DNA of 63,979 nt, counting the filler, from Porpidia crustulata (lineage: Eukaryota), in assembly GCA_964255105.1 (NCBI GenBank). It is 4 parts of 4 records of this genome, joined end to end, with 100 filler letters (N's around TTAATTAATTAA, not from the genome) between each part and the next. Parts side by side here need not be neighbours in the genome. Positions count along the whole stretch, not along the records: positions 32,154 to 48,071 come from CAXUWE010000278.1; 3 more parts are not named here. One strand, given 5' to 3'. The translations under genes and the position numbers were made by a program. A model generated the notes under the pieces. That model saw only the letters and a program-made list of their open reading frames with translations. It was not told where the DNA came from and searched no databases. Positions 1 through 63,979 of this stretch are shown piece after piece (the first letter of the stretch is position 1; each line of letters opens with the position of its first letter).

Positions 1-540
1 ATGATGGGGGATGATGGTGGTTGAGCGGATGGTATCCGGAGCTCTGATTTCCGGGGGCTACAAAGTCCTCGATTATACTCCGCTGTACATTCTGCTGGAT
101 AATATTCTGCCAAAGTGGCAGAAATCGCAGAATCTGATCACGTCCTGTTCACGAATTCGCAAATTACGACACATACAAGGTCCCCGGCGAAATGTAAAGA
201 GCAGCCGGGCCGATATCATGTGCGGTTACGGGATGATTACAACGTCCTCACGCCAATCGTATATTCGACAAAATCTCCCCCAAATTACCCTTGCCATTGA
301 TCCTGCACATTCTGGTCCCGCGACAGTCAAGCCCCTCCTCTCACTGGCAGCGTATTCTCCAACAGTGGCGTATGTTAAAACCCCACCATCCCTATTCCTT
401 TGGCGGCCATCGCATACACAGCCATCGTCGAGCGATTGAGCCACGCGAAACGACGAAAATCAAACACCACCCCATGCTATTCGTGTATTTCGTAGCGAAA
501 AACTCCGGGTTATGCATTGTGTTCTTTCAATCTTTCCTCC

Positions 541-1545
541 CTACATCAACATGGCCATCCCGACCGCCCCACCAACCACGCACAGAATCTCCACTTTCAT
601 ACCGCCCGTCCGCGCCGCCATGGCGGTTTGCAGCCCCGGGCTCGAACTGGCGGTTCCGCTCGCACTTCCGACGCCCGCGGTCCCGCTTGGCGTTGCCCCA
701 GTGTCGCCACCCGCCGTGATCAAGGTGACGGCGGTGACGGTGGATTTCTGGCCGTTGGGGAGGGTGGTGGTTTGAACCACGAGACTCGTGTGCGAGGATT
801 GGACGGCTTTGGTTGTGGAGGCGCCGGCGGAGGATGAGCTGCCAGAGCCGGACATGGTACGGGAGCCGCCGCCGATAGTGCTGACAACTGTGACGCCCGC
901 GGCATTGACGGTGGTTACGACGGAGCCGGCAGATAAGGTGCTGACGACAGTGACGCCCGCGGCGTTTGTGGTCGTGACGACGGCTCCGGCACTTAAGGAG
1001 GAAGGTGCAGATGATGAACCGGCGGAGATGCTGCTGGGGGCTGCGGAGGATGATCCCTGGGCTGGATTTGAGGTTACGCTGGAGGGTGATCCTGGAGCGG
1101 ATGAACTTCCGTCTGTTGCTGCGCTTGGGCTAGAGCTAGAATCGGAGCTTGAAGAGCCGGGATTTAGTGGAACAGGCGTCACGATAGGTCCCAACCCTTG
1201 AGTGGTGGTGGTGGAAGCCGAGGGGGCGGTGCCATTGCTGACATCTGGGGTCTGCCGCTTTGCTATCGAGACAATAGTTGTGGCTAGAGGGGCGTTGTCT
1301 CTATGGATGACCTCCACCGCAGTACGGTCCTCTGGGAACATGCCATGTTTGAATTTCTTCGGGGAGAAATCGTGAAGAGCTGCGTGGAGGGACGGAGGGT
1401 CGACCTGGTCTAGAAGCCTCTGGAGCTCTTCTAGATCTGAAGCTTCGTCCTTGCCGTATGGTCTTGGATATGTTGGTCCTGCGACGACGCAAGTGAGAAG
1501 GGAGAGGAGGATGGAGGCGGAGAAGAATTGGGATAGTGGGACCAT
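541..1545 (-). CDS. Secreted Ser/Thr-rich protein, probably GPI-anchored cell-wall protein
   Basis: 334-aa ORF with N-terminal signal peptide (MVPLSQFFSASILLSLLTCVVA), KR dibasic site, long S/T/A/G-rich stalk and a hydrophobic C-terminal tail. Confidence 0.8.
   Translation of the reverse strand: MVPLSQFFSASILLSLLTCVVAGPTYPRPYGKDEASDLEELQRLLDQVDPPSLHAALHDFSPKKFKHGMFPEDRTAVEVIHRDNAPLATTIVSIAKRQTPDVSNGTAPSASTTTTQGLGPIVTPVPLNPGSSSSDSSSSPSAATDGSSSAPGSPSSVTSNPAQGSSSAAPSSISAGSSSAPSSLSAGAVVTTTNAAGVTVVSTLSAGSVVTTVNAAGVTVVSTIGGGSRTMSGSGSSSSAGASTTKAVQSSHTSLVVQTTTLPNGQKSTVTAVTLITAGGDTGATPSGTAGVGSASGTASSSPGLQTAMAARTGGMKVEILCVVGGAVGMAMLM
871..990. repeat. Intragenic 60-bp tandem duplication (2 copies)
   Basis: Encodes AGAVVTTTNAAGVTVVSTLS / AGSVVTTVNAAGVTVVSTIG in the cell-wall protein. 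Confidence 0.85.
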
Positions 1546-2619
1546 TATGGGCGGATTGGTTTGTTAATAATTAAGGCTATGGATGATGAGTTAGATTTGA
1601 TGGCTCTTCACTTATGATTGTAAAGATAGTGAGTGAGTGGAGGGTTGGTGCGTGGAGGTAGGGTGGTACGTCTTGCACACCGAGCAAGCTCTTGTTTCAC
1701 AACGGCTAGGCGTGCTAAGCGGCGAAGATGACTTACAAGTGGAAGGCCCTATTCAGCCTATGGTGAACAGCAATTTCCAGCCCCGAGCGACTCAATCGCT
1801 ACCTCCAAACCAAGATTGACGGATTACGTAACGAACGAACCAACAATGCTGTGAAAAGATTCAAAGAATGGGGTAAAAGCGGAGGTGACGATACCAAAGA
1901 CGTTTCTACAGGGTCTCCAATTAGGCGCTTCTAGTTGCAGCACAGCGATTACCTAACCAACGAACCGTTCAAGCGTCCCCTCCGACAGGAATTGTCACGG
2001 AAACATTTGACATCAATATAGTTGAAGCTGAATACGATGGTAGAGGACACGAGAAGACGAGGTCAGATGATGGGAGAATTCTCGTATGTTTATTCGCGCC
2101 AACGACCCGTTGAATGTTTTCTATTTTGGGCCATACTGATTAAATCGCCGATCACTATGACGTGGAATCTCCATCTTAGGAAAACTGGATCCCATGAAAC
2201 ATGTTTAATCGCCATATTCGGAAATCCAAACAGATTACTACACAAGGATCATTCCTAGCGTCACAGGATCATTGATAGACAATAATCACTATGATAGATG
2301 CCTAGAGTAGGAAGTGTTCGAGACACCATGTCTTACAGCTGCTTTTGCATCCACTCACTTATATTACGTCTAAATACACATGAATTGAAGATTACGTGCG
2401 GATGAAATGGCCGTGGTCGACGAACAAGGCGGTCTGACTCAACGACCCTGTTGAGGCCAAGGTTGGTGGCAGACCACAATCGAAAGCGGGTCGCTCAGAT
2501 CCTAATAGACCAAATATCCTATGAAATGGGGTATCCCACCAACTCAAGTTCCACCGACCCTGTACATTCTGTAGCAATCGAAAGGATATGAACTACGCAT
2601 CCACCACCCGCCGAGGAGA

Positions 2620-5510
2620 CTAGAGCTTGGCCCCGGTTTGATTCTCCCCATCCATCTTGTCCTCTCTCTGTACGTCCGTCGACCGGCCACGTGAACGCTG
2701 TCTCTCCTGCGCCATCGCCGACAGGCTTTGCTTGCTGGTACCGTGTTCGTTGTTGTCGTGAGGCGGGCTTTTGGTGCGCTCTTTCTCCGCCTCGCGCTCT
2801 TTTCGCTCCTCCTTGGCTTGGGCAACTTTGGCCTTGAACCAGCCTATCGGCCCCTTTTTTTCTGTCGTCTCTTCTTTTTCCTTAACCGCTTCCTTCTCTT
2901 TAGCAGGGGTGGAGTCGTTACTTGACGTTTGAACGGTTGACACTGTCGAGGGTTCGGTACCAAATGGTTGAGAGTCGGTTGTAGCCGACTTGTGTGGCTT
3001 GTTAGAACTACCCACGGTGCTGGTACTTTGTTCAGCAATCGCGTTAGAGCCGACTCTGGAAGGATTTGGAGAGACAGCAGCAATGTCGCCGGTTTTCTTC
3101 GTGGAAGATGATAGCCGCCAACGGTGCCTCTTCTCCGTCCTTCCGTTCTTCGAAGCAGGATCATCGGTGTGGTCGGTTTCGGACTGATCTGTATGTTCTG
3201 TAATCGAACCTCGAGAACGATTGGAATGAGTGGGCGACTGCGGCTTCAGAGTCTGGTCGGAATTGTGATGAAGTTGACTTTCAGGTGGCATGTTCCTGGT
3301 CTGTTGGTCCCCACCCAGGTGCGGTGCTGTTTCGATAACAGGCGTTGCGTCTGTATTGTACAGACTGGGGGGCAAGTTGTTCATCGGATCCGTCTTCACT
3401 TGAGTACTGACGCCGGGCGTAGGCATGGGCGTATAAAAGGCCTGATTCTGTGGAGATTCTGGTGCAGCATGTAATGAATTGGCAGAACTTTGAGCACTGG
3501 GATTTGAGCTTCCTGGGAGGCGTTTCTTTCGAAGCTTGTTGGGTGCTCGGCTCTCTTTACGCTCATCATCGCTCTTGGGCGCTTTAACAAAAAACCCTGA
3601 CACCTTTCGTTCTTTAGGCGGCGTTCCGATGATGGTCTGAGCACCGAAAGCTGGTGATGGTGGCTCGAGACGGGAACTCTCCACGGGAATCAAAAGCTCT
3701 TTGCTTTGACCTCCAACGGCAGATTCGGTGACCGTGGCAAGGCTCGACGGAGCTTCAGCAGTAGGGGTGACTGACGATGCGGTAGATGATGACCGTCCCT
3801 CAGAATTAGATTGTGCCTGAGCTAATCTAGAATTTGGCGATGACATCGGCGTAGATGGGGAAAGATATCCGCCTTGTGCAGGCCCGGCCAGTGCCACTGT
3901 AGGCGAGTCCGACTGCCTATTGAACCGAGAGGAGGGAATGCTTGGGGATCTCTTTGAAGGCAGAGTATTACTCCTTTGGACGCCACCAGCTATGTTGACA
4001 GATCCATGAGGGCTAGCTGGACTTAATGGAACCGGACTCGGAGCGTTCGTTGAATTTTTGGAGGTTTTGGAGGAAACAGAAACGTTTCTCCGAATGCCGC
4101 CAAACTTGCGAAGACTATCTGCCCCAGCGCTCGCATTCGAAGCTGATCTACCAAGTGCAGCCTTTACCATTGAAGGAGAGCTAGGTTGCCGATTTTGAGC
4201 GCTCGTCTGAATCTCTTTGACAGTCTTCTCGTCGGCCGCTGTGCCACTCATGCCAATCAGGAAACTATCCTGATTGTCGATAAGGAAGATCACGACGTCC
4301 TGACTCAGGCGGTATTCTTGAGGGATCATGTCGTGGGCAGGATGCGACAGCATACCAGGCTGGAATATCGATGCAAGGTTGCGTGAGGTCATGCGATTTA
4401 CGTCAGACTTGGACGAAAACACCGCGAGAAGGTCGAGAATGTAGAGAAGCAACTGTCGGTTGAGGGAGGGTAATTCCGTTATTAGTTGTTGATACGTCAG
4501 AATCGCTTGCTTGCTATCAAAAGTACCCGCGGTCTGAACTTGCGCCTCCGCCTCGTTGTCTCCAACAGCTTGGACCTGATGACCTCTGAGAGGATCTCGA
4601 AACTTCTCATAATAGTCCAGAGGTACGATAGGTTGCGGTAATTGGTTGAGGTACCGCCGAAGGATGTTGGCGGCATCATGCACGGTATATCCAGTCCAAT
4701 CGAGACCCTTCCCGTAGCGATCTGGAGAATCAAAAACGGCCTGTAATTCTTTAATACGTTTCGCTGCACCGCTTAACCGAAATATGCCTTCGACATCCGT
4801 AGCTGATCGGCGATCACGAATTAGCACATCCCTCCTAGCAGAGACAATGGAGTGGAAGCACCAACCCTTTTCTTTTAAGAATACACCACATTTGGCTACT
4901 ACTATTGGTACATATCCGTATACAAAGGTTTCTCCATGCTCGTCCGTAAGAGAGATTGCGACATTGGCGTAAGGAATGCTGTCCTGAAGAGAGACACCGA
5001 AGATTCCACTTGGCGCTTGCTCTGCTGCTGTTAGATATGTTAGCTGTAATTATTAAAGATGGCATTGGTACATTAGATAAAAACACGTAATAAACGGAAG
5101 AAACAATTTCGAAATACGAGCTTTTAATAGAAATGAGTCAGCTGTAACAAAAAGTGAATGACAAATTCTTCAATGAAATAGGGGTAAATATGGATTCGCA
5201 GATATAGGCCAGGCTGCAGACATGTGAGACCATTGGCATTCATGTGAAGAGTCCAAGAAAACCATGACATTCGAGAGAAAGCGCATTTAGCAGATGTGAA
5301 GGGCAAATGTTGATGATAGCTAGACAAAAGGTCAGACGAATGAGATATCTTACCCTTCTCTTCTTCCTTCTTAGTATTCTTCTTGAACTGCTTCCACCAC
5401 GAAACTAGATCACGCTTGGTGGTAGGTGGCGAAGCAGCTTGTATTGCCACCGTTGGCTGCTGAAAAGTTTGCTGGGCGGACGGCGTATGAGGGAGTCTTT
5501 CCGTTGCCAT
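2620..5510 (-). CDS. SAC7: Rho GTPase-activating protein, Sac7/Bag7-like (3 exons)
   Basis: Spliced model: MATERLP...WWKQFKK / GIFGVSLQDSIPYANVAISL...YGYVPIVVAKCGVFLKEK / ATDVEGIFRLSG (arginine finger)...NRMTSRNLASIFQP. Intron 1 is 5028-5353; intron 2 is about 4804-4865. Long S/P-rich C-terminus. Confidence 0.88.
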
Positions 5511-6561
5511 CTTGATCGTGATCCTGATAATTCGAGAACCCGTATAGTGGTGCGCGAGTCAAGGGAGTGTGAGATAGCTAGGTTGTCCTTCTATGGACGA
5601 TCTCTTGGAATAGAATCCGTTCGTACTTCACAATACTAAAGGTGCTGTAGCCCCGGGCATTCCCCTGGAGCCTGTCGGCCTATCTCTGTAAGTCACGGTA
5701 TGAAGAAAACAGGCTCGTAATTTTCTCCACGTATGCGCCCAGAAACCACTCTTATTTCAATCCCGTCTTGAAAGAGATTGATCTATTATTTAACCGCGAG
5801 GCGCCGACTTCTTGACAGAACCCTTTTATCTACTGTATGACCGTTGTGCCCGTAGTTCGTTGCTGCACTGACCCCACTAGACTCAAGTACTTTATTTATT
5901 TGTAGCTGTGATGCCCTGAAATGCGTCTGTATTGGCTGATAGATGGATGCTTTGCTGGCCGGCTACGCCAAATTGTTATTCCTCTCTAAAATTAGGCAGT
6001 GATCCAACGGGTGAACCAAGGCCAATGAGCGATCTTAGTAAGTAGTGACAAGCAATCAAATCGAGGTAAATGTAGGAATATTGCCAGCTTGATAATATTG
6101 CTGCGACAGCTTTTGCTGAGCGGGTGCTTGAACAATACGCGAGCTCGAGGCACCTCGTGGGCAGCGTGGTATGGGAGCCTCTGTCGCGAAACAAACGATG
6201 GACAGGAACTAGGAATCGCCGGATAATGCGCGCGATCTAGGTTCGCTGGTATGCATACGAACATGTAGGACTGTTGATCAGAGCTGCGCACTGAGCCGGG
6301 CCCATGTCGTGAAGACAATGTGTAAAACGGAAGTTCAGTGTGTAATGGTTGGACAAGGAGCAGTGGTTATGGAATGACTGTCAGCTTTGGAAGAATTGCT
6401 CGAATGGTCGCCTTCGCTTACCGTATCTCGTGGGGTCCGCCCTGTGACATCTAGACCTTCATCGGCACATATAGAGAAAAACATTCTCAACGTGAGACAC
6501 GAGTACGGACCGCCCAGTCTTCCTTCTAGACCTATTGCCCAGCTTGGGATTTATCCTCAAC

Positions 6562-7004
6562 ATGGACAAGTAAGTTTCCCGCAACTCTGTTTTGAACTTC
6601 TGCAAGCTATTGGCCGCTGACCTCTTGCTTCAGTCTCAACGCGTCAGAGCAGCGTGAACTGCAATCAAGGATGGAGAAAAAACAGATGAAAGAGATGATG
6701 ACTGTAAGTTTGCTTTTGATGCAGCTATCTTCACTGGCTGAGATGGCTTGCAATGCTCAGCATTCCCTGCTTTTATTGAAATTTCTCTGATCCGTACAAT
6801 ACTCCTTAGATGTACTCCAAGCTTGTACAGACATGCTTTGACAACTGTATCAATGACTTCACCACCAAGTCACTCCATTCAAGAGAAGAAAGCTGCGTCA
6901 TGCGATGCGTGGACAAGAGCTTGAAAGCACAGGAGCGTCTTGGGCAGCGGTTCCAAGAGCAAAATACCGCCATGGCTCAGTCAGGACAACTTCCTGGTAG
7001 ATGA
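6562..7004 (+). CDS. TIM9: Mitochondrial intermembrane-space chaperone Tim9
   Basis: Exons 6562-6569, 6634-6703 and 6810-7004 give [48 protein letters not shown]...SCVMRCVDK, with a twin CX3C motif. Confidence 0.93.
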
Positions 7005-8129
7005 GCAGGCGGGCTGGCTCAAGCGACGTCGACATCAGATTACAACCCATAAACGAGACGGCGACTTCACATGGGTCAGGGAACATCGACGAGTGGGGTC
7101 CATCAGCGCATGTTGGGCCTTGCGGATAGCCCTACTCATATTGTTGCGTACTCCAGGAGTCCGATACTCCCTTTTATTATCTGTCGCAAGGATGAGTCCT
7201 GGACAAGCATAGAGGCGTTAAAGGTCAGCTTCTATGAAGTATATGCACTTCCCAAATGGAACTAGGGTCACAGCTGATTATCATATCTCTCCTCAATGAT
7301 GAAATGTATAATCCCCCTGCAATGCAATCCGAACTCTTCAAGGAAATGAGGTCCCAATCAATATCTGTGCAGCCATCTATCTGCGTCTGATACCAAGAGA
7401 TCCATGTGAACACTGCTAGTCGTTGACGGTGCGAGGCATGAGTTAGAGAAGAGCACTGACGCTGAAGAAAGAGGATGCAAAAATGGTACTGCTTGCCGCT
7501 TGTCTCCTCAAGTCCATCAAGCCAGCGTCTTGTGAGATTGTCATCTCGAGAATCTCAAGTATTGTGCTTTCTAGGGGCCATAGTGTAGGGTTATCTACGA
7601 TAATCACTATGTTTTCCTATTCAAGACCAAGGACGCGATAATGCCATTTTCAATGAACTAATCTGCCATTCTCATATCCCACTCCCACAGGTAAGGAATA
7701 AAGTCTCCTACCATCAGGTAGACAGCTACAAACATTAATTCATCCTCGTTTCAATTGCCGCACAAAAGACACTCGGCATTGAGTTCGAATTTCAAATTAC
7801 CTTTGAAATACTTCTCAAGGTGATACATCAGGTTTTACAAATATCATGATGAAGATCTTATGCCTTTATTCGTGGCTCAGGTGTTGGCACATTCATTTCT
7901 TATATTCTTACTGTTTTCGTTGGCGGCCTTCTGGAAGTTTGTAAATCTAATGGCGATTTTTCCCGGGAGTCACTTAACCCCGCACCGTCATCGTTACGAT
8001 GCATAGTGTGGAAAGCATCTGGTGGGACATTTCATAGATTTCTTCCTCCATATTCTGTTCGTCTTCATAGTTACCTATATTACTACTCAGACTTCTTAGA
8101 ATCTACCCCAGACTCATAACTCGAGCATC

Positions 8130-9634
<1,505 letters not shown>

Positions 9635-10485
9635 CTACAGCCGGACCGAAGCCGACTCTAGGACAGCGTACGTCCTGCCTCACATGTATGTTCGTGTTGT
9701 ACATATGGATACTTGTAATGCTCAGGATGAGATATGAAGAAAGCGTGTAAATGAAAGCCACGGGTCACTATGCCTCCAATGTCTCGGGGCATCTTCACTA
9801 TGTCTCGGATTCAGAGTCAAAAGAATGAAGTCAGCCGGATAGCTTCAACATCCAGTCAAAGACACTTTTCGCACCATGAATCAATAAAGACCATCTCGAT
9901 GCCGAAGCGTCCCTCGCAATCTTCAACTCGGTATTCAATTTTGCTTTTGTGTGTAAAGTATTGCGTAGCTCCTTACTTACCAGACGGAGTAGGTAGTGAG
10001 CGGACCGATCCCCGGACCACGTTCTAGCCTGCTGGGTCCTTGCAGAGGGGTTTATGCAGCTTCTACTGGCTGGCACACCGTCTTCCCTGCACGGTGAAGT
10101 TTGACTTGGTCAAAGCTTGATTGAAAGGCATGCGACAAAGCGGCATCTGACTCGTGCCCCGATCTCCAGTCCAACGTGGACCTTTCCGGAATTGCTTACG
10201 TTTGCAATAATTGCGCTACAGCTCATGTCTACGACACCGCCACCATCACCTACCTACTTCACTGATGCTTCGTGACCTTTCGCCATTTCATCTATCTAAC
10301 TTTTACCCATTTCAGTCAGCATTCGAAGAACTAGAATTCCTGATACACTTACAGCGCCTATATCTAGTCCATATTCTCTTCCTTTTATACTGTTTCTACA
10401 TCTATCTATCGGCTTAATCTACAACGTCCCAATATCTACAACTTCGTCCGACCATCCTCAAATCATCTAAGCTATTTCCATCATC

Positions 10486-11054
10486 ATGCAAACCTCAAGA
10501 TCCACGCCTGACGCTTCGATACACTCAACAATAGAGACTGCGGAACCTTATCAAATCTTCGTTAAGCTGCTTTCCGGAGAGAGTACGACTATTCCCTTCC
10601 CCACTTCATTGCTCAAATTAATCTTCCTCCAGTCATCCCTCTCGTTATCCCCTCATCAACTACCATCACCACCCTGAGACAACTTCTCTCTCTCCGTACC
10701 TCCATCTCTCCCACCGATCTACGCCTAGTGCACGCCGGAAAGCACCTGACTACATCTCCGAACACCTCGACCTTATCTTCGCTCAACATTGCGCCTTCTT
10801 CTACCATCCACCTCTCATTACCGATTCGTGGTGGCATGCCACCAAAGAAGATCCGATGTACCCACAAGGACTGCAAAGATCCTGCGCAACGTATTGTTGG
10901 GGACTGTAGTTTCTGCAATGGGCATTACTGCGGAAAGCATCGGATGTTGGAGGATCACAAGTGTAGTGGTTTAGAGGATTGCAAAAAGGAGAGCCACGAT
11001 CGAAACGCGGACAAGTTGAACTCTGAGAGGACCATGGTCGTAAAGGGTATTTAA
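10486..11054 (+). CDS. Ubiquitin-like domain fused to an AN1-type zinc finger
   Basis: Removing intron 10583-10632 joins YQIFVKLLSGE to ...LRLVHAGKHL...STIHLSLPIRGG, followed by MPPKKIRC..C..C..C..YCGKHRMLEDHKC (AN1 finger). Confidence 0.82.
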
Positions 11055-11570
11055 GACAGCCAGTCTTCCTGGGAATGGTAAACTGAATGCGATTTCCGAG
11101 AGCACACCAGATTCAGCGATATTTGCGTGCGCGTGTTGCGATTATTGTTCTCTCAATGCTCAAATTTAGCGACCAGCTTATTTAATGCCATGTATTTCCA
11201 CCAGCTATCGATAATGTCATTTTTTCCCATTACAAGGGCTATTTAACGATTCTTCGAAAATGTGTAATTCAGTCAACTGAAAATGTTGCTTTAAGTGACG
11301 ACCAAGCGTCTTGCTTTCCTGGACACATAGCCTGAAGAACAGCATAGGGACAGATTTATGACACATAGACCACGCGTTAATTCATCCCATGCTAAGCTCG
11401 TTAACATGTACACATTAAACATTTCATGAGACGGGTAAGTATCCAACGAATTGACAGACCCTAGGGACCGAAATACGCTAGATCAGTAATGCTCAGCCTT
11501 ACCACGTTAGAGCTCCTACCTACTGAGGTGCTTTCGAACTTGACAATTACAAGACGATGGATCTGTCACG

Positions 11571-12563
11571 ATGACCAGCCACTCTTCTACATCACGGAAG
11601 CTGATTCCTGCGTCACAGCCCATTTCCTTACTGTCCACCAATGAGGCCAATATTTACACCCATATTCATCCCATCCTCTTGCTGACCCTTTACTACATTC
11701 GCTTTCCCTCTCTCGTGGCTTCTCCTGTCCCAACGCTACTATCTTCCCTCGTCCCGCTCTCTATCCTTCAAGTCACATATACTGTGTTGTGTCTGCCTCC
11801 AACATCGAATGGCTCCAAATCTGGAAGCACGCACGCCAAAAAGACGAAGAGCAAGCGAGGACCTAACATAAAGAGTCATGCAGATATTGGGGCCAAGATT
11901 ATTGTGAGTATGCCTTTCGCTATTTGCTATGAGAATCTAGCTAAATCTTGCTCTAACTTATTAGCCTTCAATTCTTTCCTTAACCCTGACCATCACACTC
12001 GCTGCCCCGGTCCTTACCGTAATTATGGTATTGTTTGGTGCACCTCTGACCACCCATACGTCACATACTGCGCTTTGCGCGGCGCACATTGCATTGCTAT
12101 CTGTTCTACCTTTGTTCTACGTGTATGGGGTAGACGGAAAGATATGGAGAGAGATCATAAGCGCGAGCTTACCGTTTGATGAAGTCTGGGGGGGCTGTAT
12201 AGGCGGATTTGTAGGTGCCTGGCTGGGAGCTGTGCCAATTCCTCTGGATTGGTGAGTTTGACAGATTATTTCTACTGCAAGAAGAGATGGATAATGGAAG
12301 ATATTAGACCTGGAGACGGATACGAGATGATTGTGTGGAATCATGATGAGCTTGAGCTAACGTCGACTAGGGATCGCGAATGGCAAAAGTGGCCTGTAAC
12401 TATCGTCACTGGGGCGTATCTTGGGTACGCTGTAGGAAGACCTGTAGGGCAATATTTACTACGAGGAAAGAGGATTGAATTTGATGAGGTCGAATCTCCT
12501 CCAAACACTGTTGAAATACCCTCAGCGTTTGATAGTAGTGAATATCAAGACCAACCCTCTTAG
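11571..12563 (+). CDS. GPI11: GPI-anchor biosynthesis protein Gpi11 / PIG-F
   Basis: Exons 11571-11903, 11965-12251 and 12371-12563; signature [21 protein letters not shown]. Confidence 0.93.
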
Positions 12564-15110
12564 AGCGATACCCCTTGACTCAAGATTGACCGAATGGCAA
12601 CGATCTGTGTCCACTCTGGTTCTGGGGCCTGAGGGCCATGTTGGTGTACGGGTCTCATCCTTGGGACGTTCTACAACAGCCAGATATCGAGCATTCACAT
12701 CTTCAAGATTGTTTGCTTCTTGAAGAAAGTTGAGCCTAATAAGGCTACCATTCTATCCCGTACGGGCTACACTCAGTTGGACCCGATCATTCTTGAGGCA
12801 GGCATGATCTTAGGTAGACTTGCCGACAGCATAGGTGCGAATGGTAACCTTTTGGCTTCATCTCGTGCACAATTCCTCAGGCGTTTCTCCGGCTGTGAAC
12901 AATAAGGAAAGATATTTAGGTCTAATTTCAAGCATGTTGAATCTCTACATCACCCTAACGTCTTACGGCCACGGGTTCAAGTTGAAAGAAGCAAAAATAG
13001 CCCAAACAAGTAGGATAGCGGGAACAGAGCAATACGCTGTGGATACTTCGATTATAAAGAATAACAAAATCAGAAAGCAAATTGGAGTGATCTACATTCC
13101 TTCTGATTCCAAGGGAACAGGACTATAAAATCTCCCTGCTGCTTGGAGTACTCAGCAGAACACTCCGTGACTCCATGTAGGACTAAGTAATCAAGACTAG
13201 GGCTAGAGATGAAGTCTGTGTGCCAGATAAGGAGCCAGGCCTCGAACCAGAAAAGCTCGAATACGAACTACCGCCCTTGACCTTCGCTATGTATCACCGT
13301 TCTCCCTCCCATAGCCTCCCAGGCTATTGCACATTTACCCTCCCCCTGCTAATCCAAATTCTGCTTAGCTGACGCAGAAATTATGACCCTTCAGAAACAC
13401 ATCCCCGTGACATAAAGTCTGACGTTTGCGAGCAATGTCTGACTGTCGATGTAGAAGAATTCTATTTGAGTATCACCCCACGCTACTAGTTTGGAGCGGG
13501 CGATTGGGGAGTTAGAGAAATACTAGTTGGGGATATATATAGATTGACGGGGTTGATCAATGCGGGGAATTTTGGAGGGTGGGACAGTCGAGTTTTACAT
13601 ATAATCTGAGTGACGTGGTTAGGAGATTCACTGTGGAGATATGGATGGCGGTATTGAGACAAGTTCGGCGACAGCGAAAGCACGAGACAAGCACATTTTG
13701 GCCAGTCAGAAAGGGACGCTGAAAGTTGGGAATGACTCTCACAATTGTATGGAGAAATGGATGCCTTGCGTTCAGGGAAGATCGTCCTTGTAGGTTGAAA
13801 CTTGCTTACGGTGAAAGGGGTCGAGCAGAGGCCTGTATAGAATATACCAATAATATAGAGCCTTCCATCTTGAAATCTTGTGTAGTTTAGTGGCTGAACT
13901 AGCAATCGTTCTGGTAAAGATAGTGCAGCGTGTGCAGGTCTGAGAAGAGAAGGCCCTATTTAACTTGCCCGTGTCCATGTTTGAGAAAAAGCAACGCACC
14001 TCCAGTGTAGGACTTGGATGTGTACGTATGGAAATTGACATGGATCAGAAATACCGAATTAGGAAGTGCTATTTCGTGGTCGAGCGATAACCATGCTCGA
14101 GATAGGACTGCTACTAGTAGACCAGATATGCCACCGTTTGCAAGATGAATAGATTGCGACATCTGCCTTCGCGAATTGCACGACGACTGCCGTCACCCTC
14201 AAGTATTTCACGCTTCATGATCATCGCTTTTCCAATTGCTGAGTGCATCACGTTGTCCAGTCAGGTTGACGACATGGCGCAAGCCCTCGACGCCTTTTCC
14301 GCGCACTCGAAAGTAGGCTATCAGACCGGCACGTTTCGGATCCTGGCAGATAGCGCTCGCTCCAACAGGCAACCAGAGACCCAATTGTCAGCTGCGCAGG
14401 TGATATATAGTAGCTATGCAGCTCCAGTACTTCGTACAGCTGAGGATGCATGGATATTGGCTTGGTCGTCCGACAAAGTTGGGAAACGCAGAAGACTAAT
14501 AAATGTCAAACAGAGCATGTCACATAGAGAATGCAGCGAGTCGAGGAGTGCTTGTTCTTTCGAGTCGCATAAAGCACATTGCATCATTGCGCATCCTCTA
14601 ATCTCAGCCGTTTTAGGCTTCGTTAGTCACTACCTATTATGGACACCCACACTGCTTTCGGCAATCCGGCTCACTTTCGCTGCTTTTGATTCGTCGACGT
14701 CTTCTTCGGTACGTCCTCCATCCGGCATCAGATTGTCAGAATTGAGGCGCCAGTGGAAGTAGTGAAGGCTTTAGGGCTTTAGGCGCATGTAGGACGACGT
14801 ATCGCAGTTGCGGTACAAACGAAGGTACATACCAAGGTACCTTTAGTTCTGTACTTTCTGATTGCTGCTGCAAGTAGAGCAGGCAGTAGTCATTTGTCCC
14901 TCTAGTTGATTCTGTGCATAATCCAAATCCTATTCACTCTAATCGCATGAGCTGGTCTCTGCTCCTGCTACATATCACTTCCTGTACAAGACATAGATTG
15001 ACCGTCTTCTACATCTGTCCAAAGCCTTACTCAGTGTCGATCATTCTGCCTAGACCGTACCTATCCAACTCAAAGACCATCACTTTGACAGTCGCACCAC
15101 AGCTTCAACC

Positions 15111-15992
15111 ATGGATTTTGCGGGCAAGAACACGCTGCTTCAGAAATATGCACCGCCGTTCCTGTGTAATTCCAGAGTCTACGATATCCTCGCCGAGCAA
15201 CCGCTTTCAGAACGTGATATTGCCATACCTCTCCGTACGTCAAAACCCAAGTGTTGCTGCCGATATGTGAAGCTGATCAGAGCCGTCTAGCAGGCTGGAC
15301 ATTTGCTAGGAAAAGACCCAATGGCGGCAAATTACCGCAGGCAATCGCCCATCGAGGCTTCAAAGCCAAGCATCCCGAGAATACCATGGGCGCATTCAAG
15401 GGTGCTGTCCGCGTGGGCGCGCAGGCAATAGAGACGGATATACATCTGACAAAAGACGGAGTCGTGGTTCTATCACATGTGAGCGGAATATGAAAGCTCG
15501 AGTATGGCAACGTCTAATCTTGAGATTCAATAGGATGCCACGTTGAAGCGATGTTTCGGCAAGGAAGAGAAAATAATAGATTGCGATTGGGACTATATCA
15601 GTCAACAACGAACACTCAGTGCACCTCATGAACCCATGCCGAGATTAATAAACCTCTTGGAATACCTCGCCTCCCCTGATCTAGAAAACACATGGCTCCT
15701 ATTAGACATAAAGGTAATTACACCAATGCTCAGTTCAAAAGTATTCATTCTAACAGCGCCCTAGATGGACAACGACCCTGACGATGTCATGCGCCTCATT
15801 GCCGAAGCAATCGACCAAATCCCCCCTCACCCAAGCAAACCCTGGAACCAACGCATCGTCCTCGGCATTTGGGCCGTACGTTTCTAGCCAAACCAACCTA
15901 CTCATCCACCTACTGACACCACCTCACAGGCAAAATACATACCTCTCTGCAACGCCCTCCTCCCGACCTTCCCAGCCTTCCACATCGGCTTC
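15111..15992 (+). CDS. PGC1: GDPD-family phosphatidylglycerol phospholipase C (Pgc1-like), 3'-truncated by contig end
   Basis: Spliced model contains [47 protein letters not shown] and WLLLDIK, then runs into the spacer. Confidence 0.85.
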
Positions 15993-16092
15993 NNNNNNNN
16001 NNNNNNNNNNNNNNNNNNNNNNNNNNNNNNNNNNNNTTAATTAATTAANNNNNNNNNNNNNNNNNNNNNNNNNNNNNNNNNNNNNNNNNNNN
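15993..16092. other. Artificial contig-joining spacer
   Basis: 44 N + TTAATTAATTAA (stops in all six frames) + 44 N; identical at three places. Confidence 0.98.
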
Positions 16093-16809
16093 GGCACCAC
16101 CAACACCAAGCCCTTGTCAATCGATCTAGTGAACACCATATATACACCTCACACACCCTACTTAAATTTTGTGAAAATTCCCTTATTATTTCCGTTTCGA
16201 TTTCCTTCCAAAAAAATCGAAAAATCAAAATCATGATATATATATATTAGTTGAAAGGCTCGACATCGACATCGGTCGTCCGCGATGGTCGTGTGTGTGG
16301 GGGTTTTCAACAATTAGATGGAGTAAACAGGGTGGAGTTCGAAGGGTTGTGGCGAAGGAAGATGGTGACTGATGGGGCAGTTGGGTAGTTACAAAGGCGG
16401 TGGTTTGGGGTTAGATGTTGTGATGCAAGAGGCCAGATGTTTCTGATTGGCGGGGTCGATATGTCGTCAAGGGGAAATCGTTTTGATCAATGAGACGATA
16501 GGTGTAGGTAGCGGTGCGGGCTGCAGTGAGTCATCCAAGAGGAGTTCTCTACCGGTGGCGCGGAAACGCTGTTCAGGCCGTGGTGGCGATGACGCATGCT
16601 CGAACGTCAAAGGATCCGGACGAGGAGGATCCCGTTGGAGGATCGAGGCGAAGACGTTGATTGGTGGCGTGGTCGTGCTTGGATGCGTGTCCTTTGCAGA
16701 GCGGGCAGGATGCTCGCTCAAGCCTTTTACATAGTAGGGACCATAACCATCCACGAAACAAAATCATGCACAAACGCACAATCGTTTCCACCACCTCTAA
16801 ACCTTCATC

Positions 16810-17765
16810 ATGCCCTGCCCCCTCGGCCTCAACCTCGGCCCCACCTCCCTCACCGCCTCTCACGCTCTCCCCGACGGCACTATCGGCCCCGTCACTTGTA
16901 CCGCAGCCAGTCCCGCGTACCAAGATTTCTTCCTGCAAAGCCTCCGGCACACCGTCCAGGACAACCTCGACTCACGACCAAGGGAGCAATTGCCCGATTC
17001 GCATCGTTTTCCGCGGGAATCTACGCCGAAGGCTTAATAACGCTTCTCGCTCGCGAAATCGAGGCCGTCAAAGCGGACGCTTCGCGGGCGTTGGGGTGCG
17101 CAGCGGTGGCCATCGGAGCGATCGGGGTTCCGTACCACTGGAACATCGTAGCGCAGCAGGCCGTCTTCCGTGCCGCGAGGGCAGCTGGCGTTCCGCTTGC
17201 CGGCATGAATGTGCTTCCGAGGTATCCGCGGGCCTTGGACGAGGCGTACGATCTCGAGGCCTGCCTCGCCGAAGACGACTTTCTCTATCTCGTGATCGAC
17301 TACAATCGCAGCTACCTGCACCTGCTGATCTGCGAGACGGCACTGCACGGCGGCTATCTGGTCGAGGGTCAAGTTCAGCTTCCGCACCTCAGCGAGGACG
17401 CTGTCGCCGAGGGAGAGCAACGGCAGCATTACGAGCGGGTTTCCGGAGCTCTAGCGAGGTTCGTAGACCTTACGACAGCGAAGGATCCAGCCTCGTCAAC
17501 CCAATGGATCTTGCCTTACCGTGACATCAAAGCTGTGTTACTGAGCGGCGAAGCTTCGTTGGGAGCGATGCAGCTCATAGGTGATGCGCTCAAACAAACC
17601 TCTGCGGATGTAGGAAAAGACGCACTGTTTAATTCACTAGATCCACTATACCTGGCGTCCGTGGGCGCCGCAAGAGCTGCGAGATCGGAGGTAGATAATC
17701 CCCAAATCGCACGCGATTTCGTCTCAATGCCGGATATAATCCCCGATGAGCCTATGCCGTCCTAA
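16810..17765 (+). pseudogene. Divergent Hsp70/actin-like ATPase-fold gene split by an apparent -1 frameshift
   Basis: The 16810 frame gives LGLNLGPTSLTAS (phosphate-1-like). The 16596 frame gives VPYHW..AQQAVFRAARAAG, LVIDY, AVLLSGEAS and DPLYLASVGAA (Hsp70 NBD-like motifs in order). The frame change is near 16945-16985 with no convincing intron. Confidence 0.55.
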
Positions 17766-18341
17766 GCTGGATGCAAAAGAGGGCTGGTATAGAGATTTAA
17801 TTCAGTAAAGCTATTAGTGAGTATTCTGTCTGATACTGCCCTAGAAGTATTACTCGCGATGCTATCCACGTCGATTTCTTCGACTGTAATTTGGCGCTCT
17901 CTCCGCCCTTGAATTCTTCCATTGTTTAGTAAATGTTCTGAAAGTACGGAAAGAGTGACGATGCTGTCGGAGCCGACGATCAGGGAGACTATGCATCGAG
18001 AATACTTTTCTTGGATGATGTAGTGCAGCTCTGATCATAAGATATCATCGGTCACTCAGATCACGAAAAACCGGGACGAGGCGCGAGCTTGGTATTTCGA
18101 ACGGTTCAATTACAAATCATCGATGCATGAAGTAGGGATATAGAGGGTATCATCACCTTCGCCAATCGTATGCCTGCGAATGGACCTGGAATTTCCGAAT
18201 CGTCCTAGCAATTTCACGGTTGAAATCGTGGTACTCTGATAATCGCAGCCCAAGGAGGAGGTCAAATGGCTTGTGGAGCGAGGCTGCTACCGTTTTCTGC
18301 TCTACTATTTTCTCCTCGTCAGCTTCTAAATTTTCATTGAA

Positions 18342-19136
18342 TCATGGACTTGCTATCGATGGGGATGACATGCATGGCGTTTCCGAATGATCATGTCTGG
18401 GCCTCGAGCTCAACTGAAAGAGAGTTGGAATCGATAACGGTGGGAGACAGTAAGAGCAAAGGGCATATGCCAAAAAGAACATCCAACTCACACTATTGTT
18501 CCTGCTTCGCCTCTGTTGTTCCACCATTCCCAACCCACTGACCACGATCTCATCCAAAAAGCTCCCTGCTATCTCCCCATTGGAAATCTCCAATTTCCCC
18601 TCCTTTCCCAAACTGAACCCGCTATTGTGAAACTTGGCAATCCATTCCTTGCGATCATTCACTAGCACCAAATCGGCGCTGAATATCCCATCCCCTTCCC
18701 ACTTCAGCGGGCCGATGGAGCTTTCAAAGACATGACCGCGCGTGAACAAGCCGGTGGCCTCCATGCTCGTCATACGCCCGTGGATGATTAGATCAACGGT
18801 GCGCGAGTATGTGTGAAAATCGGCGGTGCCGGCCAGCATTGAGGGTTCAGGCGAGGCGCCGCGGAAGATGCGCATGTGAGGCTTGGAGCTGAAGATGGAG
18901 CCGGAGTTTGCAGCAACGGTGTAAAGGGGGGTCCGTTTATCTTCGTCTTTGATGGTCAGATGGCGGTGGGTCATGCCATCGAGGTAGATGTGGAGGAAGC
19001 GAGGTTGCTGTAGAGAGGGAGGTGGAGGTTGTTGGGGAAATGGCTGTTGGCCTTGGATGGGGACTTTCGAGTTGGAGGAATATTGTTGGGCAGAAGGAGG
19101 AGCGGTCTTGAAGTCATATGGGGGCGGGCTCGCCAT
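18342..19136 (-). CDS. Hypothetical fungal protein (beta-rich domain plus C-terminal helix; DUF6593/tubby-C-like)
   Basis: N-terminal PPPY and Q/P-rich segment, then LKWEGDG...LVLVNDRKEWIAKF...LDEIVVSGLGMVEQQRR. A probable GTGAGT donor near 18492 makes the true C-terminus uncertain. Confidence 0.65.
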   Translation of the reverse strand: MASPPPYDFKTAPPSAQQYSSNSKVPIQGQQPFPQQPPPPSLQQPRFLHIYLDGMTHRHLTIKDEDKRTPLYTVAANSGSIFSSKPHMRIFRGASPEPSMLAGTADFHTYSRTVDLIIHGRMTSMEATGLFTRGHVFESSIGPLKWEGDGIFSADLVLVNDRKEWIAKFHNSGFSLGKEGKLEISNGEIAGSFLDEIVVSGLGMVEQQRRSRNNSVSWMFFLAYALCSYCLPPLSIPTLFQLSSRPRHDHSETPCMSSPSIASP

Positions 19137-21042
19137 TGCTTGGTCGACTGGTGGGTTTCGGGGCTATTTCCTGGGACGACAATGGGTACGGCGGTGTTAA
19201 GGAGAATAGTTGATGAAGGAGAAATTTCGGAGTGGCCGTAGTAGAAATTCATACTTTAATTCTTTGATTTAAAAATACGACATCGTCGATCAGGAGGTGA
19301 ATCAGAGGATGAGCCGTAGTGTGGAGGCTGAGTTACTATCTCGCGTCTTTGAGGTTCCTCTTATTCCATCGCACTCTCTACTCCCAATGGGACTGTCGAG
19401 GGTAAACGAGCCCTGTCTCATGTGCCAAACACAGCCACAACTTGCGGATCCTGCGCAGGGCACAGCAGTCAACCCTCCATCAGCACTAATATCATCTTTC
19501 CACTCGAAGTGTCACGATAGAAATATCATTCCTGATACCTGAGTGGCAGTACTGTAGCATATAGCCTGCAACATACGTCTTGAGAGGTTTAGAGGGTTCA
19601 AAGAAGCTTCGTCCTTTCTGAATTGGATGTCGTGCATAAGGTGCATTATGAACTGCCGAGGTGCACTACTCGAATCCATATTATACATTATAACGAACGC
19701 TTCTTTACCTAAAGTAGTCAAGTGCCTAATAAGCCAGTATCGCATACATAGTAGCAGTGTACAGTACAGCAAGGCACAGCTATCCAATATATATTGCCTA
19801 CTTATAAGAGCGATCTCTGATAACCATTCATCATATGCCAGAAAATGCCATGGAGCTCCCTTTCGAATCTACAGGTTCTCAGAGGTCATAATTTACGTCT
19901 TTACCTTGTTACCTTGCTCAGACCCCTCGCTTAGAGCCTCACATCTATCACACGTGCACACTAACCTCTTCACAGCTAAGCGAACCTCCTCCAAACCAAC
20001 CTCACTTTACAGAACTATCTACACATTTAGTTACTATGGCCCTCCAATAACAATGCGCCGTGGCTGCATCGCATTCACAAAGTGTTTATTTCATCCTGTC
20101 AAGGAGGCCAGTAGCGTGATCACGTCATAGCGGTCGCGTTTACCCCGGTTCATGTCATCCAATCCAATGCATCCTCATCCCACACTTCCGCTCTATCAAC
20201 TCATCACTCCAACCAAACCACCATCTCTTACACCATTTACTCTAATGCCCGTCCCTTTCACATGCGCTATCTACCAAGCGACCTCCATACTTACCTACCA
20301 CCTACTATTCACCCTACCACGCCATCTTACCAGTATCACTACTACGGACTTACTGACTCACTCTCGATACTACCTATTAGATGTGATTCCGTTCCGTCCC
20401 GAGGATCGATGACAACTTCACCCGATCAAAGCGGCCTAGATCGACGCTGACCCAACGGGCGAGGGCGCGGCTTGCAGTTAACACCGACTGTTTGAAGACT
20501 ATCTAGAGTCCCGAACCGATACTTTGCCTTAGCTCACACGGATAACTACCAATTTATGGTATCATTATAAATCTCTAAGCCCAAGCTCGAGCTCTAAGCC
20601 CAGAAGCGATTGGCTCAAGAAGGTACGCAATCAGAAACCCTGTACATCTGTATATTTTCCGTCTCCTTAGCACATAAAACAAGCAGCCTGGCGCCCTTTG
20701 CTTCTGCATCCGTTATTATTGTTACTACAATTAATTCCTGCGTGGGATTTTCCTAGGCCATCTTGCTGCCGAGCTTCGCTTCCAGCTGTTGCAAATCTCC
20801 CGTGTGGGGTCTGCTGGTACCGACATGGACGTTTGAATCCTACTTATTCGGGGTCGGAGGTGAAGAAGTTGAGCGCGTCGAGGGCGGGAGACGTATAAAA
20901 CGTTGGTTAGAAAACACATTGTTGGACAGGAGGATATCTGCTTTTGAAAGGTTTATTGCACGGATTTGTTGTGTGCGTTGCTGCAATTGCAACTTATACG
21001 ATTCAACAACATACCTCAAGCGTTAACAATACCACCGCGACA

Positions 21043-22354
21043 ATGGACAATCGGCCGGCCATGTCATCCTTCACTCAAAAATTCCAACCCCTCACGCCCG
21101 AGTCGCCATGTCTTCCCACCTATGTGCCGCACGTTCGTGAGACTTTCCCGCAATTACCTCTGACTCCGCCTGAACTAGGAGATGGTATCGACGCGGCAGC
21201 CAACGAGGCAGCAATCCAGACAGCTCTCCATGTTATTTCGACAGAACGGGATGCTTTGACGTACCTCGGAGGTCTTTATGGAACAGACTCAGTCGCACTC
21301 GAGGGCTTCAAAAACGCAGTCAACGCGATATCACGGAGTATCAGGAATCATGGTAAAGTCGTAGTGTGTGGTGTGGGAAAGAGTGGGAAGATTGCCGAGA
21401 AGGTCGTCGCGACCATGAATAGCTTTGGAATCCGAAGTACCTTCCTCCACCCTACCGAGGCTCTGCATGGAGATCTCGGTGTCATAGGATTGGTACGTCT
21501 GAAGCTCACTCCATGCGCTGCAATCTTTGGCTAACCACACCCACAAGAACGACACTTTTCTGCTCCTCACCTTTTCTGGCCGAACGCCGGAACTTCTCCT
21601 CCTTATGCCTCACCTTTCTCTTAATCTTCCTCTGATAGTGGTGACGGCTCATTCGCATCCGTCAACCTGCCCACTCTTCTATTCTCGTGCCGCTCATCTA
21701 TCGATCCTTCTTCCTGCACCTATCCCGATATCTGAGGTGCAATCCTTTGGGCTTCCTGCCCCTACAACTTCCACTACCACCGCGCTTGCTCTCACCGACG
21801 CTCTGGCACTTGCTTGCGCCCGCAGGCTTCATCCTAGCCCTGCCAATATCTTCCTCACGAACCATCCGGGCGGTGCGATTGGTGCTAGAATATCAGCCGC
21901 CGGGCCTCCAAGAATGTCCGATATCACTACTCAGGTGGCGAAGGTGCCAATCGTGCAAGCCCGACTAGGCTATCCCAGCCTTACAGCACGCGACGTGCTT
22001 TTGACAGCGGCGAGATCTCCTTCGGGCTGGGTACGAATGTCTTCAAGCACCATCATTGCCCCTCGACAAATACAACGGATTGGTAACAACCCTGACCTGG
22101 ACTATCCCGTGCATCATTTTGATGTAGGCACAGTGGTCGAAAAAGGAGATTGGATATCTATACCAGTGACCAGTTTGGTGCAGGAAGCTGTTGATTGGAT
22201 AAGGAGCATGCGAAATGGAGAAAGGGGAAGAGCTTTCCTGAAAGAGGGCACTATTCTGGGCATCGTGGACATCAAGGGGGAAGTGAGTGGTGTGGTGGAA
22301 ATTGAGGAGGTCGTCGGAGAAGATGAGTTACAGAAATGGAGGCAACACGATTGA
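21043..22354 (+). CDS. SIS-domain sugar-phosphate isomerase, KpsF/GutQ-like
   Basis: GKVVVCGVGKSGKIAEK, FLHPTEALHGDLG, FSGRTPEL, APTTSTT..LALTDALA and NHPGGAIG; intron 21493-21547. Confidence 0.88.
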
Positions 22355-23499
22355 GGTTACGCGTCATGTCATAGCCACGAACCAAGACAGAGGACCTTTG
22401 ATGAGGTGTAGACGGCCATTCAATTTCAATTCCTGTCCCATGTCATGTAGATCTATTTTGGAAGCCGATGTGATTGTGAGCTTTGTGCAACGGTGGCGCG
22501 TATTGCTTTCCCACTATCCTCGCATTCATTTGGTTCCACAATGCTAGTATCCATCCAATGCGACGGAGTCGGAACTTTCTCATGAGTAATATGACAGCGT
22601 GCGGGGCGCTAAGTGGTGCTACAAGTCTATCAAACAGATCATGACTGTGATCGTTGGGACGTGATCGTTGGGATGATAGGATGACGATGAGATAACACAA
22701 GGCTGATTTCTCGCTTAATCAACGGTCCAGTCATCAGGCACGCTAGCGGAAGGCTGCTACGTTCTTCCGACGTTTCTGCACTCGGAGCTTGAAAGACCTT
22801 CCCCAGAGCAGACGGGACGGAGCTTTGATCACACTCACCCTGATCACCTTTCCCTTCCCAACCCCATCAACCATCACGTCGTTCTTTCAAGCTCGACGTA
22901 GTTTATCAGTTGGGTGGAAATGCGACGATTTGCTTTCTATCCTCCATAATCCACACTCTCGTTGGAGCGGTAACGATTGGCGTATGACTCTTGCCGTCGA
23001 GTCATCGTATATTCTTGAGGACATCGATCTCAACGCTATGAATGCATTATCCTGGTAGTCCAGGTTGGCAGACGCCTGAATTTGGTGCCTGAGGCTTAAA
23101 GAAGTTGATAGCCTTTTCTACTTGAGCGAATAGCCTTCTCAAGCCTGAGCAGGCACCAATACTGCATTTGAACCCTACCGAATCAAATTGAGAACACCGC
23201 TGCCTATCTTCAATATGAAAACCACTTAGTGGACGCCAAAAGAATCCATCGGAACCCTTCAGATGCTTTATCGTTTCGACGATCGAGGAGTTTTTCATCC
23301 CCATTGATCCACTCAATCCCGAATTTTATCCAACCATTCGCTGCCTGATTGTCATGGCAGCCAAGCAACATATTTACGTCGATTAGAGTCGCCCGGGTTC
23401 CTCTACCCTTTGAACATCTGAGGCTCGTTGATCAGGGTACCCTGGACCCACAGTTCCTTCCATCGGAAACCGTTCAATCTTGAAGTTGGAACAGGATTC

Positions 23500-26400
23500 A
23501 TGCATCAACATCCTCGCCCTCTGCTGGTAACGGCTTCTCCAGCCAGCTTATCCCGAACGAATCCCGCCCGAACCAACAATGCTAGAGAACAGGAGCTTGG
23601 GGGTTCCAAAGCTAGCTCTGGTAGAGGTACACCTAGCGAGCAAGGAAGTTCTATAGGCCAGGGCTCGGATGCATTGGTTCGAGGACCAGAAACATCTGGC
23701 CAGGGGAAAACTTCGATAGACAAATTAGGCCAGGTCGTTTCGGTAAGATAAGCGCACTGCTGTGTAACGATGACGACGGAAGCTGAGCTGTGCCGTGCCC
23801 CCTTAGAACTATTTTACCAAAGCCGCGCTTATAATCCTCCACGCAAGAACCACTCTGCCACCCGCATACGCAAAAGGGACTGATGCTAAGAGAGTAAACA
23901 AATGGGTGAGTAGAATTTCGATTTGACGATTGCTTGGATACCTTTACTTGTGACCTGCTCTGACGCCCAAGCCTCGGACTAACAAAATTCATAGTTTAAC
24001 GTCGAGCTTGATGAGACAGATGTGACTCGAGATAGTGTTAGACCATGGAGGAATTGCGATGCAGCCGACAATCGACCGCCGGTAATGATTATCGAAACGT
24101 TCATCGATGCCGAGGACTTGACCAACAATCAAACCTTGGTCCTCGTCGACGAAAATGGAAAGCGTAAGGATGTCGAAGAAGCATTGAATGATTCTCCCAC
24201 CTCCTCTGCTGGAGGCAGCAGTCAAACAAGGCCGGAGGTCATCCTCGAGCGATGGCAAATCCAGCTCGGAACACCTTCTGCTGAAATCGACAGAGATCTT
24301 ACTCTAATTCTCCCCCGTATCTACAAAAATAGCATAGTGCTATTCCGATCACTTATCACATATGCAAAGCTGCTCCCTGCTTGGAGATTTGGTAAGAAGC
24401 TCTCTAAACCCAGGACGTTGAACAACACGCCAAAACTCAAGTATCGCATACTCGACGGATCGCAAATCGAGACATCACCGCAGATAGATACACTCTCAGT
24501 CCCTTTGAATGATGCACCTAGCCATGCCGTCGAATCCTTTTCATTTGATCCCATAGAGTCTCCAGCTGGCCCATTTTCGATTCAGGTCACATACCGTTCA
24601 AATTGCGACTTCCGCATTGATGATTCCGAGGCCCTACTAAGCTCCCAATTCATTGGTATGGATGAACAATTTTTCGAGCCTTCTCTAGGGCGGAAAGATG
24701 CCGAAATCCGGAAGGCGAGATCCTCGAATACTCGAGGGATCGAAGTTGGATCTTTACCGCCTCGGCGAAGAGACGTCATAGATCTTCCAGCGCACGGTCA
24801 GGCCTACGGCAGTCTGTCAACCTTTCATCAAGCCGGACCTCCCGCAAGCTCCAGTCCCTTATCAGCTTTGCGCGCCGCGCGAGAGTTGACCACGCCGTCA
24901 CCCACGGATCTGCCACCCCAGAGACCATCGGTTCCTCGTTCTTCACAAGGGTCGAGATCGTCATTTAGATCTGCTGACGGGGCTCCTAGTGTTGGCAGAA
25001 GGCCATCGGTATCGTTCATGCCTTTCAAAACACCTTCGCTGTCTGCCTCCCCTCTGCAGGGAGAGCCGTTGACCGCTTCGATGGCGCGAGGATCGATAGG
25101 GCGAGCTTCTGCGTTAGGCTCTCTCGCTGAGGCACGAGCGCCTTCACATCTAACCCCTCATGGCTCGGTCCCTTCTCGAGGATCGCCCATAGTCCCGGAG
25201 CAGGCTGTTGCGTCTTCCAGCTCAAGCTCTCCGAAGCCCGCCCCGTTATCCAGGTATAGCAGCAGCTTTGGACATCGTAAAGCAAAGTTGTCCGTAGGCG
25301 GGGGTAGCAGAACCGATGACGATAATAACAGCAGCGGTAGAGCGAGCGTCACATCGTCGGCAGCACAGCCAGGTTCCGGTGTCCTAGCTGAAGGCGGAGG
25401 CGCTAGCTCAGGCTCAATTCCCACGGACGACGACAATATCTCCGAATTCTTGAAAATGCTCGATCAGAAGAAAGACTTGAAGAGCTTCAGGGCGCCCCAC
25501 GACCAAGACTCCGCAGACGCCTCCTCTAGAAGAACAACGGCCGCATTAACCAAATTTCAACGCATGAGAGATTCAAACGCTGCCTTGTCTGATTCCATGT
25601 CATCATCACTCCTGTTACACCGTTCCTCTAGCTCTTCAAGTCGACAACTTTCAAGCGTGCCACCTATGGTAGCTGGCACTTCCATCTCGACTTCTTCCTC
25701 ACCTGGAAAGCCAATATCGCCCCATACGCCGCATACGCCTGCAATTCCCTCACGATTAAGCGCTAACAGCATTATAGAATATCCTATGAATCTACCCCGT
25801 AGTGGGAACAGTCGCTTGTCGCAGGAACAAGGACTCCATCATGAACAGCGATCGAGGAACAGCATATCGCGCGATCCTAGTACAGGAGCCATCGATATAC
25901 CTACCTCTCCGCGACCTTATCATCCCAGCTACCGACGATCGAGCTCCGTTGCGCAACAAACTAGAGCTCTTCCGATCGAGGATGATCTGGGGGAGCTGTT
26001 TCCCTTTGGAATGCGTAGTGCCAGCCTCGGTGCTGATCTGGGTACAGATGACAGGCCGCAATTGAGTCTAAGTGCGCTGCTCCGCTTGCAAGAAGGCTCG
26101 GCGGCAGTGACACAGAGCCTAGAGGCTCAGGAACCATGCTTCGGACCAGCAAATAATCCAGAGGAGAACGATGGCAATGCAATCGGTCATCCCCAATCCT
26201 CTTCTCTAGAAGCACGCGGGGATTCGGGATCACTACCTCTCCGCGGTGTCTATCGCCCACGTATAGGTCGGGGCAGCGGCAGAGGCTTTACCCCACCTCA
26301 TGGCTCAACGTCTAGCCTAGGTGATCGTGGTAGCGGCAGCGCAAGTTCTGATCAACGTGGTGGCCGTTACAGCTTCACGCGTCCCGCCAGTACATTCGAA

Positions 26401-26589
26401 GAGGAGGAGCCGTTGTTGTTTGCCATGAGTGACTTTGGCGCTGTGCAACAGTCGCGAAGGAGTATCGAGGAGCCACGAGGTGGAATAAGTGCGGGAGCCA
26501 GTGATAGAGGTGCGAACGATTCGGGAGCGTCTTCTAGGAGAGGGAGTAGAAGAGGGGCGTCTGGGGACGGCGGTGGGCGACAATGGTAA
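23500..26589 (+). CDS. ATG13: Autophagy protein Atg13
   Basis: Spliced HORMA domain [14 protein letters not shown]...[12 protein letters not shown]...[22 protein letters not shown], followed by a long Ser-rich disordered region with ISEFLKMLD and PLLFAMSD. Confidence 0.93.
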
Positions 26590-27532
26590 TACTTCAGCTT
26601 CCCGTTGCTACTAGAAGCCGATACACATGTGCATCTCTCCGGTTTCCACCGGACAATATTATCAGGCAGGCTCGATCTGGTGGAATTTGGGGCATATTCC
26701 ATCTGCCAGTCCATGGTTATGGCGTACAGGGATTCAAAGGCAAACGGCGGGTGTCTTCTTGAATTATCTCTTCACTCGAATATTGGGCATCTGATAATTT
26801 TGTTATACATATACCTGTGCATTGCGCTTGAGCGATCGAGATAGACGGTGCTTTGGATGGGGAAGTGGCGCAACGGATTCATAGCCTCGTCTTGGACAGA
26901 ACAGCACAGATTGACTAAAAAGTGGAATGATATGAAGCTGTATTGTACACCTATCAAGCTACGAAATCGGGATCTTTGCCAACTACTCGCAATGACTTGC
27001 ATTATAACCGTGCGTCCCGCCCCTGTTGCTGATCGATGCGTGGTTTCTTCATCCACAAAGGGGGTGTTACCAGTCGGGCGTCCGATTGGCTGAATCAAGA
27101 ACAAGATGCCGCCTCTTCGCTATGTCGCTATCAACCGGAAGACCTTTACATATATACACGTGTAAATCACCGTGATCCTTTCACGTCTATACATCAAAGT
27201 ATGCAAAAATTTGCTTGACGCCTCTAAATTGTAGGGCATTGACTATTACCTGACGTCAGCGGTCGCTTTACAACTAGGCAGGTAAGCTATCGTGACAGTC
27301 AAACTCTACAATTCCTAGAATTTCCAACCAAAGAGGCATTCCGACATCGAAATATTTCACCAACTTTTTGATATCTTCGTGCTCGTCCACGGGGCTGTGG
27401 TTGCGACCATCCACCAGGTCTTCCAGACTCCTCCAACCAGCGCCTTTAAAGAAGCCGTGACCCTCTGAGGTTACAGCGAGGTGCGTCTTTTGGAGCGACT
27501 GGAAGATCCTTCCATCGCTCCTGAATCAATAT

Positions 27533-30500
27533 ATGAGTGCCTATCTCTGGAAGTATTACTTCGAAAATGATGTTGAAAGCTTTCGCCATTTGTTGGCGAA
27601 CGCCACGTACAATGCAGCAGCAGTCGCATCGAGAAGTGGCACCAGCGGAACAGGAGGAAACACTGCAGCCTTAGGAAGTCCTGGAACAAGTTTTGCGACG
27701 TCGCCAGTATTGATTGGTAAGAGTAGGAAATCCCCGAGATGGAGTCCTGCAGTACCTTCTGCAGCCAAAGGATCAAAATCCACAACTGTGAGCTTGACAC
27801 GCGGAGAGATCAATTCAAAGGACTTCAACGGAGTCACTCTACTGCATTATATTGCGTCTTCCACTGATGAGAAAGCCTCACAATATGCCGCTGCACTCCT
27901 TCAGGCACCGCTTCAAACATCTATGCTGGACCTTTATATCCAAGACCTGGAGAGCGGATGGACTGCGCTACACCGAGCACTGTATTTCGGCAACATCACG
28001 ATCGCGCGAGCCTTGATGGAGAGGGATAGTGAAGTTGCATTCAGCCATCGTGGTTTCGGAATAGCCCAGGGTGTTGCAGGTCTTATAAAGATCAAGGATT
28101 GGGAAGGGAATAGCCCGTTCGATGTCTATGGAGCCTCGATTACAAGCCGAGTTATTCGCCAAGCGCCAAAGTATCCTCTACTTTCAGGTGCTTCAGAAGA
28201 GGAGGAAAATGAAATGGCGCAGGGGACAAGTGGTGATCCCAACGAGGACGGGCTCGGGAGTAGAGAGATAACCCCCCGGGTCAATATCGAGGGTGACGAA
28301 TTATTTACCTTCGGTAGCAACAAGAATGTTACTTTGGGCTTTGGAGATGAAGACGATCGTCAGTATCCAGAGCGGATCTTCTTGAAGCGCCCAGAGCACC
28401 TACTACGTCGTCTCTATGATGAATTTAGATCTCGTAGCTTCCAAACCAAGACGACCCAGGACGCCAGGAACCTCAACTCATCGAGTCTCTTACCAGCTTT
28501 GATCCAACACCGACCTATCGTGATTCAAGATATTCAACTTGCCAAATTACATTCTGCAGTCTTAACTGCTGATCCTGAGGCTAACCTCTACGTATGTGGA
28601 TTTGGACCTGGCGGCCGGCTAGGCACAGGGGATGAGGCTACAAGGTTCCACTTCGTGAGCGTATCTGGAGGAGGACTGGCTTCCAAGAAAGTCGTGCATA
28701 TCGGCCTTGGGCAGAACCATACTCTTGCTATTTCTAGCCAGGGAGAGACTTTCACCTGGGGCAGTAACTCATATGGTCAGCTTGGGTATGTATCACCACC
28801 ACGCAATCTCAAAGATGAAGAGTCCGTGCAGCTTTTGCCTCGACAAGTCTTTGGTCCCTTGAAACGTGAAATTGTCATAGCAGCCGCTGCCTCGCGCATC
28901 CATAGTGTCGTACATACGGCTTCCTCTCTCTATACATTTGGAAAAAATGAAGGTCAACTTGGTCTTGTGGACTCCGATGCTCGATCGTTGGCCGTACAAA
29001 ATACACCTAGAAAGGTCGCAGCTTCGCTATTTTCATCATTGATCAATTCCATCTCGGCCATTGAGAAAGCTACAGTGTGCCTTCTGGAGAATCACGATGT
29101 GTGGATATTCGCAAATTATGGCTATACCAAGATGACTTTTCCTTTGGAAGGCTTTGCAAATTACTTGCTGAAGAACAGCTTCTCGGCTACGCAATATAGC
29201 AGCTCACAAAACCATATTTGTAAAGTCACGGCTGGAGAGGATACAATATGCGCCATGTCAAGTATGGGTGATGCTTTCACCGTCAGTGTAAGCCAAAAGA
29301 CAGAATCTTCAACTGCAACGGCCTCAACCACCAATCCATCAAAGATTCGAGGTGCCCTCGCCCCTCCACAACGAGTTTGGTCCTTGAGGAAGAGCCACAT
29401 GGCTGTGAGAGATATTGATGTCGGCCAAGACGGTTCAATCATCATTTGCACAGAGTCTGGATCTGTCTGGAGAAGAGTCAAGCGCGCCAAAGTCAAGGAC
29501 GCCAATGCTCCTGGTGCTGCGGAGTACAAACCAAAGGATTACAAATTCTCTAGGGTGCCTGGGCTTACACGGATAGCTGCAGTACGAAGTAATACCTTTG
29601 GAGCTTACGCTGCAGTCCGCCGAGATTGTGATGTGCTGAAGACGCAGATCGAGATTGACGGTCGCACACTGTGGAAAGATCTGTACCCAATACATCCATT
29701 TAAAGACTTGTCTGTTGAGGAAGATTCGGACACTGAGAACCCTATGCCGCGCTTCTGGACCCCAAGCCCTGGCACACACGACATAGCTACCATTCGCCGA
29801 GCTGTATTGACAGCGCCTGATATTGACAGCATCATCCTCAACCTTTTCACGGATCAGCAAGCATTGGAAGAAGCGAATTATGACTTGCGTATAGCGTCGA
29901 CGACATCTAAGTTACTGATACCAATGCATGAATTCGTGCTAGCTGGACGTAGCAGCGTAATGAGGCAGGCACTGGCAACGTTTCGTCGGACATATTTCTT
30001 CAGTATACCCGATGTCGTCACTATAGAATATGATAATGAAGGCAAGATCCTTATCTTATTCCAAGGTATCGACTGTATGGCTCTTCTCAATCTTGTGCTC
30101 TATATGTATACAGACTCGCTTGTGGATGTCTGGCACTACACTCGGCACGCACCAAAGTCCGCTATCAGGTATCGTCACATACGGACAGAACTCATGAAAA
30201 TCGCATCCCACCTTGATTTGAGGAAACTCGAACAAGCCGTCCGAGTAATGGTTGAACCCCCGAGAACGCTGAATCAGGACATGGATGTAGCCATACTACA
30301 GCCCGAGTACTTTGCAAATGGCGACGTAGAGATCCAACTCGACGGGCATAGCATCAAGGTACACAGTGTCTTGCTCTGTCAAAGATGCCCATTCTTCGAA
30401 GGACTTTTCAAGGGACGAGCGTCTGGATTGTGGCTTTCTACTCGGCGAAAGCAGGTCCAAGAGCATCAGGAAACCATCAAGGTGGATCTGACACATGTCA

Positions 30501-32053
30501 ATCCTAATGTGTTCAAGTATGTTCTTCGGCATATCTATGCTGATAGCCAAGAAGAGATATTTGATGACGTTATTGCGGGCGATTTGGACGCCTTTCTGGA
30601 TATTGTTATGGAGGTAATGTCAGTCGCAAACGAGCTTATGCTTGACCGGCTAGCACAAGTCTGTCAGAAGATGCTTGGGCGATATGGTGAGCTACACCCA
30701 GCATTACACAATCCGGCCTGCTGATGATTCCAGTTAATACTCGAAATGTCTGTCTATTGCTCAACGCCGTAGCTCCATGCTCGGTCACAGAATTCAAAGA
30801 TGCAGCACTTGAGTATATATGCCTAAATCTCGAGGGCATGTTGGAAAATCAGTAAGCTCTTGACGATTCGTACCAAACTGGATACTGATTTTGCGCTTTA
30901 GCTTGCTCAATGAGCTCGACGACGATCTGATGCTAGAACTGGACGAAGTCGTACGCCAGAATCAATTGGCTTGTTTGCCTTTTGCAAAAAGCGGCAGGGC
31001 TGAAGCTGACCTACATGAACAATACCCAGAATTGGCTGGCATGATCGAACGTGGCAGGCGTGCCAAGGTAGACGCTATGACACTTAACACTCGAACACAG
31101 ATGGATGAGCTACGATTCTCTGGATCTGCTAAAACCAAAGCTGCTTTCCCCGAAGATTTGAGCCAGTCTCCTTCCGCACAGAAATCAAAACGAAAATTAT
31201 CCAGAGACTCTACGCTTTATCAGCGGAGTCCTTTGCTGAAGCCCAAGAGCTCTGCAGTAGACCTCATGTTCCACATGGATGAATGCGATGAGTCGAGTAC
31301 AGAACAGGTTGAAGCAAGTGTACCATTACGTGGCCAGCATGTACAGCAACAAAATGACCAGCCTCGTGCGCCCTCCATAGGATTACCCCGGGAAGAGCCT
31401 TGGATGGATTCGAAGGGTAAGGCATTACCGTCAAGTATCGAAAACTCGATCGCAGTATCACCAAATTCATGGCAAGATTCCCGAAAGCAAAATGCTCCGC
31501 GTTCGTTTGAGAAGCATGGGTCTCCTGAAACCCCAAAACCTTGGGGTTCTTCAGCACTCGAGTCGTCAAGACTGGACATGAAGGAGATCATGGCTCAGGC
31601 TTCATCGAATCGAGTGTCCAATATCTCGGCTGGTCTCTCTCTTCGGGCTCAACGCACCGACATAACGCCCGGCAGTCTGCCAGGCAAGTTGTCCCAACGA
31701 GAACGGAAGAAGCAGCAACAGTATCAAGTGCATCCGCCACAAATTACAAGTCCAATAATTTCAACGGAAAACAAGGTACCAGAGGAAGCGCCTTCGTCGC
31801 CGTGGCAGGTTGCCACAAGGAGCCCCAGGATATCATTGAAAGATGTGCTGGGTTCGGAAAGCAGCAAATCCCCAGCATCCCCGATGCCTACTGCCTCTCG
31901 CTCCTCATCCATTCCATCGCTTACTTTACGACAAACCATTCCTGGAAACGCATCTGCCAGCACCCAAAACCCCAGCAACAACTCCAATCCTGCACTCCAC
32001 CCCCAACATCGCGCCGTCTCCTCACCCACTCCATCCACATCCAAACGTACCCC
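27533..32053 (+). CDS. btb1: Ankyrin + RCC1-repeat + BTB/POZ protein (btb1/IBTK-like), 3'-truncated by contig end
   Basis: Ankyrin QDLESGWTALHRALYFGN, RCC1 repeats (LFTFGSNKNVTLG, CGFGPGGRLG, FTWGSNSYGQLG), BTB VHSVLLCQRCPFF; two short introns near 30690 and 30850. Confidence 0.87.
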
Positions 32054-32153
32054 NNNNNNNNNNNNNNNNNNNNNNNNNNNNNNNNNNNNNNNNNNNNTTA
32101 ATTAATTAANNNNNNNNNNNNNNNNNNNNNNNNNNNNNNNNNNNNNNNNNNNN
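32054..32153. other. Artificial contig-joining spacer
   Basis: 44 N + TTAATTAATTAA + 44 N. Confidence 0.98.
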
Positions 32154-33357
32154 GTTCAGTGGTGGCGGAGGGGGTTTCAACAGGGACGGCTGGCTTTGGG
32201 GGACGTACGCCGGCAAGGCGGTCGAAGGAGCCGGTTGGGGCGGGACGCTGGGCCCGGGTTTGCTTATCGGCTTCGTATTTCTCCCCAACTTTGAGGACGC
32301 CGATGCGCATTTGGCGCCAGTCTTGGAGTTGGCCGATGGCTTGGCGGAGATTATGGTCGTACTCGAGGGATTCCGTGAAAGAGGTGAAGTCGTCGTGGTT
32401 CATCATTCTGGCAAAGGGTTTCGCCTTGTTTAGTAGATCGCGCTCTTCCTTCGTGCGCTTCTTGTCATGCGCCGAGTTTCGCCGGTAGTCGAGCAAGGCG
32501 TGCTCAAAGATGACCTTTTTGCGGTCGGCGCGTGAGGTGAGGCGTGAGTTGTAGATGTCCATTACGATCATTTTGAGCTCCATTTCCGGTTCAAGGTCAC
32601 CGGTTCGGGCGTTGATGCCATCGCCTGGATCAAATTGCATATGCTGAACTGCTTCTTCGGCCTCGTTGGCGAATTCGGTCTCGAATTCGAGGCGGCCGGG
32701 CATGTATCCTTGGACTTCATGGCAGGCTGGGACGCTCGCTGTAGGCTTTTGCTTGGGTGTCGCTGGCGGTGCGGACTTGGCGGCCTCCTTCCGATCTTCT
32801 ATCCGCCGTTTCTTGCGAGCTTGAAACTTTTCTCTAGGGTTCTCTTCCACAAGGCTAGTATCTTTCGGGTCTGCTTTCTCTGGTAGAGGAAACTTGGAAC
32901 TCTCGATATAGGTATTGATGTAGTGGTCTCGAACCTCCTCTTTTGTGCGAAAGCCGCCAATGTGGTCTGCTATGTCGGCCCATGAGCCGAGGCCATACAC
33001 TTCGGCGCCTTCTAGCAATAAGAGCTCCTCGTCCGCGCCCCAGTCCTCGGTATATATGGGTATTGAATGCTGCTCGATGACAGAGTAGGAATGGGTTCTC
33101 GGGTTATGATCACGCGTAGCCTCGCCTTTCGAAAAGCATGGCACACAAAGATCGTAGTCATTGCATGTTGGGGAGGCGCATCGAATGCGAACCTAGGAAT
33201 ATGTGGATAAGCTCTAGCGACTGCTCGAGGTATTCCAATACAAATACAGTACAGAACTACTAACGGTAGAGGTAATGTCGCCGGAACAGACATCACATAT
33301 GTACTTCAAGCCTCCCTCCGTCCCTCTCGTTACTGTCTTCTTCCTGATGACACCCAT
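32154..33357 (-). CDS. ADA2: SAGA/ADA complex subunit Ada2, 3'-truncated by contig end
   Basis: MGVIRKKT...[29 protein letters not shown] (ZZ finger), SANT domain [12 protein letters not shown]...[11 protein letters not shown], and [17 protein letters not shown]. Confidence 0.95.
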
Positions 33358-33717
33358 TTTGCCGACAGAAGGCCTATCCTCCGCTCACTCGGAAGCAGCC
33401 TTTTGAGAGTGCTGGAGGACTCTAAGCACTCTTTCAACGCAGACTGGGGAAAGATTTCTAGTCTCCAAATAGATAGTAAGGCATAGGTGTGTTGCGCGGA
33501 GTAGAGAGCACGGTAAGGTAAGTGGGTAAGTAGGTGGGTAGTAGGCTAGCAGCCTCGTAGTGCGGGTTGGGAGCACCAGACTAATCTACCCTTAGAGCCG
33601 CCACTAGACTAAGGTACCTGGTTGTTCCTGTTTAGGTTCAAGTACCGACCTACCCACGCTAGTCACCGTACCTTACCATAATTACCTCCCTAAGGTATTG
33701 TGCCTAGGTGTGCTAGG

Positions 33718-33988
33718 CACGCTGTTGAAGAAAAAAATGGAAGCATGCGCTAGGGAAACCTCACCAATTTTGACGAGATCATCAAAATTCTGATTAAATT
33801 CTCATGTGCTGTTTAAATTGAAAGTTTCATTGAATATAGTATTCTACTTGCTCAGACGATGACGAGCAGTTGAAGTAGCATTGAACAAGGCATTGTTGTA
33901 AAGAGTTAATCAAAATTTTGATGATAGCTTCACCAAAATTGGTGGGGTTTTCCTAGCGCATGCTTCCATTCTTTTTTTCAACAACGTG
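33718..33988. mobile_element. Non-autonomous TIR element (MITE A, 271 bp), CACG...CGTG ends, 5-bp TSD CTAGG
   Basis: Terminal inverted repeats match at 50 of the first 55 nt (all mismatches are transitions) and extend to about 80 nt with a gap. CTAGG is duplicated at 33713-33717 and 33989-33993. AT-rich non-coding interior. Confidence 0.88.
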
Positions 33989-34529
33989 CTAGGTAGGTTG
34001 GTACCTGAGTTTTTTTTTTCAATAGGCATGAAAGGCATCATCCCATCTTTCTACGTTATCAAGTAGTCATTTGTGATTCGATCCGGAAGGCACCATGCTG
34101 TAGAGACAAAGTATACAGCATTCATCCACTTCCCCTCCACGAATTCTTTACAAGAACCAAAATGCCTTGGGTGCTGCAATACAATCATCCATTTGGATTT
34201 CACGTCGAACATACATTATCAACTCCCTACATAGTGTAACTGCCATCACAGCCCCGATTTAGACCGTCCGTTTCCCCGCCATTCATGTCCGCACGTTGAG
34301 TCTCACTTGGTCCTCATGTCCATAGAGAAGAGTCAGATTCATAGCCGTAGATTTCTCTGTTGCAGCCACTTTCATTTCCATCAGGCGGAGTATCGCACTC
34401 TACAAGCGGAAACGTACCTAAATCGTCCCCCGCCTCCGCCTTACCCGTTCCTATTCCTCTTTCACGACTACGACACCTTTATTCTACACTACCCTCGTAC
34501 GACACCCACTGCAAGGCCGTTCCTCCATC

Positions 34530-36622
34530 ATGTCTTGGAATCTGACGAAGAGTATACCGCTCTGCAGTCTTGCTGATGAGCTACTGCTGACTTGAGTGAG
34601 TGTAGAATTCAAGGAAACCCATCTTGGGTCATTGAAGAACCCTCTTGGTCGTTCAACATCCACATCAAACATCGAAGCGAACGATCCGCAGCCTATAGAT
34701 GAGAAGAATGTTATGAACAACGGCAGTGTAAACAGCAGCAGTAACAATGGCATAGGTCTGTGTCTCGAATTTAAGATGTGAAATAGACTACTGATTGCGA
34801 ATAGCTGCATCGGAAGCTATGGTTTCTCCTCCCGCAGCGCCGACCAAGCCTGGCATTCTCATTGTCACACTCCACGAAGGCAAAGGCTTTTCGTTACCAC
34901 CTCATTACCAGCAAAACTATGGTGCTCAGTCGCAGAATTCAATTTCCGGTGGTAGCGGGTTCTCAGTCGCTGGATCAATGCGCGGAGATCCCTCAGCTGC
35001 CCGGACTCCTGGCACTATGGCAGGTTCATATGCCAACAATGCCCGCCCACAGACCAGTGGAGGTATTAATGCCGCTCCAACCATCCATGGCCGCTACTCG
35101 TCACGTCATCTACCTTACGCACTGCTCGATTTCGATAAACTCCAGGTATTTGTAGACTCTGTTTCCGGAAGCCCTGAGAATCCTTACTGGGCTGGTGACA
35201 ATACTCAATACAAATTTGATGTTTCTCGTGTGACAGAGTTATCTGTACAATTATATCTACGGAATCCAAACGCCCGTCCAGGAGCAGGTAGGAGTGAGGA
35301 CATATTCCTCGGTGTAACACGAGTGACCCCAAGGTTTGAAGAGAAAAAGCACTACGCAGAAGATCCGAAAGCAAACAAAAAGGATAGAGAAAAGAACCAA
35401 GCAGCGTTTGTGCAACAAGAGCGGCAGCTAGGGCAGAGCGGAACCGAATGGCTTGATGTTGCATTCGGGACTGGGTCACTCAAGATTGGTGTCGCGTTTG
35501 TCGAGAACCGACAAAGGACGCTGAAGATTGAAGATTTCGAACTCCTGAAGGTGGTTGGAAAGGGCAGTTTTGGCAAAGTCATGCAGGTGATGAAACGCGA
35601 TACTCACCGGATATACGCTTTGAAGACTATACGAAAAGCCCATATCATCTCTAGGTCCGAGGTCGCGCATACTCTGGCTGAGCGATCGGTCCTTGCTCAG
35701 ATCAACAATCCTTTCATTGTGCCATTGAAATTTTCATTTCAGTCTCCTGAAAAGCTTTACCTCGTCCTTGCATTTGTTAACGGTGGAGAATTGTTTCACC
35801 ACCTACAACGCGAACAGCGATTTGACGTCAGCCGAGCTAGATTCTATACAGCGGAGCTTCTGTGTGCACTGGAATGTTTGCATGGCTTCAACGTCGTTTA
35901 CAGGGATTTGAAACCGGAAAACATCCTCCTCGACTACTCCGGGCATATCGCATTGTGCGACTTCGGGCTCTGCAAGCTCGATATGAAAGACGAGGATCGC
36001 ACAAATACGTTCTGTGGTACCCCGGAATACCTCGCACCAGAGCTACTGTTGGGTCAAGGCTACAACAAAACGGTCGACTGGTGGACTCTCGGCGTACTTC
36101 TCTACGAGATGTTGACAGGACTACCACCTTATTACGATGAAAACACGAATGAGATGTACCGCAAAATCTTGTCCGAGCCTCTCCATTTCCCTGGCCCCGA
36201 GATTGTTCCTCCAGCCGCGAAAGACTTGTTGATACAACTTCTTGACCGCAACCCAGCCTCTAGACTTGGTGCTAAAGGACCTTCGGAGATTAAGGCGCAT
36301 CAGTTTTTCAATGCTATTGATTGGAGGAAACTATTGCAGAGAAAATACGACCCTGTATTTAAGCCGAACGTGGTGAGCACCAACAAGTACATGCATTAAG
36401 CAGGAGAGAAATTAATATGCACAGGTTGATGCGCTAGACACGGCCAACTTCGACCGCGAATTCACCTCAGAAGCTCCTACAGACTCGTACGTCGAGGGAC
36501 CTATACTTTCGCAGACGATGCAGCAGCAATTTGCAGGCTGGTCCTACAATCGCCCTGTTGCAGGACTAGGGGATGCTGGCGGTAGTGTCAAGGATCCTTC
36601 CTTTGGTAGTGTGAGTGGATGA
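34530..36622 (+). CDS. YPK1: AGC Ser/Thr kinase Ypk1/Gad8/YpkA
   Basis: MSWNLTK/KFKETHL..., C2-like region, GKGSFGKV, YRDLKPEN, DFG, TNTFCGTPEYLAPE and hydrophobic motif QFAGWSY; three introns. Confidence 0.95.
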
Positions 36623-36973
36623 TAGTGACTGAGTGATGCCTTACGAGGCATGATTGCATTTGATCGGGCAAGCGTAGAACTGTGGGAGGCTGGTCTTTCA
36701 CAGGCGTGTTTGATTTTCTACACCAATGGACATATTCCACAGGTGACTCTCAATACCAGGAAAAGACACTTGAGAATTATCTGCGCTTCGTTCGAGTCTT
36801 TGCTGGAGGACAAGCTGTGTTCGGCTGTATTATGTGTTCATTTGCAGTATCGAACTATGACACAACTCGTGATGACCGTGAAGACTTCGCACTATGGTGA
36901 GATGAGTTTTTCTAACTGGGCTCAAGGACAACCTGAATGTGTGTGAGGCATCCCGTGACCTGTTCTTCGTGGG

Positions 36974-37236
36974 CACGCGCCAGGCAAAAAAAGCCGCGCA
37001 CTCAAACTTTCCCCACCAAAATTTACTACTGAATTTCAGGAGAACCTAAAAACAAAAGATCATCATCAACAGCATAAAACCCCCACTTAGATCAAAGCTC
37101 AGGAGTTTATGAGAATGAGGGCTGTAATAAACGACGAGAGTAAAATAACAATTTATTAGAACAATAAAATTCCTGAATCCAGTAGTAAATTTGGTGAGGA
37201 AATTTTGGGTGCGCGGCTTTTTTTGCCTGGCGCGTG
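36974..37236. mobile_element. Non-autonomous TIR element (MITE B, 263 bp), CACG...CGTG ends, 5-bp TSD GTGGG
   Basis: The first 28 nt of the TIRs are identical (CACGCGCCAGGCAAAAAAAGCCGCGCAC), and they remain similar to about 67 nt. GTGGG is duplicated at 36969-36973 and 37237-37241. AT-rich interior. Confidence 0.9.
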
Positions 37237-37454
37237 GTGGGGTCTCGAGCGCAAAGGGATCTGGTGGGGCAACTTCCGCGAGCTTCCTCACAGCAAAAGC
37301 TGGGTACCGAGTCCACCAAAACCTGCCACAATTCCTTCCAAGCTTCTATTTGCATATTGCATGAAGAGGGCTATCCAGTACCATTGATCGAAGAGAGCAA
37401 TCCTGACAGAAACAGTGAAAAGGAACAACTGCATCCGACACAACTGCAGACACA

Positions 37455-39266
<1,812 letters not shown>

Positions 39267-39565
39267 GAAATTTTGGGAGATTAGGAGGTTGGGGGGTATG
39301 TGGGGGAAAGGTATGGATATGGTGCACATATTGCGAGCGGGTTTTTTAGATAGATTGCTACCCATCTACTTAGGGAGACGAATTTATGAGCCAAAAGTCT
39401 GAACTGGCGTTTTACAAATTCTCAAATATATCTAGACTATTCAAGGTGATCTCTATAACAAAACCGCAAACCTACCCCAAGGAAACCGAAAGCTCATATA
39501 CACCTGAGCCAGAGAAGAAAATTGAACGATATCAACTGCGGGTATCTACAGTATATAGTACGGTC

Positions 39566-39610
39566 GATCCTAAGGGTTCACGGGTAGATCCTAAGGGTTC
39601 ACGGGTAGAT
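39566..39610. repeat. Perfect 21-bp tandem duplication
   Basis: GATCCTAAGGGTTCACGGGTA x2 plus GAT. Nearby are a 12-bp duplication (GGTGGATAGGTA x2, 39646-39669) and a (TTC)n tract. Confidence 0.9.
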
Positions 39611-40701
39611 ACGATCTTGGATTGGATAATTTGCAGATACGCTGAGGTGGATAGGTAGGTGGATAGGTAAGTGAATCGATTTCTGTGATAGATAGCGCTG
39701 TAGTGGAGTATCCGTCTCAACGTCAACCGTAGAAAAAAAATTAATTTCACCTTCGCCATTATCCCCTCGCCCGAATTTCTTCTTTCTCATCTTCTTCTTC
39801 TTCTTCTTCTTCTCCCTCTCCTTCCCCTTCTCCTTTGCCAATTTTTCCCCATGGTGTAACCCTCACATATTCTTTCTCTCTTCGTCCGGTTCTGCCGTTT
39901 CGAAACCTGTGATTTTAATATTCCTATACCTTTCCGTTAAAAGTTTCTGCGGATTCGTGAAGGAAATCTGCATATGAATCTGCATAGGGTTGGTCTTTCG
40001 TGGTCTTTTGTTGTTGAAAAGATTAAAAATGGATGGCGTTTGCGGTTGTTTGACGGTCTTGGCTTCTTCGTCGGCGCTATCGATTTGTTCCGGTGGAAGC
40101 GTTACGCCTCGTCTCTTGCTTTTCACCAAGGTGGACACGGGATCCGTGTATGACGCAAAGAACGACTCGGATGGCCCAGTCCCCGATTTAATTTTTTTCC
40201 GCCCGGGAATATGCTGGTACTGGGATACAGCACGGGTACTCCGAGTGCTTGCCAAGGGATCCGTCGACATTGTCTTCGAGGATGTTTGCAGCGATGGAAA
40301 AGTTTTGGAATGGGTTCGGTCTGATGGACTGATCTTCGTGCAAGGCGTTTCGTTCGCCAGGCGGAGACGATGACGGATTTCTTTCAAGGTTGTCTTGGAG
40401 ATGCTTTGTCGCAATTAAGCTTGCGAATGCTTTTACCTCGTAATGCGGTAGGTCATTATCTTTCATAACGGGCTCACAGGTTGCGAGACTTTTTGTGACT
40501 GGGAACGCAATGGGATAGCCAGAACGAAGTCCATGGTAGCATTTACCGAGGGTATTGGTACCAGCTTTTCATGAGTGTAAGGAACTCGAATCAAGCAGAG
40601 TCGTTCTCCAAGGATACCTCAAATATTTCCTCTCATTCACGATTCTTTCCGTAATTGTGGGGACCGGTGCGACTTTCATTTCGTAAAGAGCCTAGACCTT
40701 C

Positions 40702-43009
40702 TCAGAAGACCTCTACAGCGTCTTCCCAGACGTCCATTTCCTTCTGCCAGTCCTCGGGAGTAGGACTCTTGTTCACAGTAAGGCCAAGAAAGGCCGCTAA
40801 TAGTCTGGACGAACAATCGTCACGACGACGCAGTATATCTAGCGCGGTATATCCCTCTTCGTCTGTCTGATCAACATCCACACCAAGAAGCTGTACCCGC
40901 TCAAAAGTCTTAATCATCTGTTCGTCGCCGAACGTCGCGAGCACATGTAACAACGTTCGGTTCTTCGGTAGCGGTGTATTCACAACAAATCCATGAGCGA
41001 TGAAAAGGTCCACAAGCCTATGGCGTCTAGCTTGAATGCTCAAGCAAAGCGGATCCAGCGTGGTGTTTCGCAGGCTTCTTACGTGTGCACCATGCTTCAG
41101 GAGACATTCGGCGACTTCCAAGTGACCTGCTATCGGCGTGAAGCCAAGCGGGGTTCTACCGTCACAGTCGACGGCGTTCGGGTCCGCACCCGCTTTTAGA
41201 AGAAGCTGAGCGTTTCGCTTGTCGGTGCCGTGTGCCGCGGCGTAGTGTAGCGCCGTCTGGTCCCAATTTGTCTTGCTACGTACCTCTGCACCTGCGTTGA
41301 GAAGAAGAGAGACGCACGTAGGGTCAGAGGTCCTGGCGGCGTAGCAGAGGGCGGTACTTCCGGAATGAGCGGCGGTCGAAGGCTCGGCTCCGGAAGACAA
41401 GAGCAAAGAAACGGATTCCGAGTCGCCTCTTTCGGCAGCCAGAGATAGCGGTGTCCTTCCGAGAGAGTCTTGTCCGTTGACTTCCGCCGTTGAAGCTTGT
41501 AGTTCTTTTCTCAAAGGCTTATCACACAGCCCTAAGATGATCTTGTGGAGGACAGAAAGGTTTCTTCGCTCCATGGTCTCAGACTGTGAGAACATCAAGC
41601 GAAGCTCGCGTTCGCCTTCAGGGGGCAGGGATCTTGAAAAGATTCGGCTCCAAGCTTTGTCCGCGCTCGAGGATCCACCCCCATTGCTACAGAGGAACGG
41701 ATCCGCGCCTGCTTGAAGAAGGAGTTTGCAGGCACTGAATCGTTGGAAGGCGACGGCAAAATGCAGTGCGGTCACGCCACTTACATAATGAACGTCGTTA
41801 GGAGACGCCCGTCCGCTTTTGAACAAATTTGCCAGTTCCTCTGTTTTGCCTAACTTTGCGAACGTGAAGAGTTCAGCATTGGCGGGGATCGTGCGCTGAA
41901 TTCTTAGGGTAGCCATGGGCCCGGATGCATGCATTGTACCCACGAAAGACACCATACGCGCCAGAAACCATTGAGGAAAGACATAATTTACATATGCCAA
42001 AGGCCGCGATCGTGAATGGCAGGACTGCTGATTGCACTCTTGAATAAAAACTGGGAGTCCAGAGTAGCCAACGAAGAGGGTGCCGATGAATTTATCAAGT
42101 ACTTGGGGTGTACGCATTCTTCTATCTTTGTGACAGACACATATACAACAGTGTCCACAGGACACATTGGAGAAATGTTTCGTACGGATGCAAAATCCAT
42201 TGGCTGTGCTGTTTCTCCCCTCCGCGCGATTGTCGTATAGCATAGGTAATGAAGAAGCAGTGTCTGTCTTCAGGTCTTCTCCGCCTAGCATATACTCCTT
42301 GTAATCAACACTAGCTGCCAAATTCGGACGCCGAGTCAAAGATGGGACGAGTATTGACTCATCGTCGTCGATAGCTTCTGCGAATTCCCGCTGAGAGGCG
42401 AATGAGGCGAGTTGCACGAGTATCTTCGATACATGATCACTTTGCGGAATCAATCCATTGCGCATTTCAGTCTGGAAAAGCTTCTGGTCTGCACTGATAG
42501 ATTCCGTCATAAAAAGCACATCGCGGAAATCGAGTAAAACACGTGATGTACCGCAGCTATTGATCGTAAGGCTCTCCTCGTTTAAAAGAGGTCATGACAG
42601 CTCTGACTTACGCCGAAATAGCGGTTAGAACGATGGAAAGCTGAGCTCGCAAGTTTCGAAACCTCTCTCGCCATGATTTGGCTTTCGAGCTGATTCTCAG
42701 CCAGCGCAATTGTCTAAGCTTTGCAAAGCTGATGTGCGCACCAACATTCCACTCCAGAATCTCTATATCAAGCTCCTCGAGCTGACCTTGGACAGAGCTT
42801 GCTAAGTCACTAAGTTTAGTTGAAGTGGCTGAGTTCTGTTGGTGAACGGAGTCAAGGATTTCTTGAAGGACAATAGAGATGTCGGAAATCTCATTTGCTA
42901 ATGCGAAGATCTCTGCCTGAGCGCCACATGTATCCTGTATAAAGTTCAGCGCAGTGCAAACCGTGCCCGCGATTGTTATACACGATGCAACCGCTGATAA
43001 CGGATCCAT
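40702..43009 (-). CDS. Fungal HeLo-like N-terminal domain + ankyrin-repeat protein
   Basis: Exon 1 starts MDPLSAVASCITIAG...IFALANEISDISIVLQEI, typical of the fungal STAND N-terminal/HeLo-like domain. One intron (about 42558-42612) joins in frame to a CxCxCH region and multiple ankyrin repeats (GRTPLSLAA, GSTALCYAA, DQTALHYAA, GRTPLGF). Confidence 0.8.
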
Positions 43010-43615
43010 GATTCCATGAATTGATTAAGTGGTAGCCGCTCGTCCGAATTGCTCTTATAAAAAGGAGCCGGCGGGATTCTCTAATTCGATTCAATAGCGA
43101 GCTATTGCCTACTTCGAGTCTACTGTTAGCTATTTTATGAATCAGAATATAAGTGTCCAATCAAGCCAAACATCCTCTATGACCACTCGTTAAACCAAGG
43201 CTGAGTTGTTAACTGAGGCCTGTCGCCAGCCTTCCGAGGACAAGGCTGCGTCTGCCTTGTTGAACGCCGTACATCAAGCATACGTTCAGGCAGATGCTGC
43301 AAGCTCTGAGGTGTTGGCCTTGACAGGGCAGTATCCAGTGGCATGCACTGGGCGGCCAATCGATCTACAATTCCACCGCACATATCTGTTTTCTGAATAT
43401 GTAGGGGCGGTTCGTTGATTGGCTCAAGTATCCTAGGCCTTAATGCACATTGAGGTGGAGTATGCAGGGCGAAAGATTTCGACGAATCCTATTGCCGGGT
43501 TCAAATAAACCAAGCAAAATCAAATTGCTGGACGATTCCTCTATTAATTACAATGAGTAAGGTATATTTGAAAGTTGAGTCGGAACGTGAAGTCTCACAT
43601 GCCTACTTTTACAGA

Positions 43616-45170
43616 ATGATGCGGGCACCCAAACGCTTCTTCGCTTCCTGTATAAAGAGTCAGCTTAGATGTAGGCAAGCACGGTCTCAAACGAGCCATT
43701 TAGACGAAGTCGACGTGGAAGTACAACGAGTGATTCTTCGGGTTAGCAACACCTCATCCCCAAATTGCAGGAAAAGCCTCTTGATAATCATACAAGCAAA
43801 CAGGAAGATTTGAGACAGAAACACATTCTGCAGTTAAATCCTGATGTAGGTTTTGCATCAAAGAGCGTCCGATCCGCCGTTGGTAGCGTCTTCCAAAGTC
43901 TGTACCTCCGTCCCATCATGATATTAGGGCTGAATGATGTATTAGACCCCAACATGGAAGGCTACCCCGGAGCTCAATATTATCCTGGGACCGAGCACCT
44001 TGATGAACTGGAGGTCTTGTGTCAAGACCGCGCGCTGAGTGCTTTCGGCCTAGACAGAAAGGAGTGGGGAGTCAACGTTCAATGCACGTCTTCGTAGGGT
44101 CATACACAACACAGCAGCTGATCGGCCGCCGACGTACAGCCTACTCCCTCCCCCTTGCGAATTTGGAAGCTTGCTCCTCAATCGTATCTCCCCACGGCCG
44201 CATCCTCAGCCTGGAGCCTCTGCGTGGCTGTTACCTTTTAAAATACTTTGAGCTCATTGCGTCTCATGACATTAGCACGCTTGACACCAGTTTTTATTCT
44301 TCACTCTCCCGCCTAGGCTCGGTCTACCAACCCTCCATTATATTTGCCAACGCTTCCCTCAGACATGAGTCGCTCGACTATTCGATCCTTCGAAAGATAA
44401 GCCGTCAAGAAGGTGCCTATTTAATAGCTGACATTTCAACGAACGCGGGGCTTTTCGCTGCCGGCCTCCTTCCTTCGCCGTTTCGTCATATTGATATTGC
44501 AACTATGAGCACTCAGGGATCTCTGTGTGGCCCTTGTGGTGCTCTCATATTTTATCGCCGTGAATTGCAGGTCCCCAGACTAAATTTAAAAAACACAGAG
44601 CAGCGCTGGCAGTTAGAACATGCCGTAAATGCCTCCGTCTTTCCAGGGCACCAGGGCGGGCCGCATGCACATACGATCGCGGGTATTGCAGTCGCGTTGA
44701 AGCAGGCGAGCAGCTCATGGTTCAAACAAATACAGGAGGCGGCAGTAGCCAATGCAGCCGTGCTACAGCATTCCTTGCAACAGAAGGGGCTCGGCGTCCA
44801 CGGAAATGAAGGGCAAAGTTCAAAGAGAGCGCTTGAATTAGATGCTGCCAGAAGCACCAAGGAAATGCTGCATTGTGTGGGTTCGGAAGTTGGTCCTGTT
44901 GTGAATGACAGTTATCTGCTTCTTGGTAGTATAGCGTTAACATTCAAAGGGTTTGAAAAAGAACACTTCCAAAGAATCGCAGATATTTTAGACCATGCTA
45001 TTCAGGTTACGAGGACCTGGGAGGCAGCGACTAAAGCGCCAAACGGCCAGCAAAGCGAAGGGAATATCGAGGAGCGGTGGCCTATTGAAAGTGAACCGGA
45101 TATTCTTTCCCTAAAGCTAGAGGTGAAGAGCTTGATGGAGGCTCGGTTGGTGTATGAAAAGCAGACTTGA
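43616..45170 (+). CDS. Highly diverged serine hydroxymethyltransferase paralogue lacking the PLP lysine (pseudoenzyme or young pseudogene)
   Basis: EGYPGAQYYPGTEHLDELEVLCQDRALSAF, WGVNVQ, AAGLLPSPF and VFPGHQGGPH are SHMT hallmarks, but TTHKSLRGPRG reads STQGSLCGPCG. Introns: 43742-43803, about 43898-43945, and a GC-AG intron at 44084-44139. Confidence 0.8.
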
Positions 45171-45438
45171 ATATCTCACTAGCACGATAGCTGTATGCGT
45201 GAACTTTCAGTAGTACGAAAGAACATATGTCTTGCTTCTCAACCATCCCCACGAACAAAATGGACATCGTTGGCCTGAGAAACAGTTGATGAACAAGCAC
45301 ATGAGTTGGAATGTCGCAACATGACATGACTTAAATAACTATCGTCATTATGAATTTCATCACAAACATTCTAAGCTGATTCGCTCTCATATCACGGTCA
45401 ATTATAATTGTACTCACAGCCTTCCGACAGATTCTTGC

Positions 45439-46566
45439 TTATTCACGAGCGACAGCATCGTGCTTGCCCATCGTAAGGCCTTCTTTCGCCCACTCAGGAC
45501 CATCATTCCAGGCTGGCAATACATAAGACAGCTTCTCTGGGGTCTGCTCTGGCCACTGTCTCTCGATCAGAGTCATTAATTCGGCAAATAAAACGCGGTA
45601 TCCATCAGGAGTGAAATGTAGTCCTTCCCGTCACGTTAGCAAGCTGTTAGAGTCTTGGGTTGCGCAAGTGATCAAACCGTCGATCAGTAAACGTTTCAAG
45701 GCAAGGTTTTCAGGCATATTCAATGCTCCCGGTAGAGGCTCGCCAGCTTTCCACCCAGCTTCAGCCATGAAGGCATCCCAAAGATTCAATACAGCAGCGC
45801 CGTGGGCCTTGCCGACTTCGAGGACAGCGTCAGCGTACAGTCTCGTAACGTCGTTGAATCTGTTGAGCTGCTTGTAGCCGAAGCTTTTGACTCGCTTTTC
45901 CAATAGAGTCTCTTCAACGGGGGGTGGAGTCACGAGAATGAGGCGTGGTTTCTGGGCTTGCACGGCCGGGTGTGTAAGAATTTCGTGAAGGTTCTGCTTG
46001 TAAGTATCAAGCGGTACATGCTGACCGTTCATTGCTTGTGCGATGCAGGCGTCGTTGGCACCGAAGAACACCATCTCCACCCCGATCAGTAATCTTACAG
46101 GTACGAGAACACATCGCTGCAGCAAGGGCGTATTACCATAAAGCGAATCTTGGCCTGGGCAGGCGTTGGCACGATTCTCGGAAGCACTTTCAAGGCCTGA
46201 GTAGTATTATAACCGCTAAGATGGTGATTAAGGGATATTCGGCGAAAGCCATGAAGCTCCATACCTGAGCCCTCGGTTTATCACATCAAGACGCCTAATG
46301 TACGCTATAGAGATGTCAATTCCATATGGCAATACTCTCGAAGATGAATGCGTTGCGTGAAGTTCTGAAGCAATACAAGGACTGACACGGGGGCATCGAA
46401 TACCTTGTTGAAGTGCTGGCGCAAAGCCATAGCCATGTTCCTGAGAGCTTGATTGTTCAGTCAAAGAATCGCCAAGGAGGAGAAACTGATCATTAATAGG
46501 CTGCGGGAGATAAATGTTTGGTTAATTGAACAGGACAACAGTGCGGCAATTGCTTACCGCTGCCAT
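45439..46566 (-). CDS. IAH1: SGNH/GDSL esterase, Iah1-like
   Basis: Spliced blocks FLLLGDSLTEQ, RRLDVINRGLS/GYNT, FFGANDA and DGLHFTPDGY. Confidence 0.87.
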
Positions 46567-47126
46567 GACGTTGTCCGCCGGCCAAACGTATCTCAATAGT
46601 TGGAGAGGATTCGTGTGACGCTTCAGACAGTGGAGGAACGGCAATGTACTCTGTGATATAAAAGGCAGTGCATGGGTCGATGCTGATTTTTATGAGAATG
46701 AAATAGTTTCGCCAATGGAAGCGCGAAATGAGGCCGCCAGAGAAATTAACGTACAATGCGCAGATACAGCCAGATTTGAATGGAAATTGGGTCAATGAGA
46801 ATTCTGCCTGTCTGAAAGTCTAGGTAGACGAGCAGTACTCGAGCCGGGTTCGCATTACCCTACCCATGTGCTTTCACGGAGTGCCTGGTCAGCCCAGTAA
46901 TAGGCCTCAGCAACGAGCGGCGAATATATCGCCTTGCATTCGGTTGCTGTGCTTTTGAGAACCAAGGTGTGGGTCGGCGATTGGGGGATACATGCACAAG
47001 GAACCTCCACAACGTCTGCACTCTGCAGGTAATGAATGGTGGAACATAACCAATCGCGAATCAAGGCGTTATGATCTAGATGGGTAGACTGCAGATAAAA
47101 GACGCGTTGGATTACAAGACTGATCG

Positions 47127-47304
47127 CCCTCCTTCGGTCAAATCCCTTTTCCGGTCACCATACCAAGGGTTAGGGCTACAGGATGGATTTCGAATTGGTG
47201 TGACCGAAGGAGGGGTCCATTCGAAGAAGGGGTGTACACGTAAGCGGATCATAGTATCTGGTGATCGAACGGTCAATAAATCAGATATTATTATCGTTTC
47301 GCTT
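47127..47304 (+). ncRNA. Candidate structured RNA (two adjacent hairpins), identity unknown
   Basis: Perfect 14-bp stem 47127-47140/47201-47214. The second hairpin (47242-47304) has stems containing four G-U pairs and no A-C mismatches on the + strand. Confidence 0.3.
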
Positions 47305-47569
47305 CGGAAAAATGTATTGCATCGTAAGTAAGTATAGAAAAATGAATTACAATTGAAGAAAAATAGAACACGAAGGCCGTACGTCCACTGACGAAGTAAA
47401 AGAGAACTCATCTGCCCCCAGACTACACCGCCGCCTTATGAGGCGAGCCGGGTAAGCCTTCGCTGATCTCCCGCGTCCAATCAAAGGATCATGCTTGTAC
47501 CTGTATATCCAAAACCGTGTCAACATCGGCCATGGACCGGTGGAAAAGCTCACCATTGTAGTTTTTACC

Positions 47570-48071
47570 ATGGATCTCCGACGTTTGAGCTTCCGCACCC
47601 TTTTCATACTCGGTAACATTTTTCTTGGCTTCCATGGACAAGCCGTGAACGCAGCAAAGGCAGACGAGAAGGCCAGCAGCTATGCGCCTGGCCAAGCTAT
47701 ACCAATCAGCTGTCTGAATCGAACAATGTATGCCTTCTTCACCCTAACATAATCCATCGCTAACTCAACATCCGGCTGCTCAAGAGAGACTGGCGAGCAC
47801 GTAAGAACCCACCTCCTGCCTTTCAAACCACAGTCCTCAAAACCTGACCTCCAAATTCGATAGATCACCGACTCCGCGGGTCAACTCCAATACATCCCTT
47901 TTTCTACGTGTAACGAGACTGGCCGTCCCTTGGAAATCTACTTTGGGATCGAAAAAGGTACTTCGCCGTTGGCACATCCTATTGACAACCTGCTGTGTAA
48001 GCTGACTCTACCTGCTTGGTGCCTTAGATATCAACTGCACCATTCCTGAAATTACCGATCCTCTCTACCAC
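47570..48071 (+). CDS. Conserved-looking fungal secretory-pathway protein, 3'-truncated by contig end
   Basis: Signal-peptide-like start, then exons IPISCLNRT / ETGEH / ITDSAGQLQYIPFSTCNETGRPLEIYFGIEK / DINCTI with canonical splice signals. Confidence 0.7.
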
Positions 48072-48171
48072 NNNNNNNNNNNNNNNNNNNNNNNNNNNNN
48101 NNNNNNNNNNNNNNNTTAATTAATTAANNNNNNNNNNNNNNNNNNNNNNNNNNNNNNNNNNNNNNNNNNNN
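48072..48171. other. Artificial contig-joining spacer
   Basis: 44 N + TTAATTAATTAA + 44 N. Confidence 0.98.
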
Positions 48172-48173
48172 AA

Positions 48174-48551
48174 CTACACGTCTACCACGATCGCTCCACC
48201 CCACACGGCTGCACCGCCTCCATCCAACTCCAGACCTACCAGCGCGCCAGCAACACGTCCCAGAAATCCTCGTCCCCGCCCATCTTCGCATCCAACCCGT
48301 CGAGCAGAGAAGCAGACCAATGTTTCGCGTCCAGCAGCTCAGCTTCCAGACAGAGGGAACCACGCGAGAATAGTGATTTCTTAAGAGTCATCGTCCTGGA
48401 GATGAACATGCGGAAACTCGGCAAGCTGAGCGATACCTCTCCCGGCAGAGCGAAGCTATGGTTACCAGCCCGGCAGGTTGGAAAAGCCGTGGAAGAGGAG
48501 CAGGACGGGCAGGCTGGGCCGCCGAAGCGGTGGGTACCGCTGGCGGTGTGA
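48174..48551 (+). CDS. 3' end of a hypothetical fungal protein (5'-truncated by contig start)
   Basis: Open frame of 126 codons from the contig edge, ending REPRENSDFLRVIVLEMNMRKLGKL...GRAKLWLPAR...RWVPLAV*. Confidence 0.6.
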   Translation, partial: LHVYHDRSTPHGCTASIQLQTYQRASNTSQKSSSPPIFASNPSSREADQCFASSSSASRQREPRENSDFLRVIVLEMNMRKLGKLSDTSPGRAKLWLPARQVGKAVEEEQDGQAGPPKRWVPLAV

Positions 48552-48666
48552 GGGATTGTGGTGGGATGCCGGCGGGGAAGAGGGTTTTATATTATACATA
48601 GAGCAACACTCCTACCTCAACGTCTACGGGCAACCGGACGGTATGAGTAATGATTAATGGATGAAG

Positions 48667-48928
48667 CGTTGTTTTGATTCGCCGTATCTTGCGAGTCAGC
48701 GACTCATGATTATGACGATGTAGCGCTTGCTTTACATATATATACCTTGATATCAATCTGCATTAAAAAAAATCCTAACTTCAACGATCTTTTAAACTAT
48801 GTGAAGGCGTCGCGATAATCACGACCATCGAATCGTTGAGTGATTTAATGAACGAATCGTTATTTTGATTCGCCGTATCTTACAAGTCAGCGATCCACGG
48901 TTATGACACTGAAGCGCTTGCTTCACAT
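48667..48928. repeat. Degenerate direct repeat (~70 bp, offset 191 bp)
   Basis: CGTTRTTTTGATTCGCCGTATCTTRCRAGTCAGCGA...TTATGAC...AGCGCTTGCTTYACAT at 48667 and 48858. A further GATAATCACGACYATCG pair lies near 48814 and 49046. Confidence 0.8.
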
Positions 48929-49620
48929 CCATCCATCCATATACATACAAATGTACCTTCTCATTTATCAAAACACATAAAGTAAAATTCTCAATCCCAA
49001 CCCCAATCCAAACATTCTCCAAACTGGATAGTAGAAAGCGCCGGGGATAATCACGACTATCGGATTGCCGAATACTTTTATGTTTACATCTATCTTTGAT
49101 ATTGATGAGTTGTATTCGTTAGGGAGTATAATCGTGATGGATATTTTAATGAGGGGATGTGGTGGTTCTTTGATCTCGAAAAGAAAGAAGGGGGGGGAAA
49201 AGCGAGAAGGATAAATATCTTATCGACAAGTCCTAATCACCAACCCGGAAAATATCTAACTCAACCCGAATTTTTTTTGCAACGGGTAACGATTTCGGTC
49301 TTTCGGAGGGTACCTAGAGAAGAAGAGGGGTTGAAAGTCTCCCTCTCGAATGGATACCGGTTGCGCGATGCGTGCATGCGGGTTGTGTGTGCTCATTGGT
49401 GATGGCACATCATTTATCTATACTCGATAGTTTGCGGGGGAAATATATAAACCCACCAAGTCCCGTTTCGAAAAAAAGATGAAGCTACTGATAAAGGCGA
49501 TTGGGAGAGCGACAGTTCTACATGTCCATCTATACCGTGCCTAATGTTGTATGAACGCTCCGACGCCGCTTGAAGAGAATCCATCACCGGCCCGATCCAC
49601 ATTCATCCTCACCTCAACCC

Positions 49621-50314
49621 CTATACGGCCTGATCCTTGGTCGCGCAAGGTCCGTCATACAAAACCTTGTACGGCGGAACGATTCCATCTGCTAGCGTTA
49701 TCTGCATGAAGATTGTTTCCTCGTCGCTAGGATACGTCGTGCGGTGGCCGACCTTGCTGTGGGCTGCCACGTCTGTGGCGATCATGAGGCCATACTTGGT
49801 GCCACCCTTGACGTAGACTTCGTGTTTCCCGCTGGGAAGGGTGATGTGCGCGAGACCGGTGAGGAAGATGCCGTATCTGTCGGTGAGTGACGATGACTGA
49901 TTAGGGTGGGGTTGTCTTGGATAATAGTAGGGTCACGGGAAAGAACGACGATCTTTAATGTGGGGAAGCGGAATTGGGGGTTTTTTTGTGCGAGTATACG
50001 TACTGAATTATCGGTGCATTGTGCGTAGGGGGGAAGTATTTGGGTGGCACCACGGTGCAGCTCATGTTTGTAATGTCCCCTAGTTGCAGCTGCAAGGCGC
50101 CAGCTACTCCTGCTTGACTGGTCGTCTGGAAAGGATTGTCAAGCTGCCAACACTCTAGGGTAGAAAGGCCGTCCTGATGACCAATGGAAGTAAGATTGAG
50201 AGTCGAGGGGCCTTGATAAGCAGCGAGAGCGGATAGTAAAGGGGAAGCTGCAGCTAGAGCTGGTGGTGGAGACAGCAGGAAAGCAATAACTATAGCGACA
50301 ACGAATAAGAACAT
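49621..50314 (-). CDS. Small secreted protein, cupin-like fold
   Basis: Hydrophobic signal peptide, STLECWQL, HNAPIIQ/YGIFLTGLAHITLP, IATDVA..GHRTTYP; one intron. Confidence 0.75.
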
Positions 50315-51453
50315 AATGACCGATTGAAATAACAAGTATTATTTCTTTTGTATTCATAGAGGCGAACGACCGTTGAGGTTATATGAGAAATGGAGTTGAG
50401 ATTGTCAAGGAAACGACGGCACATTTATACAACTTTGGTAACAATGACTCGGCTGGTGAAGAGGTGGTAAGCTCGGCCAATAAGGCTCCCGATTTGGGTA
50501 GTGTTCGTTAGTCCTAGATCAGCTTTGAGAAGAGGAACGAGTGGACGTAGGAGGTTACCATTCCCAGCGATTGCTGAATCTTATATATCTTACATGCCGT
50601 AGGAACTATCCTCTACGTGCCGTATAAACGGAGTCACTACTAGCTGCGAGTCCGTAGTCTCGACGAACTGTAGATATCAAGAGTATGGCCTCAATACTGT
50701 ATGAACGTTGATCTTGCTAACGACCCCAACGACTGATTGCGTGGCTGAAGGTCTCTCTCCCTGAGTTGGGGCGTCTTCTGCATACCGGTTTCTTATACTC
50801 CGGTCCTCGAGGATGTTGAGCTTTCCCGCACGATCCATGAGCTGTTTGTATTCTGTCTCGAACTGGCGTGAGATGACATCCATGCTAATCCATGAAATGC
50901 AAATGCTGTTCAGATCAAGGATGAATGTTACTCGTGCTTGCAATGAGGAAAATTGACATTGTTTGATAACATACACAATCGGTACGAAGAATGACGCACT
51001 TTTCATTAGTAAGGGCCACGTTTGAGACGGGAACTACCTAGGGCAAAGAATACACGTGATCATGATGGTATTGGTACGTAAAATACTTTAGCTCAAAGAT
51101 CAAGCAGAGTAGGCGATCCCTTCCTGTCGACATGGTCGATAGGAGCGGTTGGTCTTACAGCTTCCCTAAGACTGACTGATCTTGATTTACAATCATGCGT
51201 CCACCGTAAAGCGCTTGTGCCGGTACGCCGTGATATGAGTGCAACTTGTCAAGTGTCTTGTCTAGTCTACTACCACGAGTACAGGTCGAGTGTGGAGAAA
51301 TCATGCCAACGATTTTGGCCGGCATAAGATCTATAAGAACGGGCGTCGCTAGAAGTATTTGGCTGGACATTTCTCTCAGGTATCGTATCTTTTTGTATTA
51401 CTTACTGTCTCTCCTTGGGATTTTTGACTTTCTTGACGTTGTAGTAAGACGCA

Positions 51454-52524
51454 ATGCGATTCAATACAATGTCGATGAGAATGTTGATTTTAAGCTGTAT
51501 ACTCACCGTGAACCAAGCTGTCACTCTTCCTTTTCAGGCGAGTCCCGGCAATACTACTCGATGTACTGGAAACTATGGCCATTGGACCAGTCTTGCTCCT
51601 ATTGCTGGGGGCGTACGTCAAGAGCATAGTACAGTTGTGCTAGGTAACGATATCTACATCATGGGAGGCATACGTTTAGAACAATCTGTCAGTAACGGAA
51701 CCTCCTTTCCAACATTGAGCAAGGTGGAAGTCTACTCCATTTCTCAGAATCGCTGGCGCACAGCCGCATCATTACCAATTCCGATGAATCACGCAAACGC
51801 TGCTGTCGTTGACGGTAGAATCTACGTTCTTGGTGGATTGGCTGCCGGTAGGGTCTGGGTCGCTTTTCCCGATTGTTATGTTTACAATCCGGAAGTCGAT
51901 CACTGGACAACGTTAGCATCGATGCCCGCGAAACAAGCCCGAGGCAGTGCTGCAATCGGGGTGCACGGGAAAATAGTCTATCTGTCAGGAGGGCTACGCT
52001 CATTGGATGGCTACCCCAATGGTTTGCAAGACACTGTAGGCACCGTCACTTCGTACGATATCAAGACGGGAGTGTGGAAAACGCTAACGAATCTCCCGGC
52101 ATCTCGCGATCACGCTGGAGCTGCTCTCATCGAACATACCATGTACGTACTCGGTGGACGAACGCACGGGCAAGCCAATGTGCAAAATACTATTTACGCT
52201 CTGAACATTCACTCGCCAGAAGCGGGATGGACAAGGAAAGCTGACATGCCGACTGCCCGAGGTGGCCTCGCAACGGGAATTGTTGGCGGCGTGGCGTACA
52301 CTTTTGGTGGCGAAGCGAATCCAGCTCCAGGATCCAAGGGTGTCTACAATCAAACAGAAGCGTATGATACAGTGACGGATACGTGGACGGAATTGGCAAC
52401 TATGTCACTCCCTAGGCACGGAACATCAGCAGCCTCCGTAGACGGTGGTATTTACATTCCTGGTGGATCAACATCTGAGGGTGCTCAGCCTGTGGATACT
52501 TTCACCCTTTTCAAGCCATGCTGA
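51454..52524 (+). CDS. Secreted kelch-repeat beta-propeller protein
   Basis: Signal peptide and about six kelch repeats (IYIMGG, IYVLGG, VYLSGG, MYVLGG, AYTFGG, IYIPGG), most followed by a Y...W pair. Confidence 0.88.
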   Translation: MRFNTMSMRMLILSCILTVNQAVTLPFQASPGNTTRCTGNYGHWTSLAPIAGGVRQEHSTVVLGNDIYIMGGIRLEQSVSNGTSFPTLSKVEVYSISQNRWRTAASLPIPMNHANAAVVDGRIYVLGGLAAGRVWVAFPDCYVYNPEVDHWTTLASMPAKQARGSAAIGVHGKIVYLSGGLRSLDGYPNGLQDTVGTVTSYDIKTGVWKTLTNLPASRDHAGAALIEHTMYVLGGRTHGQANVQNTIYALNIHSPEAGWTRKADMPTARGGLATGIVGGVAYTFGGEANPAPGSKGVYNQTEAYDTVTDTWTELATMSLPRHGTSAASVDGGIYIPGGSTSEGAQPVDTFTLFKPC

Positions 52525-52949
52525 GGGGGAAGACGAGCAGGACAAATTGGCTGAATAGGTGCAATAAGCATATTTTTGTTGATAGGGCTCCGTTTCTTAG
52601 CCATAACCACTACGAAGCGCCTGGCAGAGACACAAATCGTACTCAAAAAACGTAAAGGCATTTCCTACCTACCTCTCTTCTATATCCACGTAGTGTCCCT
52701 GCCTCTTCAGTGCCTCCAAGCATACAATTTTTAGCCTTGTTACCCGTCAACTGGTTCTCAGTGTGTTTTATCCCTTTCCAGCACAGAGTATGTAGCTGCC
52801 TCGCATCTTTTCAACGCAAGGTTCTCTCCCTTTTCTCCTACCTGCCAACCCCCAGGGCCCCGAAGAAATTCTCCTCCTGCCTCTCAGCTACTACCTGGGC
52901 CCTTTTTGTTATGAGACACCAGGTAGACTCAGGCTTATTAATCCAGGCA

Positions 52950-53338
52950 ATGGCTGAGTTCACTCCGGCTGGTATGTTCTATGGATCACCGCTTGGAGGG
53001 GTCATATACGCCAATGAGGTGTGTGAGTTTCTTCGAGATCTCGTCGAGTAATAATATTAAAACGACTTAGGGTACGAAATAACTGTCTGCAAAAGAGACC
53101 GGTGGGTTGAAACGTGAGTTTCCCCCTAACCAGAACGTTGAATTACCACTTTGAGACGTCATAGTGAAGGACGATCATATCTCTAAATCGGGAAGAGTAG
53201 ATCAATCTGATGGCAGCTCAAGTGAAGCGCGCTTTTGAGGTACTTCTTCGGAACCCATCGGTTGATAACAGAAGCGGTAAATCAACACCTACATGGGTTT
53301 TGGTGTCAGCCGCCCAAGAAAAGCACGAAGACGCATAG
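52950..53338 (+). pseudogene. PAS-domain relic of a fungal hybrid histidine kinase
   Basis: MAEFTPAGMFYGSPLGGVIYANEV/WYEIT...VIVKDDH [frameshift] EE*INLMAAQVKRAFEVLLRNP...TPTWVLVSAAQEK. Premature TAG at 53198-53200; no kinase or receiver domain follows. Confidence 0.55.
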
Positions 53339-54060
53339 ATCGTCTCTTTGACAAGAAGTCTCTCGCTGTTCCCCAGATCCTCAGATAAGACTATAATCTC
53401 CTAAGCATACGTATTATCATGTAGTTTATTAACAGAAATCAGGATGTACCTTGATATCACCTATACTCCGGTCTTCATATAGGCTTTCAACACAAATGCA
53501 AAATGACAAAATAACGTTATCCAGTGCTCACTCGATATTTCCTTCTCCCATACATCAAGAAAACCATAACGGTCTTCAAAGCTCTGAACGGAGCATGCAT
53601 AGCGGTGTGGAGGTCCGTAATCAGCAAGCCTAATAGACGCTCCCACAGCTCGCATGCTCTGGCCTCGTATATTTGTTGTTACTAGAGCATGGCAACCTTA
53701 GGCGCTAGTTTCTTATAGCCACGGAAAGCCTTTGTCATGTTTACTTCATGATACTCTGGTCCTCTTAGCTCCTCAATGGGCAACGAGTAGAGCATAGCGC
53801 TCCTGGTTATCACACATGAGATTTATGTACCGGGACTACATGTCACTAGAGTCAAGATGGGTGATATTTCCTTCCCCTTCGAAGGGTCTCACCTGGGATA
53901 CGAATGGCATTCAAGTTTTTCTTCCAGTAGTTTACTCCCCTATCATTAGCTATAGGTCCTCGTACTTACGAATCGTCGAATTCAACTTCTTGTCGTTCTT
54001 GCTTCGAGATTAAGCCCATAGACACAGTTTAGGCGCCATCACCAATCCGAAAGCACCAAA

Positions 54061-55050
54061 ATGCCCGGTCTCCTCAACAAGCAGATCGGCCCGTATGGAT
54101 TAGGTCTCATGGGCATGACCTGGCGTACCATCCGAACTCCCGATGACCAAGCGTTCACCGCCATGAGGGCCGCTTTGGCAGCCGGGGCCAATCTCTGGAA
54201 CGGAGGCGAGTTCTACGGCCCCCGAACATCCAGCTCCTTGCATCTCCTCAACCGATATTTCACCAAATATCCTGCCGACACCGACGCGGTCATCCTCAAC
54301 ATCAAAGGTGGCAACGACAAGGCTCTAGACCCGCACGGAGACGAGGCTTTCGTACGCGCGAGCGTGGAAAATTGCGTCAACATTCTCGGTGGGAAGAAGA
54401 TGATTGATATTTTCGAATGCGCGCGGGTTGATCCGGCGGTACCCGTCGAGAGCACGATCGGCACACTCGCCAAGCTCGTGCAAGAGGGCAAAATCGGCGG
54501 GATCGGCTTGAGTGAATGCAACGCGCAGACGATCAAGAGGGCCGTCAAGGTCCATCCCATTGCTTCCGTCGAGGTGGAACTGTCTTTGTGGGAAACCAAC
54601 TGTCTGAGGAATGGCGTGGCCGACACCTGCGCAGAGCTGGGGATCCCAATCATCGCGTACTCGCCGCTAGGCCAGGGGATGTTGACCGGCCACATCAAGC
54701 GACCGGAGGATATTCCCGACGATGATTTCAGGCGTCAGTTCCCTCGTTTCTTCCCAGAGAATTTTGCAAGGAACATGGAGCTTGTCGATCAGCTCCACGC
54801 GATTGCGAGGAACAAAGGCTGCAAGTCGGCACAGCTTGCTCTTGCCTGGGTGAAGCAATTGGGACAAGAGAAGGATATGCCGACGATAATCCCTCTTCCG
54901 GGAGCTACGGACGCAGCAAGGGTGGTGGAGAATATGCAGCCAGTTTCTTTGAGCCCGTCGGAGCTGTTGGAGATCAACACGGTATTGCGTTCCTTCAACG
55001 TCAGCGGACAGAGGTATCCAGATTTCTTGCAGGGTCAATTGGAGGGTTGA
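54061..55050 (+). CDS. Aldo-keto reductase, pyridoxal-reductase-like
   Basis: GLGLMGMTW, WNGGEFYG, IDIFECARVD, GKIGGIGLSE, IIAYSPLGQGMLTG and AQLALAW; intronless, 329 aa. Confidence 0.9.
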   Translation: MPGLLNKQIGPYGLGLMGMTWRTIRTPDDQAFTAMRAALAAGANLWNGGEFYGPRTSSSLHLLNRYFTKYPADTDAVILNIKGGNDKALDPHGDEAFVRASVENCVNILGGKKMIDIFECARVDPAVPVESTIGTLAKLVQEGKIGGIGLSECNAQTIKRAVKVHPIASVEVELSLWETNCLRNGVADTCAELGIPIIAYSPLGQGMLTGHIKRPEDIPDDDFRRQFPRFFPENFARNMELVDQLHAIARNKGCKSAQLALAWVKQLGQEKDMPTIIPLPGATDAARVVENMQPVSLSPSELLEINTVLRSFNVSGQRYPDFLQGQLEG

Positions 55051-55713
55051 GGTGTCTTTAGACTCGAGATTTGGGTACTATCTAGTAACTCAGGGCACTG
55101 ACATATAATATGGTAATCCAAATATGTCTTTCTCAACAGTGGTGACTGCAATGAGGGTACATCATCTGTAAATTGGTAATTTTAGGATGTCATTCCGGAG
55201 AAGCCGCTGGACAATTTGAATGTGGGTTCCCCTTCAGCTTGATGGAAATTTACAACACGTCCTGGAAATATGACACCCATGGTTGAGGCACGCACAGCAG
55301 CCCCGCGGGATACAATGCTGGCGAAAATAATATGTCCTATAATGTATATTGACGTCTCTACAATAGTGCTCCTAGCTGTCGGCGACAAGCTGAACGGTCT
55401 GACAGAGTATAGGATGTGTATTGAGGAGTTCAATGTACATTAACATATAGTATCTAAACGAATATAGTGAGTGGCTTAGAGTTGTTCGTATAATTTGAAT
55501 ACATCGGAGACATTGCATGATACTCGTGCAGGCCGCTCTACTAAGCACGAAGTCCCTGCTGGTAATGACGGCACTACTCGATCATATCTTTTTCATCTAA
55601 GAGGAAATCAAACATGAGGAAGAAAGAACAGGCTACCGCTCCCTGCCGATCTTGAAAAAACATAGCATAGCTATCGTCTAGATGGTGAAGGAGTCAGTCC
55701 TAGAATAGGTACG

Positions 55714-58700
55714 TCATTCACCAGTGTCGAGCAATCGACATGCCACTCTGAGCTGCTCTGAATTGAAGGCAATCTGTAAAACATTGTCAGCTGTCAGTAC
55801 TAGCCTTGGCGCAGATAAGCTTATCGTACATTTTGTGGAAGGAATGGTTCAAAATGGTTCCCGGGAATTGGTAGCACTTTGACCTGGGCACCAACTAGCC
55901 CCTCCCAACCTTGAACAGCAGAATCGCGAGCCTCTTGATTGCTGAGCCATGGGTAGCGAACTCCACACGCAGCTTCGGTGTCGAGGGTCCCTTGGCTCCG
56001 GAGGTAAACCGTTCGAAGCCTGGTGCTTTTTGAGGCGTCAAAGTCTTCTGGATTGAACTCTGTCAACAAGTCTGCATGCTTCTTAAACTCCATGATTATG
56101 TCGCGCGTCCCGACTTTGAGGTTTGAGAAAAGTGTGTTGATAACATGGGCTACCACGCGTTCTGGAAGTGCCTCATGGTTTCGAGGATAGGGTGAATCGA
56201 TTAATACAAGGCCTTTGACTGGGAAGCCGGCTTTTAAGAGATACTGAGCCGCTTGGAACGCAACAACCCCACCGAAGGACCAACCTATAGTTAATAAGCG
56301 TTAATTCAAATGTTGCCAAGGTGAAACTTACCGCCGATAATTAGATCGTGAGCACCTGAGCTTAAAAGACACGAAGCGTAGTCAGCCGCCATCTGCTCCA
56401 GATTAGCCATCTTCATGGACTTGCCAGGAAAATCAGGATCAAAAAATCCGAGAATTTTGCGATCGGGTTGGTGGATTTTTTTGTACATGTTGACCAGCCC
56501 GCTGCCATCGTGGATAAGATATAGTGGTGGGTTCGGATTATTGGAAGCATGTAAGAGCACTGGATTCTTCTTTAGAGAATTGACCATGACTTTTGATATG
56601 CTTGTTTGTATGATCTCCGCATTGGTAGAGAATGATACTTTTCCAGGAGAGAAAGACTCTCCGGGGTTACTGTGTTTCCGATTCGGCTGGAACCTGTGCT
56701 CGAGAAGATCCTCAATATCTTGAAGGGTCTCATACGATAGTAAATCAAGATGATCAAGATTGGTCCTGGGAAATGCGTCCTTCAACTTCGTAGCAATCTC
56801 GATTTGCATTAGAGAATCAACACCAAGTGAGTCTAGCGGCTTTGAATAGTCGAGGTCTTGGGAACCGTAGACCTCACCAATCACTGCATTTATAGTATCT
56901 CGAACCCGAATAGAAGCACTGCCATCTAGTTTAGGGGTCAAAGGGCTTAGCTCAGGCGTCACTGAGCCTGATAGAGTCAAGGCTGGAGTTGAAATTGCCG
57001 AGGCGACAAAGTTCTCCAATGCTTCAAGTGACTCGCATTGTAGTAGGTCGCTTGGACTCATGTCGGTTTCGGGAAAGACCTCTCTTAGCTTTGAGGTGAT
57101 CTCGATCTGCATCAAAGAGTCGATGCCAAGTGATTCCAGTGATTTCGTCGGATCAATATCCTGGGAGCCATAGATCTCCCCAACTGTGTTATTTACCAAG
57201 TCCCGAACTCTGGCACGGGTGTGCACTGCTAGATGCGGAGCGCCAACCGCAGCATGGACCGATTCCTGGTGTTTAGGTCCCGATTTAGAGGAAGGCACGG
57301 AAGGGTACGACACTATGTCGGGACCCCTTTTTGTGTTGGCTGGGCGTGTAGTAGCGTTCATGAGAAGCCTCTGGAAAGAAGCTAGGCGAAGTTTTTTGAA
57401 CTCGATACCCCTGATGACGGCACAGGCTTCTTCATTAGAATCCAACGCGATTGCATCCGCAATTATGACACCACTGGAGTTGTCAAAAAGAGTGCAGTAT
57501 ACGGTGAAGTCTCCACTGAAATTGATGTCATCAAGAACTTCCACAGAATCTACGTGCCCGCAAATACAGATTTCGTCGAATGATACACTCAGATTTGCAG
57601 CAAATCCAGCCGCATGTAACAGCGTATCAGTAAACACAGGAGGTATTAAGCATCCGTTCGTCTGAGCGGTAGAGGGTAATCTGAATGATCCAAAGCCCTC
57701 GTCGGCAGAATCGGACAGACTAAATTTCGTCAGGCTTTGATAGTCTACGGAATAAGTCACCACTCGAGCGAAGATGGTCGTATAAAGAAGATTTTTGTGG
57801 AAAGTGTTGTGAGCAACGTTGCCATGTTTGAAATGCCGTCTCTGTCGATTCGCAAGTGCAGCATCTTTAAGCAGCCGTCGCCTCACTTGGGAGCAGTCTC
57901 GCACAACAAGATTAGTACTGCAACATTGAATTTCCTTGTCCCCTTGAATTGTGGAGATTGTAACTTTCATATCTGATGCGGTTCCAAGTTTAGTGCTTGT
58001 TGGAAATAGACATATGCGGATTAGCTGATTTTTGTTTTCAGAGTCGTATATCAGAGGATTTGAGAAGCTTATGTCCCGGCCAACCAGCAAGCTAATAGTT
58101 GTATCCGGAATGATGGCATGGGCAGCTTCTAGCGCAAGTTCAAAGAAGACCGACGCAGGACAAATCGCAGTTCCTCCAACATTATGGCCTGTAATATATG
58201 GATCAAGGATTGCCATTGTGGTCTCGAAAATAAGACCCGTATTCTCGACTATAGAGGCAGATTTCAAGCGTCTTGGCAGGAGTGTGAAACCGGTATCGCT
58301 GTACGATGGCGAATCTTGCTCAGAGGTCAAAGTAACTGGATGGGATTCTTCGTGAGGCACCGCAAAAGGCGTGTTAAATAACGGATGTCCTGGAAGATCG
58401 ACCATGCTCATGTGTGGTTCGAAGACACGGCGCCAGTCGACGACATTTCTATGCATGAATAAACAGGTGAGAATGGCATAGAGCGTAGTCCATGAGTCCT
58501 TGTCTTTCTGTATTGAAGGAAAAAAATCACATGTATCGCTGGCCACATCTTGTATCATGGGAAGTGTTGTTGGATGAGGGCCTACCTCGATACACACAGC
58601 GCCGTCGAGAGCCCCTATGTTCTGTAAGTTCTGAACAATGTCGGTGAAATGCACGGGTTGCCTGGCATGTCTTGCGAAATAGTCGGGCCCAAAATCCTCA

Positions 58701-61700
58701 GGTGTCAGGAAACGGCCAAGATGATTTGATGCGACCGGGATTAAGGGCGTACACCAAAGTACAGATTGGCCAAGTTCTTCCAATCGTCTGAGGATAGGAT
58801 CCATGGCCTCTGAGTGAAATCCATAGGGCACGGCCAATCTCTTGGTCTTGATCCTTAGGTTTGAACATAGCTTCTGAAAAGTAGCAAGCTGAGGTAAGAC
58901 ACCCGCGACCACACAAGAATCCTCACTGTTCTCGCATGCAACACTCAAACCCGATAACTGAACGTCTCTTTCAATCATAATGTTAGCCTTGGACGCAGAC
59001 AATTTGCATGCTATCATGCTGGATGACTCATGCAGGCAGTATTCCACCATCAAACGAGCTCGATTGGCAACGATGGACAATGCATCCTCCAGAGCTACCG
59101 CGCCTGAGACGACAAGGGCAGCGTACTCGCCCAAGCTTGAAATCAGTCAGCTATTATGCCATACAAGAGAACACTACAACGTACCTATGTCCTAAAACGT
59201 AATCAGGTATAATATTCCACGACATAAGAAGCTGTGCTAAAGAGTATTCCAATACGAAGCAGGCACATTGCGAGGCAACAACGTCATTGACTTCAGAAGC
59301 TGATCGAGGCAGGAGGTCCCCAGAAATGTAGTCGATAATGCTATCAAAACCTAGTCCTTCTAACATGGTATCGCATTGTGTGACTGAAGCTTTGAAGATA
59401 GAGGAGGTTTGCAGCAAATCCTTTCCCATCCCAGAGTAGAGACTACCTTGGCCAGAGAAGACAAAAACGATGGAACGCCTTTTGCTGACGAACTTTGAAT
59501 CGGTCAGATTGGCCTTCGCCAGTTCCGTTTTTAGATCCTCGGATGTCGAGCACGTGATCGATATACGATGGTCGTATAGCTGTCGTCGTGCAGTTGACGT
59601 ATAACAAATATCTTTCAAGCGAGATGCAGAAGGCTCACTCGCCAGGAATTGTTTGTGTTGTAAAACTGACAAGGCCAAAGCCTTTTCAGTCCTTGCTGAG
59701 AGGTTGAACAAATACGTAGCGCGATCTTTTATCCCAGTGTTCATGATCTTGGGTTCCATCCTCTCTTCAAGTACTAAGGCTGCATTCGAGCCCGCGGCCC
59801 CGAAATTGTTCAGTAAAGCTCGCCTAGGGGATGAAGCTCTAGATTCCCATGGAATAGACCTTCTGGGGATGATAATATTACCTTTCTCGAGGTCACCCAA
59901 TTGTGGATTTAACGTCTGGAGGCTAGCCTGCATAGGTATTTCGTTCATTCGTAGCATAAGCAATAGCTTTGCTAGCCCTGCTGAACCAGAAGATGCCTCG
60001 CAATGGCCAATGTTTCCTTTCACCGAGCTGACAATAAGCGGCTTCGCCACCGAGTGTGCTCTTTCAAAAACGGCACGCAAAGTGCTGATCTCGCGAATGT
60101 CTCCTGCCTAAGAAGGTTTCTTTTAGCAGCTTTCCGAATCTAATTTCGTACACACAGCTTACCTGTGTCCCTGTTCCATGAGCCTCAACGACATCTACAG
60201 ACTTCGGGTCAATACTGTTCTTGCTGAGAAGATGACGGATTAACTCTATCTGTGTTTCACTGTGGGGGTGCGTGATTGAATGGGCGTTGCCGCTTTGATT
60301 CACTTCTATTCCCCTGATCACACCATGGATCCGGTCGCTTTCTGCAATCGCATCTGAAAGCCGCTTGAGGACAAAGACGCCGCATCCTTCAGCTCGACCA
60401 TAGCCGTCCGCGTTCTCGTCGAAGGGTTTACAGCCGTTGGTATGGCTGAGGAAATGTCCTCTGTCAAGGCCTAGATACATCTACAAACTGTTAGTAGAAA
60501 GCTTTTGACAGTGCAGTGACAGACTTACATCAGGACTACTGATGGCGTTAGCACCACCTGCTATGGCCGCTGTACAGTCACCAGTTTGCAATGACCGGCA
60601 CGCTTGATATATGGCGACCATGGATGATGAGCATGCGGTATCAATCGTCATAGAAGGCCCACTAAATTTATATACGTATGACACTTTACCACTATGAAAT
60701 GCTCGTAATGTGCCTTAGTGGTGTTTAGCTGAGAATACTCCAATGGAGAGTAAGAACTCTGGATGACTGACCTGGACTGTAGTAAACATCAATGTTGTCC
60801 TTCAGATTGTCGGTATAGTCGCCCGTGGCAAGACCCATATAACAACCAACTGAACGTCTCTGAAAAGAAGGCGTAGCATCGGCCACGTACCCAGCATCCT
60901 CAAGAGCGGCTTGCGAGGCACTAAGAATGATTCTCTGTTGTGGGTCCATGGATCGAGCTTCTCGGGGAGACAAATTGAAAAAGGAAGCGTCGAATCCCCA
61001 GACGTCGTCGAGGAAAGCACCTTTGCTCGAAGCCATTGTGCAAGGTTTCCCAACAACGGTTGGCTCATAGTACTGGGAAACATCAAATCGACTTGCCGGA
61101 AACTATTTGAGAAGCTTGTCAGTTCTTGTGAGAGTAGTTTTGATTTATACATACCTCCGACACCGCGTTTAACCCCATTGACAAAGTCTCCCACAACTGA
61201 GCTTGGCCATTACCCCTGGGGAAGTTCACCCCCATTCCAACTATAGCGATGTCCATTGGCTGGATTGTGGCCGCTTCTCCAGATTTGAATGCTGATCGAT
61301 CTGTGAATGTCACTGCCGAATCTCGGTTTAGGTTCTTCAACTCAGCAAAAAGGGAGTCGGAACTAGGCCCAAAGGAGACGATCTCTATTGGTTGGCCTCT
61401 CGTCTGTTCCAGGCTGTTTTGGATGGCTAAAGATATACCACTGGAGGTCTTGACCCAGTCCATCGGATGAATCAGTAAATGGCGGACCAGCAGCATGGTA
61501 TAGCTTGATAACCCTATGGTTTTCTCACTAATAATCAAGCCATCACTCGAGGATCTAACAGACATTCTCAAATCTTCGAATTCGGGAAACCTGATATTTC
61601 TTCTCTTGACGTCTCTTATAACTTCGTTCAGCGAACTCTCCAGGTGTTCGCCTCCGTGGTACCATGCATTGACATCTGCAAATTTGGTTACTGGCGCAGA

Positions 61701-62408
61701 CACAAGCCGTTGCCTGAACTCTTCTAGCTGTAGTTCTGGCCCGGTGAGCGAGATCATCTTGGTGCTTGAGATAGCAGAGATTCGAATATATTGTTTGTTA
61801 GGCGTTGTATGGTATTCTTGAAGTTGTTTCTGTACTGCTGCTAAACTGAGACCAATGACAACTAGGGACCAAGAGGCCCCCTGCCGGTGGATAGGATCCA
61901 GCTCTTGACTCTTCAGGAAAGACCTGCAGCCAATCCAGAATGCGAGACGAAAGGCTTCGACGCCGAAAGCGATAAAATCGATCAAGCTAGGTGAACATGC
62001 TACAACGGAAGCGCTTAATAGTCCAGAGCAGAAGCCAGTGACCTCAATTACCTCTTCTGACCAGACGTTGAAGCCCTGCTCATATTCTTCGGTTTCTGCA
62101 GCATATCGAAGAAGTTGTAAGAGTGTGATAACAACTAGTTGAATGAGACTACGACCTTGGAGCGAGTTATCAGGAGCCAGAAGGTTTTGAGATTCACTAA
62201 GCTTCGATATATCGATTCCAAGTCGATCCTTTGTGCGTCGATCGAGGCTTTGATATTCTTCCACTAGTACAGCATGACAACGAGAAACGAGCGTCAATCC
62301 TGCTGATGAGGTCCGTACATCCTCTTTTGCGGCTGACAGCGCAGATGAGGAGAAGAGACTTGAGGATCCTTGCCCGCCAAACAATATCACTCGTGACTTG
62401 GCACCCAT
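55714..62408 (-). CDS. Non-reducing iterative type I PKS, SAT-KS-AT-PT-ACP-ACP-TE (7 introns)
   Basis: [58 protein letters not shown]...DTLLH; two ACPs (GIDSLM, GVDSLM); TE GWSFGG...GNHF. All exons join in frame; no C-methyltransferase domain is visible. Confidence 0.95.
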
Positions 62409-63096
62409 CCTGCAGTGTCGAGAACCAAGGGTACTAGAGGCTGTGAAGGCACGAAGCACATAAAGAACTTCTGAAAAACGCTTGACATTTCAACTGTCGA
62501 ACCCGACAACTGCTTGAAAGTAAAACGAAGAAGACAAGTCAGATCCACGAGACCTCATCACCACACATAACGGGGGCCGAAAAGTACAATGGATATGCCT
62601 CCCACTAGATTTGTCTTCTTTGACCTGAGACCGGAGTTCATAACTCGCTGGGGGCTGTTCACCATTTGCTGAGATTCTCAATATTGAATTCGCAAGAGAG
62701 GATTTTATCAAAGACTCTCACTGGACTACCTATGACTTCAAGACCCAACATTCGAGGACGGGCATATCTTGAAGCCCAACTGGTCTAAAGTCCTCGGATT
62801 GTAGTGAACTTATACTGAGACCGCCAGTTCGGAAGTTAACAATGTCTGTCAACCGATAGCTATAGATTAGGGAAAGACGGAGCGACAGAAGAGGCTTTTC
62901 TTTACTGTCTGGCTGGACAGTCATGGGCGTTGTCATCTTTTTCGTATATACTCCGGTCCAGGACCGATTATGACGACGGATACCGGAAGACAGATAAGTA
63001 AGCAAAGAGGCTGATTTCAGAAGCCGCGAAGCTTTCATTCAGCAGTCTACCCTTAGCAGCTGTTAATGTACGTTTTCATACATTGACACCACCATC

Positions 63097-63931
63097 ATGA
63101 AATCTCTTCAGTTCGGTTTTCGCCGACCTGTGTTTGATCTCATTTTAAATGAAACAGATTCAACAAGGGACTCAATCAGGAATCTTCCGGACTTAATCTT
63201 GTACAATGCCATACACAATCCTGAGGGAGTGTTCTCTGCTCAAGCTAGAAAAAAATCAGAGCAAGGCAAAGAATTCGAGATCGTTGACGTATCATTTCTT
63301 AAGCTCGCATTGAGCGTTGAACGATGCTGCGCCTGGATTCTGGGTAACATCAACGGAGCTCATGAAGCCCGCATCGAAAACAATGGCTTCGTGCAGAAAT
63401 GCAACCCAGTTGCACTGCTCCTGGAAAGCGACCTCACCCTGTTTGTATACCTTGCGGCGCTACTCACGCTCAATATCCCGGTCAGTGCTTATTTCTTACA
63501 TTGAGAAACTTGAGCGAATACTAACGCAGACCAATAAAGTGTCTGCTTCTTTCTATTAGACTAAACCCGCAAGCCATACGTCACCTTCTTCACGAAAATG
63601 GATGCGATTCGATCCTAGTGTCACCCCGAACACGCTCATCTATATGGGAGGCTTGGGGTGACAAAGTCACATTCAAAGCTGCAATCCATTCTACTGATGC
63701 CGTAGCTTTCACCCACTTTTTAGCAGGACACACAAACGAGGAGATCGCATTCTCTAGGCTTGAGAGTAGTAAGACTACAGTGCAAGACCACGAGAGGAGT
63801 GTGATTATCCTGCACAGTTCAGGAACGACAGGTTAGCCTACAATCGAGGGACGGAGGTGCACTGAGAGCTTACACTTGATAAAGGGCTGCCTAAATCCAT
63901 TCCTCTTCCTCATCGCTACCTCCTTGGATAG
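63097..63931 (+). CDS. NRPS-like adenylation-domain gene, 5' part, interrupted by a stop at the start of a putative transposon end
   Basis: Exons 63097-63480, 63540-63831 and 63885 onward: VALLLESD, P/CLLLSIRL, ILHSSGTTG/LPK (A3 P-loop), then HRYLLG*. Divergent from the PKS. Confidence 0.85.
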
Positions 63932-63979
63932 GAGTATTCCCGGGCCCGTGCACGTTCCGGTCCCGTGCACACCCCACTT
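63931..63979. mobile_element. Putative terminal inverted repeat of a TA-targeting DNA transposon (pogo/Fot1-like)
   Basis: Begins immediately after TA (63929-63930) and contains two 14-nt direct repeats, CCGGKCCCGTGCAC (63940-63953, 63957-63970). The sequence ends here, so only one end is visible. Confidence 0.5.

Follow-up and report, generated by a model that had tools for sequence, protein, structure and literature searches.

Two short non-coding inverted-repeat elements, E1 and E2, lie 2985 bp apart in the window, by which we mean the whole stretch of DNA that was analysed (63,979 nucleotides, 64 kb), and they are very probably MITEs whose target-site duplications (TSDs) are 5 bp long. 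Our preferred explanation, to which we give a probability of roughly 0.42, is that they represent two MITE families moved in trans by a Transib-like transposase. The two elements, their subterminal boxes and their flanking duplications are as follows (positions count along the window):

33713-33717, no strand: left target-site duplication of E1, CTAGG, identical to 33989-33993
33718-33988, + strand: E1, 271-bp non-coding inverted-repeat element (probable MITE), ends CACGC..ACGTG
33759-33771, + strand: subterminal box CCTCACCAATTTT in the left end of E1, with a mirror copy on the - strand at 33947-33935
33989-33993, no strand: right target-site duplication of E1, CTAGG, matching the left flank
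36969-36973, no strand: left target-site duplication of E2, GTGGG, identical to 37237-37241
36974-37236, + strand: E2, 263-bp non-coding inverted-repeat element (probable MITE), ends CACGCG..CGCGTG
37011-37023, + strand: subterminal box CCCCACCAAAATT in the left end of E2, with a mirror copy on the - strand at 37199-37187
37237-37241, no strand: right target-site duplication of E2, GTGGG, matching the left flank

Structure, ends and flanks of E1 and E2

MITEs are shorter than about 800 bp and without coding capacity, and they have terminal inverted repeats, TSDs of fixed length and several dispersed copies. The preliminary description of this DNA had reported two elements of 271 and 263 bp, about 3 kb apart, with long inverted repeats starting CACG and unrelated interiors; its coordinates and sizes proved exact, and comparison bore out both the repeats and the lack of relationship between the interiors. 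Both elements start with CACG and end with CGTG, and in size and inverted repeats (arms of 50–68 nt at 91–92% identity) both are as MITEs should be. The outer arms of E1 (33717-33772 and 33934-33989) are 56 nt long and 91% alike, with one additional G/C pair counted in, and a 27-nt pair of inner arms lies at 33771-33797 and 33906-33932. Those of E2 (36974-37023 and 37187-37236) match at 92% over 50 ungapped nt, and BLAST aligns them over 68 nt at 91%. Folded as DNA, each element forms a near-complete hairpin (z = -13.3 for E1 and -13.1 for E2, with 0 of 200 shuffles as stable in either case). Rfam gave sub-threshold matches of hairpin type only, and the match to MIR6140 (38.7 bits against a cut-off of 140) was rejected.

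The sole stop-to-stop frame of at least 150 aa touching either element (37198-37740) runs from the last 39 bases of E2 into the flank, and a second frame of at least 150 aa over the 3' flank region of E2 (37419-37958) is presumably the neighboring glucose-6-phosphate isomerase gene, read by eye with no domain search. E1 and E2 are intergenic and adjoin promoters; two genes, a conserved kinase gene and this putative isomerase gene (PGI), have them in their promoter and terminator regions, the intergenic stretches being those between ADA2 and the kinase gene and between the kinase gene and PGI. Homologues of the kinase, among them the 96%-identical P0001, place the host of the window in the class Lecanoromycetes, consistent with the ascomycete that had been named.

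Each element is flanked by an exact 5-bp duplication, CTAGG for E1 and GTGGG for E2, as had been claimed. Identical 5-mers at the spacings of E1 and E2 are found at 0.0009–0.0013 of window positions (window-wide rates of about 0.0013 for E1 and 0.0009 for E2; rates in the local flanks of 0.0015 and 0.0009), i.e. a chance of about 0.001 per element. The flanks of E2 are equal at 5 bp and at no other length. E1 can also be read with a 3-bp TAG duplication and ends GCACG..CGTGC, and it is by itself the weaker case because CTAGG recurs once within 100 bp to its left. The TSD length is drawn from three complete elements, of which E1 on its own could have either 3 or 5 bp; the third is a relative from another contig (L005, see below), flanked by AGAGG on both sides and likewise equal at 5 bp only. 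All three thus carry exact 5-bp duplications, at a chance of about 0.001 each. The GC content of the duplications (CTAGG 60%, GTGGG 80% and AGAGG 60%) compares with 49% for the window, from three sites, which are too few.

The ends share more than their first bases. A run of A, expected near positions 11–20, is found at positions 14–20 in E1 and 13–19 in E2, and the common motif described near position 40 is confirmed as the box CCYCACCAAWWTT, at about positions 38–54 of the ends; all four of its occurrences in the 64-kb window are in the ends of E1 and E2. In an alignment of seven ends (E1, E2 and relatives) neither the CACG terminus nor the A run nor the CCYCACC box varies, the terminal pentamers are CACGC or CACGT, and the end heptamers include CACGCTG, CACGCGC and CACGCGG. 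The GCGC box, also proposed as a common end feature, is the weakest of the claimed features and is not conserved in the relatives L005 and L001.

Further copies and relatives

Evidence on copies comes from the contigs of the only public run found with this locus (run X1; 430,130 contigs read). Twenty-nine of these match a 4.4-kb stretch, and 21 of the 29 are less than 99% alike (2 at 95–99%, 16 at 90–95% and 3 below 90%). The extra contig depth is almost wholly over E1 (19–28) and E2 (31–59), as compared to about 9.6 beside them (one depth bin within the kinase gene reaches 10.6). A further copy, which begins with CACGCGGGTCA, is visible at a loose contig end with other flanking sequence. E1 and E2 are thus dispersed, as MITEs are, and the single-copy state that had been named as evidence against mobility is contradicted by the diverged copies. 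The copy number of each looks low, at roughly a few copies. Loose ends at the borders of E1 read GGGGGG followed by CACG, and CGTG followed by GGGGC; if both belonged to a single copy, a 4-bp duplication would suit them better than one of 5 bp, and they are impossible to pair because both ends of each element are nearly identical, so that this run gives no further TSD lengths. No junction in its contigs leaves out precisely E1 or E2, i.e. no empty allele was seen.

Using the end architecture as a search pattern, we were able to identify seven metagenome loci. One of them carries a third complete element (L005:3381-3625, 245 bp) with CACG..CGTG ends and the AGAGG duplication described above; a further copy with the same TSD length and termini had been set as a check. 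Five of the seven loci belong to one species (about 99% alike) and all contain the same half-element (L001:10001-10165), and ends homologous to E2 are present in both L005 and L001. The half-element is broken by a pogo-type transposon, a host gene follows the half-element, and as only half of the element is there it gives no TSD. Its host is a second lichen fungus, with a UCH protein closest to those of Teloschistales lichens (71% to Gyalolechia); no taxonomic information came from the SNF2-like protein of L001. For another pattern match, L002, no partner end turned up over 10 kb and the locus carries no fungal marker, and we set it aside as a probable chance match or lone remnant. As controls, the pattern had no match in 596 Gb of prokaryotic genomes and none in viral contigs. 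Searching the window and all seven metagenome loci for inverted repeats of the CACG..CGTG type with arms separated by up to 12 kb, we found none beyond E1, E2 and L005.

With inverted repeats, hairpins, TSDs and further copies, the elements are real MITE-like transposons, as the preliminary description had taken them to be. A Pfam scan of the 47 ORFs of at least 170 aa in the window, L001, L002 and L005 showed no RAG1, CACTA or hAT domain; the sole transposase domain among them is a pogo-type DDE_1, and none of the 47 is a candidate for the partner transposase. The link to Transib is unproven because the moving enzyme is not found in the window or the retrieved loci, and, no transposase gene having been seen, the term Transib-like here refers to the ends and the duplication length only.

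Comparison with Transib and other superfamilies

The RAG1 recombinase of vertebrate immunity is descended from Transib transposons, whose spread outside animals is patchy and disputed. In what follows, PMC1131882, PMC12730594, PMC2836005, PMC4840297, PMC5751038 and PMC10045372 are cited for the available parts of their text. Transib elements have 5-bp TSDs, a universally conserved CAC and a preference for GC-rich targets, and CAC ends with 5-bp TSDs, named earlier as the Transib signature, are so given in the available part of PMC1131882, where Transib is also called the only superfamily with 5-bp TSDs. For HzTransib, the TSD length is given as 'invariably 5 base pairs' and the CAC at the 5' end as critical (PMC4840297, in part). 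Our elements have both features, with 5-bp TSDs in 3 of 3 complete elements and CACG in 7 of 7 aligned ends. In the accessible literature on these superfamilies only Transib combines CAC ends with 5-bp duplications (PMC1131882, PMC12730594 and PMC2836005, each in part).

The nearest described counterparts are non-autonomous Transib elements of insects (TransibN; Kapitonov & Jurka 2005, PMC1131882), with which E1 and E2 have in common the 5'-CAC..GTG-3' ends, exact 5-bp TSDs, an A-rich block inside long inverted repeats and short non-coding copies, and perhaps also GC-rich targets, as far as three sites can show. They differ from TransibN in their host, a lichen-forming ascomycete, and in the details of the end. 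The classical Transib end consists of the heptamer CACAATG, a spacer of 23 bp (12 bp in some families) and an A-rich nonamer AAAAAAATC (PMC1131882, in part), whereas the heptamer here is CACGCNN, which matches CACAATG at CAC only (plus TG in E1), the block of seven A follows 5–6 bp after the heptamer instead of 12 or 23 bp, and a second conserved box stands at about 40 bp; for our elements the comparison is moreover one of ends and TSDs. Spacing can vary, given a protist RAG-like transposon with 4/13-bp spacers (PMC9435367). The Transib transposase is a RAG1-core homologue, a DDE enzyme with C2C and H3-4H motifs (Pfam PF12940), and Transib, RAG and hAT have in common a mode in which the flanking DNA forms hairpins.

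That Transib is known mostly from animals and is not a typical Pezizomycotina element, as had been assumed, holds in part. A Pfam-based survey of fungal genomes has no Transib and calls it 'missing from Fungi' (PMC5751038, available part). Another study gives Transib-like proteins for 20 fungi, one of them the ascomycete Erysiphe pulchra (PMC9435367); such genes are also given for soybean rust (PMC1131882, in part), and for Massospora and Austropuccinia (PMC9435367, supplement). RAG1-core-type transposase genes can thus occur in fungal assemblies, one ascomycete among them. These later listings are gene fragments without recognizable ends (PMC9435367, supplement), and for the copies from Austropuccinia and Erysiphe pulchra the authors state that inverted repeats escaped reliable identification (PMC9435367); E1 and E2 are the opposite half, ends and duplications without a gene. 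In a literature search outside Repbase Reports and most subscription journals, we found no elements like these described in print, whether as Transib in fungi, lichens, Ascomycota or Pezizomycotina or as fungal MITEs with 5-bp TSDs.

In our preferred explanation, E1 and E2 would be non-autonomous cut-and-paste DNA transposons of two families with a common type of end (CACG at the tip, then a short spacer, seven A in a row and, about 40 bp in, the CCYCACCAAWWTT box). As they have no coding capacity, a DDE transposase acting in trans would have to bind such ends and join them to the target with a 5-bp stagger, which would give the 5-bp duplications. The best-fitting enzyme would be a Transib-like (RAG1-core-type) transposase of the EnSpm-Mirage-Chapaev-Transib clade, with its gene elsewhere in the lichen-fungus genome or now lost; judged from sequence features, we hold this identity of the partner to be possible and somewhat doubtful. 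Mobilization in trans, a single transposase for both families and its superfamily are what we infer. The claim that one transposase moved at least two MITE families stands in so far as the conserved ends of E1, E2 and their relatives would fit one or several closely related transposases, and its Transib-like part draws on ends and TSD length.

The elements might instead belong to an undescribed transposase lineage that happens to make 5-bp TSDs, either a new branch of the EnSpm-Mirage-Chapaev-Transib clade beside Plavaka and ESTA or a new superfamily, and not to Transib proper; we consider this alternative rather unlikely. CA..TG ends and TSDs of 2–5 bp are common in this clade, and new fungal lineages of it with their own TSD lengths have recently been described, Plavaka with 2–3 bp and ESTA with TA; fungal EnSpm has TSDs of 3 bp (Kojima 2025, PMC12730594, in part). 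All three groups resemble E1 and E2 in their CA..TG or CAC..GTG ends, fungal hosts and broad transposase clade, the same as that of Transib, and differ from them in TSDs that are not 5 bp and in being described from Basidiomycota (PMC12730594, in part). The short spacer and second box unlike the classical Transib end, together with the failure of the large fungal survey to detect Transib (PMC5751038, in part), favor such a lineage; against it, the accessible literature gives no non-Transib lineage with CAC ends and 5-bp TSDs.

Three described groups, CACTA, hAT5 and Ginger2, each appear to fail one of the features tested. If E1 and E2 were classical CACTA/EnSpm or Chapaev-type MITEs, a TSD of 2–4 bp would look like 5 bp by chance or through a family-specific shift. 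CAC is indeed common to CACTA ends, fungal EnSpm families with CAC..GTG ends exist (PMC12730594, in part), and E1 is readable with the 3-bp TAG duplication. E2 and L005, on the other hand, fit 5 bp only and cannot be read with the 3 bp typical of CACTA/EnSpm (range 2–4 bp) or with 4 bp, chance does not explain an exact 5-mer match at three elements, with a rate of about 0.001 for each, and the ends are CACGC or CACGT and not CACTA or CACTG, which makes this reading improbable.

hAT elements are common in ascomycetes, which would favor MITEs of the hAT5 type, the hAT group with 5-bp duplications. The TSD length excludes ordinary hAT (8 bp) and is compatible with hAT5 (5 bp), of which families are on record (cited in PMC12730594, in part). 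Two points make a hAT5 origin quite improbable: hAT5 sits within an animal hAT lineage (PMC12730594, in part), and the third base of the 5' end, 'always G' in a comparison of 22 hAT families (PMC1131882, Fig. S7 legend; a general hAT rule, applied here to hAT5), is C in 7 of 7 ends here. Ginger2/TDD elements and solo LTRs can also make 5-bp duplications (PMC10045372 and PMC2836005, in part), but Ginger2/TDD and LTR-type integrase elements have TGTNR..CA ends (PMC2836005, in part) in place of CACG..CGTG, and LTRs are without the 50–68-nt inverted repeats of E1 and E2. Finally, that E1 and E2 are immobile (palindromic regulatory sequences of local origin, or artefacts of assembly, in either case with chance flank repeats) is suggested by their promoter-side position and by the lack of a second copy of either inside the 64-kb window, and is already contradicted by diverged copies in other flanks of the same run, homologous ends at unrelated loci in other species and exact 5-bp flank repeats in all three complete elements, leaving it very improbable.

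Implications for lichen fungi

Returning to the Transib-like reading, we tentatively propose, from the ends and duplications, that Lecanoromycetes may carry, or may recently have carried, their own RAG1/Transib-type lineage with a compact end and several MITE families in at least two orders. This compact end would consist of a CAC heptamer, a spacer of a few bases, a block similar to ACAAAAAAACC and reminiscent of the RSS nonamer, and a second candidate binding box, a model that we put forward with equal reserve. If true, complete Transib-type ends and duplications would here be documented for the first time in Ascomycota, contrary to the survey in which fungi are said to lack Transib (PMC5751038, in part). 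If the partner is something else, it would represent another way in which CAC ends and 5-bp duplications come together. The ends of E1 and E2 are useful as seeds for repeat annotation in lichen-fungus genomes, and MITE families with a full Transib-type footprint across lichen fungi would be a handle for finding a fungal Transib-like transposase and would help date its presence in Ascomycota.

Structure and setting of the two elements

The window is made up of four ~16-kb pieces joined by linkers (N runs around TTAATTAATTAA) at 15993-16093, 32054-32154 and 48072-48171, and two features need not be genomic neighbours if they fall in separate pieces. Both elements are found in the third piece:

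33718-33988: E1, short inverted-repeat element, 271 bp
36974-37236: E2, short inverted-repeat element, 263 bp

The arms of E1 span 56 nt with 91% complementarity, and an inner pair spans 27 nt; E2 has ungapped arms of 50 nt at 92%, which BLAST extends to 68 nt at 91%. Both elements form near-full-length hairpins when folded as single-stranded DNA (z = -13.3 for E1 and -13.1 for E2), and 0 of 200 shuffles folded equally well as either. Both start with CACG and end with CGTG, their flanks are CTAGG/CTAGG (E1) and GTGGG/GTGGG (E2), and their interiors do not align with each other. Window-wide, a 5-mer is identical to the one 245-271 bp downstream at 0.0009-0.0013 of positions; for the sequence flanking E1 this fraction is 0.0015, and for that flanking E2 0.0009. 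The sole possible target-site duplication (TSD) of E2 is 5 bp; E1 alone can also be read with a 3-bp TAG duplication, because an extra G/C pair lengthens its repeat. The inverted repeats, CACG..CGTG termini and exact 5-bp flanks of the preliminary description are confirmed and strengthened by these results. Elsewhere in the window, neither element has a second copy. Many short GGTAAG/TAGGT-type repeats are seen left of E1 (33500-33720), and CTAGG occurs twice within the 100 bp preceding E1, making its duplication slightly weaker as stand-alone evidence.

E1 is located between an ADA2-like ORF (- strand) and an AGC (Ypk1/Gad8-type) kinase gene, and E2 lies ~350 bp past the kinase stop and ~220 bp ahead of a putative glucose-6-phosphate isomerase gene (ADA2-like and isomerase are names read from translations). 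The host, described as an ascomycete, is more precisely a lichen fungus, because the best named relatives of the kinase (85-89% identity) are all lichen-forming Lecanoromycetes (e.g. Lignoscripta, Pseudocyphellaria, Umbilicaria and Xylographa); one further protein shares 96% identity. Two other genes of the window were annotated:

44007-45167, + strand: ORF matching the serine hydroxymethyltransferase profile at its C-terminal two-thirds only (positions 154-398 of 399), preceded by unrelated sequence at the N-terminus; this may be a decayed paralogue or a gene split by an intron
56309-62489, - strand: non-reducing polyketide synthase gene (SAT, KS C-terminal part, AT, PT/DH-like and ACP domains), of a kind typical of lichen secondary metabolism

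Further copies and relatives

X1, the one public sequencing run containing the locus, covers 99% of sampled words of the E1/E2 stretch. Of 430,130 X1 contigs read, 29 aligned to 33300-37700 at 80% likeness; likeness was at least 99% in 8, 95-99% in 2, 90-95% in 16 and below 90% in 3. Summed contig depth is 19-28 over E1 and 31-59 over E2 as compared to about 9.6 elsewhere, a rise almost confined to the elements (the single exception is one bin inside the kinase gene, at 10.6); this depth is not a copy number, and is therefore read only as a few more copies of each element. Loose ends at the E1/E2 borders continue into unrelated flanks, and one further copy begins CACGCGGGTCA, preceded by ...GTACAAG. 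Together, the diverged contigs, extra depth and unrelated flanks bear out the existence of several copies in the genome. A contig joining 37042 to 37188 indicates a shorter E2 relative. Two loose ends at E1 borders read ...GGGGGG|CACG and CGTG|GGGGC; were both from a single copy, a 4-bp duplication would suit them better than 5 bp. Pairing them is not feasible, since an element's left and right ends each align at both borders. No empty allele was seen among the X1 contigs at 33300-37700, as none skips exactly E1 or E2.

Searching with a pattern from the shared ends (CACGC-N6-9-AAAAAAA-N15-25-CCYCACCAAWWTT), we were able to identify seven loci in metagenome contigs (L001-L007), and none in prokaryotic genomes (596 Gb) or viral contigs. 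These include:

L005:3381-3625: complete element, 245 bp, ends CACGCGGGGG..CCCCCGCGTG, flanks AGAGG/AGAGG
L001:10001-10165: half-element, E2-like, common to L001, L003, L004, L006 and L007

The L005 element provides the third exact 5-bp duplication after E1 and E2. The five loci with the half-element represent one species (most of their length is 99% or more identical), and the UCH protein adjoining the half-element in L001 is nearest to those of Teloschistales lichens (Gyalolechia 71%, Letrouitia 67%). L002 lacks a partner end, and its match to the pattern is probably due to chance. CACG, the A run and the CCYCACC core do not vary across seven aligned ends, and CACCAAATTTACTACTG is common to the E2, L005 and L001 ends; the 'GCGC box' proposed as a shared feature is not conserved in L005 and L001. 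Judging from these sequences, three or more families share the end architecture, and they come from no fewer than two lichen-fungus genomes, probably three, as expected if one transposase, or close relatives, recognises the ends.

Other elements were seen at these loci. A pogo/Fot1-type transposon (L001:10166-12316, 2.15 kb, inverted repeats of 78 nt at 92%, with a DDE_1 domain in a stop-to-stop frame of 495 aa) interrupts the half-element of L001 just upstream of the UCH (Peptidase_C12) gene. A ~195-bp element (TCTTGGTATACGAGG...CATTTCCAAC[A]) at L001:16391-16585 and L004:3042-3240, with empty sites at L003:~3660-3672 and L001:~3240-3245, is present in some metagenome samples of a single lichen-fungus species and absent from others, which suggests a recent insertion polymorphism; duplications of 5 or 6 bp, (A)GTCGG and (A)TATTC, border it, and on the opposite strand it starts with TGTTGG, like a solo LTR. 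L001:18633-20017 is an inverted-repeat element of about 1.4 kb (51-nt arms at 92%, start TTAGCGTGTGCAGAAAGG), whose internal ORF (18789-19406) has no Pfam match.

Candidate partner transposases

We conclude that E1 and E2 are genuine MITEs (short non-autonomous elements) that produce 5-bp duplications, with several copies and with relatives in other lichen fungi. Their partner may be a Transib-like transposase (probability about 0.4), a class judged by ends and duplication length. A 5-bp TSD was unique to Transib, a superfamily related to RAG1, as of Kapitonov & Jurka 2005, which also gives a universally conserved CAC, GC-rich targets and a consensus end of CACAATG, a 23-bp spacer (12 bp in some families) and AAAAAAATC (PMC1131882); for HzTransib, Carmona et al. 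2016 give a TSD of 5 bp without exception and describe the 5' CAC as critical (PMC4840297). Our elements agree in TSD length and terminus. They do not match classical Transib spacing, because their A-rich block lies only 5-6 bp after the heptamer; spacing can vary within the group, as seen in a protist RAG-like transposon with 4/13-bp spacers (PMC9435367). The block in L005 and L001, ACAAAAAAA(C/G)CC, resembles the nonamer of the RAG signal sequence, ACAAAAACC, a resemblance given little weight because the sequence is of low complexity.

Among the alternatives, a lineage new to science that leaves the same footprint is somewhat less likely than a Transib-like partner. Classical CACTA is improbable: our elements differ from CACTA in TSD length, and fungal EnSpm makes 3 bp (Kojima 2025, PMC12730594). 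Across the EnSpm-Mirage-Chapaev-Transib clade, ends are CA..TG and TSDs measure 2-5 bp (PMC12730594). Even less probable is hAT5, which has a 5-bp TSD and sits within an animal hAT lineage (PMC12730594); hAT ends invariably have G as their third base (PMC1131882), a rule our elements break. Kojima 2025 also lists TSDs of 2-3 bp for Plavaka, TA for ESTA, 7 bp for Kyakuja, 8 bp for Zisupton and 6 bp for IS3EU (PMC12730594). Ginger2 has TSDs of 4-5 bp (PMC10045372) and TGTNR ends (PMC2836005); the termini of our elements differ from those of Ginger/LTR elements. That E1 and E2 are not mobile is very unlikely, given their copies and duplications.

ORFs of at least 170 aa in the window, L001, L002 and L005 number 47; they include ordinary genes and one pogo transposase, and none contains a RAG1, CACTA, hAT or MULE domain. 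Among fungi, Transib transposase was at first known from soybean rust only (PMC1131882), and a Pfam-based survey that covered fungal genomes detected no Transib (PMC5751038); Tao et al. 2022 include 20 Transib-like proteins from fungi, with Massospora, Austropuccinia and the ascomycete Erysiphe pulchra shown in the supplement, and no inverted repeats reliably identifiable around the Austropuccinia and Erysiphe pulchra copies (PMC9435367). In the literature searched, outside Repbase Reports, we found no published account of elements like E1 and E2 in lichens, Pezizomycotina or Ascomycota, nor of fungal MITEs of such kind with a 5-bp TSD.

The Transib-like interpretation of the preliminary description is partly supported: the signature is real and, of the superfamilies known, Transib fits best; membership would depend on the transposase. 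Still short of a demonstration, the E1/E2 MITEs offer a specific lead, inexpensive to test, towards a RAG1-type transposon in fungi.
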